A stretch of DNA of 64,000 nt from assembly GCF_023055435.1 (NCBI RefSeq), contig NW_025964372.1, forward strand, positions 23,312,001 through 23,376,000. Direction: 5' to 3'. Positions within the stretch are counted from its first letter, which is position 1. Each line of letters begins with the position of its first letter. This document shows positions 1-64,000 of this stretch, in pieces. Origin of the DNA: Haliotis rufescens. Taxonomy: Eukaryota. Under the pieces are notes generated by a model. The model ran no database searches. It worked only from the letters and a program-made list of their open reading frames with translations, and was not told the origin of the DNA. The translations under genes and the position numbers were made by a program.

Positions 1-469
1 TGCACGTGCTACCATTGTGATTAATAATTACAACAAATATCGATAATATATTCCGACTATATCACTACCAAATAATGATGATATGAGGTGTAAAAGGTCA
101 TCGTATCATGCCCCATCGGTGGCACCCGTCACAAACACGTGCAACGTAAGTATTTACCTGAAAAAAAGCGGTAACAAATGGTACAAGTCACAATAGGGAA
201 TTGAATCAGGGACATTTTTATCACTGATTCTTCAAACTTGTCCTCCACATAAAACCGTTTGAGACATGGACAGCTGACACCCTAATCATATATCAAATTG
301 ATGCCATCATAGCAGTCACATATTGTTTTCCCATTATCCTCAGATAATATTTGCTTTCATTATTGACAGATTGACCTGAACAAAATGGTCCGGATACAAA
401 ATGTCGGCGAATTAATCGCCGAAACACAACCAAAACAATTTACATGCATAAATGATACTATATGAGGAA

Positions 470-1515
470 CGATATTATCACTGTGACATCATCAGCTTAG
501 GCAGTCATCGTGACAGTCGCTGGAGCTTGCAGACCACTGCGAGACGTAACGCTGACACTGCAATACTGGTAGAACAGAAATTGGAAAAGAGTAATGTTCA
601 CAGGAGAAAGCAGATTCAGGTTTTTCCTAATAGGTGTAAGAATTTGTGTCAACCTCCGACAATGACAATATTGTTGCCTTCAGGATGTCGAACTGTCTGG
701 ACGTGACAGCATATGTAGCCCGGCCAGTGCGGCATCATCATCCCTGTCAAGGCGGCATCTGTAGCCAAATCAAAGTGGCATCATTATTCCTGGAATGCAG
801 CATCTGTGACACTGTCAATGCTGCATCATTGGCCCTGTCAATTCAGCACCTGTAACCAAGTTAAGAAAGATCTTTTGATTTTGGAAGGACTCACCACTGG
901 ACAGCATTACATTGACCAGTCTCCCTATCCTGTTGTACTACCGTTCTTGCAACAGAACGTTTCAACAAGATAACACAAGACGTCATGTGACTTGCCTTGG
1001 TCAGCACGATAACGAGACTAATCACCTTTGGAGTGAGTGAGTGAGTTGGGTTTAACGCTGCTTTTAACAGTATTCCAGTTATATCACGGCGTGTCAGCTT
1101 AATGTGGGAGGAAAGCCCGAGGGGATGCAGGTCTCAGACGTTTACCATTTCGGTGAAACCCACGAGCACGGGTATGGTGCTGACAAATCTCGAAACATAA
1201 TCGGGGCGAACCGTGATTCGAACCCACAATCATAGGTTTCTGGCGTGCCCAAGGGACGTAACTCTGCACAGCGAATCACGGCGCCTTAGACGACTTGGCC
1301 ACCCTTGCCCCCTATCACCTTTGAGATTTGAAACAGTTCCGAGATTTGGAAAAGTTGTGGGATCACCTTGACCGTCAAATTAGTTCACGACCAGGTCGCC
1401 CTTATAACAAAGATCATTTAGCAGAAGAATGGTGTTGAATCCCATTTTTATGATCAGACGTATCACATCTTCTTCTCATCGTCGAAGTTCTGGCGCACGT
1501 TGATTACACAATACT
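470..1515 (+). mobile_element. Decayed Tc1/mariner transposase remnant, interrupted by a SINE
   Basis: Fragments TGQHYIDQ, PVVLPFLQQN and FQQDN occur across frameshifts. Homologous to 20430-21030 on the opposite strand. Confidence 0.7.
1031..1313 (-). mobile_element. tRNA-derived SINE family C (V-domain-like), full length
   Basis: Reverse complement shows A box, GGTTCGAAT B box, tttcctcccaca segment and (TCAC)n tail. TSD atcacctttg at 1021-1030 and 1314-1323. Confidence 0.85.
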
Positions 1516-2109
1516 GACTGACAATGGTGACATTCTAAAGGATTTAAGGGAGTTCATGTGTTGATTTCAGTCTTGATGGTTGATCGAATACTGAACAACT
1601 GACTCCATTCTCCAAACTGGACACAATACTGTCTTTGTTGTTGTTGTTGTTGGCATGACTTGTAATGATGTTGATATATAACTCATGTTCTTTGACAATA
1701 CAAGTATGTTTCAGTCATATCACAAGTAGAATCAATAACCTTGTCCAAGGATATAACACAGTGACTTAGTGTTACAGGCATACTGTTTATCACGCCCATG
1801 TATCGATGTAATAAAATATGGCTTTGCTCACGAAATACTCTGTATTGATGAGGATGGCCATATCGTGGTCGAGACTTATTTTGAAGGGTTAGATTGTGTT
1901 TTTCAAGCAGATGGAGGCTGAATGTTTTATTTACACAGAATTATAAGCTGCGTCCGACCCTCTATATTTATGTTTGCGATTGGTAGGAAGCTGTCTTGCT
2001 TTGAAAGACACTCAACGGGTAATTTTTTAACAATGATTTAAGAGTTGTGATCCTTATCGATAGGAAGCTGACATATGAATATTTCTGAATGTATGTTCTG
2101 TATTTTCAG

Positions 2110-2200
2110 ATACCGTTACATCAACATAATCTGGTTCTGCTCCAACTGGTTCGCCATGAGCAACTCCTGCTACAACCCCTTCATCTACGGCCTTCTCAAC
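2110..2200 (+). CDS. Lkr: Neuropeptide GPCR (leucokinin/lymnokinin receptor-like), exon encoding TM7
   Basis: Acceptor ttttcAG ends at 2109; donor GTcagt at 2201. Reads YRYINIIWFCSNWFAMSNSCYNPFIYGLLN, containing the class A NPxxY motif and the MSNSCYNPFIYG signature I recall from kinin receptors. Confidence 0.88.
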
Positions 2201-3940
2201 GTCAGTACCACGATAATAACATCTCTTTTCATATCAATAACGAGAGTAGGGGGTCCATATCAATAACGGGATGGGGGAGGTACGGTAACACACTCCCTTT
2301 AAACAGTTGCTTCCATTAGTCATGTCAGCTTGCCATGGGCATGATCCCTTGTGTGACAGCGCCCTACACGTCCCCTAACTGCGACACTTTGATGTGGGGG
2401 TTGGGTGTGGGGTGGTGTCGTCACTTCCTTGTGTATTTAGTTAAGACTAGGGATGGTGCCCCCTCATCTTTAATTGTCACGTCTATAGATAATTAAATTG
2501 GCATCCTGCTAAATTGTTGATCCGGACCCTCCGTCCGGAGTAATGACGTTTCGTAATACGCGTGTCGTAGGATGTCAGCAGAGTTTGGTAGAAAACAAAT
2601 AGCACGTCAGTGATGTGGATTCTAGAACATTTTAACAAAACTTAGTTGACTACTACAGAACTTAATTTTCGCTTTATATAGTCCAATATGCATTGCCAAA
2701 ACAAAGTCATTGAATCTATTTCTTTTAACAAATGTCTTCAAGTCATGGCGGAAATAGAATTTTCCTTTTGAACAAGTACAGATTAGTATTTCAACGGAAT
2801 TCCGTAATACCTATGTATTCCTTGATGCCGGACCGCGTGGTTCTAATTTGTACATTTCTGACGATATATTTGCATCATTGCACACTCGATCTGGGAATGG
2901 AGTACAAAAAAAATTGCTGTAAAATGTCTTAAACCCTTGGGGTGTTAACTGTCACGATTCTGAAGAACCCGAAATCTTTTGTCAAAGGTGAATCAATAAA
3001 AAAAACCGTACATACCAAGGTGGGTGGTTTTTTTAATCCGAGCTTTTCGCTCTTACTGTTAAGCACTTAACTTACATTTTTTTCTAAATAAAAGCGACAA
3101 AAACTTTCCATAGCCACAAGGTATTTTCTCTTAACGGAAAAGTCGATTTTCGTTTCTGACTGTGTCATGAACAGGTGTTTGTAAATCACTATGAAATACA
3201 CGTTTATAACCATTCAGTATGTTCATTTTATAAGGTTCTGTTCATTACAGAGGCGTACATATTTGAATCATTACACTTGCAAACATTAATTTCGTCATTT
3301 TGAACACAATGTAGAAATAAGTGCCTTAGCCACGTAAGGATCAGCTGGTCGAAGGTTCGAGTCCCACATTTGCCCCCTTTATGGTCATTGGTCTGTGGGC
3401 ATTTTCATATCACATGAAGTTGTTATATAAGGGGATACATTCTAGCTCAATCACTCACTTAGATCAATGTAAGTTTTATCTTCGCAGAATGCTCATTCGA
3501 CTTATTCAAAAAAGCTGCCATATGAATTCAAAAAAGTTTGTATTACATTCCCATAGCACTCTCTTTCTACGCGTTCTCTGGAAATACTATGACGTCATGA
3601 TTTAATGGCTGACGTCATATTCTTTCATGACATCAAAAGAACCCGCCAGATTAAGAAAATGATCCGAAACCTCAACTACATCAACTTTGTGTGATAAATG
3701 TTATTTAATCCAAATATGCTTCTCAAAAGAAATTAAAGAACGCCTCATTCGTTCACATTACTATAATTAATCTGTCATGCCATAACAGAATAACTAAAGT
3801 ATATATAATGGATGCGATACTAATACTGAATAGAATATGTTCTCAAATTTGGGACATGATACTTACTAAAGAAAGACTTCTAATCCCTTTCAAAACGTTT
3901 GTCAACCACTCCGATTTCGGTGCATTTTAAATAACATCGT

Positions 3941-4201
3941 CCCGTGAAGATCCGGGGTAGAATAGGTCTTCAGCAACCCATGCTTGCCGTAAAAGGCAGC
4001 TATGCTTGTCGTAAGAGGCGACTAACGGGATTGGGTGGTCAGTCTCGCTGACTGGTTGATGCATGTCATCGTATCCCAATTGCATGGGTCGATGCTCATG
4101 ATGTCAATCACTGGATTGTCTGGTCCAGACTCGATTATTTACAGACCGCCGTCATTTAGCTGGACTATTGTTGGGCGTTAAACAACAAATAAACAAACAA
4201 A
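3941..4201 (+). mobile_element. SINE-like family B (non-tRNA head), in the last GPCR intron
   Basis: Begins cccgtgaagatccggggtagaataggtcttcagc and ends cgttaaacaacaaa. TSD aaataacatc. Several near-identical copies in the window. Confidence 0.85.
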
Positions 4202-4261
4202 AAATAACATCACTTGAAAACTCTGAACAAATAAATATGGTCTTTCTCTTATTTCCACCAG

Positions 4262-4489
4262 GAGAAGTTTAAGCGCGAGTTCCGAATCCTCTTCTCCATG
4301 TGCCCATGCCAGTGTGCTCAGAAAGAATACAAGAAGGAGTATACGGACTACTACAGTGAGGACGGCAACCAGACGTTCCGACGATGCAGCATGATGAGGA
4401 ACCCGGCGGTGAGGTACAACTTCAACAGGGACGAGCACAAGCGACTGTCCCGAAGGTCCACGGAAATGACAGAGACATCGCAAATCTGA
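4262..4489 (+). CDS. Lkr: Same GPCR, terminal coding exon (helix 8 and C-tail)
   Basis: Pyrimidine tract and ccaccAG acceptor end at 4261. A phase-0 join gives GLLN|EKFKREFRILFSMCPCQC...STEMTETSQI*. The Cys cluster after helix 8 fits palmitoylation sites. Stop TGA at 4487-4489. Confidence 0.9.
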   Translation, partial: EKFKREFRILFSMCPCQCAQKEYKKEYTDYYSEDGNQTFRRCSMMRNPAVRYNFNRDEHKRLSRRSTEMTETSQI

Positions 4490-7150
4490 CTAGCACGGGA
4501 CCGGCGCCATCGAGATATGGCCAAAGCTCTCAATATGTCCAGCGTTTGACATCAAATGTCTATGCTGATTGTGAAGCTTAATGTTCAAGCGTTGTGAATC
4601 CGCATAGCCGATGGACACAGATGTTTGGGACAGTGTACAAACATGTGACATCACAGGCGAATCAATGAACATGCTTATATCAAGGCGCTTGTCCCTGCTA
4701 GAGATGCTGAGGAATAAGCACAAACTGTTGTTATTCCTGTTTTGTTTAGACTTCAAAATATTAATGTTAAAGGTGTGAGACTATTTCTTCATAACGTAGA
4801 AATGAAAGAGAAAAACACTCACAGTTGTAGAGGACGACATGTGGTCATGTAATTTGAGGTCAGGGACCGTCAAATATCTAGGTAACAAGACGCGAAAGTT
4901 AGGAGCTAATATACCATAGACGCTGATCTGACTCTGCTTGTGACTCTGATCTGCATCCGACAACCGATTTCAAAAGGAAGTCTAAAGAATTCATGCTGCA
5001 GATGTCGGTGCTTGCCATTTAATGCCTAACCCTGGTCAAACTTCTGAGGTTCTCAGATGAGAATTGTGTATACCCATAATCAAACATTCTCTGATGGTTC
5101 ATGGGGATGCCTGAAGTCATTGTCTCGTAGGACCACAGCCAGGTCACCAACACATCCTTTGGCTCAACTTTGGAGGGATGTGTTCTTTACGGTCCAGTAA
5201 CGTATACACGGTGAGATTGGTGGTATAGTCATGGACAATGCTTTGAAGTGAGTCAAAAATCGCCTTGATCAAACTCTTTTTCTGATCCAAGTGACAATCA
5301 ATTACTGGCAAAACTGTGAAAGGATCAAATGTGCGGTACGTGGGAATGGGGAGTCTGATTCAAATCCAAAGGACAAACATAATATGGATGTGTGTAAAAG
5401 TTGAACGATCTACCATACTTGTACAGAGAAGTAGAGTACTCACAGAACATGTTGATAGCTTTTACTTGACATGAATATCGACCACATCAAGTGAACCACT
5501 TGGGTTGAATACACGTCAATAATGGTGTTTGCTGCTCAAAAACAAAAATCGTGGCAGTGTTAAACACTTAGCCTTTGGGTTGCTATACAAGCATACTAAT
5601 GGCATTTCCAGTGTTCTGAGGTCCAAATCATGATTGCCTGTAATTATGTGACTCCTCGAACCACATGGTAATTTGACCTAAAATCTGTGCATGATATGCC
5701 TCAGGGTGGGATCGATACCAAAGTGTTTTCTTGTGGACAAGTCGTCAAGCTAGAACTCTTAATCTGTGGCTAATGGTCAAAGATCGCTCATTAGGATTTG
5801 GCTGTAAGGGTCTCTGTCGTTTGTGTTTGTGTGTTCCAAGGCATGACTTGTGAATGGAGAGTGCGTTTCTCCAATCAGCTGTGAATTTCGTGGACCGATA
5901 CTCGAAAACGTTTCGTTAGTTATGATTGAACAAGACAGGGCTACGTAACTGGAACATTTCGTCAGGGTGTAACTATGAATTTGATCAATCGAAGAACGCA
6001 GTGGATATAAGACACAACAATCATGATTTTACGGTGTATTGTTGTATGATGGAAAAAGTTTGTATGTGAAATACTTAACCGATGGGTTAGCTTGATATGG
6101 TGGATTGGTTGCAAAATATACAAATATCAGAATCAATGACAGGTTTCATTTTGTGATTACCAAAGAGGAGCAAAGGTCAAATTTGAGGGCCGGAGGGCGA
6201 AGGTCATGGTGTGTGAAATGGGGTTGAGGTTGTCCCATGGGGTCGGGGCAACTTCTCTCTCCATATCATGTCAGATGGACAAAAAAAATTAACTTAAACA
6301 AAAAATATTAATTTTAAGATTTTCTAATTTTCCGACCCATTTGTATGCTTTCATTTTCAGGAAGGAACCTCAAACCTATGCTCCTCTAAAGTCAAACACA
6401 AATGTTTATTACGCGGCAAGTTTGAAAGAATTGTTAAAGGACATATAACAAACAGTTCACAGAATGATATCACACATTCATATCGACACCATGTACATAT
6501 AGGACCATCCCAGTTGGAGGCGCATTGGTGAATATCAAAGCTCAACGAGAGATATGAACCCTTCTCAGGGGAAGTATCTCGGTCTCGGATACAAGACTTA
6601 CGAAGTTCTCATATGACACCTGTTGAAATATGACATGTAAAGTTTCATGCAAGATTACATACTTTAAAATTGGGCTGCATGAAGGCTCGAGATGGGACTT
6701 TCCTCGTCGTATTGTGAATATAATATGTAATGAGCCTTTAAACAAATGACTGTATAATATTATGGCTGATGTAATCTTTCCTATAAACATTACATATTCA
6801 CACATATTTCTATCAGAAATGTAATTTGTATTAGTGATTAGAACCTATCAATATTCTGTGTTTAACTCATGTATGTTTTGCTCGGTTTTCATTGTTATAA
6901 CCTTGTGTGTATGCTACATATTTGTATGTTGGGATAAATATATATATGACGTAACTTTCATTTCATGGGTTGTGCTGGCATGTGAATTATTTGCATTATT
7001 AGATTAAAGCAGTCATGTATTTACTCACTATGATTATGTTGGTATGTAATAATACATAAATGTTTAATTCAATAATAAAGATAAATGATTGATGTCCAGT
7101 CAGCGGAACATATGATGTATATGATTACTGAATATGATAATAAATTATTT
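4490..7150 (+). other. Probable 3'UTR of the GPCR with AATAAA signals at 7074 and 7139
   Basis: Follows the stop codon, contains none of the SINEs that are common elsewhere, and ends in an AT-rich region with AATAAA hexamers. The 3' end is inferred. Confidence 0.45.
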
Positions 7151-7369
7151 CAAATTATTGTTTAGTATCTTTGTGAGTAGTGGAATGTCTGGTCATGCAT
7201 TTTTGTCTGGATTCATCCAAAACACCATGCTGTGGTGACACGGTCACAAATCGGTTAAATAAAAGCGACAAAACCTTTCCATAAGATTAACACTTCTCTG
7301 CTAAAAGTGTCATATGTACTATTCAGGCTAGATCAAGAGCATGTGTTGATTAACACTATCAAATAGTGA

Positions 7370-7600
7370 CGTAAGCAGGTGTTCGCGAAAGGGTGATAGT
7401 TTCCTGCCCCACCGATGGCATCCGTCACACATCCATGCAAAAGCAAGTCAGTTGTTCACATGAGAAAATACGTGAACATGTGGTACAAGTCAAAATAGAG
7501 CATTACAGCAGACATAATTTCTGTCACTTATGCCTCAAATATGGAAATGACAAACACATGTCTGCCATAAAACCTTTTGCAGGGCTTTGAAGGATGTGAC
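7370..7600. repeat. Dispersed repeat family F (caggtgttcgcgaaagggtg...cctgccc...cacccgtc)
   Basis: Diverged copies at ~85-240, 8400-8530, 8630-8790, 51190-51280, 54910-55000 and 62370-62590. Confidence 0.7.
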
Positions 7601-7997
7601 CATGATCAACCCTAGGTATCGGAAGGTGGATGGGTGACTGTTTTCGCTAGCTTGACACCTGAATGCAACAAGAGATTCGAGCCTGCCACACGCAGAAACA
7701 CACGATAGATGTGACGTCTCCTTTGGCGAATGGCTTCATTCGAAATATCCCTCTGTTCACTGGGGGGAAGAATAAGACAGTGATGAGACTGTTAAACTTT
7801 CAGCGGCTCATTTAGTTTGGGTTGTATACTCCTAAGGGAGATGACATATTATTATTATTGACCACGCCAGTCGCGACGCGATGACACAGTCAGCCAGGTC
7901 AAACCCACTGTGACAAACCTCGCCTCATTTAAATCGTTCATTTTGACAAGCCTTGGTGCTGAGGCCCACTCTGGCTCACCGCGATTTATTAACTATG

Positions 7998-8164
7998 GGG
8001 GCGGTCGGGGAGCCTAGTGGTTAAAGCGTTCGCTCGTCACGCCGAAGACCCGGGTTCGATTCCCGACATGGGTACAATGTGTGAAGCCCATTTTTGATGT
8101 CCCCCGCCGTGATATTGCTGGAATATTGCTAAAAGCGGCGAAAAAACCATATTCACTCACTCAC
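7998..8164 (+). mobile_element. tRNA(Asp)-derived SINE family A
   Basis: A box tagtggttaaag, GTCACG..GACCCGGGTTCGATTCCC (tRNA-Asp-like), (TCAC)n tail. TSD tattaactatg. Confidence 0.9.
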
Positions 8165-9121
8165 TATTAACTATGTCTGAGATTCTTTTATGGCCCAACA
8201 GAGTGTTCGACATCCTTCTTTAAATTTTGACAGAAAACCTTCAAATGTTCAACAAATATGCTCATCGAGTGATATTTAAATCTTACTCTCAGTCGCTAAA
8301 TATGAACCTTCAGACAGCACGACATGAAATTTCCATCATTGTTCACAAAGTACATGAACTAGTCTATCTGGTATTAAGTGACAAAACAAGTTCAAACGTC
8401 ATAGTACCAGGTGTTCGCGAAAAGGTGAAAGTATCCTGCCCCACAGGTTGGACCCATTACAAACACATGCAAAGGTAAGTGAATTGTTCACCTGACAAAT
8501 TACGAAAACATACGGAACAATGTAAATATATATTGTCAATGCAAGAGAAAGCCAGTCTAGAATATCCACCGAAACAGATCCCCTTTGGCTTAAAGGGCAA
8601 AACAGCTGTGAAAATTATACATATGGACCACTGAAAATCAATTATGAAAACAGGTGTTCGCGAAAAGGGTAAACATTGCCTGCCCTACCGGTAGCACCTG
8701 CCACTAACACAAGTCAAAATAGGGAATTGCATCGGACATTATTTTGGTCACTGATGCGTCAAATTTGGAAATGTTCTCTACATGTCGACCGGGAAAAAAA
8801 CTTAAAACTTGCGAAATGTTGATCACCAAAGGCTGGAGCTGCTGCAACATTGCTCGACATTGAGCGAAAGTTGACTATTTGGAACTTGAAGTCATCCCAC
8901 TTGTCACACAATTATATGGAGAGAGAATTTATGTGACTCTGAATCTTTATTTACAGATCAAAACATGAGACAGACGAGGGGGTCTCACTGGTCTCCTTTA
9001 TTTCGAGTTCTGGTGGGGACATCAGATGAATGGAATCGTCTATTTGGCGGTTTTTAAACGAAAAGAAACGAACTTCAGCAAATATGTCTTAAGACGTTTT
9101 TGACACGTTAGGATTATGTTA

Positions 9122-9390
9122 CTATATGTGAAACAAGTGCACGATAATAATGCTATAAGTGAAACAAGTGCACGGTAATAATGCTATATGTGAAACAAGT
9201 GCAAGATAATAATGCTATTTGTGAATCAATATGATAATGCTATATTTGAAATAAGTGCAAGATAATAATGCTATTTGTGAAACAATATGATAATGCTATA
9301 TGTGAAATAGTGCAAGATAATAATGCTATATGTGAAACAAGTGCAAGATTATAATGCTATATGTGAAACAAGTACAAGATAATAATGCTG
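9122..9390. repeat. 31-bp tandem repeat (tgtgaaacaagtgcaagataataatgctata), about 8-9 units with two shortened variants
   Basis: Period of 31 is visible (9128 to 9159). Confidence 0.9.
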
Positions 9391-9482
9391 TATTTTAGTT
9401 TTTAGTCGTATAAATAAAAGCGACAAAATCGTTTCAACAATCATAAGAAATCTCTTAGTCTATTGTACGATTCCGACCACGT

Positions 9483-9642
9483 CACAAATGTTATATATGG
9501 GATTACACTTTCTTAGTAAAGTACAAATTCTAGTACTTTTGGGGGTTGCATCTCGTCTGAGATTCGAACCCACACTCTCAGAGTGAGGCACCTAATCGTA
9601 AGCACACAAAGTCTAACGAACGATCTAACGCACTCAGCCACA
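9483..9642 (-). mobile_element. tRNA-derived SINE family E
   Basis: Reverse complement reads gtggctgagtgcgttaga...ctcactctgagagtgtgggttcgaatc...atataacatttgt. Related copies at ~50788-50932, 54213-54367 and 54497-54660. Confidence 0.65.
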
Positions 9643-10113
9643 GAGACTTCTACAAAAGTCCAACAACTGGTAGTCAAGATCACATATTGGGCCTCACTGA
9701 TAAGTATCGCTGAACGTTCACAACACAACATGGTTCCCTTTATATTACAATCTGTTAGTTTCGGTGGCCCGAACTTGGTCAGTATTTCTCATCCTTAGTA
9801 ATAGTAAAGGGAGTTGTTTTAAATAAATGTTTGGATGTTACGTAAAATATGAAACACTTTCACTTAGAAGAAACCAAGTCGAACGTAAGCATACAATCCC
9901 TCATCCACATTTATAAAACATCTTACAAATATTACTCTTGCGCTTCCCAGGTGGATAATTCTATACTTTTTATTAATTTTATGTATACACTGAAAGGCAA
10001 AGAAAGTCGTAGCCGGATTGTGGAAGGGATACTGTTAGAGCACAGTCAATATATTTATTACCATCAGAAAACGAAGCTTTGCGAATACATTTCATTTGTT
10101 GTACACAATAAAT

Positions 10114-10351
10114 TTTTGTTTGTTGTTTTACTCCGCACTCAGCAATGTTCCAGCAAAAAGACGACGGTCTGTAAATTATCGAGTCTGGACTAGACGATCC
10201 AGTGGTTGATATCATAAGCATCGACCCACGCAATTGGGATATGACGGCATGCATCAACCAAGTCAGCAAGCCTGAAAACCCGATCCCGTTACTCGCCTAT
10301 TACGACAAACATGGGTTGCTGAAGACCAATCGTAATCCGGATCTTCACGGG
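10114..10351 (-). mobile_element. SINE-like family B (single-module variant)
   Basis: Reverse complement begins cccgtgaagatccgg and has one atgtttgtcgtaataggcga module. Confidence 0.85.
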
Positions 10352-10505
10352 TGTTCAACAATACAAAGAGACAAGACAGTGAAATAAAGTTGAAGGGTTG
10401 CTTCAGAATAGCACGGAAATCAAAAGATTCCTCAATGTGAAAATAAGTCCTACCACCTGTAAGTGCCAGCGCACAGTCCCCTCACACACTGGTCACTGGT
10501 GTTAG

Positions 10506-10750
10506 AGGGTAGAACAGGTCTTCAGCAACCCATGCTTGCCGTAAAATGCGACTATGCTTGTCGTAAAAGGCGACTAACGGGATCGGGTGGTCAGGCTCGC
10601 TGACTTGGTTGATGCATGTCATCGTATCCCAATTGCGTGGATCGATGCTCATGATATCAATCACTGGATTGTCTGGTCCAGACTCGATTATTTACAGACT
10701 GCCGTCATATAGCTGGAATATTGCTGAGTGCGACGTTAAACAACAAACAA
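10506..10750 (+). mobile_element. SINE-like family B, slightly 5'-truncated
   Basis: Matches 3955-4201 and ends gacgttaaacaacaaac. Confidence 0.85.
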
Positions 10751-11033
10751 CATCAGACCCGACTGAAACTGAACATGGATTAATATGAACGTTATGAGAC
10801 AAACTAAGGCTAGATGAGCTGCTGATGACGGGGATTTCCCGATGCAATACACGACAGTATGGGGCTTTGTGATTTCGCTTGGCGAGTAGGGCATTCTCTG
10901 TATTTTCGAATGGACGCTTCCTTTCCGTGACCCGATAAATACATGATATGTCTGACTTCAAAGCCCTTTTGACGTTATTTTTAAACTTTGAGGAATTCCC
11001 CTTAAAGTAGTTCTGTATCTCGCCTCTCGACTG

Positions 11034-11190
11034 GGGGCGGTCGGGTGGTTAAAAGCGTTCGCTCGTCACGCCGAAGACCCGGGTTCGATTCCCGACATGG
11101 GTACAATGTGTGAAGCCCATTTTTGGTGTCCCCCGCCGTGATATTGCTGGAATATTGCTAAAAGCAGCGTAAAACCATACTCACTCACTC
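11034..11190 (+). mobile_element. SINE family A
   Basis: Matches 7998-8164. Flanked by cct(c/g)tcgactg. Confidence 0.9.
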
Positions 11191-11832
11191 CTGTCGACTG
11201 ATAGCGTGATCACGCGACATACTGACGTTCATCGGGACAGTTGGAATGGTAGTGTTCATCGAGGCGAGGTGTACCCCCACTCTCAATATTTTAAAATTCA
11301 TACCTATTTTTTGTTGTGCACGGAATATTGTGTCTTTAAAATATTGTTCGTCGTTATATTTTTGTCCCCGAGTCATATCACTAACTTTCTTATGAATATG
11401 GAAAGGGTTTTGTCGCTTTTATTTACATGAACCAAGTCGATTTGTCTGCTGGTGGACATTTCGTCCCTGAGATACATCATTAACTTGGCAGCATTTAACA
11501 AAAAACAAATGTTGAACGAACAAAATAGCCGATATTTCTTATGAATATGGAAAGGTTGTGCCGCTTTTATGTCCTATACTCTGTGAGAGTTGGCGTTTGA
11601 AGGTTCATGTATTCATACAATGTTACGTATCCATTGCTGCCCGATGTAATATACAGGGAATAACACGAGCTGGGTACAGATGCAAAGAAAACTGCCTTTC
11701 GGCCCACTCGGCTTCTATTAACCACACCTCGGACTGCAATGTAGTCGTCATGCAGTATGCATGAATCCATTGAAAACATTGAAGCTTTTTATGGATAAAA
11801 GAAATTAGGTATAAACGTTCACATAACGTTCG

Positions 11833-12111
11833 TGGGGCTCGAGTGGCTCAGTTGTCTCAGGCGCCGAAATTCGCTTGTCAGAGTTACGTCCCGTGGGCAC
11901 GTCAGAAACAAATGATCGTGGGTTCGAATCCCTGTTCGCCATTATTATGTTTCTTGGTTTGTCAGCACCATACCCGTGCTCAGGGGTTTCACCAAAATGG
12001 TAAACGTTTCCGAACCTGCATCCCGTGTTCCTCCCATATTAAGATGACAAGACCTGATATAACGGACCTGAAATAATATTATCAGCGTCGTTAAACCCAA
12101 CTCACTCACTC
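11833..12111 (+). mobile_element. SINE family C, diverged
   Basis: A box, GGTTCGAATCCC, tgtcagcaccatacccgtgctc body, cgttaaacccaactcactcac tail. Confidence 0.8.
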
Positions 12112-12477
12112 ATGTAACGTTCAAGACTGCTGCCAGATCGTGTTGTGTAATATGATTGTCACGGGAACCAGTGAAACTAGTGGATCAAATATCAATGTGG
12201 ATTCTGTCAATGCTGACCGTGTTTTTTGTCGCATTTTTTCTCAAATAAACCGTCCGACCCAACATCACTCCAAATACAGAAGCATATTTAGATACACAAA
12301 TCTATTTTATATTTATTTCAACCTACCAAAAAAGAAAAAAACAATTAAGTCCAAGCAATGTGTATTGAGTAATGTTTGTATTTGTAAAAACCCAAACTGA
12401 CAAACGCCAATGTTGTTGCAGTGTGTGTATTAATAAATAATCCACAGTCAAAGGGTTTGTGGATTCAGTTGCCCTGT

Positions 12478-12560
12478 CGGATATACCGTGTATATCTAAC
12501 CGGATATACCGTGTATATCTAACTGGATATACCATGTATATCAAACTGGATATACCGTGT
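12478..12560. repeat. 23-bp tandem repeat (cggatataccgtgtatatctaac), about 3.5 units
   Basis: Period of 23 (12478 to 12501). Confidence 0.85.
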
Positions 12561-12851
12561 CCGGGTACTCGCACATTTTATCAACTCCGTATCCCGATCC
12601 CAGACTGGATTGAATCAAGTCGAGTTAGTGTAAAACCAGATTGTGATTGGAAATCCATTCATACCGCCGATACCATAGGAGACACAAGCGTGACAACGTA
12701 AACATGAGATGACTGAGAGCTGACATGGAACTAGACATCAAAGGTTTCTAAACTAAAAGTCTTCCTCACATTTAAAACTCTACCATACTACATAAACTCG
12801 TAAAGTGACCTCATTACCTCTGACCCTTTAAATTGTGGTTCATCTGTATGA

Positions 12852-13013
12852 GGGGCGGTCGGGTAGCCTAGTGGTTAAAGCGTTCGCTCGTCACGCCGAA
12901 GACCCGGGTTCGATTCCCGACATGGGTACAATGTGTGATGCCCATTTGTGGTGTCCCCCGCCGTGATATTGTTGGAATATTGCTAAAAGCGGCGTAAAAC
13001 CATACTCACTCAC
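12852..13013 (+). mobile_element. SINE family A
   Basis: Full length. TSD tcatctgtatga. Confidence 0.92.
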
Positions 13014-13334
13014 TCATCTGTATGATCTCTATTCGAACTATGACAGACGCATTCTACCACGTCCGATAATGTCCGAAAGTATAAAAGCTATCTATCAATA
13101 TTGGTTGGACATATTTTTCATTATTTCACAATCTTTGTTGCCACGTCAGAAATGAAACTTATACCTTTGTTTTCAGAGATGTAAAAGTTTATAACGATTG
13201 GGGATGATAAATCACACATGTTTGATAAACAAAATCGCCATAAGAACGTTATGTTTGAAGAATTGCGTTTAAAATACTAAACCGAACTTGATATTTTCCG
13301 TTTTTGTCACATAACTTAAAGGGTGTCCTGTTTC

Positions 13335-13465
13335 ATACATCGATCCCAATTGCGTTGATTGATGCTCATGATATCAATCACTGGTTTGTCTGGTCCAGAC
13401 TCGATTATATACAGACCACCGCCATATAGCTGGAATATTTCTGAGTGTGGCGTAAAACAACAAAC
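13335..13465 (+). mobile_element. SINE-like family B, 3' half
   Basis: gatgctcatgatatcaatcactgg...ccagactcgatt...ggcgtaaaacaacaaac. Confidence 0.75.
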
Positions 13466-13724
13466 CGATGCTGTTTCATATACGTTCACATGTTTTATTT
13501 TGTTTTATATCTATAAGGATGTTAGTTGTTATAAACATAACATTAGGAAAAAACAAAAGTTCACTATGCTTATGAAGACCAAATACAACTCAGCGGAAGA
13601 AATATGTCTCTGAAATATACTCTACAAATGGTAAAGTATCTTCAACGAGTAATAAACATGTGGTTGATTTTTTATTTTCAAGACCCAAGCAAGGAATACG
13701 AGTGCGTGGAGACTTTCTTTCTAC

Positions 13725-16640
13725 ACGCCTCCCCTTGATCTATCTTTTCTCCCCACCTCCCCTTGATCTATCTTTTCTCCCCACCTCCCCTTGGTCTATC
13801 TTTTCTCAACACCTCCCCTCGGTCTATCTTTTCTACCCACCTCCCCTCGGTCTATCTTTTCTACCCACCTCCCCTTGGTCTATCTTTTCTCAACACCTCC
13901 CCTTGGTCTATCTTTTCTACCCACCTCCCCTCGGTCTATCTTTTCTACCCACCTCCCCTCGGTCTATCTTTTCTCAACACCTCCCCTTGGTCTATCTTTT
14001 CTACCCACCTCCCCTCGGTCTATCTTTTCTACCCACCTCCCCTTGGTCTATCTTTTCTACCCACCTCACCTTGATGTATCTTTTCTACCCACCTCCCCTT
14101 GGTCTATCTTTTCTACCCACCTCCCCTTGGTCTATCTTTTCTACCCACCTCCCCTTGGTCTATCTTTTCTACCCACCTCCCCTCGGTCTATCTTTTCTAC
14201 CCACCTCCCCTCGGTCTATCTTTTCTCAACACCTCCCCTTGGTCTATCTTTTCTACCCACCTCCCCTCGGTCTATCTTTTCTACCCACCTCCCCTTGGTC
14301 TATCTTTTCTACCCACCTCCCCTCGTTCTATCTTTTCTACCCACCTCCCCTTGGTCTATCTTTTCTACCAAACCTCACCTTGGTGTATCTTTTCTACCCA
14401 CCTCCCCTTGGTCTATCTTTTCTACCCACCTCACCTTGGTGTATCTTTTCTACCCACCTCCCCTTGGTCTATCTTTTCTACCCACCTCACCTTGGTGTAT
14501 CTTTTCTACCCACCTCCCCTTGGTCTATCTTTTCTACCCACCTCACCTTGGTCTATCTTTTCTACCCACCTCCCCTTGGTCTATCTTTTCTACCCACCTC
14601 ACCTTGGTGTATCTTTTTTCAACAGCTCCCCTCGGTCTATCTTTTCTACCCACCTCACCTTGGTCTATCTTTTCTACCCACCTCACCTCGGTCTATCTTT
14701 TCTCCCCACCTCCCCTTGATCTGTCTTTTCTCCCCACCTCCCCTTGGTCTATATTTTCTCAACACCTCCCCTCGGTCTATCTTTTCTACCCACCTCCCCT
14801 TGGTCTATCTTTTCTCAACACCTCCCCTCGGTCTATCTTTTCTACCAACCTCCCCTCGGTCTATCTTTTCTACCCACCTCCCCTTGGTCTATCTTTTCTA
14901 CCCACCTCACCTTGATGTATCTTTTCTACCCACCTCCCCTTGGTCTATCTTTTCTACCCACCTCACCTTGGTGTATCTTTTCTACCCACCTCCCCTTGGT
15001 CTATCTTTTCTACCCACTTCCCCTTGGTCTATCTTTTCTACCCACCTCCCCTTGGTCTATCTTTTCTACCCACCTCCCCTTGGTCTATCTTTTCTACCCA
15101 CCTCACCTCGGTCTATCTTTTCTACCCACCTCCCCTAAGTCTATCTTTTCTACCCACCTCCCCTTGGTCTATCTTTTCTACCCACCTCCCCTTGGTCTAT
15201 CTTTTCTACCCACCTCCCCTCGGTCTATCTTTTCTACCCACATCCCCTTGGTCTATCTTTTCTCAACACCTCCCCTTGGTCTATCTTTTCTTCCCACCTC
15301 CCCTTGGTCTATCTTTTCTACCCACCTCACCTTGGTCTATCTTTTCTACCCACCTCCCCTCGGTCTATCTTTTCTACCCACCTCCCCTTGGTCTATCTTT
15401 TCTACCCACCTCACCTTGGTGTATCTTTTCTACCCACCTCCCCTTGGTCTATCTTTTCTACCCACCTCACCTTGGTGTATCTTTTCTACCCACCTCCCCT
15501 TGGTCTATCTTTTCTACCCACCTCACCTTGGTGTATCTTTTCTACCCACCTCCCCTTGGTCTATCTTTTGTACCCACCTCACCTTGGTCTATCTTTTCTA
15601 CCCACCTCCCCTTGGTCTATCTTTTGTACCCACCTCACCTTGGTCTATCTTTTCTACCCACCTCACCTTGGTGTATCTTTTTTCAACATCTCCCCTCGGT
15701 CTATCTTTTCTACCCACCTCACCTTGGTCTATCTTTTCTACCCACCTCCCCTTGGTCTATCTTTTCTCAACACCTCCCCTTGGTCTATCTTTTCTACCCA
15801 CCTCCACTCGGTCTATCTTTTCTCCCCATCTTCCCTCTGTCTATCTTTTCTCCCCACCTCCCCTCGGTCTATTTTTTCTCCCCGCCCACCTCAGTCTATC
15901 TTTTCTCCCCACCTCACCTTGGTGTATCTTTTCTTCCCACCTCCCCTCGGCCTTTCCTTTCTACCCACCTCCCCTCGGTCTATTTTTCTCCCCACCTCCC
16001 CTCGGTCTATCCTTTCTACCCATCTTCCCTCGGTCTATCTTTTCTCCTCGCCCACCTCAGTCTATCTTTTCTCCCCACCTCACCTTGGTCTATCCTTTCT
16101 CCCACCTCAACTTGGTCTATCTTTTCTCCCACGTCACCTTGGTCTATTTTTTCTACCTATCTGCCCTCGGTCTATCCTTTCTCCCCACCTCCCCTCGATC
16201 TATATTTTCTCCCCACCTCACCTTGGTCTGTCTTTTCTCCCCACCTCCCCTCGATCTATATTTTCTCCCCACCTCACCTTGGTCTATATTTTCTCCCACC
16301 TCACCTTGGTCTATCCTTTCTCCCACCTCACCTTGGTCTATCTTTTCTCCCACGTCACCTTGGCCTATTTTTTCTACCCATCTGCCCTCGGTCTATCTTT
16401 TCTACAAATCTGCCCTAGGTCTATCGTTTGTACCCACCTCCCCTCTGACTATCTTTTCTTCCCATCTTCTCTCGGTCTATCTTTTCTTCCCACCTTCTCT
16501 CGGTCTATCTTTTCTACCCCACCTCCCTCTGTCTATCTTTTCTCCCCCACCTCCCTCGGTCTATCTTTTCTCCCCCACCTCCCTCGGCTTCTCTTTTCTT
16601 TCCATCTTAACTCGGTCTCTCTTTTCTACCAATTTCCCAT
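13725..16640. repeat. 28-bp pyrimidine-rich minisatellite (ccacctccccttggtctatcttttctac)n, about 100 units
   Basis: Direct periodicity with recurring variant units. Degenerates toward ~16760. Confidence 0.97.
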
Positions 16641-17555
16641 CTTTCTACCCAACTTCCAATCGTTCTGTATTTTATACCCATTGTGTCCCACCTTCTGTCT
16701 TTCTGACCATCTCCCCTCTCGGTCTGTCTTTTCTACCCCTATTCCCCCTCTATCTACCCATATCCCAATGGGACTATCTCGCCCACTCATCTCGCGCTCC
16801 GAGACATATGTTCGTATATTGTAATCACGCATTTCGTGCATTGAGATGACCCTTCCATAATCTTCTGTCAAGCAATACGAATGTTGAAACATACGTGTTC
16901 TTCAATCTCTTAACGGTTAAAGAGATTCCAAAATCCGTGCACACTGTTAATTTCATGTCTATTTTTATTAAGCGTCGAGAGACGTTTTCATCTTTCAAAT
17001 AATGATTTTACGTTGATGAAGCCAGGACACCTAGGGGTGCCCGTATCAGAGCCTCCCATCCTTCCACATGACAGACACCAACATTGTAGTTGAGGTATTT
17101 GCTGCTTTCAGAAGCACGCTCAGCGCCACTGGCACCGGTTTGTGCATCAGTGCGTATGGGTATATTACCTTCAGGAGTATCATGTGCATGACGTGAGCTC
17201 ATCTGCTACTGGTGGCGCTTTGGACTTATTGCATGAAGCAAACTTTAAGAATATCATTTCATCAATTTAACATTTTGATGAAGGCATATTGATGCGAGGT
17301 GGGCGGGGAGATAGGATGGATATTTATCAAGTATTTAGTCTCACTGAGATCGCTGCGAATAGCTACAAGTTTGTTGATGCGGCGTTAAACAGTAATCACT
17401 CACTCACGCTGTCATCGAAATTATTACTGTGTTGGCAGAGTAACTGGGGCTCGTATTGGACGCATTCAAAAGCAAATCAGTTCAACGTAAGAATGGTTGC
17501 CATTTCACGGGTCTATTCACGGACACATTGATATTGATATACGCATGTGGACTAA

Positions 17556-18261
17556 GGCCAGGTTCACACAGCGCTACGACACGAAAAGTGAAAACGTCGG
17601 ATTACTATCCTCAATGATCTGGAATATCCTATCATTGTCTGAACGCAGTCGTATACGTTCGTAACAGTCCTACGGATCTGGAAAGGTCCAGAGGGGCCGG
17701 CCAAGCACTCCCGCCAGTATGGTGCGTCCCGTAACATTCGGGAAACTCAGCCGATTTTGTCTAGTCGGATTACAATCGTGACTATGTCGTGACAGATTCT
17801 GCTGTATCGGATCAAAATCGTAACAATGTCCTGTGTTGTCTGGACCGTGTCCTGTGGATCGGGATGAACGGGCATAAATTGTTCATTGCCGTTTCTTTTT
17901 GATTGAGTCCACATTACGCCCAGATCTTGCCGAATGCGAACCGTCTTTGTCGGTTCACTGTCCGGCCACTGTCGGATCTCTGTCGGATCGAATTCGGGAG
18001 AATCAGGACGCTGTCGGGACAGATTCGGTCGTTTTTTACCATGCGGAAGATACAAATCGGATCAGATTCGGATTAAGAACGGGAGAATCGGGACGAATTC
18101 GGCTGGAAACGGCTGAATCGGGACGCTTCCTGACCAATATCTGATTGCTTGTGAATTTCCCGCCACGAATCACAGGATCTTGATCATACTTTTGACAAAT
18201 TTTAATCGGGAATGGTCCTATCAAGGGCGGCAGTAAAAATCCTGAATGTGTGACTGAGCCC
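17556..18261. mobile_element. Non-autonomous PIF/Harbinger-like DNA transposon
   Basis: Ends GGCCAGGTTCACACA and (reverse complement) GGGCTCAGTCACACA match at 10/15. TAA on both sides (17553-55, 18262-64). Interior full of short tcgga/atcgg/tcgta motifs. Confidence 0.65.
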
Positions 18262-19002
18262 TAAAGGAGGGTCACTCCTATGCAAATACCTATTTTGACT
18301 TGTACCATGCATACTCGTGTTTGTTCAAGTTAATGCTTTACTTGACTTTGCATGTGTTTGTGACATATATTGGCGATGGGTCAATATACGCTCGCCTGGT
18401 TTCATCCTTATGTAAAAGTGGTTCATAACAGGTGCTCATGACATAGATAGTCTGAATCGTACAATGGAACCTACTTTCAGAATGTTCTTTGTCGCTTTAT
18501 TACCGAAAATGTAAATTGTGTGTAGTGTACCATTGATGCTAGCTGCGTTTACCGCATGCCTTCGTGCGTTCATCATTTATCATCAGCTCGTTTTTATTTA
18601 TCACTCCTGGGCGCAGCGGATCGACCTGTTAAAAAGTCTGCCAATTTCCGCTTTACCGCACTTCTATATCTCCGAGCGGCTACAAATCATACACTATTTT
18701 CAATTCAATTCAAGGCAATTGGTCCACATTCAGTGACATGTTAATGACTTTGACAACAGAGCTAATTAAACCAGTGTCATCAGACATATCGATAACTGAT
18801 ATTAAGCATCAAATAATACATCTTTGCAAAATTAAAATATATAACCTCCAAATATGTGTACTGTATTCCATCGAAAGTGAACTTTGTATAAATGTTTGAT
18901 CACATCGAAGACGAAACCTGCACAGATGGAGGCCGCCTCGAAACCGTAATAGGTTTTCGTTTTCGATATTTTTTTTAATCCTAACAAAGGCTTATCATTC
19001 CT

Positions 19003-19160
19003 AGGAGCAGTGAGATAGTTCAATAAGTAAAGCGTTTGCTCTTCACACCGAAGACTCGTCTTCGATTCCGGGAAGAGGAACAATGTGTGAAACCCATATG
19101 TGTCCCCGCTGTGATATTGTTAAAACATATTACTGAAAGCGGAGTAAAAAACATTCACTC
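19003..19160 (+). mobile_element. Degenerate SINE family A
   Basis: aaagcgtttgctc..caccgaagac..caatgtgtgaaacccat..gtccccgctgtgatatt. Confidence 0.65.
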
Positions 19161-20429
19161 GTCCAATCCATGGAGGACACAAATGACCTTGTTACGACTT
19201 CACTTGTTATTAACAATCCTTGATCTTAATCAATTCGGGAATTATGATGTATAACAGTCCTACAAGCCATTCCCGAAACTATGAATGGACAAAGCTATTG
19301 CCCTCGTTCATCTGTGAGAAGCAACCAGGTCACGACCCTCTGACGGGTTATTGACAATGACAACGAAAGCGCGCACATGAGGGAACTAGGCTAAATACTG
19401 AATCGAGTCAATCAGCAATCACCTGTACTGGGGAAAGCTGTGTTTGCTTTGAGCACCTCCTCAACTTGATGCCTTAATACTTCTACAATAAGTCATTAGT
19501 GGCACATTCTTGGACAAATGTATTGTCTGTAATACATGTAGCTTCAGCTCTCAGTCTGTAATTTGCATGAATCTTAAGAGCAGCTGCTTTTAAACATGGA
19601 AGAATACTAAGAGAACTTTTATTGTAACAGCTGTCTTTCCTCGGATAAAGATGTCAGTTTTGAAATTGGGCCAATCTCAAATATCGTTTGACATTTAAGT
19701 ATTTTGCTTTTTGGCTGTCTAATGACTCATCGGTGTTTTTCATATCATTTGTATTATTCCTTAGCCTCTTCAACACTCACTAGGAATATGAAGATGGTGC
19801 TATATTGATTCTTTCTTTCATACTATTTTTTCCCAAAGTTAATATAACATCATTTAAATGAACAAATATTATTAAAAATGCCATTCGTAGTTTTGTTGTT
19901 TGAGTGAATGAGTTTGACTCCACGCAGCTTTAAACAGTACAGTCAAGTCCCGTAAATCCGTCATGGTTGTTTGCATATGATAATGTCGGATTAACGGGTT
20001 TGTCGTATAAACGAAATTAAGTTGTATCAGCGTAGGTGATCGAAAATCGGACAACTTTACGATAGATAACGATACAAACACGTTGTGATAAAAACATGAA
20101 AAAAGAACTATTCATATTGTTATGTTACATTGTTTGCGGAATCTAATCATGCAAACTCTAACGCTTATCACAGAACTACGGTTACGAGCTGTATGATTGA
20201 TTCAAAATATTTTAAAAAGCATAGTCTGGAATGGAAGTCGCCAGTTTGAAACTGGTGCCGCAAGGCGCAAGAAAGCTGTTTTCTTAGTGGCTAATGTCGA
20301 CTTCCTGTTAGTCATTTCATTGGTCAGTCATGGGTCATAAGGGAGAATCAGCTAAAAAGAGGAGGAACGCCTGAACATAAAGATGGTCACAGACTAAAAT
20401 CCTAAAACTCCCTTTAATCCTTCAGAATG

Positions 20430-21030
20430 TCACAATTGTCAGTCAGCAATGTGTATGCCCAACACGGGAATCAAATTGACAATGCATGGCCAACTCGACG
20501 ATGAGAAGAAGATGTGATATGTCTGATCACAAGAAATGGGATTCGACACCATTCTTCTCAGTGGGCCTGTGGTAACTGCTCCTTGTTATAGGGACGACCT
20601 GGTCATGCTCTAACTTAATGGTCAAGGTGATCAATTCTGTAGGTGATATGTCAATGTAACGCTGTCCAGTGATGTTTCCTTCCAAAAATCACCAGATCTC
20701 TCTTGACTTGGCTACAGAGGCTGAATTGACAGGACTGTTGATGCGGTATTGCAGAACTAATGATGCCGCATTGACAGGGCTATAGATGCTGCAACCTCCA
20801 AACGGTTCGAGATCTTGAATGTAACAGCTTGTCTGCTTGTCGGAGGTTGACACAAATTCTTACATCTGCCAGGAAATGCTTGAATCTGCGTTCTCTTGTA
20901 AACATGACTCTTTGCCAGTTTCTGTTCTACCAGCGTTGTAGTGTCAATATTACATCGAGGCCTGTAAGCTCTGATATTGTACCGACGCAGTCCTCTGGAC
21001 ACTCTCCAGCGACTGACAGGATGATTGTCT
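20430..21030 (-). mobile_element. Decayed Tc1/mariner remnant, same family as 470-1515
   Basis: Reverse complement aligns to 470-900 and 1370-1500. ORFs share LVEQKL..CKNLCQPPT. Confidence 0.7.
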
Positions 21031-21825
21031 CGGCTTATGCAGTGATAATGCCATGCCTCAGATGGACGATACGCATGAAGCGTTTCCTTGGTGGTGGTGA
21101 CAGAAGGTTTGCCACTTCTCGGTCTGTCTCTCTACTGCCTAGTCTGCCTGAATCAGGCCATGTGCCTGGTGACTATCATTCGTCTTCAGCCAAAACTCCT
21201 TGCGACGTGATCATGCGTTGCTCCTTGATGTATCATACAACAGCTTGTTTTTTTGGTTGTAGGGTAAATCTTAGCAAGTTAATGTCCAACGGTTTGGGTG
21301 TGAATGAACAGTACATCGTTCCTTATATACACATATCTTTGTAGGTTGGCATGCTGTAATTGCAGCCAACGTTTCACTTCAAACTCAAGTCCCTTGGTCT
21401 GGGTACGGTAGCACGTTCATTACTCAGCAAATTGTTTTGATTGCTTCTCAACCATCTCTAACACTTTACGGGGTTTGAACCCCACGTGTCTTAATTTCAT
21501 TTTGGTAAAGTTTCTTAGTCAGTTTACATCAAAGGTTATCCTATTTATGTCCATCATGCACAATCTTAGTAATTGAAAAGCACATTCCTCTAGCAGTCGT
21601 AAGTACAAACACAAATTGATCAGTTTTCTGAAGAAAACTGCACACTGTACTTGCTTTTGCCCCAACAGCTAACAGTGCAATGACAAGAGGTGTTCGTAGC
21701 GCCTAGTATGTTTCAATTTACTAATTCCCTTGGATCGTTTATACTTTCTAATAATAATTACTTCATTAACAAATGTAGCTAAACGTAGGATTGTTTGCAT
21801 TTTTGGTTTTCATAAGATGTACATT

Positions 21826-22226
21826 TTGGATGGTCCTGGGTTCAATCCCCGGCCGTGTCATACTAAAATATGAAATATGGTACTTCCTGTTACCCTGCCT
21901 GGCGCTCGGAGTTAATAGGCTAAAACAAGAACTGGCCGGCATGGGGGCAGTATATTGTGTCTGAGTGGGTTACACGTATTTATGTTAAACTGCGGCTTGG
22001 TAGGCACGGTAAAATCGGCATGAGTCCGGACTAGTACAAGAAGCCATACACACACACGAGCGCGCGCGCACGCACACGCACACACATGCACACGCTAACG
22101 CACACGCATGCACACGCATGCACACGCACGCGCGCACACACACGTGCATGCACGTCGCTATATAAGTGTAATAATCTTGAACGCGACGTTAAACCCCATT
22201 TCACCTCACCACACCCCACGTCACCT
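21826..22226 (+). mobile_element. SINE family D, 5'-truncated, with internal CA/CG microsatellite
   Basis: Aligns to 27790-28161. (TCACC)n tail. Confidence 0.8.
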
Positions 22227-22902
22227 CTGTGCTTCAAGAGAAAGTGCTTCCTTGTAAACAAACTCAGAAGCAACACCGTAAATCACATAAAGTCGTCTCC
22301 CTTCCTGTACAACTATTGATTATTATGTGGGGAATCTTGTGTAGTTATTAAGGTGGTATGAATATGGACAAAACATATCTTGATGTAAAACAGATAGAGT
22401 TGGATGTGTCAAACGATAGAAAAGATGATCAGAACCCTATTTTCATGTCAGAAAAATGTAAAAGCTAATTTCAAACATAAGACAGTTCCACATTTATCTA
22501 CGAGAATTTTCGATTTTCTTTTTGAAAATATTTTTTTAGATATTACAAAGTTACATGTCTTGTTCTGATATCTGTTGTATATTACGACTACGATTTCTTT
22601 CAAGGTTTAAAAATATGTTTTCAATGCGATAAAACAGTTTCTCATATCCATTTGTGGATGTCGGAATAGAAAATAAAAAGGATAAATTGAATTACATAAG
22701 TTCTTGCAATGATAAATACCACCTGTAAGTTGTCTAAGTTGTTAATTTCCTTCAGAGCAGATAAAGTCGACTTCTGATTTAAACAAAATTTTGTTTTAAC
22801 AATACAAAGGCGTTTCCATTTCGCCATTTTTCGTTACATGGTTGGACAAACAAACATTACATTTCTGACAAACAAACCAACAAAACTTATAGCAAGTATC
22901 AG

Positions 22903-23045
22903 TGGATAAACCTGGTCGGATGAAGCGTTCGCTCGCCACATCGAAGACGGGGATTCAGATTCCTGAAATGGGTTCAAAATTCGTGGTGTCGCCAGTCGAT
23001 GTATTAATTGAACAGTGTTAAAATCGGCGTTAAATGACACATTCT
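22903..23045 (+). mobile_element. Degenerate SINE family A
   Basis: aagcgttcgctcgccacatcgaagac...cggcgttaaa. Confidence 0.55.
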
Positions 23046-25187
23046 CATTTAACGTGAATTTCTCTTTTCCATTTGAAATCACTTCAATCTTTGCATCCTG
23101 ACATCCATGAATTGCTGTGTCTGAATCATAAACAGACAACATAAATCATGTGTTTTCATATTGTAGATTGAAATGATACTGCCAAAGATTACGTTTTTCT
23201 ATAGATTCCTGAATTAAATTCGCTCTTAATGCGCTATAAAAAATCTTAGATAACGATGTGATTGGAACAAAAAACAGTTATGTTCAATGTTGAATGAATG
23301 AGTTTGATAGGGCGTTGTAATGTTCATTTGTCTAACAGGATCAGAACTAATATCTAGATGCATCTTTGATTTGTTAGAATAACACATCCACCACATCAAA
23401 ACTTTTTTCCCTTTACAAAATAAAAATAATATTTCCACACATCACCCTAAAGCTAAATTGGCATTAAACTTTGAATTTTTCTGTATTAAGCCTTCATTGG
23501 CGAAACCGTTCTCTAATCTTTATAAACTCATTCAGAAGATAGGGGCATCTCCAACTTGTCAGTTGCTTAACGACAAAATATTAATCAGGCAATCTATATT
23601 CTGAATGATTTCAAGCATACGAAATGCAACAGTTCAGTCAAAAGTACTTTCAAGGAAATATCTTTTACAGATTTTGACGACTCTCCTAATTAACTTGAGA
23701 AGTAGACGAAACAAGATACAAGTGCATCTTCTTAAAGCTACACGTCCAAACACCCACACGGCGGTTTAGTCAGAAATATATATCGAACAGACTACGAAGA
23801 TGCGTCAGTGATTGACCACGAAGTTTAGTCCGAGGCCGTTAGGCCGCTTGTCTGAAAATGGATTCATTGACCGGGATATATATTGTATAGCGCCTGAGGA
23901 ACGTAGTTCCCAAATGTTTTCTTTTTTATGCAAATTGTGTGAATGGCGGGCGCTAACGTTAGAGCAGGACATGCTTACCCTTTTTGCGAACACGTGTTGT
24001 CATCACTGATTTTCAGTGGTCCATTCATATATTTTCACGGCTGTTTTACCCCGACGGTGTGCGATATTGATCATGATTATTTACAGGCCGCCGAGATAAA
24101 GCGGCATTAAACCAAACTCACTCACTTACTCACTCACTCACTTTGAGCTCGCGAGAATTACACATCCATACGGAATGAGTAGTAAACAGTATCTCGTTTC
24201 TTCATTGATCTCCCCAAACCCTGTATGGCTGAAGTTGTTTTGCAGTTGCGAATAGCTTAATGATCTTGTTAATCCTGTCACCAGCTTAATCAGCATTAAC
24301 CAGTTGGTCACAAGTCATGTCAAGATGACCACGCCCCCCAGTCGTGAGATAACCTAACACAGTCTTTAACAATGATCTCAACAACATTACTACACGACAG
24401 ATGCATACTTACCTAAGCGCTTAAACTACCATATTCAAACCTGGAAGAACTGCCATGTTCACATTCATTGCATGACTTAACGACCTGAACGGAGATCCCG
24501 CTGACCTTCACAACCGACGATCTGCATTCCAATCTAAGAAATCGCTTAAATTCTTTTCCAGAAACGTCCTTCGTGACCAGAGGCAATGTCTACTATGTCT
24601 ATTACCTGTGTGACATTAATGTCCATTACGCAGGTACGTCACACTGCCACTATTACAGATACCATTCACAGTCGAACACCGTTTTCACACAGGCAAGACA
24701 TAATACTCAATTCTCAACCTTGATAGCTTCCATTAATGGGAACATTTATCAGTCTGAATGGCATCATTGAAGACATCCCTGGATTCTTGCTGTATAATGA
24801 AGGTATTTTTCCGCAATCATGTAACATGCAATTTTTATGAATGCAGTTGCAAGACCATGTGGGTAAAATGTTCAACTAGGCTCAACTAAAGACATGAATA
24901 AATTGCACCTAAGCTGCCGGGTAGGAAAAAACATACACACGTGTTTGATTGTGACTGAATGAAAAAAACAAGACTTGTTATTCGATGGTGAGGTATAGTT
25001 GTGTTTTGGACCTTAGGTTTCAGCGACTGTTTTCAGCCAAGTAACGTTGGTACTGTTTTGGTCAAATCCAATGTCAAGTGTGTACTCACGTTTGCCCTTA
25101 GACAAGCTGCGTCTCTTGAAAATCTACACCAAGACATATGTGGTAGGTAAGAGCGCTGTGTCGTGCTATTGTCAAAAATACTTTTTA

Positions 25188-25432
25188 CCTGTGACGATCT
25201 GGTTTAGAATAGGTCTTCAGCAACCCATGCTTGACGTACCGGCCACAATGCTTGTTGTGTAAGAGGCGACTAACGGGATAGGGTGGTCAGGCTCGCTGAC
25301 TTGGTTCATGCATGTCATCGTAATCTAAATTGCGTAGTTCGATGCTGGATGTCAATCATTGGATTATCAGGTCCAGATTCGATTATGTACAGGCCGCTGA
25401 CATATAGCTGGAATATTGCTAAATGCGGCGTA
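25188..25432 (+). mobile_element. SINE-like family B, diverged
   Basis: cctgtgacgatctggtttagaataggtcttcagcaaccc...taagaggcgactaacggg. Confidence 0.8.
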
Positions 25433-25436
25433 GATG

Positions 25437-25595
25437 AGATGAGTGGATTGCTTTTACGCCGCTTGTAGCAAAATTCCAACAAGATCACGGTTGGGAAACA
25501 GTATGAGCTTTATACATAATGCACTATTTTGGAAATCGAACACGGATCTTCAGTGTGACAAGCGATAGCTTTAACCACTAGGCTACCCCTCCCCC
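25437..25595 (-). mobile_element. Degenerate SINE family A, tail-to-tail with the family B copy
   Basis: Reverse complement reads gggtagcctagtggttaaagc...ttcgatttcc...gcggcgtaaaa. Confidence 0.7.
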
Positions 25596-25984
25596 CATTC
25601 TCGTGGTCAGCAGGGGAAGGATTCCCTTCATTTCCCGGTGGAGTCCTGGATATCGGGGTATTAGAATTCCAGGGAGGGTGCCACTAGGTACAGGGATAGG
25701 GATATTATAGAAATCAGAAAGCTTTTTCATATTTAAAAAGGACCATAAAAAGTAGATATTCATCTGACATTCTGATATGATACATTCCATGACAACTCTA
25801 TATTTGTACGATATGTACATGTATTTGTATCAAACCTGAAATAATGTACTTCGGATAAGTACGAACATGGGCCAGTATTGGATCTCATTTTCTCCAAATT
25901 AGTGAGTGAGTATGGATTCACGCCGCTTTTAGCAATATTCCAGCAAGATCACGGCGGGAGACACCAGAAATGGTCTTATCGTCC

Positions 25985-26340
25985 AACATAATGACACCTT
26001 TTGTTGTCCAGTTTGCAAGGTGTGTGGGCCGACGCTTTGTCTTACAGGACAACTCCCGTGCTCAACGTGCACGAATCGTCGATGCTCACCTCCAGCAGCA
26101 CAACATACATAGAATGCCATGGCCAGCAATGAGCCCAGACCTTTCCCCCATTGAAAACGTCTGGGGCATGTCAGGGCGACGTGTGCGTCAACGTCATAGG
26201 CCGCCGACCACGTTGGCTGAACTTGGCCAGGCGCAGCAAGGGGCGTGGGACAGACTCCCTCAAATCGTCATTGGAAGATTCAGACGCAGTATGCCTCGTC
26301 GAGTGAATGAATGTTTGACAAAGCGTGGTACGTAGTATTA
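25985..26340 (+). mobile_element. Tc1/mariner transposase C-terminal fragment
   Basis: LQDN..RARIV..WPAMSPDLSPIENVW..SMPRRVNECL (DD34E-type motif). A SINE A 3' fragment lies at 25901-25975 (-). Confidence 0.88.
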
Positions 26341-26725
26341 CGAAATAACGATCCAGAACCGTCATCTTTGAAATTTCCCATCTTCTCCCTATTGTCCTTC
26401 AAGATCGTTGGCGGTCATTACCTCTACTGTTATACTTCACAACCGGCTGTAATGTGTTCCCAATTCGTTCATAATTATTATACAACTGTTAACTAGAAAC
26501 TATTATCTCTCACAATTTTGTTTATTTCAAGTTATTTCCGAGTATCCCCTACTGTGTTTAAGAGTATATATACATCTATATGCTGATACGTTTACAGAAG
26601 GTTGGATTAACAAAAGTAACAATATAATGACCATACAGACCATGACATTTTCAGACAACAAACCAAAATTCTCCATACTTTTATTTAGTGGGATACATTT
26701 CCGTCTACCAACTTCAATGGGCATA

Positions 26726-26904
26726 TGGGGCGGTCGGGTAGCCCTTTTGTTAAAGCGTTCGCTTGTCACGCCGAAGACCCGGGTTCGATTCCAGACACGG
26801 GTAAAATGTGTGAAGCCCATTTCTGATGTCCCCCGCGGTGATATTGATGGAATATTGCTAAAAGCGGCGTAAAACCATACTCACTCACTCACTCACTCAC
26901 TCAC
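26726..26904 (+). mobile_element. SINE family A
   Basis: Full length with long (TCAC)n tail. TSD tcaatgggcatat. Confidence 0.9.
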
Positions 26905-27558
26905 TCAATGGGCATATAGTGATTTCCGCGTCTAGATTTAAAAAGTGGCATTCTTTAAAAAATGTTAGGTATAACATTCAGAATTCAAATTGCAGGAGAA
27001 GCAGCCAGCACTTCCAGTAAAGACTTTATTGTGTTCTGCCATTGTAATTACTTTGCAGTAATCTGTATTGATTTGTACAACTAGTCAATAACATAATACA
27101 ATTGTTAATTTACTTTTTTATTTATTGGTTTCACACTGATTTCTTTTACGTATATATTTCTGGGTTAATTTATTGTTTCAATTTGGACGCCGACACGAAA
27201 CTCTATTCATTTGCCAATAACACTAACTGGGACGACAATAGTTTTGAAGTCACCAGACCGTTGGTTTAAACCCCCAGCCTGCCGGCAAAGTGAGAACAAA
27301 CCACAGAGACCAGGGTTACCTCATCTAATCAGCCAATATTTACTTGAATTATACAACTGTAACTGCGCACTGCACTCAGCCAACCTTCTTGTTACAGAGT
27401 TCGTCCCTAGGCTTCACCCACTTTCATCATTTGCCAGCATTGTTTGTTGTTGTTGTTTATGTACGTGTACATGTAACCTCAGCTATATAACCATGACCTC
27501 TGTTCTGCTCTGTTCCTACGCGGTTGTTGATTACTAGTTTGTGAAAGATACTAGTGTA

Positions 27559-27689
27559 NNNNNNNNNNNNNNNNNNNNNNNNNNNNNNNNNNNNNNNNNN
27601 NNNNNNNNNNNNNNNNNNNNNNNNNNNNNNNNNNNNNNNNNNNNNNNNNNNNNNNNNNNNNNNNNNNNNNNNNNNNNNNNNNNNNNNNN
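27559..27689. other. Assembly gap (N run)
   Basis: Run of n. Confidence 1.
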
Positions 27690-27789
27690 GAGGGGGAGGG
27701 GGTGGGGGTGGGGAGGGTCGGAAATGCTGAAGTATGAAACATTTTCTTCAGTGCGTTTTTAATACTTTTTTTAATTTTCCATTTTGTAC

Positions 27790-28161
27790 CGACCGCCGTG
27801 GTCTAGTGGTAGAGCGTCCGCAAGGAGAGCGGAAGGTCCGGGGTTCGATCACCGGCCGCGTCATACCAAAAGACGTTGAAATATGGTATCTTCCTGTTAC
27901 CCTGCCTGGCGCTCGGAGTTAATTGCCTGAAACAAGAACTGGCCGGCACGGGGTCAGTATATTGTGTCTGAGTGGGTTACTTATGTTAAACTGCGGCATG
28001 GTAGGGCACGATAAATTCGGCACTAGTCCAGAGTAGTACAAGCAGCCATTCACACACGCACACACACACGCACGCAAGCACACACACGTGCATGCACGTC
28101 ACTATATTAGTGAAATAATTTTGGACGCGACGTTAAACCCAATTTCACCTCACCTCACCTC
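27790..28161 (+). mobile_element. tRNA-derived SINE family D, full length
   Basis: A box gtggtctagtggtagagc, B box ggttcgatc, internal (CA)n, cgttaaacccaatt(tcacc)n tail. TSD ccattttgta. Confidence 0.88.
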
Positions 28162-28399
28162 CATTTTGTATCAGTGGTACAGGCATGACATGGTCATGAT
28201 GGACCAAGTATATTCATAGCCTATATCAATATGATACGTTGACTTTTTGATGGGCACAGATGAGGTCATAGTAAGGTATAGACAGGTTAGGAAGCGTATT
28301 CATGGTTGACCAGAAAGAGCAGAAATTGTCAGGTTTGCACAAGGAGAAATATAAATATTTTGTACTATTATTATTCTTGACGATTTATTTCTTGATTTG

Positions 28400-29620
28400 T
28401 TCAAAGAAGGGCAAGACTGCATAATTTGTTTAACTAGTAAAATTACAGCATTAACATTGTTTGCCCTTTTATTCCAATATGATGTACTTTGATAGGGTCA
28501 AAGGTCTTAATATCCAGTTTTCAATGTATTTCCAAATAGCATTGCTGACATCACAATCCCCGTTGTGACCGTTTACAGAAACTACAAATAGATGAGTCAA
28601 TATATCCTTGTAACGAAACTTTCTTTTGAATTGAGAAGAATTTTGTAATACTTACCGGTACCCTTTTTCTCAAAACAGATAGGTTATAAGGAAGTATAGG
28701 ATAGGAAAGTGTACCCATGCTACATAAGAGTTTTTTTAGCAAGCATTAAAATAACAGCCCACTTTGGATAATGAAATGTTAACCTATTAATCCATCTAAC
28801 GTTTTGGGCAGAAATATTTTCTTTAATTTTTGGTATCTTGATTCCCTCAATGTTTTGGAAGACCGATCATATCTCGTTTTGCCTTGTCCGGTTTACCTTT
28901 TTAAATAAATTCAAATAATATTTTCTGTAGATATCCAATGGCATCAGTTGATGGGTTTGGCAATGCCGAGAATAGCTATTTTAATTTAGGTAACGATAGG
29001 GATTTCAATGCTGTATTTCTTCCAATAGTTGGTGTGAGTATTCGAGCCAGCTAAACCACTTCTGTTTGTCTCTTATTTATTTTGTCTTCATCCCTTTTTT
29101 CCTCCATAATAATTTTCTAGGTCAATATCAAAATGTAACCCTAACCGTGTAAATACTGTTTGTGCCAACTCAAAATTCAACTCTTTACATAGCGTATATC
29201 TTTTATCTATTTTGAGCCTATCAAAATTATTTTAAACTTTTCTATATAACGTTTCCATTCAGAAAACGTGCGAAAAACTGCTAAGACATTGTACCCTCCA
29301 ATGTCCATGTGGTGTCATTAGCAAATTGTGACAAAACATGTTCAATACTATCAACATGTATTCTTATGTTTTAATTTTTCTGATCATTATAAGCAAATTT
29401 CAACGCATAATGTGAAAATATAAGGTGAAAAGAGATCTCCTTGGTGGAGCCGTAAGTTACCTTAAACAATGGGGAGGCAAAGCCAAAGTTCGATTCTTTG
29501 TATAATAATTGGACCGAAACTGGAAAAAGTGAGCACATTTAAAACGTATTTCTGTTCACTGAACAAATGCCTTTTTCAAAGTCTAGTAATAATTAAATTA
29601 ATGGTGACATTGCAAATCCA
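28400..29620 (-). mobile_element. Decayed L1/Tx1-like LINE ORF2 (RT and C-terminal part)
   Basis: Reverse complement gives RLHQGDLFSPYIFTLCVE, QFANDT (YADD-like) and CSFC zinc-knuckle remnants. Confidence 0.6.
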
Positions 29621-29779
29621 ATAATTACCGTGGAATCTCCCTTCTAAATATATTGGGTAAAGTGTTCACGTCTATTGTAAAATTGAGATTAAGGATTTGG
29701 TTAGATACAAACTTTATTAATCACATGTCACAGGCTGCGTTTAGAAATAATTACTCCACTCCATTTAGTCCTCTTCAAA

Positions 29780-30500
29780 ATCTCATAGTAAGTTAATGCT
29801 TGTATTTGTATGAATAAGTGGAAATCAGAAACATTTACAACATCTTGTGGTGTCCGTCAAGGTTGCTTGTGAAGCCCAGTTCTTGTTACTTGTTCATAAA
29901 TGAATTAGCTTTAGAGTTTAGAAATAGTAGTTTACGAGGAATCTTTGTCACTGAGGAAATTGAAGATGTACTTCTTTTACTGTTCGCGGATGGTGTAGTG
30001 TTAGTGAATGACTCAGTTATTTGTTTACTGCAAAAGTTATATTTTTATATGATTATTGTTTAAGTGGGATTTTGAGGTAAATGAAATAAATCCAATATAA
30101 TAGTCTTTCCAAACGGTGGATATTTAAGAAGTCTAGAAAATTGGTTCTATTCAAGTAAAGAAGTTAAATTTGTCACAAATTATAAGTATCTTTGTGTTAT
30201 TTTCCATCGAGGTTTGTCTTGTTCCGGGTGTGTGGAACTCTCTCACTTGAAGCTAGGAAGACTCTGATCTGATCCCAGTTTATAAATAACTGAAAGGTTG
30301 TCCCCGCCCCCGTTTTGATAGAAAGTATAAAGTCTGTTTTTTTAAAGGCTGCTTGAATATTTCTAAATTTACTCCACCTGGTTTGGCGATAATGGGAGAC
30401 ACCCGGTATGTGTCATATATTTTAGTCGTTGTGTCAGTTATTGGTGTCGACCTTCTGTTAGCGTGTTATCAAATGTTAAAGATTATTTTATAGTAATGTA
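29780..30500 (+). mobile_element. Decayed CR1/L2-group LINE RT fragment
   Basis: GVRQGC, LFINEL..LLLFADGVVL, YKYL motifs across frameshifts. Confidence 0.7.
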
Positions 30501-30934
30501 AAGTAAACTAGGTCACGAGAGTTCGTATGTCATTATTTTCCATAGTTTTTTCTTATGCTTGGATTTCTGAGGCTTTTTATAATAATAATATATTAATGAG
30601 TACGTTTTCTCAAAGTTGTAATGATAACAATTCGACGACTGGCACAGTTGACTGTCAGGAAGAAGTGATTTCTCTGTTAATCCTAGTTTTAAATCTTTGT
30701 TGTCTACAGACAAATATGTTATAGAATTACTAAGATTAAGTTATACCAATTATTGTCATCAACAATATTGCTTACATGAAAAGTCTTGCTATATTCTTAA
30801 AAAGAAATTTGCCGTTTTGTCGGTGTGCGCAGATAAAACAACATATTGTAAAAGCATGTGCCCTTGGCCTTCTGATAGAAATAAACTTGTCTCTTGCCTT
30901 GTTTCTTGTCTCTCTAATCCCAGGAATTTGATTT

Positions 30935-31201
30935 TTTGTTTGTTCGTTTGTTTGTTGTTTAACGCCACACTCAGCAATATTCCAGCTACATGACGGCAGT
31001 CTGTAAATAATCGAGTCTGAACCAGACAATCTAGTTATTGACATCATGAGCATCGATCCACGCAATTGGGATACGATGACATGCATCAACCAATCAGCGA
31101 GGCTGACCACCCGATCCCGATAGTCGCCTCTTACAAGCAAAGTCGCCCTTTACAGCAAACATGGATTGCTGAAGACCTGGTCTACCCCGGATCTTCACGG
31201 G
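30935..31201 (-). mobile_element. SINE-like family B
   Basis: Reverse complement begins cccgtgaagatccggggtagaccaggtcttcagc. Confidence 0.85.
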
Positions 31202-31329
31202 TCCAGGGATTTGCTAAGTTTCTGCACCAATTTTATAAGAGGTATTTTGCAATGAAATTTATCGCCAATTTTTCAAAAAAATGTTTTGGTTTATTTAATT
31301 TGGGATGCGTGTAATTAATCGTTGTAATC

Positions 31330-32400
31330 TTGAGTGCACCTTCCACACAATGAGAGTCTTGAAAGTTTAATTCGTTTGTAGATACGTCCCCTAATAGTTA
31401 AATTGGACTGACATCTTGTACATAACTGAGCATAAAACAATTTAGTTAAATTTAAAATGCCATCCTCATCATGGATTAATGTTTCATCAGATTTTTCTAA
31501 TTCTGTAAATGCTTTCGGGCTTCTAGTTTAAAATAGAATTTTGTTGTGTTTCTCCCTGTTCATAGCAGTTTACGTTTGATCTCATAAACAACCCCTGAAT
31601 AATTATGAATATCGTCCACTAACTTAAGAAATTGTCTCTTTCGACCTGTATGTCAGAGTGATCAACATGCAATTATTGGTTTAACAATGTATTTTCCAGT
31701 TGGTATTCTCTTTTCTTTATAATATTTTGCTTTGTCCATGAGTAACCTATTTACCCTTGATCATAAGTAATAGGGTTACCTGTAACAGCTGATCATTTAT
31801 AGAATACATTGGAATCCCATCTGTACTATTAGGAACTATTATTGATCTTATGTTAATCTTATCGTATCTTTTGCAAGTTTAACATATTGCTTAAATCGCA
31901 ACTAAGGTTTATTAAATTTCCAGAATCCTATTCCTCCACATATTTCAGAGTAAGGTAAGGACACTTCAATCACAGAATGGTCTTAACAGATTATCAGCAC
32001 CCACAGATCCCAACAAATCATGTGACATCAAAAGAAATCCGATGTGGCTTACTTTATTGGCATTGTCTGACGCCAAGACTTAGTGTTTCTTCTTCCATTG
32101 TAATGTTGTCCTGTTGTTCTTGCTTTGGGATCAATTATGTGCTTGTAGATATATGTATCCATTTGATGGTCTCACACAAGATTCTTGTCACCACACAAAT
32201 AAATTTTGTTACTTTCCAAAATTGTAATTATATCTGAAATATTCACCAGAACAATCCGGGCAATCATCATTTGAGGCATGAATACTAACAAAAGTACACA
32301 TGATTTTTATTAATTTCTATTTTTAATGCTACATAGTTTCCAGCTTCATCCAGAATTGATTCTGGAATATTGAAGTTGAAAATATTGTTGAATAATATTG
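31330..32400 (-). mobile_element. Decayed L1/Tx1-like ORF2, endonuclease end and linker
   Basis: Reverse complement gives HSVI...GIGFWKFN, typical of the L1 endonuclease C-terminus. Confidence 0.5.
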
Positions 32401-32419
32401 CTGTGCCACGGGCATCATT

Positions 32420-33100
32420 TGTACACGGTGACTGATCAATAATGGGTCGTGCCCCCACGCTTGGTCAAACATTCACGGCTTGGTCCAAATCAATCTCATG
32501 AATGTCTTGTCCATTCTTTTTGCAGCGTCTGGCCTAGTTCGGCTAAAGTATCAGGTGGCCTTTGGCGTCGGTGTTCACGTCTCCCGATCATGTCCTAAAC
32601 CAGCTTATGGACTCATGGCTGGCCATTGTATTATGGTGATGTTATCATTGTTCATGGAGGTAGTCAGTTACGATACGTACACGGTGAGTTCGAGTGCTAT
32701 CGTCCTGAAAGACAAAACGTGGACCAGTATGGCGCGCAAACGGCAAACGGCAAACGGCAAACTATTGGCGCAGAGCCACCACAAATAGGTCATGTTGCCT
32801 TACGTTGACGTTCCATGACGTTCGTCCAAGCCTATCCTGGAAAGCCAGAGTGAATCTGGACTCATCTGGAAATATTACACGAGACTATCAGCGATTTCCC
32901 AGTTTCAACGCTCTAAACACTATTAGTGTCTTGCTAGAATGAGGCCGATCATTAACATTTTGTGTCTGCAAAAACCTGATCCAAAGTTTGCAAATTCACA
33001 AGAAACATTGACCTTATTGGCTACTTCTCGCTTATTTATATCAATTTGAAGCATGCCAATAGCCATTAGGCGTTCATCACGTTGTAGACAACGCATTCTC
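32420..33100 (-). mobile_element. Decayed Tc1/mariner transposase
   Basis: MRCLQRDERLMAIGMLQ..REVA (paired-like HTH start) and VIFPDESRF. Confidence 0.7.
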
Positions 33101-33322
33101 TCAAAAATATAAATTATCCCCGAAATCTTGAAATCTTTATGCTTCAGACTGTTGATAGAAAAGAAATAGCCTGCCACACAAAATACATTGTTGAAAAGGC
33201 GTTTTTCTTTTTTTTTAAATGCAGGCTCTGAATATCTGATTTTGTCGCTGTAGCTGACAAATATCTAAGCTCGCTCAAACTCACCGCCCCCAATTCCCCA
33301 TTTGCCGACCTTTATGCCACCA

Positions 33323-33590
33323 GACCGCCTCTGTGGTCTAGTGGTAGAGCGTCCGCCCGGAGAGCGGAAGGTCCGGGGTTGGATCCCCGGCCGCGTCATA
33401 CCAAAGACGTTAAAAGATGGTACTTGTTGTTACCCCGTCTGGCGCTCGGCATAAAGGGGCTAAAACAAGGATTGGTCGGCTCGGGGTCAGTATACTGTGT
33501 CTGAGTGGGGTATTCATGTTAAACTGCGGCATGGTATCTCAGTGAGCTAGCACTATAATAAATCGGCATTAGTCCACGCAGCCACGCACG

Positions 33591-33621
<31 letters not shown>

Positions 33622-33696
33622 ACACACACACACGTGCATGCACGTCGCTGTATGAGTGCAATAATCTTGGACGCGACGTTATACCTCACCTCACCT
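33323..33696 (+). mobile_element. SINE family D
   Basis: tRNA head, gtcataccaaagacg body, internal (CA)n. Confidence 0.85.
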
Positions 33697-33789
33697 TATG
33701 CCTCCAACACGTGTTTTTCCGAGACAAACCGAATGGTTACGGAAATTTGTGGGTGGAGACAAACGGCAGACAGACAGCTTGAAACAGCA

Positions 33790-34070
33790 TATAGCATACA
33801 GGGATTACTGCATGGTATACAATGATATGTATGGTTGGATAATGCCAGTTTTATAGCGCTGATCCGCTGAGATATCATGTCGCAGTTTAACATGGGTACC
33901 CTACTCAGACACGTGTACTGAGCCGAGCCGACCAGTCCTTGTTGTATCGCCGAGCGCCAGGCATGGAAACGTACCATCTTTCTACGTCTTTTGCTATGAT
34001 GCAGTCGGGGAAAAAACCATCGACCTTCCACTCTCCGTGCAGACGCTCTATCAACTACACCACGGAGGCG
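33790..34070 (-). mobile_element. SINE family D, diverged and inverted
   Basis: Reverse complement reads cgcctccgtggtgtagttgatagagcgtctgc...gcctggcgctcggc...ggtcggctcggctcagta. Confidence 0.75.
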
Positions 34071-34466
34071 TAAGGAGAATACAGAATACGCGGATTACAG
34101 TGAAATGATATTACGATTGTATGGAGTCTTGTGGGTCCGCGCTTCTTCGACCATAAGGAACAAGGAGAAAAGCAGGAAGATTCGGTTTCCTTTAGACAAC
34201 AATGATCATAATTACTTCAACAGTAAAATCAGGAATACTATCACGAAAAGCAATAAATATGTCTAAAACCAACTTAAAACAACAGAAATTCAAGAAGAAA
34301 TCAAATCTAAAACATTGTTTAAGGTTTTTATGCATTCCGAACAAACGAGATGATTGTTTTTTTAAAATTCATATTGGAATCTGAGAGTGCTTGAAGTCTA
34401 CACGGTAGGTAAATATGTTCAATAGGCGCGTCTACTTTGGCCATCTTTTTGCAGTTGCGTGAGTTG

Positions 34467-34868
34467 AACATGGGAGTGGAGGTCTAACACCACGTAGGCG
34501 TATGTTAACATGGAAGTGGAGGTCTAACACCACGTAGGCGTATGTTAACATGGGAGTGGAGGTCTAACACCACGTAGGCGTATGTTAACATGGGAGTGGA
34601 GGTCTAACACCACGTAGGCGTATGTTAACATGGAAGTGGAGGTCTAACACCACGTAGGCGTATGTTAACATGGGAGTGGAGGTCTAACACCACGTAGGCG
34701 TATGTTAACATGGGAGTGGAGGTCTAACACCACGTAGGCGTATGTTTACATGGGGAGGGGAGGTCTAACACCACGTAGGCGTATGTTAACATGGGGAGGG
34801 GAGGTCTAACACCACGTAGGCGTATGTTAACATGGGGAGGTGAGGTCTAACACCACGAAGGTGTATGT
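34467..34868. repeat. 40-bp tandem repeat (aacatgggagtggaggtctaacaccacgtaggcgtatgtt) x10
   Basis: Exact period of 40 (34501 to 34541). Confidence 0.95.
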
Positions 34869-34961
34869 AAAGAAATACAGTACTGGAATTTGAACTTCTA
34901 AACATACATCTTCCCGAGGTGGGTGGAAAGTGGACATATAATCAGATAACTCCCTTACCTC

Positions 34962-35121
34962 GGTCGGTCGGGTAGCCTAGTGGTTAAAGCGTTCGCTCGT
35001 CACGCCGAAGACCGGGTTCGATTCCCGACATGGGTACAATGTGTGAAGCCCATTTTGGTGTCCCCCGCCGTGATATTGCTGGAATATTGCTAAAAGCGGC
35101 GTCAAACCATACTCACTCACT
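34962..35121 (+). mobile_element. SINE family A
   Basis: Near full length. Flanked by actccctta(c/t)ctcgg. Confidence 0.9.
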
Positions 35122-35124
35122 CCC

Positions 35125-35520
35125 TTATCTCGGGAAGATGGTAAACATGTGCTATCCATTGGAAGCTCATTCCTTAGAGCAGCGCAAGTTCTTCTGAAGG
35201 TTCGGTTGTTGTCCAGGCTGGTGGCCCCGCTATCTGCTGTTGGCATGCAGATCGTAATGCCCGTTCAGGTTGGTAAAACCTTGCAAGTAATTGTAGGTAC
35301 ATGGGAGCCAGACCATGAAGTGATTTGTAGACATATGCCAGCGGTATTTAACATGATTATCTGTCTCACAGGAAGCCAGTACAGTTCCTTGAGGACAGGT
35401 GTCATGTGGGCACGCATTCATTCATCATCTGATGAGCCTGGCACCTGTATTTTGCACACGCTTTAGCTTGTCCAGATGACTTTTCTGTGAACAATTCAGG
35501 AGCTAGACTCTTGCAATAGT
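35125..35520 (-). mobile_element. L2-clade LINE C-terminal fragment
   Basis: Reverse complement gives LDKLKRVQNTGARLI..HMTPVLKELYWLPVRQ. Confidence 0.7.
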
Positions 35521-35574
35521 CTAACCTCTAAGTGACAAATGCATGGACAAAGCATTTGACAGAGTCGATGGCGC

Positions 35575-36995
35575 AAGCGGCAGGACGCAACAATACTTCA
35601 GTCCACACATCACCCGGCTTCATAGTCATTTGACACAGCCAAAGGGTTCAGTTGGTTGCATTATTCTTTAGATCGGCGTATTGAACAATATATTTCGCAA
35701 TCTGAACACAAAAAGTTCAACATTGATTTCGTCGACGTGTTGAAGACTCGCGTGAAAGTTTTCTTGTATACATCTGTCACGGCATTTTTATTCACAATAC
35801 AAAAGTAAACCCGTCTTCAGATCGAGCATATCTTTACAGAAATCTGTCCATCACGGAAAAAACCCATTTAATTAGTAGATTCTGGTAGCCATCTGCGCCC
35901 GACTTCTGCAGTGAGGGCCACAAACACAGGCCCAGTTGTCAGTAGCAACATGTCAGGTATAAGAATGGGCTGTAGAGGCTGTCTAGTGTCTCCTTGCCGG
36001 TGTGGCATCTATAGCCTTAAAGAAGTCTCTTGAGACGCCGTGCTGACACATGTTAAATACAACTTCATTGCTGTTTGTAGTGTTTCAGCATTGGCGACTC
36101 CGTAGAAGAGATCCTTCCTCCTATGCTGGTCGGAAGACGCGACTAAATGGATCGGGTGGTCAGGCTCGGTGACTTGGTTGGGTACCTGGCAACGTTCCAC
36201 GATGGCGGGTATCGTTTGCTCACAATATCAGTTACGGGATTGTCTGATCCAGATTCGAATATTACCAGACGACCGTCATATAGTTGGACTATTGCCGAGT
36301 GCGTTGAAACAACAAACAAACAATATTGGGGGGTACTTTAAAAGGTAACTATATCGCTTTTATCTCCTCGTGAACGATGAAGCATTTTAGGCGTCTTATC
36401 TTTACTGTGGTCTTAATACGGCATTTCAATTTGCCATCGATGTATTGTAACAGCCAATTACAAGCATAGAAAGTTGATCAATCTCGCTCCTAAACATGGT
36501 TGATAATGCCTTCAAGTAACATGGTGTAACTGATAGTTCTTCCCCCTGTTTTATTATTGTATTAAAGCGTAGTCATAACACATTATCTAGATTTAGTAGG
36601 TTTTCATTAACTCAGGTTTCACTCGGGAGTCGTTTGGCTTCCACAAAATGCCATAAGCCTTAAAACACAATGGCTTCAGCAAATTATACTACTACTCATA
36701 TGAACGGTATTATCGAATATCGAGAAATGTTCAGGTACGGTAAAGATCCCGTGCGAGCCGAACTCAAGGAAAATATAATTCTGTTGTGAGCAATGTTATT
36801 CCACAGTACTAGTGAGTGACAAAGGAAATGTCATTTCGCGACTAAATAAGAAATATCCAAGCCTAATTACTATGGTCTGTAAATGATCAAGGCTGGGCCA
36901 TACAATCCAGTGACCAAAAGCATGCGCATCGACTAAGGCCATTGGGGGACAATGTCATAATCAGCCCAGTCAGAAAATCTGACCACCTGATTCCA
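35575..36995. repeat. Diverged ~1.4-kb dispersed duplicate of 55590-56965, containing an old family-B-like insert
   Basis: Colinear matches such as tgctggtcggaagacgcgactaaatgg, ggcatttcaatttgccatcga and cagcccagtcagaaa. Confidence 0.85.
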
Positions 36996-36999
36996 GAAA

Positions 37000-37399
37000 A
37001 TATACACCTCACAAAGACCCGGATATTAATTTTAGATGACACCCCTATTACTGTGGTATAGGAAGCCAAGTTCCTGGGTATTATTGTCAATCAACGTTTG
37101 ATATTTCTGCCCCATATATAATTATATATAAAGAATAAATGCCTGAAGGTACAACGGTGTTTCAAGTTCAAAGGGGGAGGGGTCATAAAAACCCTCCTCC
37201 AACTTGATTATGGCTCGATTGCCAATGGTGGAGCATTTAAAAGTAATCATCAAGTCTGACACTTTGATTTCGAGTCATCTTATCCTCACCGATTGGTAGT
37301 CTTATGTGGAGGCTGGTGAGCCTTTAAACAACGTTGAATTAAATTATCTTTGCAGTAAATACATACATACATACATACATACATACATACATACATACA

Positions 37400-37430
<31 letters not shown>

Positions 37431-37760
37431 TGGAATAAGAATATAATCTGATATTTCTGCCGCTAAAATAAATCTTAAAATAGAGCCCCCTTCTCAGCCT
37501 TTGTCTTCTCCACCAGATGTGGACCTGACATTACCTGACATTGACACAAATCATTTACATTATCAACAAGATCATAATCAGTTAAAAAACTTTTACAATA
37601 CATACAAACTCTATACAGATGGATCCAAGGATGGTGGCGCGGTTGGAAGCGCCCTTGCCACTGGATCCAGGACTCGATCATCCAGATTACCTGACAACCG
37701 TTCCCTTTTCACAGCAGGCGAAAGTATTATACGCTGCAAAAAAACAAAAAAAAACCCGCA
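37000..37760 (+). mobile_element. I/Nimb-group LINE fragment (RT end and RNase H)
   Basis: EAKFLGII, LDYGSI, and YTDGSKDGGAVGSA..RLPDNRSLFTA (RNase H). Interrupted by (TACA)n at 37358-37429. Confidence 0.75.
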
Positions 37761-38999
37761 AAGATCCATTTAGATGTATCTTTTATACAGCATAAAAATA
37801 TTCAACAGATGGTAATAGATTGTTTAAAATTGGCACACATCATTGCCATGGTGTAGCAGGTTAGGGTGGTGCAAATATCACAGTTAAGACCAACGCCTAC
37901 TGGGGGTGAGTTGCGACCAAAAAGTTTATTTTCCATACCAATATTCACCCTGGAACATAATTGAACAAATAATAAATAAATAATTATACTCATTAAAACA
38001 TTGCACTTATCACCGTTATTTATATAATAATTAAAATGCATTCACCACATTATTATATGATGTTTTCCATATTACTTCAACTGCATCAATGCACTTTAAT
38101 ATACAAGATGTATATAATACATACATGAAATATAAACAATGAATAACTAAATTATTATGCCTACCGAATGTATGGCACTCAGGTGATAGTAGGCCAAATC
38201 ACTCGTCACTCAGACCCATCTATAAATAACATACACATGTCATTCTAACTTTAATATAAATATCATAAAATAATATACATAGTAATCTACTGCCATAATA
38301 ATTCAATCTAAACCTACTACCATCATTATCTCAAATAGAATGTCATAGATAAACCTACATAAATATACACATTACCTGTGCTGTAATATGCTCATGATTA
38401 TACACGACACACATTTCTCATGGCAAACAATATGGCGGACACAAATACTTATATCTGTCGCCTTTATCATAAAAACATATTATAGTACATTACATCAGAG
38501 AATCATAAACATGAATGCTGTGTTTATTATCGTTACTGTACTTATGACATAAATTACATTCATACACTCAAATCACAAAAGTATATCTACACTAAAATAA
38601 TGTTTACATTATACATGCTGTACTAAAACAAATATTACATCCTACATAATGTTTATAATCTAGTATTAAAACTAACCTTTGGAGATTTATAGTGAAGATG
38701 AAGCTGTGAAAGTCCTGGGCACGATACGTGTCAAAATATGAGTCTCATGTCGTGACTGTCCAGAGAGAGCTGTATATAGTAGACTGACTTAGTTCTTGTG
38801 TTAGTATAGAAGCTTGCCCTCTAAAAGCAAGACCAAAGAATACTCTCGACCCTCACAATAAACAAAAGAACTTACCAGCCCAAGTTCAGCTTGGAGCAAT
38901 CAGGCTGGAAACTTGTACCGTACATAATCTAATAAAACACACAAATAACACTGTCTAAAACCAATACCATATATATACAGATAAATTATAGAAATGACA

Positions 39000-39290
39000 C
39001 TGCCACAATGGTACACATGGAACAGTAGATTGTCAAGGTGTAAGTCATCTGTCCTCAATATCTTGCATGGCCACCATTAGAGGCCAAAACTGACTGGTGT
39101 AGTCGTCCCAAGGAAGCAATCAGAACCCGAACTGAGACCTGGGGAATGTTCACCCACTCTACCTGCAGTCTTTGTTCCAACTGTCGGAGGTTCCAACTGT
39201 CGGAAAGTTCCACCCACATAATCACACTACCACCACCAGATCAGTCCCAGTTTCAGTTCGCCCGCCTCACATGCATTGAGTGAAGTAAAC
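39000..39290 (-). mobile_element. Tc1/mariner remnant related to 40440-41380
   Basis: Shares catggaacagtagatt, catctgtcctcaata and cccacataatcacactaccaccacca. Confidence 0.7.
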
Positions 39291-39544
39291 AGATGGTAAA
39301 AGGCGAAAGAAACGCACAACACACAACTCACAACCCTCCAACCCCGTCAGGATGGCACAGGGCGATAGAATTGTAGCATTGTTAAACTCAGCGTTTAATT
39401 TAACTCCCTTCCTTACTCACTCCTTATATAGCCTTTCGGGTTGTGCCCTTACAGCCTTTTGGGTTGTGCCCTTAAAGCCGTAAACACAACTGACACAGTT
39501 TACGTAAAGTAGTTTATGTCAAAGAACTTTTATTACAGGCTGTG

Positions 39545-40110
39545 CAGTTCAACCACAAAGTCGCATAACCACGAACAACCAAAATAACTATACAACTATT
39601 CAGGATGCTGTAGAATTAATACGATATCTCTGACAATCTGTGGTGATGGGTTTCACCCGTTTGTTGGCTTTTCAGATTCCCAAGATTAAATTCCAATGAC
39701 AATTTCTCCTTTCTATGAACTGATCTCTCATGCGGATTACAGGAATCTCGGTGAAGTATTTACGACATTCGTGGCCCTTCATTATTAGCCACTGAAAGAA
39801 AATAAATGAAAAAGATTTCTTAAAAACTAAGTTAAATTCGATTTCTTAATATCCAATTCTGTTTCTTGACAGTTCATTCAAAAGTGTATCAATCTGTAAT
39901 TAATGTTGCGATATTTTGCCCCGGGGATGATTGTGGCCTTTTCTATAGATGTCCCACATGTTTCCGCTCAACAATCAGAGTAAAAATAGGTCTGTGTGTT
40001 TATTATTTACCGATAAAATAATTTATACAGTGTTTTGGATGTTGCATGTCAGATAGGGACCTTTATTCAAACATAATATGTGATTGAAGGAAGACCATAT
40101 TCTAAACAAA
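39545..40110. repeat. Diverged dispersed duplicate of 61630-62170
   Basis: Colinear matches: tcagga.gctgtagaat, tgacaatctgt, aaaactaagtt, atatccaattct, gtcccacatg. Confidence 0.8.
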
Positions 40111-40439
40111 TGTTTTCATGATGAACATATGAAATCAGCTATTGAAACTTTGAAGCAATCGAAAATATCACATATATAGATAAACTCTGCAATGAACATA
40201 ATAATAAAATAGTAAGTATTAAAAACAATTTCATCCATTATGATAAGAACCTGTCCTTGCTGGTTTGTATCGGCAACATATGTAGTAAACAGGAGATGGA
40301 AATATAAATATGAAGAAGATACATTCGGAATATAGTATACATTTGTTCAGAGTCAGACCACTAAACGGGAAATATAACAAAAATAACAGGCTTGAGTGAT
40401 TTTTAGATCTGTTTTTTATAGAGCATATAAATAATCAAC

Positions 40440-41380
40440 AGATGGGGATTAATTGTTAATAATTGGCACACATCATTGTCATTGATTCAGGTTTCATATG
40501 GAACACATGGAACAGTAGATTTTCAAGGCAAAGGTCATCTGTCCTCAATATATTGTACGACCTCAATTAGAGTCCAAAACCGACTGGCATCGTCGTCCCA
40601 AGGATCCCGAATTGTGGCCTGGGGAATGTCCACCCACTCTGCCTGCAGTGCTTGGGCCAACTATCGGAGGTTCCATGTTTGCTGCTGACGTGCTCGCAGC
40701 ATGGCGGGACCTGTATGTTGTGATTCCTGAAAAAGGCTGTTGTCAGTCTTGCCGTGTGAGGTGGGGCGTTGTCCGTTTTGATAATGACGTTCGCTTGTTG
40801 CATACTAGGAAGGACGTGTGGCCGAAGAATCTCATCCGTGTAACGTTGTGCGGTTAATTTCCCCAGAACTTGCACCAAGTCTGTTCTACCAGTGTATGAG
40901 ATTGCTGCCCACATAATCACACTACCACCACCAAATCCGTCCACTTCCCATATGCAGTTTCGTGCATTACGTTCCCCGCGACGACTGTAATCGTCTACCA
41001 TCTGCACGGCGAAGCATAAAACGTGACTAGCGACAAAACAAAACTTGCTCCATCGCAGTTGTGGACATACTCTATGACCTTGACACCATTGACGTCGCAG
41101 CCGACGATGCAGGTCCGTCAAAATGACACCTCGAACTGGTCGTCTAGCGCGAATACCTTCAGCGCGTAAGCGGGTGCTCACTGTCTGGACGGATTCCCTA
41201 CGCGATCCTGATATTGCCGTAGTTGTAGATGCGGCCGTGGTGGTTCTTTCACGAAAGGGACGTAGCTGTATGAATCTGTTCCGCGCTCTAGTAGTGATAC
41301 GTGGTCGACCGGATCTGGGAAGGCCATGTGTTGTCCCTTGTGTCTGATAACGGTTCCACGGTATTGTAATGGTCAAGTTG
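40440..41380 (-). pseudogene. Tc1/mariner transposase pseudogene
   Basis: WNRYQTQGTT..PRSGRPRITT, GGGSVIMWAAISY, YTDEILRPHV, DNAPPHTAR. Frameshifted. Confidence 0.9.
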
Positions 41381-43779
41381 TTGAAGGAAGACCTCGAACT
41401 TCCATCGTCTCGCGGATCCACAGCCTTCTAGAAAATGCTGCCTCGAAGCCTCTCGAACAATGCTGTTTGTGCCGGAAGAGTCTGTAAACCAAGCTCTCCA
41501 CACCGGAGCTCGCTATACATGGAAGGTAGGGAAGGTGTCAAGCGCTGTGCTGGAATCTGGACTATAAACAACCACACGGTCAAGGTCATTGACAAAGCTC
41601 GAATATTGTACGAGCGCCTCAATCAAATTGTTGCCACTTACAATCGACTCTACTGCCACTAACAAAACTACTGCCACATGACACCTGACACCTAGGTAAG
41701 ATTCCCCCCCCCCCCCCCCCTTTCGAAATGAAGCCATGAAATTGCGGGAATCGAACCCGGATCTTCGTCGTGAAATAGATTTCGATCAGAGATTTCATGT
41801 ATTTGCTGTGTCTATTGAAGTCAGGGTGACCCTCTCAAATCGCCTTGTCAACATCTTCGCTCTAAATGTATCAATTTGCGAAAATTCCTCCTCATAAAAA
41901 TTCGTTAGCCTTGAATGACAAGTTCCAACCTGCCAAATCGTGTCCCATTTGCCATTCAAAGGGAAACAACTATAAAAGTGAATGTACCACACGATCTCGC
42001 GGGCATTCGCGTGATAAAGCTAGATTAAAGGGCGTGAGGTTTTTTATTCGTTTATCAGACTTGATTTACTGAAGGCTTCAGAAGAAGAAATATGTCAAAA
42101 GACAGAATTTGGCTAATCAGTAATCACGGTCAATAGATTAGAAGCTCATTAAATTTAACTGTCGTTCAAATTAACAACATAATCTATCAGCAGAACTTTA
42201 TTTTAGATTCTTCGTGACATTTAAAAGTGAAATGAGGACATCTCGTTCGTAATTGAATCGATCAAGACATATGTTTGTTAAGTCAGCTAAAAACATTACT
42301 CCTGTCTTCACAGTAATAATATAATTTATATTTTAGTCAAACTTTGTAAAATTGGTAGCTAACTTTCAGAGCCATAGGTAATCCCCCCGTAATCCCAAAA
42401 CACAATGTATTAAATATTGCTTTTGTGACTTAAACTCACGCATAATCACCATACACACACACACACATACAGATATATGGAAGCTTACAATGTTAATATA
42501 TAACCTTGAACACTGAATTACTCAAGAACATACTTAATCGCAAGTAAGTAAATTAATTTTGTAAGCAATTCCATTCTCCCCTTTACTCATTATTATACGA
42601 ATACGTACAGAAATACACAATCTGATGTTAATACAGACACTTGAGCATTGCTTACACAAGAATAAAGTTAATCACTAGTCAGATGGCAATGAATACCTTT
42701 CTCCCTTTTAATCAGTTATAATTATGAGATAAACAGACTGCGCTTGTAATGTAGAGCCAGTTCATCTACTGCTTAGCCAGGATAAGTTGAAAGACCTGAC
42801 GATTAACCCCTTACGACGATGTATGAGGTCCGCCCACTGGTAAGTACCATTGTCATGAAAGGGGTAGCGGGTGGTCCGCGACAAGTAGTACGATAGATTT
42901 GCGCGCGTCCTGTCTCGGCTTTTGACACTGCTTGAGATATATTTTTACATTCTTTGTCCAATTAATTTATGACATTATAGGTCAATTCTTGAGCCGGAGA
43001 ATGTATGATTTGGCCATGCTTACCTGGCTTTGACATGCTTATTTGTTTGTAATTAAATTCCATCAAATGACTTTTTGAGAATTCTAGTATCGACTTGTCA
43101 CACCGACCTTTTTGTAGTCTTAGGAGCAACACGTGTGTCCACGGGAGCGTAGTCAATTTCATGGTCACGTGCACATGGCGTACACCCTCGCTGCGTGTAC
43201 CTGTGACAAACCAAATATGTTTGCCCACATTTTGTGCACCGCCTACTTGTCTCGAACACTTAGTAGTATTTACATTTGTTAAAATACAGGATGTTTATCT
43301 CCATTCTACCATGACAAAATAAAACGCGAACACGAGTTAAGCTGATGTGTGCCTGCCATGGATTAAATGCACAGAGGGCAACAACCTTATCTATCAATGA
43401 CTGGATCATTGAGGCTACAGCGTATAGCAGGAATCATATCTTTGAAAACACAATTCTGTCTTGAATGTCTGACAGTCAATAATGCCTTGAAATACATATA
43501 CGTCAAGCTTAACCTACAACAGAATGTCTTCAGCAATTAGGATGCTTTAGTAACAGGATATAGCGTAATTCGACTACTGTTCGTAACATGTGCCCTTTTC
43601 AGTGGATTAGTTTGTGTCTCAAGCAGCTCTTTAAGAGTCTCATGTAAAGTTTGTGGTTATAACCACGCGTCATTTTCCTGTGTTTTATTGCAGCCTTATT
43701 TGTAATTTGGTTTGAGTTTTCTTTACAAAAATCTTAGGCATATTGTTCGAAATGGAAATATGAAATTACAAATTTAGTA

Positions 43780-43954
43780 CAGTAAACTACGTTTATAACG
43801 AACACGCTTATAACGAACTGACCTATACAACGAACTTATTTTTTAGTCCCGGACATTTGTTGTAATTATGTTGTAGATATACTTATAACGGACTACGGTT
43901 ATTACGAACTAAAATTCGTGGTCCCTTTGAATTCATTATAACCGTTGTTTACTG
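43780..43954. mobile_element. Tc1/mariner-pogo-type MITE
   Basis: TIRs CAGTAAACTACGTTTATAACGAA and TTCATTATAACCGTTGTTTACTG, preceded by TA. Internal ttataacg repeats. Confidence 0.75.
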
Positions 43955-44898
43955 AAACCTGTTATATATAATATTTACTGAGAGAAGATGTAAGGTAAGA
44001 AAGGAAACGTCAGGTCTAAAGGTCATTTCACTTCCCCTATTGACCTACTTTGAACTTATTTAGTAGTGTTTTTAGGGACAGGAGAAGTTGTTTTTTTAAG
44101 CGTGTGCAATATCCGGACATAAAGGCTTACGAGGCACTTGTGATCATATGTGCACGATATCAAATAAATTGCGTAAAACATATTTTTTTAAATAAATTGA
44201 TAAAATACGTAATACAAATCCTCATAGACGCCAGGTAAGATTTGAAATGTATCTGTAATACATAGTCAAAGACTCCATATCCAATTATGACGGACATTTC
44301 TATAATGGATAGGACTTACTGAGTATTAAACTTTAATATTCGATAAGGTTTAGAGTGATTCGCCCACAAAATTAATATAGTTTTTTGTCAAAACTATCAA
44401 CTATCAACAAGTGAATGTGTAACTGCATCATTACATGGCTTCAGATTGTTTCAAGAAGTGTTTTCGTTGGTTTTACGAAGCCTGTTTAATGTCAAAGCGG
44501 TAATGAGTTTTGAGTAGGGATTGGTTCTCTCTAGGCTTCTGGGTAGCCAAACTCACATTACACGTGTGCGTCGTCGTGCTAGAGGTCCGTTTCTGCTCTC
44601 GAATATTGATACAACCTGATCATGTAATGTCAGCTCAAGGGTAAAATAACATCCTTGCTTCTAATTTAAACGGAGATGTTTGTCACAAAACTAAAACCTT
44701 TTTATCACAATAATCTGCTTGTGGGCGTAAGGCGGACAAAGTGTTCCTGCTTTTCAATTTTAGCTGCGTCGATTTACAAGTCACGAAGCATTCTCGATGT
44801 TGAGAGCATGAGTAGAATATCAAAATTACCATAAGTCTGTGTACGGTCATCCTATCCTTGTGCCCTGTGAATGTGTTCCTTATTTTCTCCTTCATCAG

Positions 44899-45058
44899 AG
44901 GGGCGGTCGGGTAGCCTAGTGGTTAAAGCGTTCGCTCGTCACGCCGAAGACCAGGGTTCGATTCCCGACAAGGGTACAATGTGTGAAGCCCATTTCTGGT
45001 GTCCCCCGCCTGTACATTGCTGGAATAATGCTAAAAGCCTCGTAAAACCAAACTCATC
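44899..45058 (+). mobile_element. SINE family A
   Basis: Matches the family consensus. Confidence 0.88.
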
Positions 45059-46249
45059 CACCTTAATAGGAAAATGGTATTTGTTTCAATAGACTTACAT
45101 TTAAATGTCTTAAAAGAGCGTTTGATAGGGTGAAAGGATCCATACAAAATCTGAGATAGTACCACGCTTGCTCTGCAAAAGGTAGCTATGATTTAAACGC
45201 TTTTGTACCAAGAAAGGCAAGGTGACACAGTTGTTTTGGGGCCTGCAACTCGACATAGCCCTACGTGAATGAACGCCAGTGGTGGTGGCCATCATTACCG
45301 CACACAATCATGTAGAAATATAGAAGCCTATGTAAATACATAACGTTTAACATTGCTCACACAAGAATAAAGTTAATCTCCAGTCACTTGGAAATAGATA
45401 CCTTGCTCACCGTTCTCACGTATAATGGATCTTAAATACCTATTTTGGCTTTGCAAGTGTCTTTCGGGCCGATCTGATTTTGTGTCTTTCACGATGTTAA
45501 ATAACAACCTGCTCCTCCATCAACGACTGAATAAATGAGGCTACATTTCTAAAACACCAGTTATCAGGCATCAGGAAATAACATGACATAATTCGACTGT
45601 TTGTAAAGTTTGCCTTTTTTAGGGATCAGTTTGTCGATGAATAATCTATTTCTGTATTCTAATTTTATCGTTGTGGTTTTAACCGCGTTTAATATTCTAA
45701 TATTGTCTTTCGGATTGTTTGTATTGTTGGGTATATATATTACTCGTTTTAGCATTAAATTTTATAAACAACACACTAAGTTCGGCTGTGAAATTAAGAC
45801 TGTAAAGTTATAAGAATGAAAAGTTTAAATTTGTTTGATCATTTTCTTATACAATGGAAGTATTGCCATTCGAGTGAAAGAAAGAAAAATGGAAATAAAG
45901 TAAATGAAGTTCAGTGAAATCCAGGTGAAGTGTCTTCGTACAAATCTCGATTTGGGTCCCTTACCTGCGTCCGGATCTGCTCATAGCGGGTTCGAATCCA
46001 ACATTCGCCCCACACTTAGCATAGGCGGGCACCAGTATAGTGTCAGATCCGTGTACATTTTACATGTATATTTTCATGATACCACAGTTGCTGTATATTG
46101 AAAAATATGTATGTGTTCTTACAACAATCCTCTGTAACAATATGGGCACACAACATCTCTGATTCCACAGTCATTATTAAAGCGGCACTACCGGTATAAT
46201 ATAGCTGGAGGATTTCCGAGCATGGCGTTAAAAAACAAACAAACAAAGG

Positions 46250-46335
46250 TTTCGCATGCGCATGCGTCAGTTTGAGCCGATCAGAAGGCCGGGCGCGCTT
46301 TGCGGATTTGTCAGACTTACTTCCGGGGTCAAACG
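46250..46335 (+). promoter_or_regulatory. Putative housekeeping promoter (NRF1-like cgcatgcgcatgcg, ETS acttccgg, CpG-rich)
   Basis: Motif cluster in an AT-rich background, followed by a good donor site AAG|GTGAGA at 46536. Confidence 0.5.
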
Positions 46336-46494
46336 TTACCCGACAAGCGACTTAGCTACGGTTTGTGCTATTTCCCTCGCGATATTCATTACGTATCGCT
46401 GGGATTAGATGTATACCTTTACCTAAACCCACAGGGTCGGGAGAAAAATGTTTGAGGCTGATCAAGATGTGCGGTAGGCCTCACCATCAGTTAA

Positions 46495-47170
46495 ATGTCG
46501 CCACCATCTTCCACGGGACCCACGTCTGCTCGAAGGTGAGAATTTGCACGAATTTTCGCACTTTTGCACATATGCATACTCAATACGGGTAAATGACAAC
46601 ACGTAGCAAGTTATGATTTTACGCATGTTATAAACAAGGATAATGCTTGTAACTACAAAATCATTTTTGAATAATGTATTTTGGCAACATCGGGCATTGA
46701 GTTAGCAGGTCATATTGCTGAAATGTGACACGCTAGAGGACCGTGACACACTGTAAACAAATATGACAGTGATCTGATTTTGGTTAGTGCAGAACGAAAT
46801 CTACTATTATTTACATTGAAGTACAAACAAGTTGAAATTGTATTCCTCTATCTTAGATATGATTTATTTTGTTACAGATTTTTAGATATGATTTAGTTTC
46901 AAAATCACAAAAATCACAATAAGCCTATCTATTAATATTGCAAATTACTCGAGCATAATATTGCAAATTACTCTAGCAGTAATAAATCTTTCGACATAGA
47001 AATATAATCTTTGCCAATGGTTTTCGTTCCACAAAATCTTTCAATTTAATTCATATAAGGTCCCTATTAAATATTGCTTTGCCTATTTCAGCTTTTCTAT
47101 GAAGAGAAAGGACCCATGCAGTTATGAATTACCTGATCCTATTCTTGTGAAACCGAATCATCCCTTCAAG
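46495..47170 (+). CDS. Candidate first exons (46495-46535 and 47092-47170) of an unidentified gene
   Basis: A GT-AG join gives the open frame MSPPSSTGPTSARSFSMKRKDPCSYELPDPILVKPNHPFK. No recognisable homology. Confidence 0.3.
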
Positions 47171-48240
47171 GTTAGAAAGAAGAGGAAAATGTCGTGAGAA
47201 ATATTTTGACAGATTGGAAAAAAAAAAAAATCTTAGTTGATGTAAGAAAATTATTGGTTTAGTATTGTTTGCAACATAAGTTATTGTTGGTTCTTACCAT
47301 AGGACATAATATTATTTTTTTAAATCTTTTTAAAGAATATTTTTTTTAAAAAGATAGTGTGGAAAGTGATAACCAGTATCATGACGCATGATACTTATTT
47401 CAAGATACAAAGAATTTGAAAAACAAAGGCAGTATCTCTTTGTCACACCCTGATCAGGCATTATCCAGAGTGCCTGATCAATTCTGATACAGAATAAATT
47501 ATATAATTCGTAATACATTTCATATATAACTGTGAATTTGAAATGTATTTAACCCAAAATGTAATTCTTTTCCTTGATCTGAGGAGATTGTCAATCTTTG
47601 ACAACATTATTAATGATGTTGGTTTTTTACAAATTGTTCAAGTTTTGGTTATGATTATGTTGAGAATGAGCTTTATATTTTACTTCACAGTGATTTTGCT
47701 GGCTTCGGGACATTTTCAAGTGAGTTTTTTATCTTTTGATATGACTTTACAAAATTTTAGAACAACTTTAGGACATTATGGATGACAATCAGTCAGTATA
47801 CTGGAAAGGGAACTGGTCTGAATCCCCGTTTGTGTGTATTTTTATTATTTAAGCAAATGTCATGTTCAGATCAGTATTTGTGAAGTATACTTAGGATGTA
47901 TGTTTAAATATCTAATGAACTCCAGGTGTCCAGCTACCTGATATTTGCATTTAAATGTATGTTGTTTCATGCATAAGTAATACTTGTCACTTCACATGTG
48001 GTTTGTAAAATGAAATATATTATTTAGTGTTACGTCCTATAAGCATGTGGTTTCTGGTGCAATAAAAAAATTATTTCTTCTTAATCAGTAACAGTCATGA
48101 TGTCAACAGGTAATTTTGTTGATTAAAGCTTTGAACTTATGACATATTTATGTCTTTGGGTGGCATTTAGAAGTGATTTAAGGATGGTGGTGTTCCTCAT
48201 AATTAAGAAGTTGACATCCATAAATTCTCTTCCTTATGAG

Positions 48241-51200
48241 ATATTTGTTGTACTTAATTGACATGTTTAGTTGTAAACAGTAATAATTCTTGGATTCATG
48301 ACAAGTCTTTTGAATAAAAGATTATATATGAATTTTAATTTGTGTTGTATATTTTATCAATGCAAGTTAATTGATGGGAAGTACTGCAGACCCTATCTCC
48401 AGATACTTTTACCATCGCAGGTTTTCCTTTTCAGGAACATAGATCCGATTGATTTGCCATAACCATGGTAGTTTCAGGTGCTCATTTTATCTTGGATCCT
48501 CTCAATGTTTTCAACTGTTCTCACATCCACGTACCTAAATACTGGCAGTTTATTAAGTCCAATATTCTGGAAGTGTTACCAGGGATTTTTTTCTAAATTT
48601 AGAATTCTAAACTAAGTGCCCTTGGCAAACAGATTAGGGGAAAAACTAATAACATAACTTCCTTACATTCTGCATTATTTTAGGATGGCATAGATATGTT
48701 AAAACTTTTAAAGAGGGACAGTTTACTGACATCTGCTACAGATTTTGGGGCTGAATATCTAGTGTCTAGATTTATCCCTGGTGCCAACCCCATGGTCCCA
48801 ACCCCATGTTCCAGACGCCCAAATAAAATATATGTTATGATTCATTTATTATATAATAAAAACCAATGTAGCAGTGAGGGGGAATAACGTACTGCTTTGA
48901 TTTTATCAACTATTCTTTTATGTTGATTCATTAAAAAGACCCACTAACTCTATGCCTTTCATGTTATATTGGTTTTACTTAGAGCACCAGACAAAAAACG
49001 TGGGCAATGTAACTGTTGACAATCTATTTATAGATATCCACATGATTTATAACTTGTGCTCGTGTTTGCGGTTTCCAGTACTTTCCATATACTTAGATAA
49101 CAATGGAAAGTAAAAACAAAATTTAGTTACCCCGCCCTTGGATGAATAATATATTACTGACATGCTGTAAATTGACAATGTATTATGCTCTGCCTGACAT
49201 GAGTGTTTCGAAGTAAACTTTCAGCCATGGTGACTTCCTCATTGACCGATACACCATTACATCGGACATATGACTCATTCTCACTCCCCAATTGCATGCA
49301 ATTTGACAACTAAAATAGAACCCCAAACAGATCATATATAACTCTCTTTAGATATTTTTGACACACGACTGGTAACAAAGCATTCTAAGCCAAAGTCATC
49401 GCCCGCGCATTCAAGTTTCGCCGGCTGTGACGCCATTGCGAATAACCAGTGGTTGTCCCCCTAACGCCTAAAACGAGGACGGCAGCTTGTGGGCGGGGCT
49501 TATCGGTCGGGACTGGATCGGTCTATTGACATATCATCCATGCTTCAAAGGTATTAACGCGGTTTCACTGTCTGAAACTCGTCAGGTGTCTTCATTGTCG
49601 ATACAGTGTTTCGAAATTCTAGTTCAATAGCTTCAATTGTGCATTTGTTAAACTGTGAAATATCTTGGGTCCATGTGCAATAGGGGGCACGGGTGGCCCA
49701 ATCGTCTAAGGCGCCGCGATTCGCTGTGCAGAGTTGCGTCCCTTGGCCACACCAGAAACCTATGATTGTGGGTTCGAATCCCAGTTCGCCCCGATTATGT
49801 TTCTAGGTTTGTCAGCACCATACCCGTGCTCGTGGGTTTCACCGAAGTGGTAAACGTCTGAGACCTGCATTACTTCGGGCTTTCCTCCCACATTAAGCTG
49901 ACACGCCGTTAAACCCAACTCACTCACTCACTCACCATGTGCAATATGTCGATTTATCCACATTTCGAGACGAACGATTTCGAGTTGGATGTGTGTGAGA
50001 GTGAGAAGGATCTAGTTCCGCTCTGTACATTTTGATAAGAAGTCTGTTGGAACTCTTATGAGACGGTGTGGCCAGACATCTCCATTGGTAACACCTGCAC
50101 TGTCACGTTATGCATGATGTTCTTTAGATATCAACTGGCTGCTTTTTTCATATCAATTCATAAAATTCCATTTTCCATTGCACACATATTTAAGGGATCA
50201 ATAGTGACTGACAGTTACTTGCTAAAATGTGACATTCCAAATCATCCGGAGACAGACTGTCTTACATTATTCACTTGCAAGCCTCAGTCCCGTTGGCCGA
50301 TGAGATCGAGGCTAAGATACGCCAATCAAAATAGCTTTCGTACTTAAATAGGATGAAATGTAATCAAATATACTAGTCTCACTCAGTAGACTTGACAGGA
50401 ACGTGTTCATGGAGGAGACAGTTCTACATAGTTTTGATATTTAAGAAATGAGAAACATGTTCGCTGACAAAAATCTGCCAATATATGTTATCCGTAGTGT
50501 AGATTTTATAAATGATGAGATTGGGCCTATTGGTTTTTGACAAGGGGGTTATTTTGAGTAAAACAGAAGCCTCTTCAAACTAGTATTTAAACAGATTAAG
50601 ACCTGCATTAGATTTCTCTTTGCTCCAGCTTTTTCCAGCTTTCCTTGACATGACACAACTATTGAATATGCTGCTGGAAAACAAACCAATCAAATGTACG
50701 CATTGACAACTGGAGCGGACGAATGTTGTTAACGTTTACTATTGGTACCTTTCCAGTTATATCTGTTAATAATCGAATTTGGTCAAGTGGGATAGATCGC
50801 TGACTTTATGTGTGCAGGCGATCAGATACCTCACTCTGAGAGTATGCGTCCGAATCCTATATGGGACTTAACCCAAAACAGACAACAAATTGTACTTTGC
50901 AAAGAAGTTAATCCCAAATATAACATTTGTTGGGAGAATCTAGTATTTTAACCAAAGCTTCTGATTCGGTCATCATTGTACAGATGACACTCCATGCACG
51001 TGTTTATGACAACTGTTATCAATACTGATTTTTTAGGAATATATATTTTGGAACTGTGAATAATCTACTTTCGGCATAATACTAAATTTGGTCCAAAACG
51101 CCAACGACAGAGTATAATCAGTCTCGATTGCCTGCCGATACAGTTTTCACATGACTTTAAGGGGGAAAATAGTGATGAAATAATATGAATGGATCACTGA

Positions 51201-51520
51201 AAATCAGTGCTGACACCAGGTGCTCACACAATGGTTTAGCATGACCTGCACTTCCGGTAGCGCCCGCCACTCACGCGACTTTCATTAAACAAATACTTTA
51301 TATTTGTATTGTATTTGACTAGGATTTATTTTTTTAAATACTTTTAACGGGTTTGACATTGTCAATAACTGTGTTTTTAACGACCATGGAATATATATGA
51401 ATTTCCTCCTCCGGATCTTAATAAGTAATTATTTTGAAGACTGTTCTAAAACATTGAGACTCACAATCAATGCTGATGCAATAAGAGTCATGATATTTGC
51501 AGAAAGAGTTGCAATTAAAA
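48241..51520. repeat. Tandem duplication, copy 1
   Basis: Near-identical to 51521-55246. Paired ORFs 48696/51975 and 50066/53329 each differ by one residue. Confidence 0.95.
49683..49934 (+). mobile_element. SINE family C
   Basis: tRNA-like head and (TCAC)n tail. TSD ccatgtgcaata. Confidence 0.9.
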
Positions 51521-54500
51521 TATTTGTTGTACTTAATTTACATGTTAAGTTGTAAACAGTAATAATTCTTGGATTCATGACAAGTTTTTTGAATAAAAGA
51601 TCATGTATGAATTTTAATTTGTGCTGTATATTTTATCAATGCAAGTTAATTGATGGGAAGTACTGCAGACCCTATCTCCAGATACTTTTACCATTGCAGG
51701 TTTTCCTTTTCAGGAACATAGATCCGATTGATTTGCCATAACAATGGCAGTTTCAGGTGCTCATTTTATCTTGGATCCTCTTAATGTTTTCAACTGTTCT
51801 CACATCCACGTACCTAAATACTGGCAGTTTATTAAGTCCAATATTCTGGAAGTGTTACCAGGGATTCTTATCTAAATTTAGAATTCTAAACTAAGTGCCC
51901 TTGGCAAACAGATTAGGGGGAAAACTAATAACATAATTTCCTTACATTCTGCATTGTTTTAGGATGGCATAGATATGTTAAAACTTTTAAAGAGGGACAG
52001 TTTACTGACATCTGCTACAGATTTTGGGGCTGAATATCTAGCGTCTAGATTTATCCCTGGTGCCAACCCCATGGTCCCAACCCCATGTTCCAGACGCCCA
52101 AATAAAATATATGTTATGATTCATTTATTATATAATAAAAACCAATGTAGCAGTGAGGGGGAATAACGTACTGCTTTGATTTTATCAACTATTCTTTTAT
52201 GTTGATTCATTAAAAAGACCCACTAACTCTATGCCTTTCATGTTATATTGGTTTTACTTAGAGCACCAGACAAAAAACGTGGGCAATGTAACTGTTGACA
52301 ATCTATTTATAGATATCCACATGATTTATAACTTGTGCTCGTGTTTGCGGTTTCCAGTACTTTCCATATACTTAGATAACAATGGAAAGTAAAAACAAAA
52401 TTTAGTTACCCCGCCCTTGGATGAATAATATATTACTGACATGCTGTAAATTGACAATATATTATGCTCTGCCTGACATGAGTGTTTCGAAGTAAACTTT
52501 CAGCCATGGTGACTTCCTCATTGACCGATACACCATTACATCGGACATATGACTCATTCTCACTCCCCATATGCAATTTGACAACTAAAATAGAACCCCA
52601 AACAGATCATATATAACTCTCTTTAGATATTTTTGACACACGACTGGTAACAAAGCATTCTAAGCCATTTCATCGCCCGCGCATTCAAGTTTCGCCGGCT
52701 GCGATTAACCAGTGGTTGTCCCCCTAACGCCTAAAACGAGGACGGCAGCTTGTGGGCGGGGCTTATCGGTCGGGACTGGATCGGTCTATTGACATATCAT
52801 CCATGCTTCAAAGGCATTAACGCGGTTTCACTGTCTGAAACTCGTCAGGTGTCTTCATTGTCGATACAGTGTTTCGAAATTCTTATTCAATAGCTTCAAT
52901 TGTGCATTTGTTAAACTGTGAAATACCTTGGGTCCATGTGCAATAGGGGGCACGGGTGGCCCAATCGTCTAAGGCGCCGCGATTCGCTGTGCAGAGTTGC
53001 GTCCCTTGGCCACACCAGAAACCTATGATTGTGGGTTCGAATCCCAGTTCGCCCCGATTATGTTTCTAGGTTTGTCAGCACCATACCCGTGCTCGTGGGT
53101 TTCACCGAAGTGGTAAACGTCTGAGACCTGCATTACTTCGGGCTTTCCTCCCACATTAAGCTGACACGCCGTTAAACCCAACTCACTCACTCACTCACCA
53201 TGTGCAATATGTCGATTTATCCACATTTCGAGACGAACGATTTCGAGTTGGATGTGTGTGAGAGTGAGAAGGATCTAGTTCCGCTCTGTACATTTTGATA
53301 AGAAGTCTGTTGGAACTCTTATGAGACGGTGTGGCCAGACATCTCCATTGGTAACACCTGCACTGTCACGTTATGCATGATGTTCTTTAGATATCAACTG
53401 GCTGCTTTTTTCATCTCAATTCATAAAATTCCATTTTCCATTGCACACATATTTAAGGGATCAATAGTGACTGACAGTTACTTGCTAAAACGTGACATTC
53501 CAAATCATCCGGAAACAGACTGTCTTACATTATTCACTTGCAAGCCTCAGTCCCGTTGGCCGATGAGATCGAGGCTAAGATACGCCAATCAAAATAGCTT
53601 TCGTACTTAAATAGGATGAAATGTAATCAAATATACTAGTCTCACTCAGTAGACTTGACAGGAACGTGTTCATGGAGGAGACAGTTCTACATAGTTTTGA
53701 TATTTAAGAAATGAGAAACATGTTCGCTGACAAAAATCTGCCAATATATGTTATCCGTAGTGTAGATTTTATAAATGATGAGATTGGGCCTATTGGTTTT
53801 TGACAAGGGAGTTATTTTGAGTAAAACAGAAGCCTCTTCAAACTAGTATTTAAAAAGATTAAGACCTGCATTAGATTTCTCTTTGCTCCAGCTTTCTCAA
53901 GCTTTCCTTGACATGACACATCTATTGAATATGCTGCTGGAAAACAGACCAATCAAATGTACGCATTGACAACTGGAGCGGACGAATGTTGTTAACGTTT
54001 AATATTAGTACCATTCCAGTTATATCATGGAGGCCTGTTAATAATCGAATTTGGTCAAGGTATTCCAGAGAAAGGAGGACCACGGATCACGTAGGCTCAC
54101 CACCCGACAAGTATTGTTCTTTATACTTACATTGAATGATGTTCTGTACTTCAGTGGAGATATGGACACGCTGCACTCAGATCAACTGCAACATCTGCAA
54201 AGCACAGATTCGATGACTGAGTGGCTTGGCTTGCTTTATGTGCAGGCGATTATGTACCTCACTCTGAGAGTGAACGTTCGAATCCTACATTGGACTCAAC
54301 CCCAAAACAGTACTGGACTCCTTTACTACTTTACAAAGAAAGAGTTATCTTACAAATAACATTTGTTACATTTGACTACTTTGTAAAGGTATGTGTATTC
54401 TTCGTTTTCAGCCATGGGAAAAGTGCTAATTTATACTTGTCAGAAGGGTACACAAAAGTGATCAAGACTACCAGTTGTCGGACTTTCATTTTGTGGCAGC

Positions 54501-55246
54501 CTCGGTGACTGAGTGGGATAGATCGCTGACTTTATGTGTGCAGGCGATCAGATACCTCACTCTGAGAGTATGCGTCCAAATCCTATATGGGACTTAACCC
54601 AAAACAGACAACAAATTGTACTTTGTAAAGAAGTTAATCCCAAATATAACATTTGTTGGGAGAATCTAGTATTTTAACCAAAGCTTCTGATTCGGTCATC
54701 ATTGTACAGATGAAACTCCATGCACGTGTTTATGACAACTGTTATCAATACTGACTTTTAAGGAATATATATTTTGGAACTGTGAATAATCTACTTTCGG
54801 CATAATACTAAATTTGGTCCAAAACGCCAACGACAGAGTATAATCAGTCTCGATTACCTGCCGATACAGTTTTCACATGACTTTAAGGGGGGAAATAGTG
54901 ATGAAATGATATGAATGGATCACTGAAAATCAGTGCTGACACCAGGTGCTCACACAATGGTTTAGCATGACCTGCACTTCCGGTAGCGCCCGCCACTCAC
55001 GCGACTTTCATTAAACAAATACTTTATATTTGTATTGTATTTGACTAGGATTCATTTTTTAAAATACTTTTAACGGGTTTGACATTGTCAATAACTGTGT
55101 TTTTAACGACCATGGAATATATATGAATTTCCTCCTCCGGATCTTAATAAGTAATTATTTTGAAGACTGTTCTAAAACATTGAGACTCACAATCAATGCT
55201 GATGCAATAAGAGTCATGATATTTGCAGAAAGAGTTGCAATTAAAA
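51521..55246. repeat. Tandem duplication, copy 2, with ~450 bp extra at 54060-54512
   Basis: Direct alignment with copy 1. Confidence 0.95.
52946..53197 (+). mobile_element. SINE family C, duplicated with the segment
   Basis: Identical to 49683-49934 with the same TSD. Confidence 0.9.
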
Positions 55247-55322
55247 CTCACATCTTCGTTTTACGCCCGAGTCCTTCAGGGTATTAAGGAATATGTATGT
55301 ATTGTGTCGTCTTTATTATTCC

Positions 55323-55417
55323 CAATGTGTGAAGCCAATTTCTGGTGTCCCCCGCCGTGATATTGCTGGAATATTGCTAAAAGCGGCGTAAAACCATACT
55401 CACTCACTCACTCACTC
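55323..55417 (+). mobile_element. 5'-truncated SINE family A
   Basis: 3' half only. TSD tttattattcc. Confidence 0.85.
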
Positions 55418-57949
55418 TTTATTATTCCAGGAAGGGTTTGTCAGACAAAAAGGCCATGTACGTCGTCTCTAGAATATGCTTGCCAGATATTCCAGTTTAC
55501 TGCAAGCTAAACTTATTTAATCAGATTGTCACAATGTACAACAAATCTTGCTGTATAGATCTTGTCCAGATAACTTTGCTGAATGCCATGCTGGCGCAAG
55601 ACTGTTGCAATAGTCCAACTTTTAAGAGATAAATGCATTTGACAGAATTTTTTTTTTTACCCAGCTTGCACAGTCTTTTGGTGCAGTTTTACACCAGTTT
55701 TTCGCTCGGCGTGTTTAACAAAATGCTTCAATTTGAACACAAAAAATTCAACATCGATTTCGGCGCCGTGTTGATGACCCGCGTGAAAGTTTTCTTTTAT
55801 ACATTTGTCACGGTAATTTTTATTCCCAATACAGAAGTAACCCGTCTTCAGATGAACATACCTTTACAGCGAGGTCTGACAGAAATCTCTCCATCATGAA
55901 AAAAAGTTTAATTAGTAGATTCCGGCCTTAACAGTGAGAGCCACAAACACAGGCCAAGTTGTCATTAGTCGCATGTCAAGTTTTAGGAAACGGGCTGTAG
56001 AGGCTGTCTGGTGTCTCCTTGTCGACGTTGCTTCTATGGACTTAATGAAGCCTCTTGAGCCGCCGTGCTGACACATGTTATATACCACTTCATTGCTGTT
56101 TGTAGTGTTCAGCATTGCTGTCTCCATAGAAGAGATCCTTTCTCCTATGCTGGTCGGAAGACGCGACTAAATGGATTGGGTGGTCAGGCTTGGTGACTTG
56201 GTTGAATGCCTGCCATCGTCCCCTATCGTTGCTCACAATATCAACGACTGGGTTGTCTGGTCCAGTCTACATTATTTACAGACCGCAGTCATGTAGCTGG
56301 TATAATGCTGAGAAACAAACAATATTGGGGGTTTCTTTAAAGGTTCACAGTAAAACCACATCCACATTATCTCCTTACTGTCGATAAAGCGTCTTTTCGG
56401 TACTGTGGTCTTTAATCGGCATTTCAATTTGCCATCGACAGATTGTAATAGCCAATTACATCCATCGAAAGTTGATTAACCTCGCTCCTAAACATGGTTG
56501 ATAATGCTCTCAATTATCATGCTGTAACTGATAGTGTTTTCCCATTGTTTTTAGGGTTGTATTAAAGGAAAGTCATTATACATTATCTTAGATTGCGTAG
56601 GTTTTTCATTAACCAATGTTTTCCTCAGGAATTGGTTGGCTTCCACAAAACGCCATAAGCCTTGAAACACAATTGCTTCAACGAATTATACTTCTATTCA
56701 TATGGTTGGTACAATCAAATATCGAGAAATGTCCAATTGCTGTAAAGATTCTCTTAAGCAGGACATGTTGTAAGTCTTTTTGTTCCACTCTGAGTGACAA
56801 AGAAAATGTTATTTAACCCCAACATTAGAAATATCCAAGCTTAATAACTGCAGTGACTATGACTGGACCAAGCAATCAAGTGACAGAAGGAATATGCATC
56901 GACTCAGGTCACTGGAGGACAATGACACACAATCAGCCCAGTCAGAAAGCCTGATCATCCGATCCCAAATCCTTTACTCCTTTATGAATGCATGTCTCTC
57001 CCCAAGAACATGGTAAGAAATCACTTGTCAGGGCATTGTACTGTCCGGATTGGCGGGGTTTCACTGTATCCAATCTCACAATGTGAAGACACATGGACAA
57101 GGTGTATACCACATTTCAATGTGAAAGCTGACGCATCCTTGCATGATGTGGCGCAAAAATACAGATCTCCATGTGAAAACACATACACAAAATGTAGCCT
57201 TCAATATAATGATACAAAGAGAAGCAAAACCAATTTGCCCAGAGATAACGATGTTCCTATTTATATTATTTCCACCGATATTTTGCCTCTTACGCCCAAT
57301 GGAATCTGTTTGGGAGAATAATCGTGACTGATTATTCTTTGGCGTTGAAACTATTAAATATGTGCCCGTTTACCAGCAGAATAATATGCAATAATGTTTC
57401 CAGTTGCAATGTAATAAAGCGTCTTGCTTTTCTCACGTGTCCGAGACTCGGTACGTCAGCCTCTAATGCAATGATGTGAAATAAACTGATACCCTTCAAC
57501 ACGTGAATAAAAGGCTGGGGATTTCAGGAAAACGTCAGTATTTATCAACCCTTACATATACTTTATGGTTTGTGTTTGATGTCTGACAGATAATTTATGA
57601 ATTGAAATGCATGCATGTCAGTCACCGACCCAACTCGTTATACTGACAACACATGTCAGATCTAATATGACGACATTTGCTTACTTACCATCATATGGTG
57701 CTCTTTCTTATCAAAGGGTTAGAATCCCACATTTGGTCCATTTATTCATTCGAACATCAAATCAATATACCCGTGCTTGTTGGTTTAACCAAAGTTGAAA
57801 ACATCTTAATTGAATGAGTTGATATTGAGCTTTGCATAGGCAAGGTCGAAGCGGGAAAACATCTTCGAGTGAATAAGTTAATATTGAATGTCGCATCAGC
57901 AACGTCGCACCGGAAAAAAACGCCTACGAAATGAATTAGTTTCATATTA

Positions 57950-60560
57950 CGTATATGGCAGTCTAAGTTATTGTTAAAAAATGTTGTGATTGTATTACAT
58001 TATGTCTGTTCAGATTCAGTTCAAGTTCATAACATTGTGTTCTAATAGTAATTAGTTGTCAGGAATGTATTACCATCTTATGTAAGCAGAGGTGTCGAAG
58101 TTATAATATTTTGATACGTTTGAAGTAAGGTGTAGTCTGGAATCTCTTTCAGCACAGCAATTGACTTATCCAGAATGGTACAGAACTTTCTAGGAAGTAT
58201 TGAGACTATATACGTGTGCAAACGCATGACTCTCTCACCACACATTACATCATGACCAGCAGTTGTGTGAAAATCCAAAGCAAACTCTACAAAAGTAGAA
58301 ACATCCTTTTGCTTAGTAGATCTAAACGTTTGCCTCTAAGCTTTAGGAAATAATTAATAAGCCTTCAAAATTGCAGCCTCAACAAAATGATAGTCAGAAC
58401 TCCTATCAATTAGTAAGGCAGAATAAACTTACTGAGTTTTACCCCTTAAAACACTTTGCAACAACATGGACGAATAATTCTGAGGCCAGTTTAAACTGCT
58501 AGCCAGCTTTTCAAAATGTAAGAAAAACGTTTCAACATCATGTTCAGAGAAGGGCGGAACAAGTCTAATCAGGTTGGAAAGATCAAACGATCTATCACCT
58601 GTTGCGGTACAGCGAGAGATTCTGTAAATCAATTTGTTTCATGTAAATTTCTTTATCAGCTTGAATTCTAATTACTTAATCCGAAATTCTCTCTCTTCTT
58701 TTCCTTTCTCATCTTCAAATTTCAATTTTTCATTTTCGTTCTCAGCTTGAATTTCTAATTGCATAATCCGAAATTCTCTCTCTTCTTTTTCATGCTTGAC
58801 AATGACATTATTGAACCAAGTCATAGTGACTTGAGTTCACCTTACCTTCTTGTGTCGAAGCCTGATGGTATTTCCAGACGCTATACAGACTGACTCTTAC
58901 CAAATACCAAGAACCAATAACAGCATCCACAGAATAAGTCAAAGCAAATACGTCAACAAACTTGTTGACCTACTTGGCTTGATCGATTAAAGGGGTATTG
59001 GCAGTTCCCATGGACTGAGCATGCCAAGAGGGTCTCAGCTTTTGTGATTCCAGATGGTCTTTTTCAATAAAAAATTATGCTGTTTAGGTTCAAGAATGCT
59101 CCTTCCACATTCCAGCATCCCATCAATGACATTACAGACAATCGTGAGAATTCCAAATCCTACATCAACGATGTCATCACTTATCCTATCAAGTGGGATG
59201 AACACCTGAAGAGGATCCGTGTCTTCTTCGAGACACTCACTGAAGCCAAGTTGACTAAATTTCAAGAATTGTGATTTTGCACATGTCACAGGCCAAGGTC
59301 AGGTTCTGCCCGTTCAGGCAAAGGCAGAAACTATTTCAAAATATCAAAGTTCCCCCCGCCCAAAATTATCATGAATTTTCTGGGCATCCCTGGCTACTTT
59401 CTCACGTGCAGTAGCCCTTCTCACTAATTTGCTGGGTAAAAGGGTTAAATTTGTTTGGGACAGCAATTGTCTGTTTGCTTTGGAGAAAATTAAAGCCATT
59501 CTCATGAATTCTCCTGTTCTCCGAGCACCATAATTTGCAACACCTTTCAGATTGGCAGTAAGTGCTGGTGACATTTGGTGCTGGAGCTGTCCTGTTACAA
59601 GAAGATGCATCAGGCTTTGATCATCCTGTTTGTTATTATTCACAACATTTAACAAACATCAGGTATATCATCCCAAATTGAAAAAGAAACTCTTGCTCTA
59701 TTATTGGCTTTGCAACAATTTGAAGTGTATTTGGGTACTACTGTGTTTCCGATCCAAGTGAACACTATCACAATCCACTGACGTTTCTTCATAAAATGAA
59801 GACCTAAAACCAATGCGCTGGAGCTTGTCTTTGCAGGAATTTGATTAAGACATCAAAGACAAAGTAAACAAATTATCACGTATAATGTTTACTATCATTT
59901 ACTTAGCTGCTTTTGTACTTTAATTTGCAAAGAAAGTTCTCACTTTGTTCAAATTTTCATTCTCCGAAGGCAGCGAGTATCATATGGCAGTGTAATTCAT
60001 TGTTAAACAATGTAGTAATTGTATCACATTGTTTCTGTTTAGTAGAAGTTGATAACATTGTGTTTCAACAATAATTAGTTGTTTGTTTGTTTGGGTTTTT
60101 TTAACGCCGCACTCACCAATATCCCAGCTACATGACGGCGGTCTGTAAATAGTCGAGTCTGGGCCAGACAGTCCAGTGATTGATATCATGAGCATCGACC
60201 CACGCAATTTGGACACGATGACGTGCATCAACCAAGTCAGCGAGCCTGACCACCCGATCCCGTGAGTCACCTCTTACGACAAGCATGGTCACCTTTACAG
60301 CAAGCATGGGTTGCTGAAGACCTATTCTACCCCGGATCTACACGGGTTTGTCAGGAATGTATTACTATCTAATGTAAGCAGTAGTGTTAAACTTACTATA
60401 TTTTGATACTTTTAGAGACAAGTGTAATCGGGAATCTTCTAGAATAGCCATAGACTAGTCCAGCGTGGTATAGAACTTTCTAGAAGATATTTAGACTATA
60501 CAAGTGTGCAAACGCTCTCTCATCTAACATTACATCAAGGCCAGCTGTTTTGTAAAGATC
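57950..60560 (+). mobile_element. Rearranged Ty3/Gypsy LTR retrotransposon relic
   Basis: Direct repeats at ~57950-58278 and ~59980-60560. RT/RNase H remnants on + (KGYWQ, FKNAPSTFQ, YINDV, GAGAVLLQ, IEKETLALLLAL). Gag remnant on - (IRLVPPFSEHDVETFFLHFEK..LLQSVLRGK). Confidence 0.8.
60083..60346 (-). mobile_element. SINE-like family B inserted in the right LTR
   Basis: Reverse complement begins cccgtgtagatccggggtagaataggtcttcagc. Absent from the left LTR. Confidence 0.88.
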
Positions 60561-60850
60561 CGATTTTTACCCTATGTCCAGCCTAAGCCCATTTTTGAAG
60601 TATGACCACTGTTACTGCCAGGTGAATTTTATTGTCACTGACTATATTGCTGTAACCACTGCCATTGTAATTGCCATTGTAATGTTGTACTGCCACTCTA
60701 ATCTGTACTGCCAGTGTAATTACTTTGCAGTAAGTTGCATTTATTTGAAAACCCGGTTAATTTTGTATCACAATTGTTATGCCTGATTACTTCTCCCATG
60801 GGAGAATAATATTGGCCTATCCCGTGCCCACCAAGCGGAGGGGTGACTGC

Positions 60851-60852
<2 letters not shown>

Positions 60853-60881
<29 letters not shown>

Positions 60882-60890
60882 AATAGATAA

Positions 60891-60927
<37 letters not shown>
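60853..60927. repeat. (GATA)n microsatellite
   Basis: Directly visible. Confidence 0.97.
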
Positions 60928-62999
60928 GATCTATGCTTTGGCAATGTCGCTGTGTAGGCACGTGCCGTTTGTCATCGAATGGCAGTCCTTATGTAAATTC
61001 AAGGGAGTAAAGAAATGATAAATATTCTGCAGGAAATGTTCCTAACGCTTGTTGAAAAAAAATTCAAATAATTGTTTCTTGTCAATAAGTACAAAATATT
61101 TTCACCACACTGTGGCCATGAACTTGTGTGTATGTTTTTTTTTCTGATATAACATCACAATTCAAATATTTGAATTTTGAATTTATTTCACTTCTGTTCA
61201 TTTTTTCTCGATTCTTAATAGCTTATAATTTATTTTGCATGTACAATGAATACTAATACGAGACAATATTAGAGTATTGAAATAATACTTAAAAATACAT
61301 TTTTATAGAAATGAACAACAAAGATCAAAATGTGTACTAATATTCAATCATTCAATCTTTCCAAAGAATAATGTTTTATACATTCTTCCACTGATATCCG
61401 ACATACTCCTCCTTTTCATTCTCGGGCATCTTTGGTCTTGTTCTCTGAATAACAAAATTGGACGTCGCAACCGGAAAACGTCTATGATTAACACCCCAAA
61501 CCCTCAACCCCAAAACGGATGGCAATGTAACAGTAATATTGTTAAAATCAGCATTTCTGTTAACTTGCTTACTAACTCGCGTGTGCCCTCGTACAATCAT
61601 GAACACAACTGGCACAGCAGTTTGTGTCAAATGTCAACCAAATAGTTGCATAACCAGCGCAAAAAAAATAATAAATAATCAGGAAGCTGTAGAATATTAT
61701 ACGATATGTTTGACAATCTGTAACGATGGGAGTTTCAGCTGTTTGTGGCTTTCCTGATCCGAAGATTACAATGACAGTTTCGCATTTTCTAAGAATTGAT
61801 CTCCCCTGTGGATTACAAGAATCCTGTTGAATTAGTCACGTCATTTGGGTCCCTTCATTATCAGCCATGGAACGAAAATAACTGCAAAGATTTGTTAAAA
61901 ACTAAGTTCATTCCAATTTCTTCATATCCAATTCTATTTTTTAACAGTTCGTTCAAAAATGGAGATCCGTAATTATTGTTTCGATATTTTACCCTAGGGC
62001 TGACTGTGTCCTTTTCTATACACGTCCCACATGCTGCTTCACAACTGTGTGAAAAGTAGGGCTGTGTGTTTATCATTAACTGATAAAATAATACTTGCTG
62101 GATGATGCACGTAAGATGGGTTTGTTGGTTCTTACATAATGTGTGATTTAAGGGAGACCATCGTCTATACAACTACTTTTATGATAAATATAGCTATCAG
62201 CGGATGAGTATTAGTGTAAACCATTTTATTTTTATAGAGTAACCGATGATATGTTTTTTTCTTCTTTGAGTAGCACTTAGAGGTGTGTGTGATGAACACG
62301 GACAAGTTCTCATTGGTAAATAGAAGTGACGAAACACATTCCCATAGTCAAAGAAACGCTGTGCTAAAAGGTGTGATACCAGGTGTTCGCGAAAGGTGTG
62401 AGCATCCTGCCCCGCCAGCACCCGTCAAACAAAACATGCAAAAACAAGTCAATTTCTCACCTGAAAGAAAACACGGGAAATATGGTACAGGTCAAATTTA
62501 GGAATTGCATCGGACACCATTGTTGTCACTAATGCCTCAAATTTGGAAATGTTTTCTACATGTCTGCTATAAAACTTTTAGAAGGCTTTGCTGTGGCCTT
62601 GAATGTTCAACAATAACACTTTTATCATCAGTTACAGCATCATTGTTTGATAAAGGTGTTAACGTCGCCTCAATTGTAATAAAGAAGTTGTTTATCTATA
62701 ACAATTTGTCCTTGTTGATTTATGTGTTCGTTAAAAACAATCGATGTTTTGACAACATATGTCGGGAAACAGGAGATAGAGTTTATATACACTGCAAACA
62801 CGAAAACGTCGTTTTTTTCCGTATATGGTCATTGGACGGAAAAACGACGTTATTTGGACGTTTTCAAACCATCGTTTTTCCGTCCAAATAACGTCGTTAT
62901 TTGACATCGGAATTTACTGGGAGAGAACGATAGCGTTAAGCTCCTCCCTTTCTTGATTGACATTGTCAATCAAGCAACAGCGTCTACCAGTATTTCTAC

Positions 63000-63165
63000 T
63001 TCTCAGATTTTATTGGTCAGTCCCCGCGTGTTAGATTACAGGCCCGCGTTTGACGCTGCACTCGAAGCGCTTAGCGGAAGCATTGAAATCAATCGTTCTG
63101 CGCATGCGGATTACTTAATGCCTTGACCAAATTTTCCGTTCTGTGCATGCGCGATTTCGCGTATT
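63000..63165. promoter_or_regulatory. Putative promoter (two NRF1-like tgcgcatgcg/tgcatgcgc sites, gcggaag, attggt)
   Basis: CpG-rich motif cluster. No linked exon identified. Confidence 0.35.
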
Positions 63166-64000
63166 GTTTCCTAGATTTAATGTCACCACTATTTGACAAT
63201 GGTTCATAAACACAGTCACGTGAAGGTTCGGAATCGTAACGAGTAACTTATTGTATGCTATATAGTCATATGGAAGTGGGCAAGAACTATACATTGTATT
63301 CCGGCCGATAGTTCTTGCATTTACTTATAAGTCAGGAAAATGGACTTATAAGGGGAGTTGTTGAATGTAATTATTTTAATTATTAAATGTTGCCTATACA
63401 CTAATCTGGACGAACTTCTCATTGTTCTGTTTATGTCATCCTATATACTATTAGTATGTTACCGTTCTAAAGTCAACCTCTCACATAACATTATATTGTT
63501 CATAGTATCAAATATCAAGAGCAGCGATTTAAAACACTGAAACACCCAAACACAAGGCTGTTATAAAGCGCTAGTGCAGACGTGATGCATCGTAAAAACT
63601 GTATCGTGATGTCTTCAGAAATACAATTATACTACGAGATAGTACGGCTAACGCTGACTCACCGGTGGAACAAAGACAATATCGCTAATACAGATATAAC
63701 GTATTTGAAGGTTAATACTAAAGACAAACAATCATTATTTTTGCAGTGACGATATAACACGTATACACGTTTATTGGTAACTTTCATCAGTTTTGCTCTT
63801 CATTTTAATAACTTTGTTTTCACATATATATGTAGCAATACCCGACAAGCATGTCATACATAATTATGGGGCAGTTTTCAATCTTGTACTGACTTACTCT
63901 AGTGTTAATGAGCGAAGTTTATTGGCTTGTGTGTAAAACCCCGTTTTTCTGGTAATCCTATTATTACTTAGTTTATTTCTATCTAATGACACCCTGTACA

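Follow-up and report, generated by a model that had tools for sequence, protein, structure and literature searches.

The window analysed here (64,000 nucleotides of Haliotis rufescens contig NW_025964372.1) carries near its beginning a full-length SINE of about 260 bp, at 3939..4201 on the forward strand, framed by a 10-bp target-site duplication (TSD; 3929..3938 and 4202..4211). A BLAST comparison of 3941-4400 with the window gave five matches starting at the same base (3941 and 25188 on the forward strand; 10351, 31201 and 60346 on the reverse strand) and seven partial ones. Full-length copies occupy 30929..31203 and 60079..60348 (both reverse), 10115..10353 (reverse, an older copy in single-unit form) and 25186..25432 (forward, diverged), and a copy at 10507..10750 (forward) is without its first ~14 nt. 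Genome-wide, at least 18,705 heads of this family are present, as counted by exact occurrences of a 39-nt pattern from the head (reversed control, 0). The shared starting point agrees with the initial annotation, in which four copies began exactly at CCCGTG (3941 in the first) and the one at 25188 at the equivalent position; the true 5' end, however, lies 2 nt upstream, at 3939, and reads GA-CCCG. In 116 heads from retrieved loci, the base before CCCG is A in 101, the next one G in 84 and the third random. Ninety-two of these heads have a tail and 44 of the 92 a called TSD (8-17 bp); the element starts with GA in 18 of the 44, and with A after a TSD ending in G in 6. The G at 3939 is the less conserved of the two bases (67-72%), and the 3941 copy itself reads GT at 3939..3940. 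About 90 of 107 heads contain a 22-nt tandem duplication (3980-4001/4002-4023), which doubles the last hairpin of the head, P4, and nine have a single unit. The 3' tail (4147..4201) resembles the 3' ends of I-group (Nimb-like) LINEs, as judged against shuffled sequences, and then runs into a (CAAA)n-type repeat.

Several other features were recorded around this family. Head-only tandem arrays made of the first 44-52 nt, the half that holds the first pseudoknot described below, occur in this genome at C1:866833-867495, C1:4063345-4063735, C1:5715492-5716051 and C1:9113275-9113703, and back-joints from 3986 to 3941 that match such arrays were seen in contigs of run X1. Three small-RNA runs gave 7, 103 and 13 reads on the SINE, mostly antisense on its body and with no pile at the 5' end, in libraries blind to RNAs longer than ~50 nt; antisense RNAs of ~30 nt, piRNA-like, stack on the body at 4111-4141 (reverse strand), with 63 starts at 4141 in run X20 and 9 in X21. 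Just 3' of the SINE, ~4260-4490 (forward) is GC-richer and looks like a coding exon, in which case the SINE copy would be intronic and in sense orientation. Elsewhere the window contains a tandem array of ~28/56-bp period with an extreme C/T strand skew (13718-16779), two recent local duplications (48241-50787/51520-54059, 2.5 kb, 97.6%; 50786-51520/54512-55246, 735 bp, 98.6%) and a run of 131 N (27559-27689).

The head gave no Rfam match, tRNA or other, at E<=1, which upholds the earlier view that this family has no tRNA head; at this threshold there is no sign of derivation from tRNA, 5S or 7SL RNA as in Pol III SINEs. A different SINE family of the window does give tRNA matches (12857-12928, 8003-8074 and 33327-33398; further tRNA-headed copies at 11034, 26727, 34962 and 44898). 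A family of this kind has been published: Matetovici et al. 2016 (PMC4758252) described, in the excerpts available, LP-SINEs of 255 bp from Haliotis and oysters, with a ~70-bp head that also occurs in Nimb-17_LMi, I-3_DR and RTE-9_CPB. Our element shares with Hdi_LP and Hmi_LP the LINE-shared, non-tRNA head, the length, the variable TSDs and the 3' tandem-repeat tail, and the "Nimb-17 homology" block of scallop (Supplementary Fig. S2 of that paper) shows by eye the same motif as this head. The hexamer quoted for Hdi_LP is AATATA, and most copies here have AATATT. We thus assign the SINE, provisionally, to the LP-SINE family on head, length, TSDs and tail rather than on identity to a Haliotis consensus. 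In those excerpts the LP head was assumed to be a promoter, experiments were called for and the L1Tc ribozyme was cited merely as a parallel; they give no fold, viral copies or partner LINE. Nor did a search of the open-access literature find, apart from the 2016 paper, a description of the head, or any report of the fold, the viral copies, the HDV pairing or the motif string. The SINE family, including the head that it shares with LINEs, has been published, and what appears to be new is the RNA fold, the viral copies and the pairing with an HDV-like ribozyme.

All homologues were found with a 17-mer of P4 as search key, which occurs in at least 120 metagenome stretches and in 5 viral contigs; lengthened to an 18-mer, it matched 5 genome contigs. 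The module, as we call the shared head, is now known from LINEs, from SINEs of other animals and from the 3' UTRs of six RNA-virus lineages. In this genome it stands at the 5' ends of I-group LINEs, in line with the LINE-derived leader that the initial annotation had considered, and in L199 it precedes ORF1 and ORF2 of a LINE. None of the five genome-contig matches is a convincing prokaryotic copy, four resembling animal retroelement DNA and one resembling chance; L198, L199, L200 and L202, filed under bacterial genomes or MAGs, look like animal retroelement DNA. In all six small-virus lineages the module lies downstream of the last long ORF and in sense, beginning 91-186 nt from the contig end and occurring in tandem in two (L187 and L235). 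Four lineages have an RdRp (L191, L193, L194 and L235), two are identified by capsid genes only (L187, L188/L064), and some of the viruses are tombus-like. Looser viral patterns led to 10 more contigs, none above 19 bits with our model R2, and 11 pattern matches (L186, L189, L192, L195, L201, L234 and L236-L240), at 25 bits or less or without a score, were taken as chance. Across 14 homologous loci Rfam had no match on the module. We also noted a SINE family that, like the MESC SINEs of scallop, carries a tRNA-like segment behind the module (L076, L095, L104 and relatives), a locus with two modules in tandem (L084), a copy without the second pseudoknot that is flanked by two genes of the same strand on a 212-kb DNA-virus contig (L190:9952-10028), and a CTGATGA...GAAA string downstream of the module that is reminiscent of a hammerhead core (L069, L085, L151 and relatives).

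The fold was deduced from a MAFFT alignment, not fitted to structure, of 22 hand-picked lineage representatives drawn from 27 clusters and the LINE subfamilies. The alignment leaves aside 5'-truncated or decayed families (L114, L142, L078, L094, L198, L013), two of the chance matches (L234, L236), a pair with a long insert (L074/L135), L235 and L110. Numbered on the 3941 copy, a first pseudoknot is formed by stem S1 (3941-44/3953-56, within 3941..3956) and stem S2 (3946-52/3965-71, within 3946..3971): the 5' strand of S2 lies inside S1 behind a 1-nt loop, the invariant U3945, and an A-rich strand with a conserved AGAAU (3957-64) crosses back. Downstream follow a stem P3 (3972-75/3981-84, within 3972..3984), whose loop contains CCC (3977-79), the P4 hairpins of the duplicated unit (3980..4023; 3986-4000 imperfect, 4008-4022 perfect with the 7-nt loop UAAGAGG, which may be T-loop-like) and GGG (4027..4029), the predicted partner of the P3-loop CCC in a second pseudoknot. 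S1, S2 and P4 together are paired in 87.5% of alignment cells, with 41 double-change cells, and none of 500 shuffles was as good. Double changes affect all seven pairs of S2, so that a stem proposed early on is now confirmed as 3946-52/3965-71, and one pair of S1, itself short (3-6 bp). P4 has none, its invariance being by construction since it was the search key; the hairpin at 4008-22, proposed from the start, is confirmed as well. P3 was detected by RNAalifold (25 double-change cells; 0 of 500 shuffles as good by cells paired and score, not by pair-type counts), which overturned our reading of 3981-84 as an internal-loop strand. The P3 loop and the strand after P4 form a mean run of 4.0 pairs, as against 2.9 with strands of other lineages, and 0 of 10,000 partner swaps did as well; this second pseudoknot is weak (1-2 bp) in 4 of the 22 lineages, three of them viral, and counts just 3 bp in the SINE. 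Slid controls drop to 30-51% paired, and relatedness of the rows can inflate covariation tests of this kind. Swap tests of S1 and S2 are partly circular, because the segments had been picked to give the best S1 and S2 (1 of 26 could not be parsed and several were parsed wrongly), and the other covariation tests were used instead. First P4 copies with a compensatory change are in the minority (34 of 72 where the set is biased towards the query, 0 of 35 in unbiased loci), and the change was not counted as evidence. The module, ~70-90 nt long, is thus predicted to consist of two tandem H-type pseudoknots, the second with an inserted hairpin.

That the head would be a structured, pseudoknotted RNA had been anticipated, and its helices do covary across lineages; the covariation check proposed at the outset supports two pseudoknots and a hairpin, though not the pairings first drawn. 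These joined a loop GGGT to ACCC and closed the 5' CCCG onto CGGG (4026-29). They are paired in only 46% of cells, 91 of 500 shuffles are as good, and 1244 and 1085 of 5000 partner swaps, respectively, do as well; in effect, that pseudoknot and that closing helix have their partners exchanged. The closing helix is not conserved across lineages, but it does appear when the SINE family is folded as single sequences: such folding favours it over the covarying arrangement, with unremarkable stability (z -0.6 to -1.8).

The LINEs of this genome allow the role of the module at a 5' end to be examined more closely. A search with the ORF2 protein of L199 gave 77 scored matches, of which 20 were taken for analysis; the three that were scanned all encode endonuclease, RT and RNase H. 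The module lies ~500-600 nt before ORF1 in most of the 20, and in 15 of them a further 58 nt of the LINE precede the module. This leader fits a minimal HDV-like ribozyme: a descriptor recovers P1, P2, P3 and L3, and Rfam RF02682 aligns with it from end to end, if weakly (27-29 bits, the threshold being 44; four of four such loci). This ribozyme has a very short P4 of its own and stands exactly at the 5' end of the I-group LINE family (L213-L232, L301-L330; e.g. L225:2018-2075). The TSD abuts its G1 in 12 of 14 called cases and is 1 nt off in the other two. The adjoining module has 747 exact matches in this genome, and the whole ribozyme is retained in 30 of 30 copies (the first 30 of the 747), which argues against cutting or initiation by the module at its own 5' edge. 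Families without the ribozyme begin at the module itself. The first base, 6 nt before the invariant U, is G in the SINE (84/116), T in a second LINE family, which starts T-CCCCG (19/20 of the top matches, a query-biased set), A in family A (20/26) and G in family B (20/22), and the next position upstream is random in these four. In family C the start seems to lie 5 nt ahead of the U (6/10 have A). The start of the HDV-less elements is thus set by distance from the invariant U and not by the base, less clearly so in family C; the spacing between the start and the conserved blocks differs among families. At the other end, SINE and LINE tails share ~40 nt, and 7 of 8 LINE tails outscore all 200 shuffles when compared with the L003 copy. 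A Nimb-like LINE is therefore the likely partner of the SINE, judging from the shared tail; no LINE family with a CAAA-type tail was found as the exact partner. The Nimb-like LINEs are clustered and often nested in one another's ORF2 (L216, L218, L221, L224, L230; C445:31.2-32.1 Mb, C46:4.7-6.2 Mb).

With the HDV-like ribozymes of LINE 5' ends (L1Tc Pr77, R2, RTE) the module has in common a structured, conserved 5' position and precise junctions. Its strand order is different, and in the sister LINE family a true HDV-like ribozyme stands upstream of it. A relaxed descriptor of the P1-P2-P3-L3-P1.1-P4-J4/2 fold recovered, as positive control, the ribozyme upstream of the LINE module, but gave no solution when the LINE module was tested by itself (two tests) or in eight of nine SINE copies; in the ninth copy it fits loosely and outside the conserved head. 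The suggestion that the head is a variant HDV-like ribozyme is thus not borne out. Twister, twister-sister, pistol, hatchet and hammerhead ribozymes had no Rfam match either (E<=1 in the window, E<=5 in the 14 loci). As for exonuclease-resistant RNAs (xrRNAs), which as a functional class stop Xrn1 without the help of proteins and form a ring about the 5' end, the covarying helices give two H-type pseudoknots and no three-way junction, unlike classes 1 and 2. The class 3 xrRNAs of plant viruses (ST9a, SCNMV, PLRV), as presented in the excerpts of PMC12397905, share with the module a small pseudoknot with its first stem at the 5' end, an AG-bearing strand that crosses back, a 3' UTR location and a T-loop-like 7-nt loop nearby, if ours is indeed a T-loop. 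Their P1/P2 stack with its J1/2 bulge and their T-loop inside the apical loop are missing here, whereas the module has AGA instead of AGY (J1/3) and an extra second pseudoknot. The coremin xrRNA of tombus-like and noda-like viruses likewise has a short GUC...GAC hairpin followed by UAAA, but in the excerpts of PMC10520033 its loop is YGAD/YGNNAD in a 5' hairpin, whereas the module has the 7-nt UAAGAGG in a hairpin at the 3' end of a larger fold. In its predicted fold, the module is outside the xrRNA classes described in the available text of PMC12397905, PMC8374639 and PMC10520033.

The covariation of the S1, S2 and P4 set, of P3 and of the P3-loop pairing indicates that the module acts as RNA. 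A structure that stalls 5'-3' exonucleases accounts for the fixed start, the retained LINE ribozyme and the 3' position in viruses, and our preferred reading, held tentatively and with not quite even confidence, is that the module is an exonuclease-resistant RNA that trims and protects the element RNA and so sets its exact start. Read-through transcription would yield longer host transcripts carrying the SINE, on which Xrn1 or Xrn2 would stall 1-2 nt before stem S1, leaving a protected element RNA; the ORF2 protein of a Nimb-like LINE would then recognise the shared tail and copy the trimmed RNA. RNA ends with a 5'-OH are not known to be Xrn substrates; the end left by the ribozyme of the HDV-bearing LINEs would be one of these, and the ribozyme would be retained for that reason. 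In the viruses, the effect of the module would be to generate or shield a short 3'-coterminal RNA. Known xrRNAs, in the excerpted text, lie in 3' UTRs and are often in tandem (PMC8374639), and on the coremin xrRNA Xrn1 comes to a stop one nucleotide ahead of the first hairpin (PMC10520033). Against this reading, the fold lacks every feature looked for that defines xrRNA classes 1-3 or the coremin type, and Rfam gave no match. The shortness of S1, the weakness of the second pseudoknot, the start of family C and the single-sequence folding also count against it. Transcription usually starts at a purine, and three of the four well-sampled start bases are purines; the G at 3939 could be cap-derived.

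The near-terminal position in viral genomes would also suit a translation or replication element. It is conceivable, though we think it unlikely, that the fold enhances translation independently of a cap or binds ribosomes or eIFs; uncapped LINE and viral RNA would profit from this, and SINE RNA would be led to the ribosomes making ORF2 protein. The module does lie directly 3' of a ribozyme that would leave the LINE RNA uncapped, and the unpaired conserved AGAAU and UAAGAGG suggest a ligand surface; tombus-like viruses carry it in their 3' UTRs, and their plant relatives use 3' CITEs, according to the excerpts of PMC12397905. By itself, however, such an activity leaves the fixed 5' start of the HDV-less elements unexplained, and neither the window nor the 14 loci show an Rfam likeness to a known enhancer. 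The proposal of 2016, an internal promoter with the RNA fold as a second use (as in the dual use of L1Tc Pr77), fits the 5'-end position in LINEs and SINEs (PMC4758252, as excerpted), the purine first base of three families and the partial, possibly cap-derived G. We consider it quite improbable: the start is at variable spacing from the conserved blocks, one LINE family starts with T, families A and B have no upstream G excess and none of the 30 HDV-bearing LINEs starts at the module, while the covariation would go unexplained and a DNA promoter would be useless in RNA viruses.

A precise start set by distance from a compact double pseudoknot with conserved unpaired residues is also what a new class of self-cleaving ribozyme, cutting 6 nt before the invariant U, would produce. 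Such a ribozyme would sever the upstream HDV-like ribozyme, yet all 30 copies keep it, with the caveat that the site, located where stem P2 of the HDV-like ribozyme ends, could be masked; the first base varies freely (G, A or T), viral 3' ends would be cut off and no HDV, twister, pistol or hatchet likeness was found by Rfam in the window or the 14 loci, so that we rate this possibility no higher than the promoter. Poorer still, in our estimation, are the prospects of a binding site for LINE ORF1 or ORF2 protein that fixes the 5' junction at integration, the viral copies being captured passengers or having another role. In its favour, the head is common to LINE families with otherwise different UTRs, both here and in PMC4758252. 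Against it, the stems of the viral copies carry compensations of their own, the location of these copies is consistent, and the junctions of HDV-bearing LINEs ignore the module.

How SINEs and LINEs with neither Pol III boxes nor a ribozyme obtain exact 5' ends is the question that the module addresses, and the natural pair of LINE families with and without HDV, together with the fold and the viral copies, makes its function directly testable. Should it block Xrn1, it would represent an xrRNA of new architecture that is cellular and encoded by retroelements, and the transcripts of this genome could contain 18,705 roadblocks or more; should it enhance translation instead, this would account for the translation of LINE RNAs that a ribozyme has cut and left uncapped. 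More speculatively, and with clear doubt, the exonuclease-blocking reading may be extended to a new double-pseudoknot class of nuclease-blocking RNA exchanged between viruses and retrotransposons, by which LINEs and SINEs would dispense with a promoter or ribozyme of their own, their RNA being carved out of read-through transcripts by host exonucleases. These SINEs would then be elements matured by RNA decay.

Follow-up and report, generated by a model that had tools for sequence, protein, structure and literature searches.

Does the stop codon of a neuropeptide receptor gene in the abalone Haliotis rufescens simply end the protein, or does its sequence context allow a share of ribosomes to continue into a second, selectively maintained C-terminus? 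The question is raised by a window of 64,000 nucleotides (contig NW_025964372.1, positions 23,312,001 to 23,376,000, forward strand), to whose first base the position numbers below refer. A sequence-only reading of this DNA had reported a receptor frame closing with ATC-TGA-CTAG, 19 further open codons to a second TGA at 4547-4549, and the alternative endings -SQI and -SSV, and all of these proved exact on direct reading.

Identity and Structure of the Receptor Gene

The host gene is a one-to-one orthologue of the deorphanised Aplysia leucokinin-like peptide receptor (ALKR, P0009), the two being reciprocal best hits, and the label “kinin-type receptor” given to it previously was therefore right. 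Exon 1 matched ALKR at 69% identity, and over their full length the abalone receptor and ALKR are 67% identical and share an identical C-terminus. When ALKR was compared with the abalone genome, this locus was recovered with E = 3.9e-94, the runner-up being merely 33-35% identical. Exons were searched singly, and the database protein P0123 was used as a proxy for the whole protein; the latter contains a Rhodopsin-type 7TM domain (Pfam 7tm_1, E = 1.2e-66, residues 54-305), to which exon 3 alone gave a weak match. The gene comprises four coding exons with a product of 384 aa (Table 1), the end of exon 3 at 2200 being set by an RNA contig together with P0123. As judged from these sequence matches, the abalone gene is a leucokinin receptor belonging to the class A GPCRs, and its activation by leucokinin-type peptides is predicted. 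In other invertebrates, the leucokinin receptor is involved in the control of feeding and fluid balance. Leucokinin-like peptides have been reported to activate ALKR (PMC9562341).

Within the last intron of the gene lies a SINE-like repeat of very high copy number (about 3941-4170), and contig depth at 3773-4166 rises to as much as 25 million in a DNA run.

Table 1. Features of the abalone leucokinin-receptor gene and of the region following its annotated stop. Positions are those of the window, except for exons 1 and 2, which are given on contig C594.
Feature	Position	Strand	Remarks
Exon 1	C594:23184552-23185286		127 kb before the window
Exon 2	C594:23290280-23290380		21.7 kb before the window
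Coding exon 3, TM7 with NPFIY motif	2110..2200	+	RNA contig X19 record 9; sequence equals P0123
Last intron, gt...cag	2201..4261	+	Skipped by RNA contigs
Last exon, coding part: helix 8 (EKFKREF) and cytoplasmic tail to -TETSQI	4262..4486	+	
Annotated stop TGA, proposed leaky stop	4487..4489	+	Positional match in L009 (633-635)
CTAG readthrough context	4490..4493	+	L009 keeps CTA, fourth base T
Putative 19-codon readthrough extension LARDRRHRDMAKALNMSSV	4490..4546	+	Arg-rich RDRRHRD cluster, terminal S-x-V
Second in-frame stop TGA	4547..4549	+	Codon index equal in L009 (693-695)
Rest of 3′UTR	4550..7100	+	AATAAA at 7074-7079; RNA contigs end at 7038-7116

The Last Exon and Its Two Stops

The last exon starts at 4262, preceded by an acceptor that reads ...ccaccag, and its reading frame closes with ACA TCG CAA ATC before the TGA. 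It is expressed, as spliced RNA contigs link 2200 to 4262 and continue without further splicing to 7038-7116; one of them, X19 record 9, maps to 2110-2198 and then to 4262-7116. These contigs also back a 3′UTR of about 2.6 kb. Both stops are crossed unspliced in RNA contigs from two species, and no variants at 4487-4489 were listed in four runs. With respect to base composition, the extension (GC 0.56, against 0.39 in the following 300 nt) resembles the CDS and not the UTR.

The weight of the motif itself was assessed from chance rates measured on 248 kb of local DNA, both strands included. TGA was followed by CTAG once in 625 cases (9/5625) and by CTA once in 87. At least 19 open codons followed a random TGA in 33% of frames, so an extension of 19 codons is unremarkable, and 3.6% of the frames open for at least 19 codons had endings of the S/T-x-V/I/L type. 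The combination of motif and PDZ-type ending is expected at about 6e-5 per gene, a rate at which an occurrence somewhere in the genome is still possible. The earlier caution that coincidence was possible is thus shared here for the motif alone. The single-genome observation is real, yet alone it is not above chance, and it is the cross-species comparison that lifts the case.

Conservation Beyond the Stop in a Distant Mollusc

The cross-species evidence comes from one foreign sequence, L009, a metagenome contig from a distant mollusc that carries the orthologous last exon and has one match in the genome, at window positions 4227-4533. It was retrieved with patterns drawn from the CDS only, and its post-stop sequence is therefore an independent observation. 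Synonymous sites are saturated between L009 and abalone; in the coding part of the last exon, amino acid identity is 92%, with pN 0.044 versus pS 0.73. The sequence-only reading had proposed to look in orthologues for loss of the motif, frameshifts, or stops within the extension, and L009 retains TGA-CTA, has frame and length unchanged, and likewise carries the second stop and the terminal S-x-V. The L009 extension likewise has 19 codons, with no indel and the same second TGA. Conservation of the motif holds for TGA-CTA and fails for the strict CTAG, as L009 reads ATC-TGA-CTAT, in which the six-base core TGACTA is followed by T instead of G as the seventh base.

Within the extension, 15 of the 19 amino acids are identical between the two lineages and 11 codons show synonymous differences only. 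The 19 nucleotide differences are distributed 5/2/12 over codon positions 1/2/3 (third-position bias, P = 0.0011), corresponding to pN 0.16 versus pS 0.81. Under 19 random substitutions, an amino acid identity of at least 15 was obtained in simulation with P = 2.5e-5. Seven or fewer changes at the 38 first and second positions have a probability of 2e-8 at the extension's own third-position rate (12/19), and of 0.003 at the third-position rate of the CDS. Of the six frames, the sense frame shows the highest conservation; coding on the antisense strand or in a shifted frame was rejected, as each of the remaining five has lower conservation or contains stops. Past the second stop, similarity falls to random, with an ungapped identity of 20/60 over the next 60 nt, and the flanking intron and the remaining UTR are unalignable at the distance of L009. 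By this codon-level comparison of two distant lineages, purifying selection acts on the extension in its zero frame. A closer relative, sister species B, shows no differences over 60 nt where about 1.3 would be expected, first differs at 4554 and 4556, and is too close to be informative.

In L009, the last nine codons of the extension double as the first unit of a 42-nt minisatellite, and repeat homogenisation could have shaped that half of the L009 extension.

Searches of other collections gave no further examples. The 75-aa tail produced just two irrelevant weak matches among protein representatives, and a scan for the tail in genome contigs and viral contigs found no match. Residues 300-384 of P0123 retrieved six homologues, none of which runs past the canonical end or has a sense codon in place of the stop.

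Two C-Termini with a PDZ-Type Pattern

Haliotis, Littorina, and Aplysia share an identical canonical end, -TETSQI, with -STI found at this end in Plakobranchus and -SII in scallop, while the extension ends in -SSV in the window and -SCV in L009. Canonical and extended ends both fit the class I PDZ ligand pattern S/T-x-hydrophobic, and are accordingly considered putative ligands. The conservation of -TETSQI across gastropods shows the short form to be the principal functional product, and the long form may therefore be rare. In the supplements to the Aplysia receptor paper, neither TETSQI nor PDZ, UTR, stop codon, or nucleotide sequence is mentioned.

Alternative Explanations for the Conserved Extension

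One alternative is an ordinary, efficient stop, with a coincidental TGA-CTAG and a post-stop similarity that reflects either non-coding constraint on the 3′UTR or luck with two sequences. Any genome should contain some genes that carry the motif by coincidence, a 19-codon open frame lies behind one third of random TGAs, positive PhyloCSF scores were obtained for 4/23 human UGA-CUAG genes, and here one foreign sequence was compared and conservation of the canonical C-terminus is strong. It also counts against readthrough that G at the seventh base is not retained; in human cells, nearly any change in CUAG reduces readthrough. However, a non-coding element would not place 12 of its 19 changes on third codon positions (P = 0.0011), retain 15 of 19 residues (P = 2.5e-5), or stop precisely where both sequences have their second stop; neither the flanking intron nor the remaining UTR is alignable, and no conserved structure was found. 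We therefore regard an ordinary stop as unlikely. Nor was there support for an RNA structure downstream of the stop, whether stimulatory or conserved, as the folds differ between species and z-scores range from -1.3 to +1.2.

Translation of the extension by another form of recoding, either A-to-I editing of UGA to UGG (Trp) or the use of UGA as a selenocysteine codon, would leave an identical comparative signature, namely an in-frame TGA and, behind it, coding sequence, both of them conserved. Molluscs possess editing enzymes and many selenoproteins, and a minority of edited reads would be invisible in contigs. This route is nevertheless very unlikely, as there was no SECIS-like match at E<=1 within 2.9 kb behind the stop or in L009, no stable duplex near the stop as ADAR would require (z-scores -1.3 to +1.2), and no A>G difference at 4489 listed in three RNA-type runs; in addition, conservation of the post-stop CTA is accounted for by readthrough, but not by editing or selenocysteine. 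Selenocysteine was rejected on the wider result that no Rfam family, SECIS included, matched at E<=1 in window positions 4200-7400 or in L009. A bypass of the stop, in which 4490-4546 becomes coding through alternative splicing or as part of a separate downstream ORF, might draw on the AG that ends the window's CTAG, a potential acceptor, and on the alternative C-terminal isoforms known for related receptors, namely the Aplysia tachykinin receptors (PMC11365428). Yet that AG is missing from L009 (CTAT) and no other AG is common to both sequences, conservation begins at the first post-stop codon, and the region is unspliced in all RNA contigs. Nor is there a conserved start for a downstream ORF, as the internal ATG of the window extension is GCA in L009. 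Such a bypass is thus highly unlikely.

Proposed Readthrough of the Receptor mRNA

The likely explanation of these observations is that the stop codon of the leucokinin-receptor mRNA undergoes programmed readthrough that evolution has maintained. We regard the locus as a candidate for conserved UGA-CUA readthrough; in addition to its short form, the receptor probably exists as a longer one whose docking tail differs. The two-isoform reading proposed from the abalone sequence is supported by the conservation in L009; readthrough as the translation route and its efficiency, the translation of the extension, PDZ binding, and the effects on the receptor are what we infer.

According to this model, most ribosomes would terminate at UGA 4487-4489, releasing the 384-aa receptor with a free -TETSQI. 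The 3′ context C-U-A(-G) would lower recognition by the release factor, and in a minority of events a near-cognate tRNA would decode the UGA, allowing translation of 19 further codons to UGA 4547-4549. By analogy with other eukaryotes, the residue inserted at the UGA would be Trp, Arg, or Cys. In the resulting 404-aa isoform, -SQI would become internal and -SSV would form a new class I-type end, and the extension would add the basic RDRRHRD cluster, which may fit an R-x-R-type motif. The two isoforms should consequently differ in scaffold binding, trafficking, or retention. A more specific proposal, that an old, selected molluscan readthrough, employing the UGA-CUA signal also found in the vertebrate opioid receptors, acts as a translational switch between -SQI and -S-x-V combined with an Arg-rich retention-like motif, setting the share of receptor assigned to each scaffold or compartment, is advanced tentatively, with its chances put somewhat below even.

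Comparison with Known Readthrough Systems

The role of the UGA-CUAG motif in human cells has been described previously (PMC4132726; bioRxiv 10.64898/2026.07.14.738498). UGA-CUA alone gives 1.5% readthrough in HEK-293T cells, and CU at +1/+2 is essential. The UGA-CUAG genes cited in the sequence-only reading (AQP4, MAPK10, LDHB, MDH1, VDR, OPRK1, and OPRL1) match the literature, and the abalone gene shares with these vertebrate genes the UGA-CUA(G) and a short in-frame extension that bears a coding signature and closes with a second stop that is conserved. As with OPRK1 and OPRL1, it encodes a neuropeptide class A GPCR. However, it belongs to an unrelated GPCR subfamily, the leucokinin receptors, and has an unrelated extension, the abalone case being known from sequence; the resemblance would therefore be convergent or reflect a very old property of the ribosome. 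There is also a likeness to LDHB and MDH1, as a signal at the extreme C-terminus would be altered and the isoforms would be sorted or bound differently. In LDHB and MDH1, readthrough exposes a hidden C-terminal peroxisomal targeting signal. These two enzymes thus gain a signal, whereas the abalone receptor would swap one putative PDZ-type ligand, -SQI, for another, -SSV/-SCV.

Readthrough is abundant in Drosophila and Anopheles, where it involves UGA-C contexts and genes for neuronal and cell-surface receptors. The abalone case has in common with it an invertebrate, a UGA-C context, a nervous-system receptor gene, and detection by post-stop conservation, but the top-scoring insect genes tend to have A at +5 (CA[A/G]N[U/C/G]A), in contrast to the CUA of abalone. 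In the supplementary text files of Jungreis 2016 that were covered, Lkr, the leucokinin receptor of insects, does not occur, and the two tachykinin receptors are present only as “Comparison” rows flagged “No”, taken as non-candidates. The UGA-CUA(G) signal is also common to the alphavirus nsP3/nsP4 junction (Sindbis, Chikungunya), although this system, unlike that of abalone, is viral, has a large polymerase downstream, and is often assisted by RNA structure. The alphavirus signal functions in both vertebrate and arthropod hosts, which suggests that it acts on conserved eukaryotic termination machinery.

Significance

If true, this would be the first GPCR documented to switch its PDZ ligand by readthrough, and Lophotrochozoa would gain a first case of conserved nuclear readthrough; our literature search found no earlier example of either. 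For genome annotation, confirmation would flag an unannotated 404-aa receptor isoform, and abalone gene models ending in TGA-CTA merit a check for conserved extensions. In functional terms, the exchange of C-terminal docking motifs offers a simple and testable idea. More broadly, confirmation would extend the UGA-CUA(G) readthrough class from vertebrates and alphaviruses to a mollusc gene, would argue for an action of the signal on termination machinery that bilaterians share, and would mean that neuropeptide GPCRs have recruited it more than once.

Structure and Identity of the Receptor Gene

The exons of the receptor gene, which were searched singly by reference and without a joined exon model as query, form a model of 384 codons equal to the database protein P0123, annotated in both Haliotis rufescens and H. 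cracherodii as "tachykinin-like peptides receptor 99D". The sequence-only reading had called it a kinin-type receptor, and this label is right: the Aplysia leucokinin receptor, activated by leucokinin-like peptides (PMC9562341), is a reciprocal match with 67% identity over the full length. Exon 1 shares 97% identity with H. asinina and 69% with the Aplysia receptor; the latter, searched back on the genome, found this locus (E=3.9e-94), the next best locus being only 33-35% identical.

RNA-type contigs from three runs cover 4262 to 7038-7116, and record 9 of X19, an RNA-type run of the near-identical sister species B, carries 2110-2198 joined directly onto 4262. These contigs bear out the modelled splicing of the last intron and show a last exon that continues unspliced across both stops, into a 3'UTR of approximately 2.6 kb. 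The tandem acceptor at the start of this exon explains the H. cracherodii isoform X2 (P0125, 383 aa), which is without the Glu of ...GLLN-E-KFKREF.

Features of the leucokinin-receptor gene and its surroundings (bare coordinates, window; C594, contig on which the window lies at 23312001-23376000; L008, L004 and L006, stretches upstream of the window; L009, metagenome contig with the orthologous last exon)
Feature	Coordinates	Details
Open exon with TM1-5	C594:23184711-23185277	Pfam 7tm_1 search, whole genome
Exon 1	L008:1552-2286	245 codons, donor gtaggt; read from sequence around the 7tm_1 match
Intron between TM1-5 and TM6 exons	C594:23185287-23290279	105 kb, upstream of the window (L008 to L004)
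TM6 exon	L004:8280-8380	found by an ORF scan of the upstream sequence
TM7 exon	2110-2200	
Tandem NAGNAG acceptor (cag/GAG)	4259-4264	kept at L009:405-413
Last coding exon, start	4262	acceptor ...ccaccag
First TGA	4487-4489	after ...ACA TCG CAA ATC
CTAG	4490-4493	
Extension	4490-4546	19 sense codons, LARDRRHRDMAKALNMSSV
Second TGA	4547-4549	in frame
AATAAA	7074	
Short repeat, very high copy	3941-4170	last intron
Region resembling a tRNA-derived SINE head	about 1030-1320	gagtgagtgagtt..., then tRNA-like region
Long coding-looking tandem repeats	L006:855-1727, L006:4855-5337, L004:2984-3868	big intron
42-nt minisatellite	L009:668-952	about six units, 3'UTR

The long intron after exon 1 has a parallel in the Aplysia orthologue, whose intron 2 spans 136 kb (PMC9562341). 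Tandem repeats within the abalone intron encode peptides such as ALSEIPC..., IPVPIATEIS... and VTVSVTVLVT..., and are probably minisatellites, not exons. Over the short, SINE-like repeat in the last intron, summed contig depth reaches 25 million in a DNA run and, for the RNA-type runs, 0.27-0.54 million; hundreds of loose ends there begin sharply at 3941 or 3944 and finish at 4155 or 4164. For the region resembling a tRNA-derived SINE head, ARAGORN called no tRNA within 900-4300.

Stop Codon Context and Conservation of the Extension

The positions proposed from the sequence for the stop, the CTAG, the 19-codon extension and the second TGA all agree with the window. Chance rates come from both strands of 248 kb of local DNA: CTAG follows TGA in 1/625 cases and CTA in 1/87, and one third of frames after a random TGA stay open for at least 19 codons, so the length of the extension is uninformative; 3.6% of the frames open that far end in S/T-x-V/I/L. 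The motif together with a PDZ-type ending is rare per gene, yet could occur by chance somewhere in a genome. UGA-CUAG is present in 23 human genes, only four of which score positive for coding by PhyloCSF downstream of the stop (Loughran et al., PMC4132726). The single-genome observation is real and, alone, not decisive.

Metagenome contigs were scanned with peptide patterns that came solely from the CDS portion of the tail, yielding one contig, L009 (FXBE01011260.1, 1483 nt); searches with the tail alone found no orthologue. From the end of an intron, L009 runs through the orthologous last exon (92% identical in amino acids) and on for 850 nt past the stop; in the abalone genome it matches window 4227-4533 alone, with 79% identity. 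Judged by its sequence, the source organism is not close to abalone: the CDS differs at 41% of its third codon positions, pS is 0.73 and effectively saturated, and neither intron nor 3'UTR can be aligned. Behind its stop, L009 reads TGA CTA TCA CGC ..., with exactly 19 codons (LSRDRRHRDAAKALNSSCV) before a TGA at the matching codon position. The expected open frame and terminal S-x-V are therefore present (-SCV, against -SSV in abalone), whereas the TGACTAG context is kept only as TGA-CTA, the seventh base being T instead of G.

The extension shows a coding signature between abalone and L009, with 15 of 19 residues identical (four codons identical, 11 with synonymous changes only, four residue-changing) and pN 0.16 vs pS 0.81. 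Its 19 base differences fall 5/2/12 on codon positions 1/2/3 (hypergeometric P=0.0011 for at least 12 at third positions), and at least 15 residues were kept in only 2.5e-5 of 200,000 simulations that placed 19 substitutions randomly. If the rate at third positions of the extension itself (12/19) is taken, the chance of so few changes (seven at most) among the 38 first and second positions is P=2e-8; with the third-position rate of the CDS it is P=0.003. Among all six frames, conservation is highest in the sense frame, GC is 0.56, similar to the CDS (0.52), with 0.39 in the following UTR, and ungapped identity drops to 20/60 immediately past the second stop. The vertebrate readthrough cases were first predicted from the same kind of signature. 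In species B, whose UTR is about 2% different, no difference is listed in 4262-4553; the first ones come at 4554 and 4556, in a table of B-only differences that is presumably complete up to 5805. With an expectation of only about 1.3 changes per 60 nt, this agreement lacks statistical power.

TRF reports 5.2 copies of the L009 minisatellite at 734-952 (81% matches), and by eye the array extends back to about 668, in which case the first unit consists of the last nine extension codons and the second stop. TGA is kept in every unit; in abalone the unit occurs once. The comparison over these nine codons should be read with the repeat in mind.

Alternative Explanations and Predicted Readthrough Product

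Several explanations other than readthrough were considered. Selenocysteine insertion was rejected, since window 4200-7400 and L009 gave neither a SECIS nor any other Rfam family at E<=1. Splicing past the stop is opposed by the unspliced RNA contigs and by L009, where the AG of CTAG is missing and no other acceptor is shared. An independent downstream ORF does not fit an internal ATG that is not conserved and conservation that starts at the first post-stop codon, and non-coding constraint is at odds with the codon periodicity and with the abrupt loss of conservation at the second stop. UGA-to-UGG editing seems unlikely: the RNA contigs list no A>G, and no duplex was found around the stop, although contigs hide minority variants.

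Readthrough is supported by the independent comparative test with L009, in which TGA-CTA, frame, length, second stop and coding signature are all kept. In this context, whose role in human cells has been described (PMC4132726; bioRxiv 10.64898/2026.07.14.738498), deep mutagenesis has shown that CU at +1/+2 is essential and that nearly every change within CUAG reduces readthrough; because its seventh base is T, readthrough in L009 may be weaker than in abalone. RNA folding behind the stop found neither a stable nor a shared fold in abalone and L009, and the stop context alone is likely the signal. We consider UGA-CUA(G) readthrough of the abalone leucokinin-receptor stop quite probable, as judged by comparison with a single foreign contig. 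The literature search turned up no case of nuclear readthrough from a mollusc, none in leucokinin receptors and no PDZ-ligand switch via readthrough, and insect Lkr was not among the entries in the part of the Jungreis 2016 supplementary files consulted.

The canonical end is itself conserved: Haliotis, Littorina and Aplysia share an identical hexapeptide, -TETSQI, with -TETSTI in Plakobranchus and -TEQSII in scallop. This makes the first stop the principal end of the protein and one that matters for function. The free -S-x-I there fits the class I PDZ ligand pattern. A near-cognate tRNA would decode the UGA on a small share of ribosomes, giving a 404-aa receptor in which -SQI would no longer be terminal. 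This isoform would gain the Arg-rich cluster RDRRHRD, identical in abalone and L009 and fitting an R-x-R-type motif, and would carry the S-x-V as its new end, where Ser at position -2 and Val at position 0 are kept via synonymous codons and position -1 varies. Position -1 is commonly variable in PDZ ligands. By gene type, the closest analogy is with OPRK1 and OPRL1; by function, it is with LDHB and MDH1, whose readthrough products display a targeting signal at the C-terminus.
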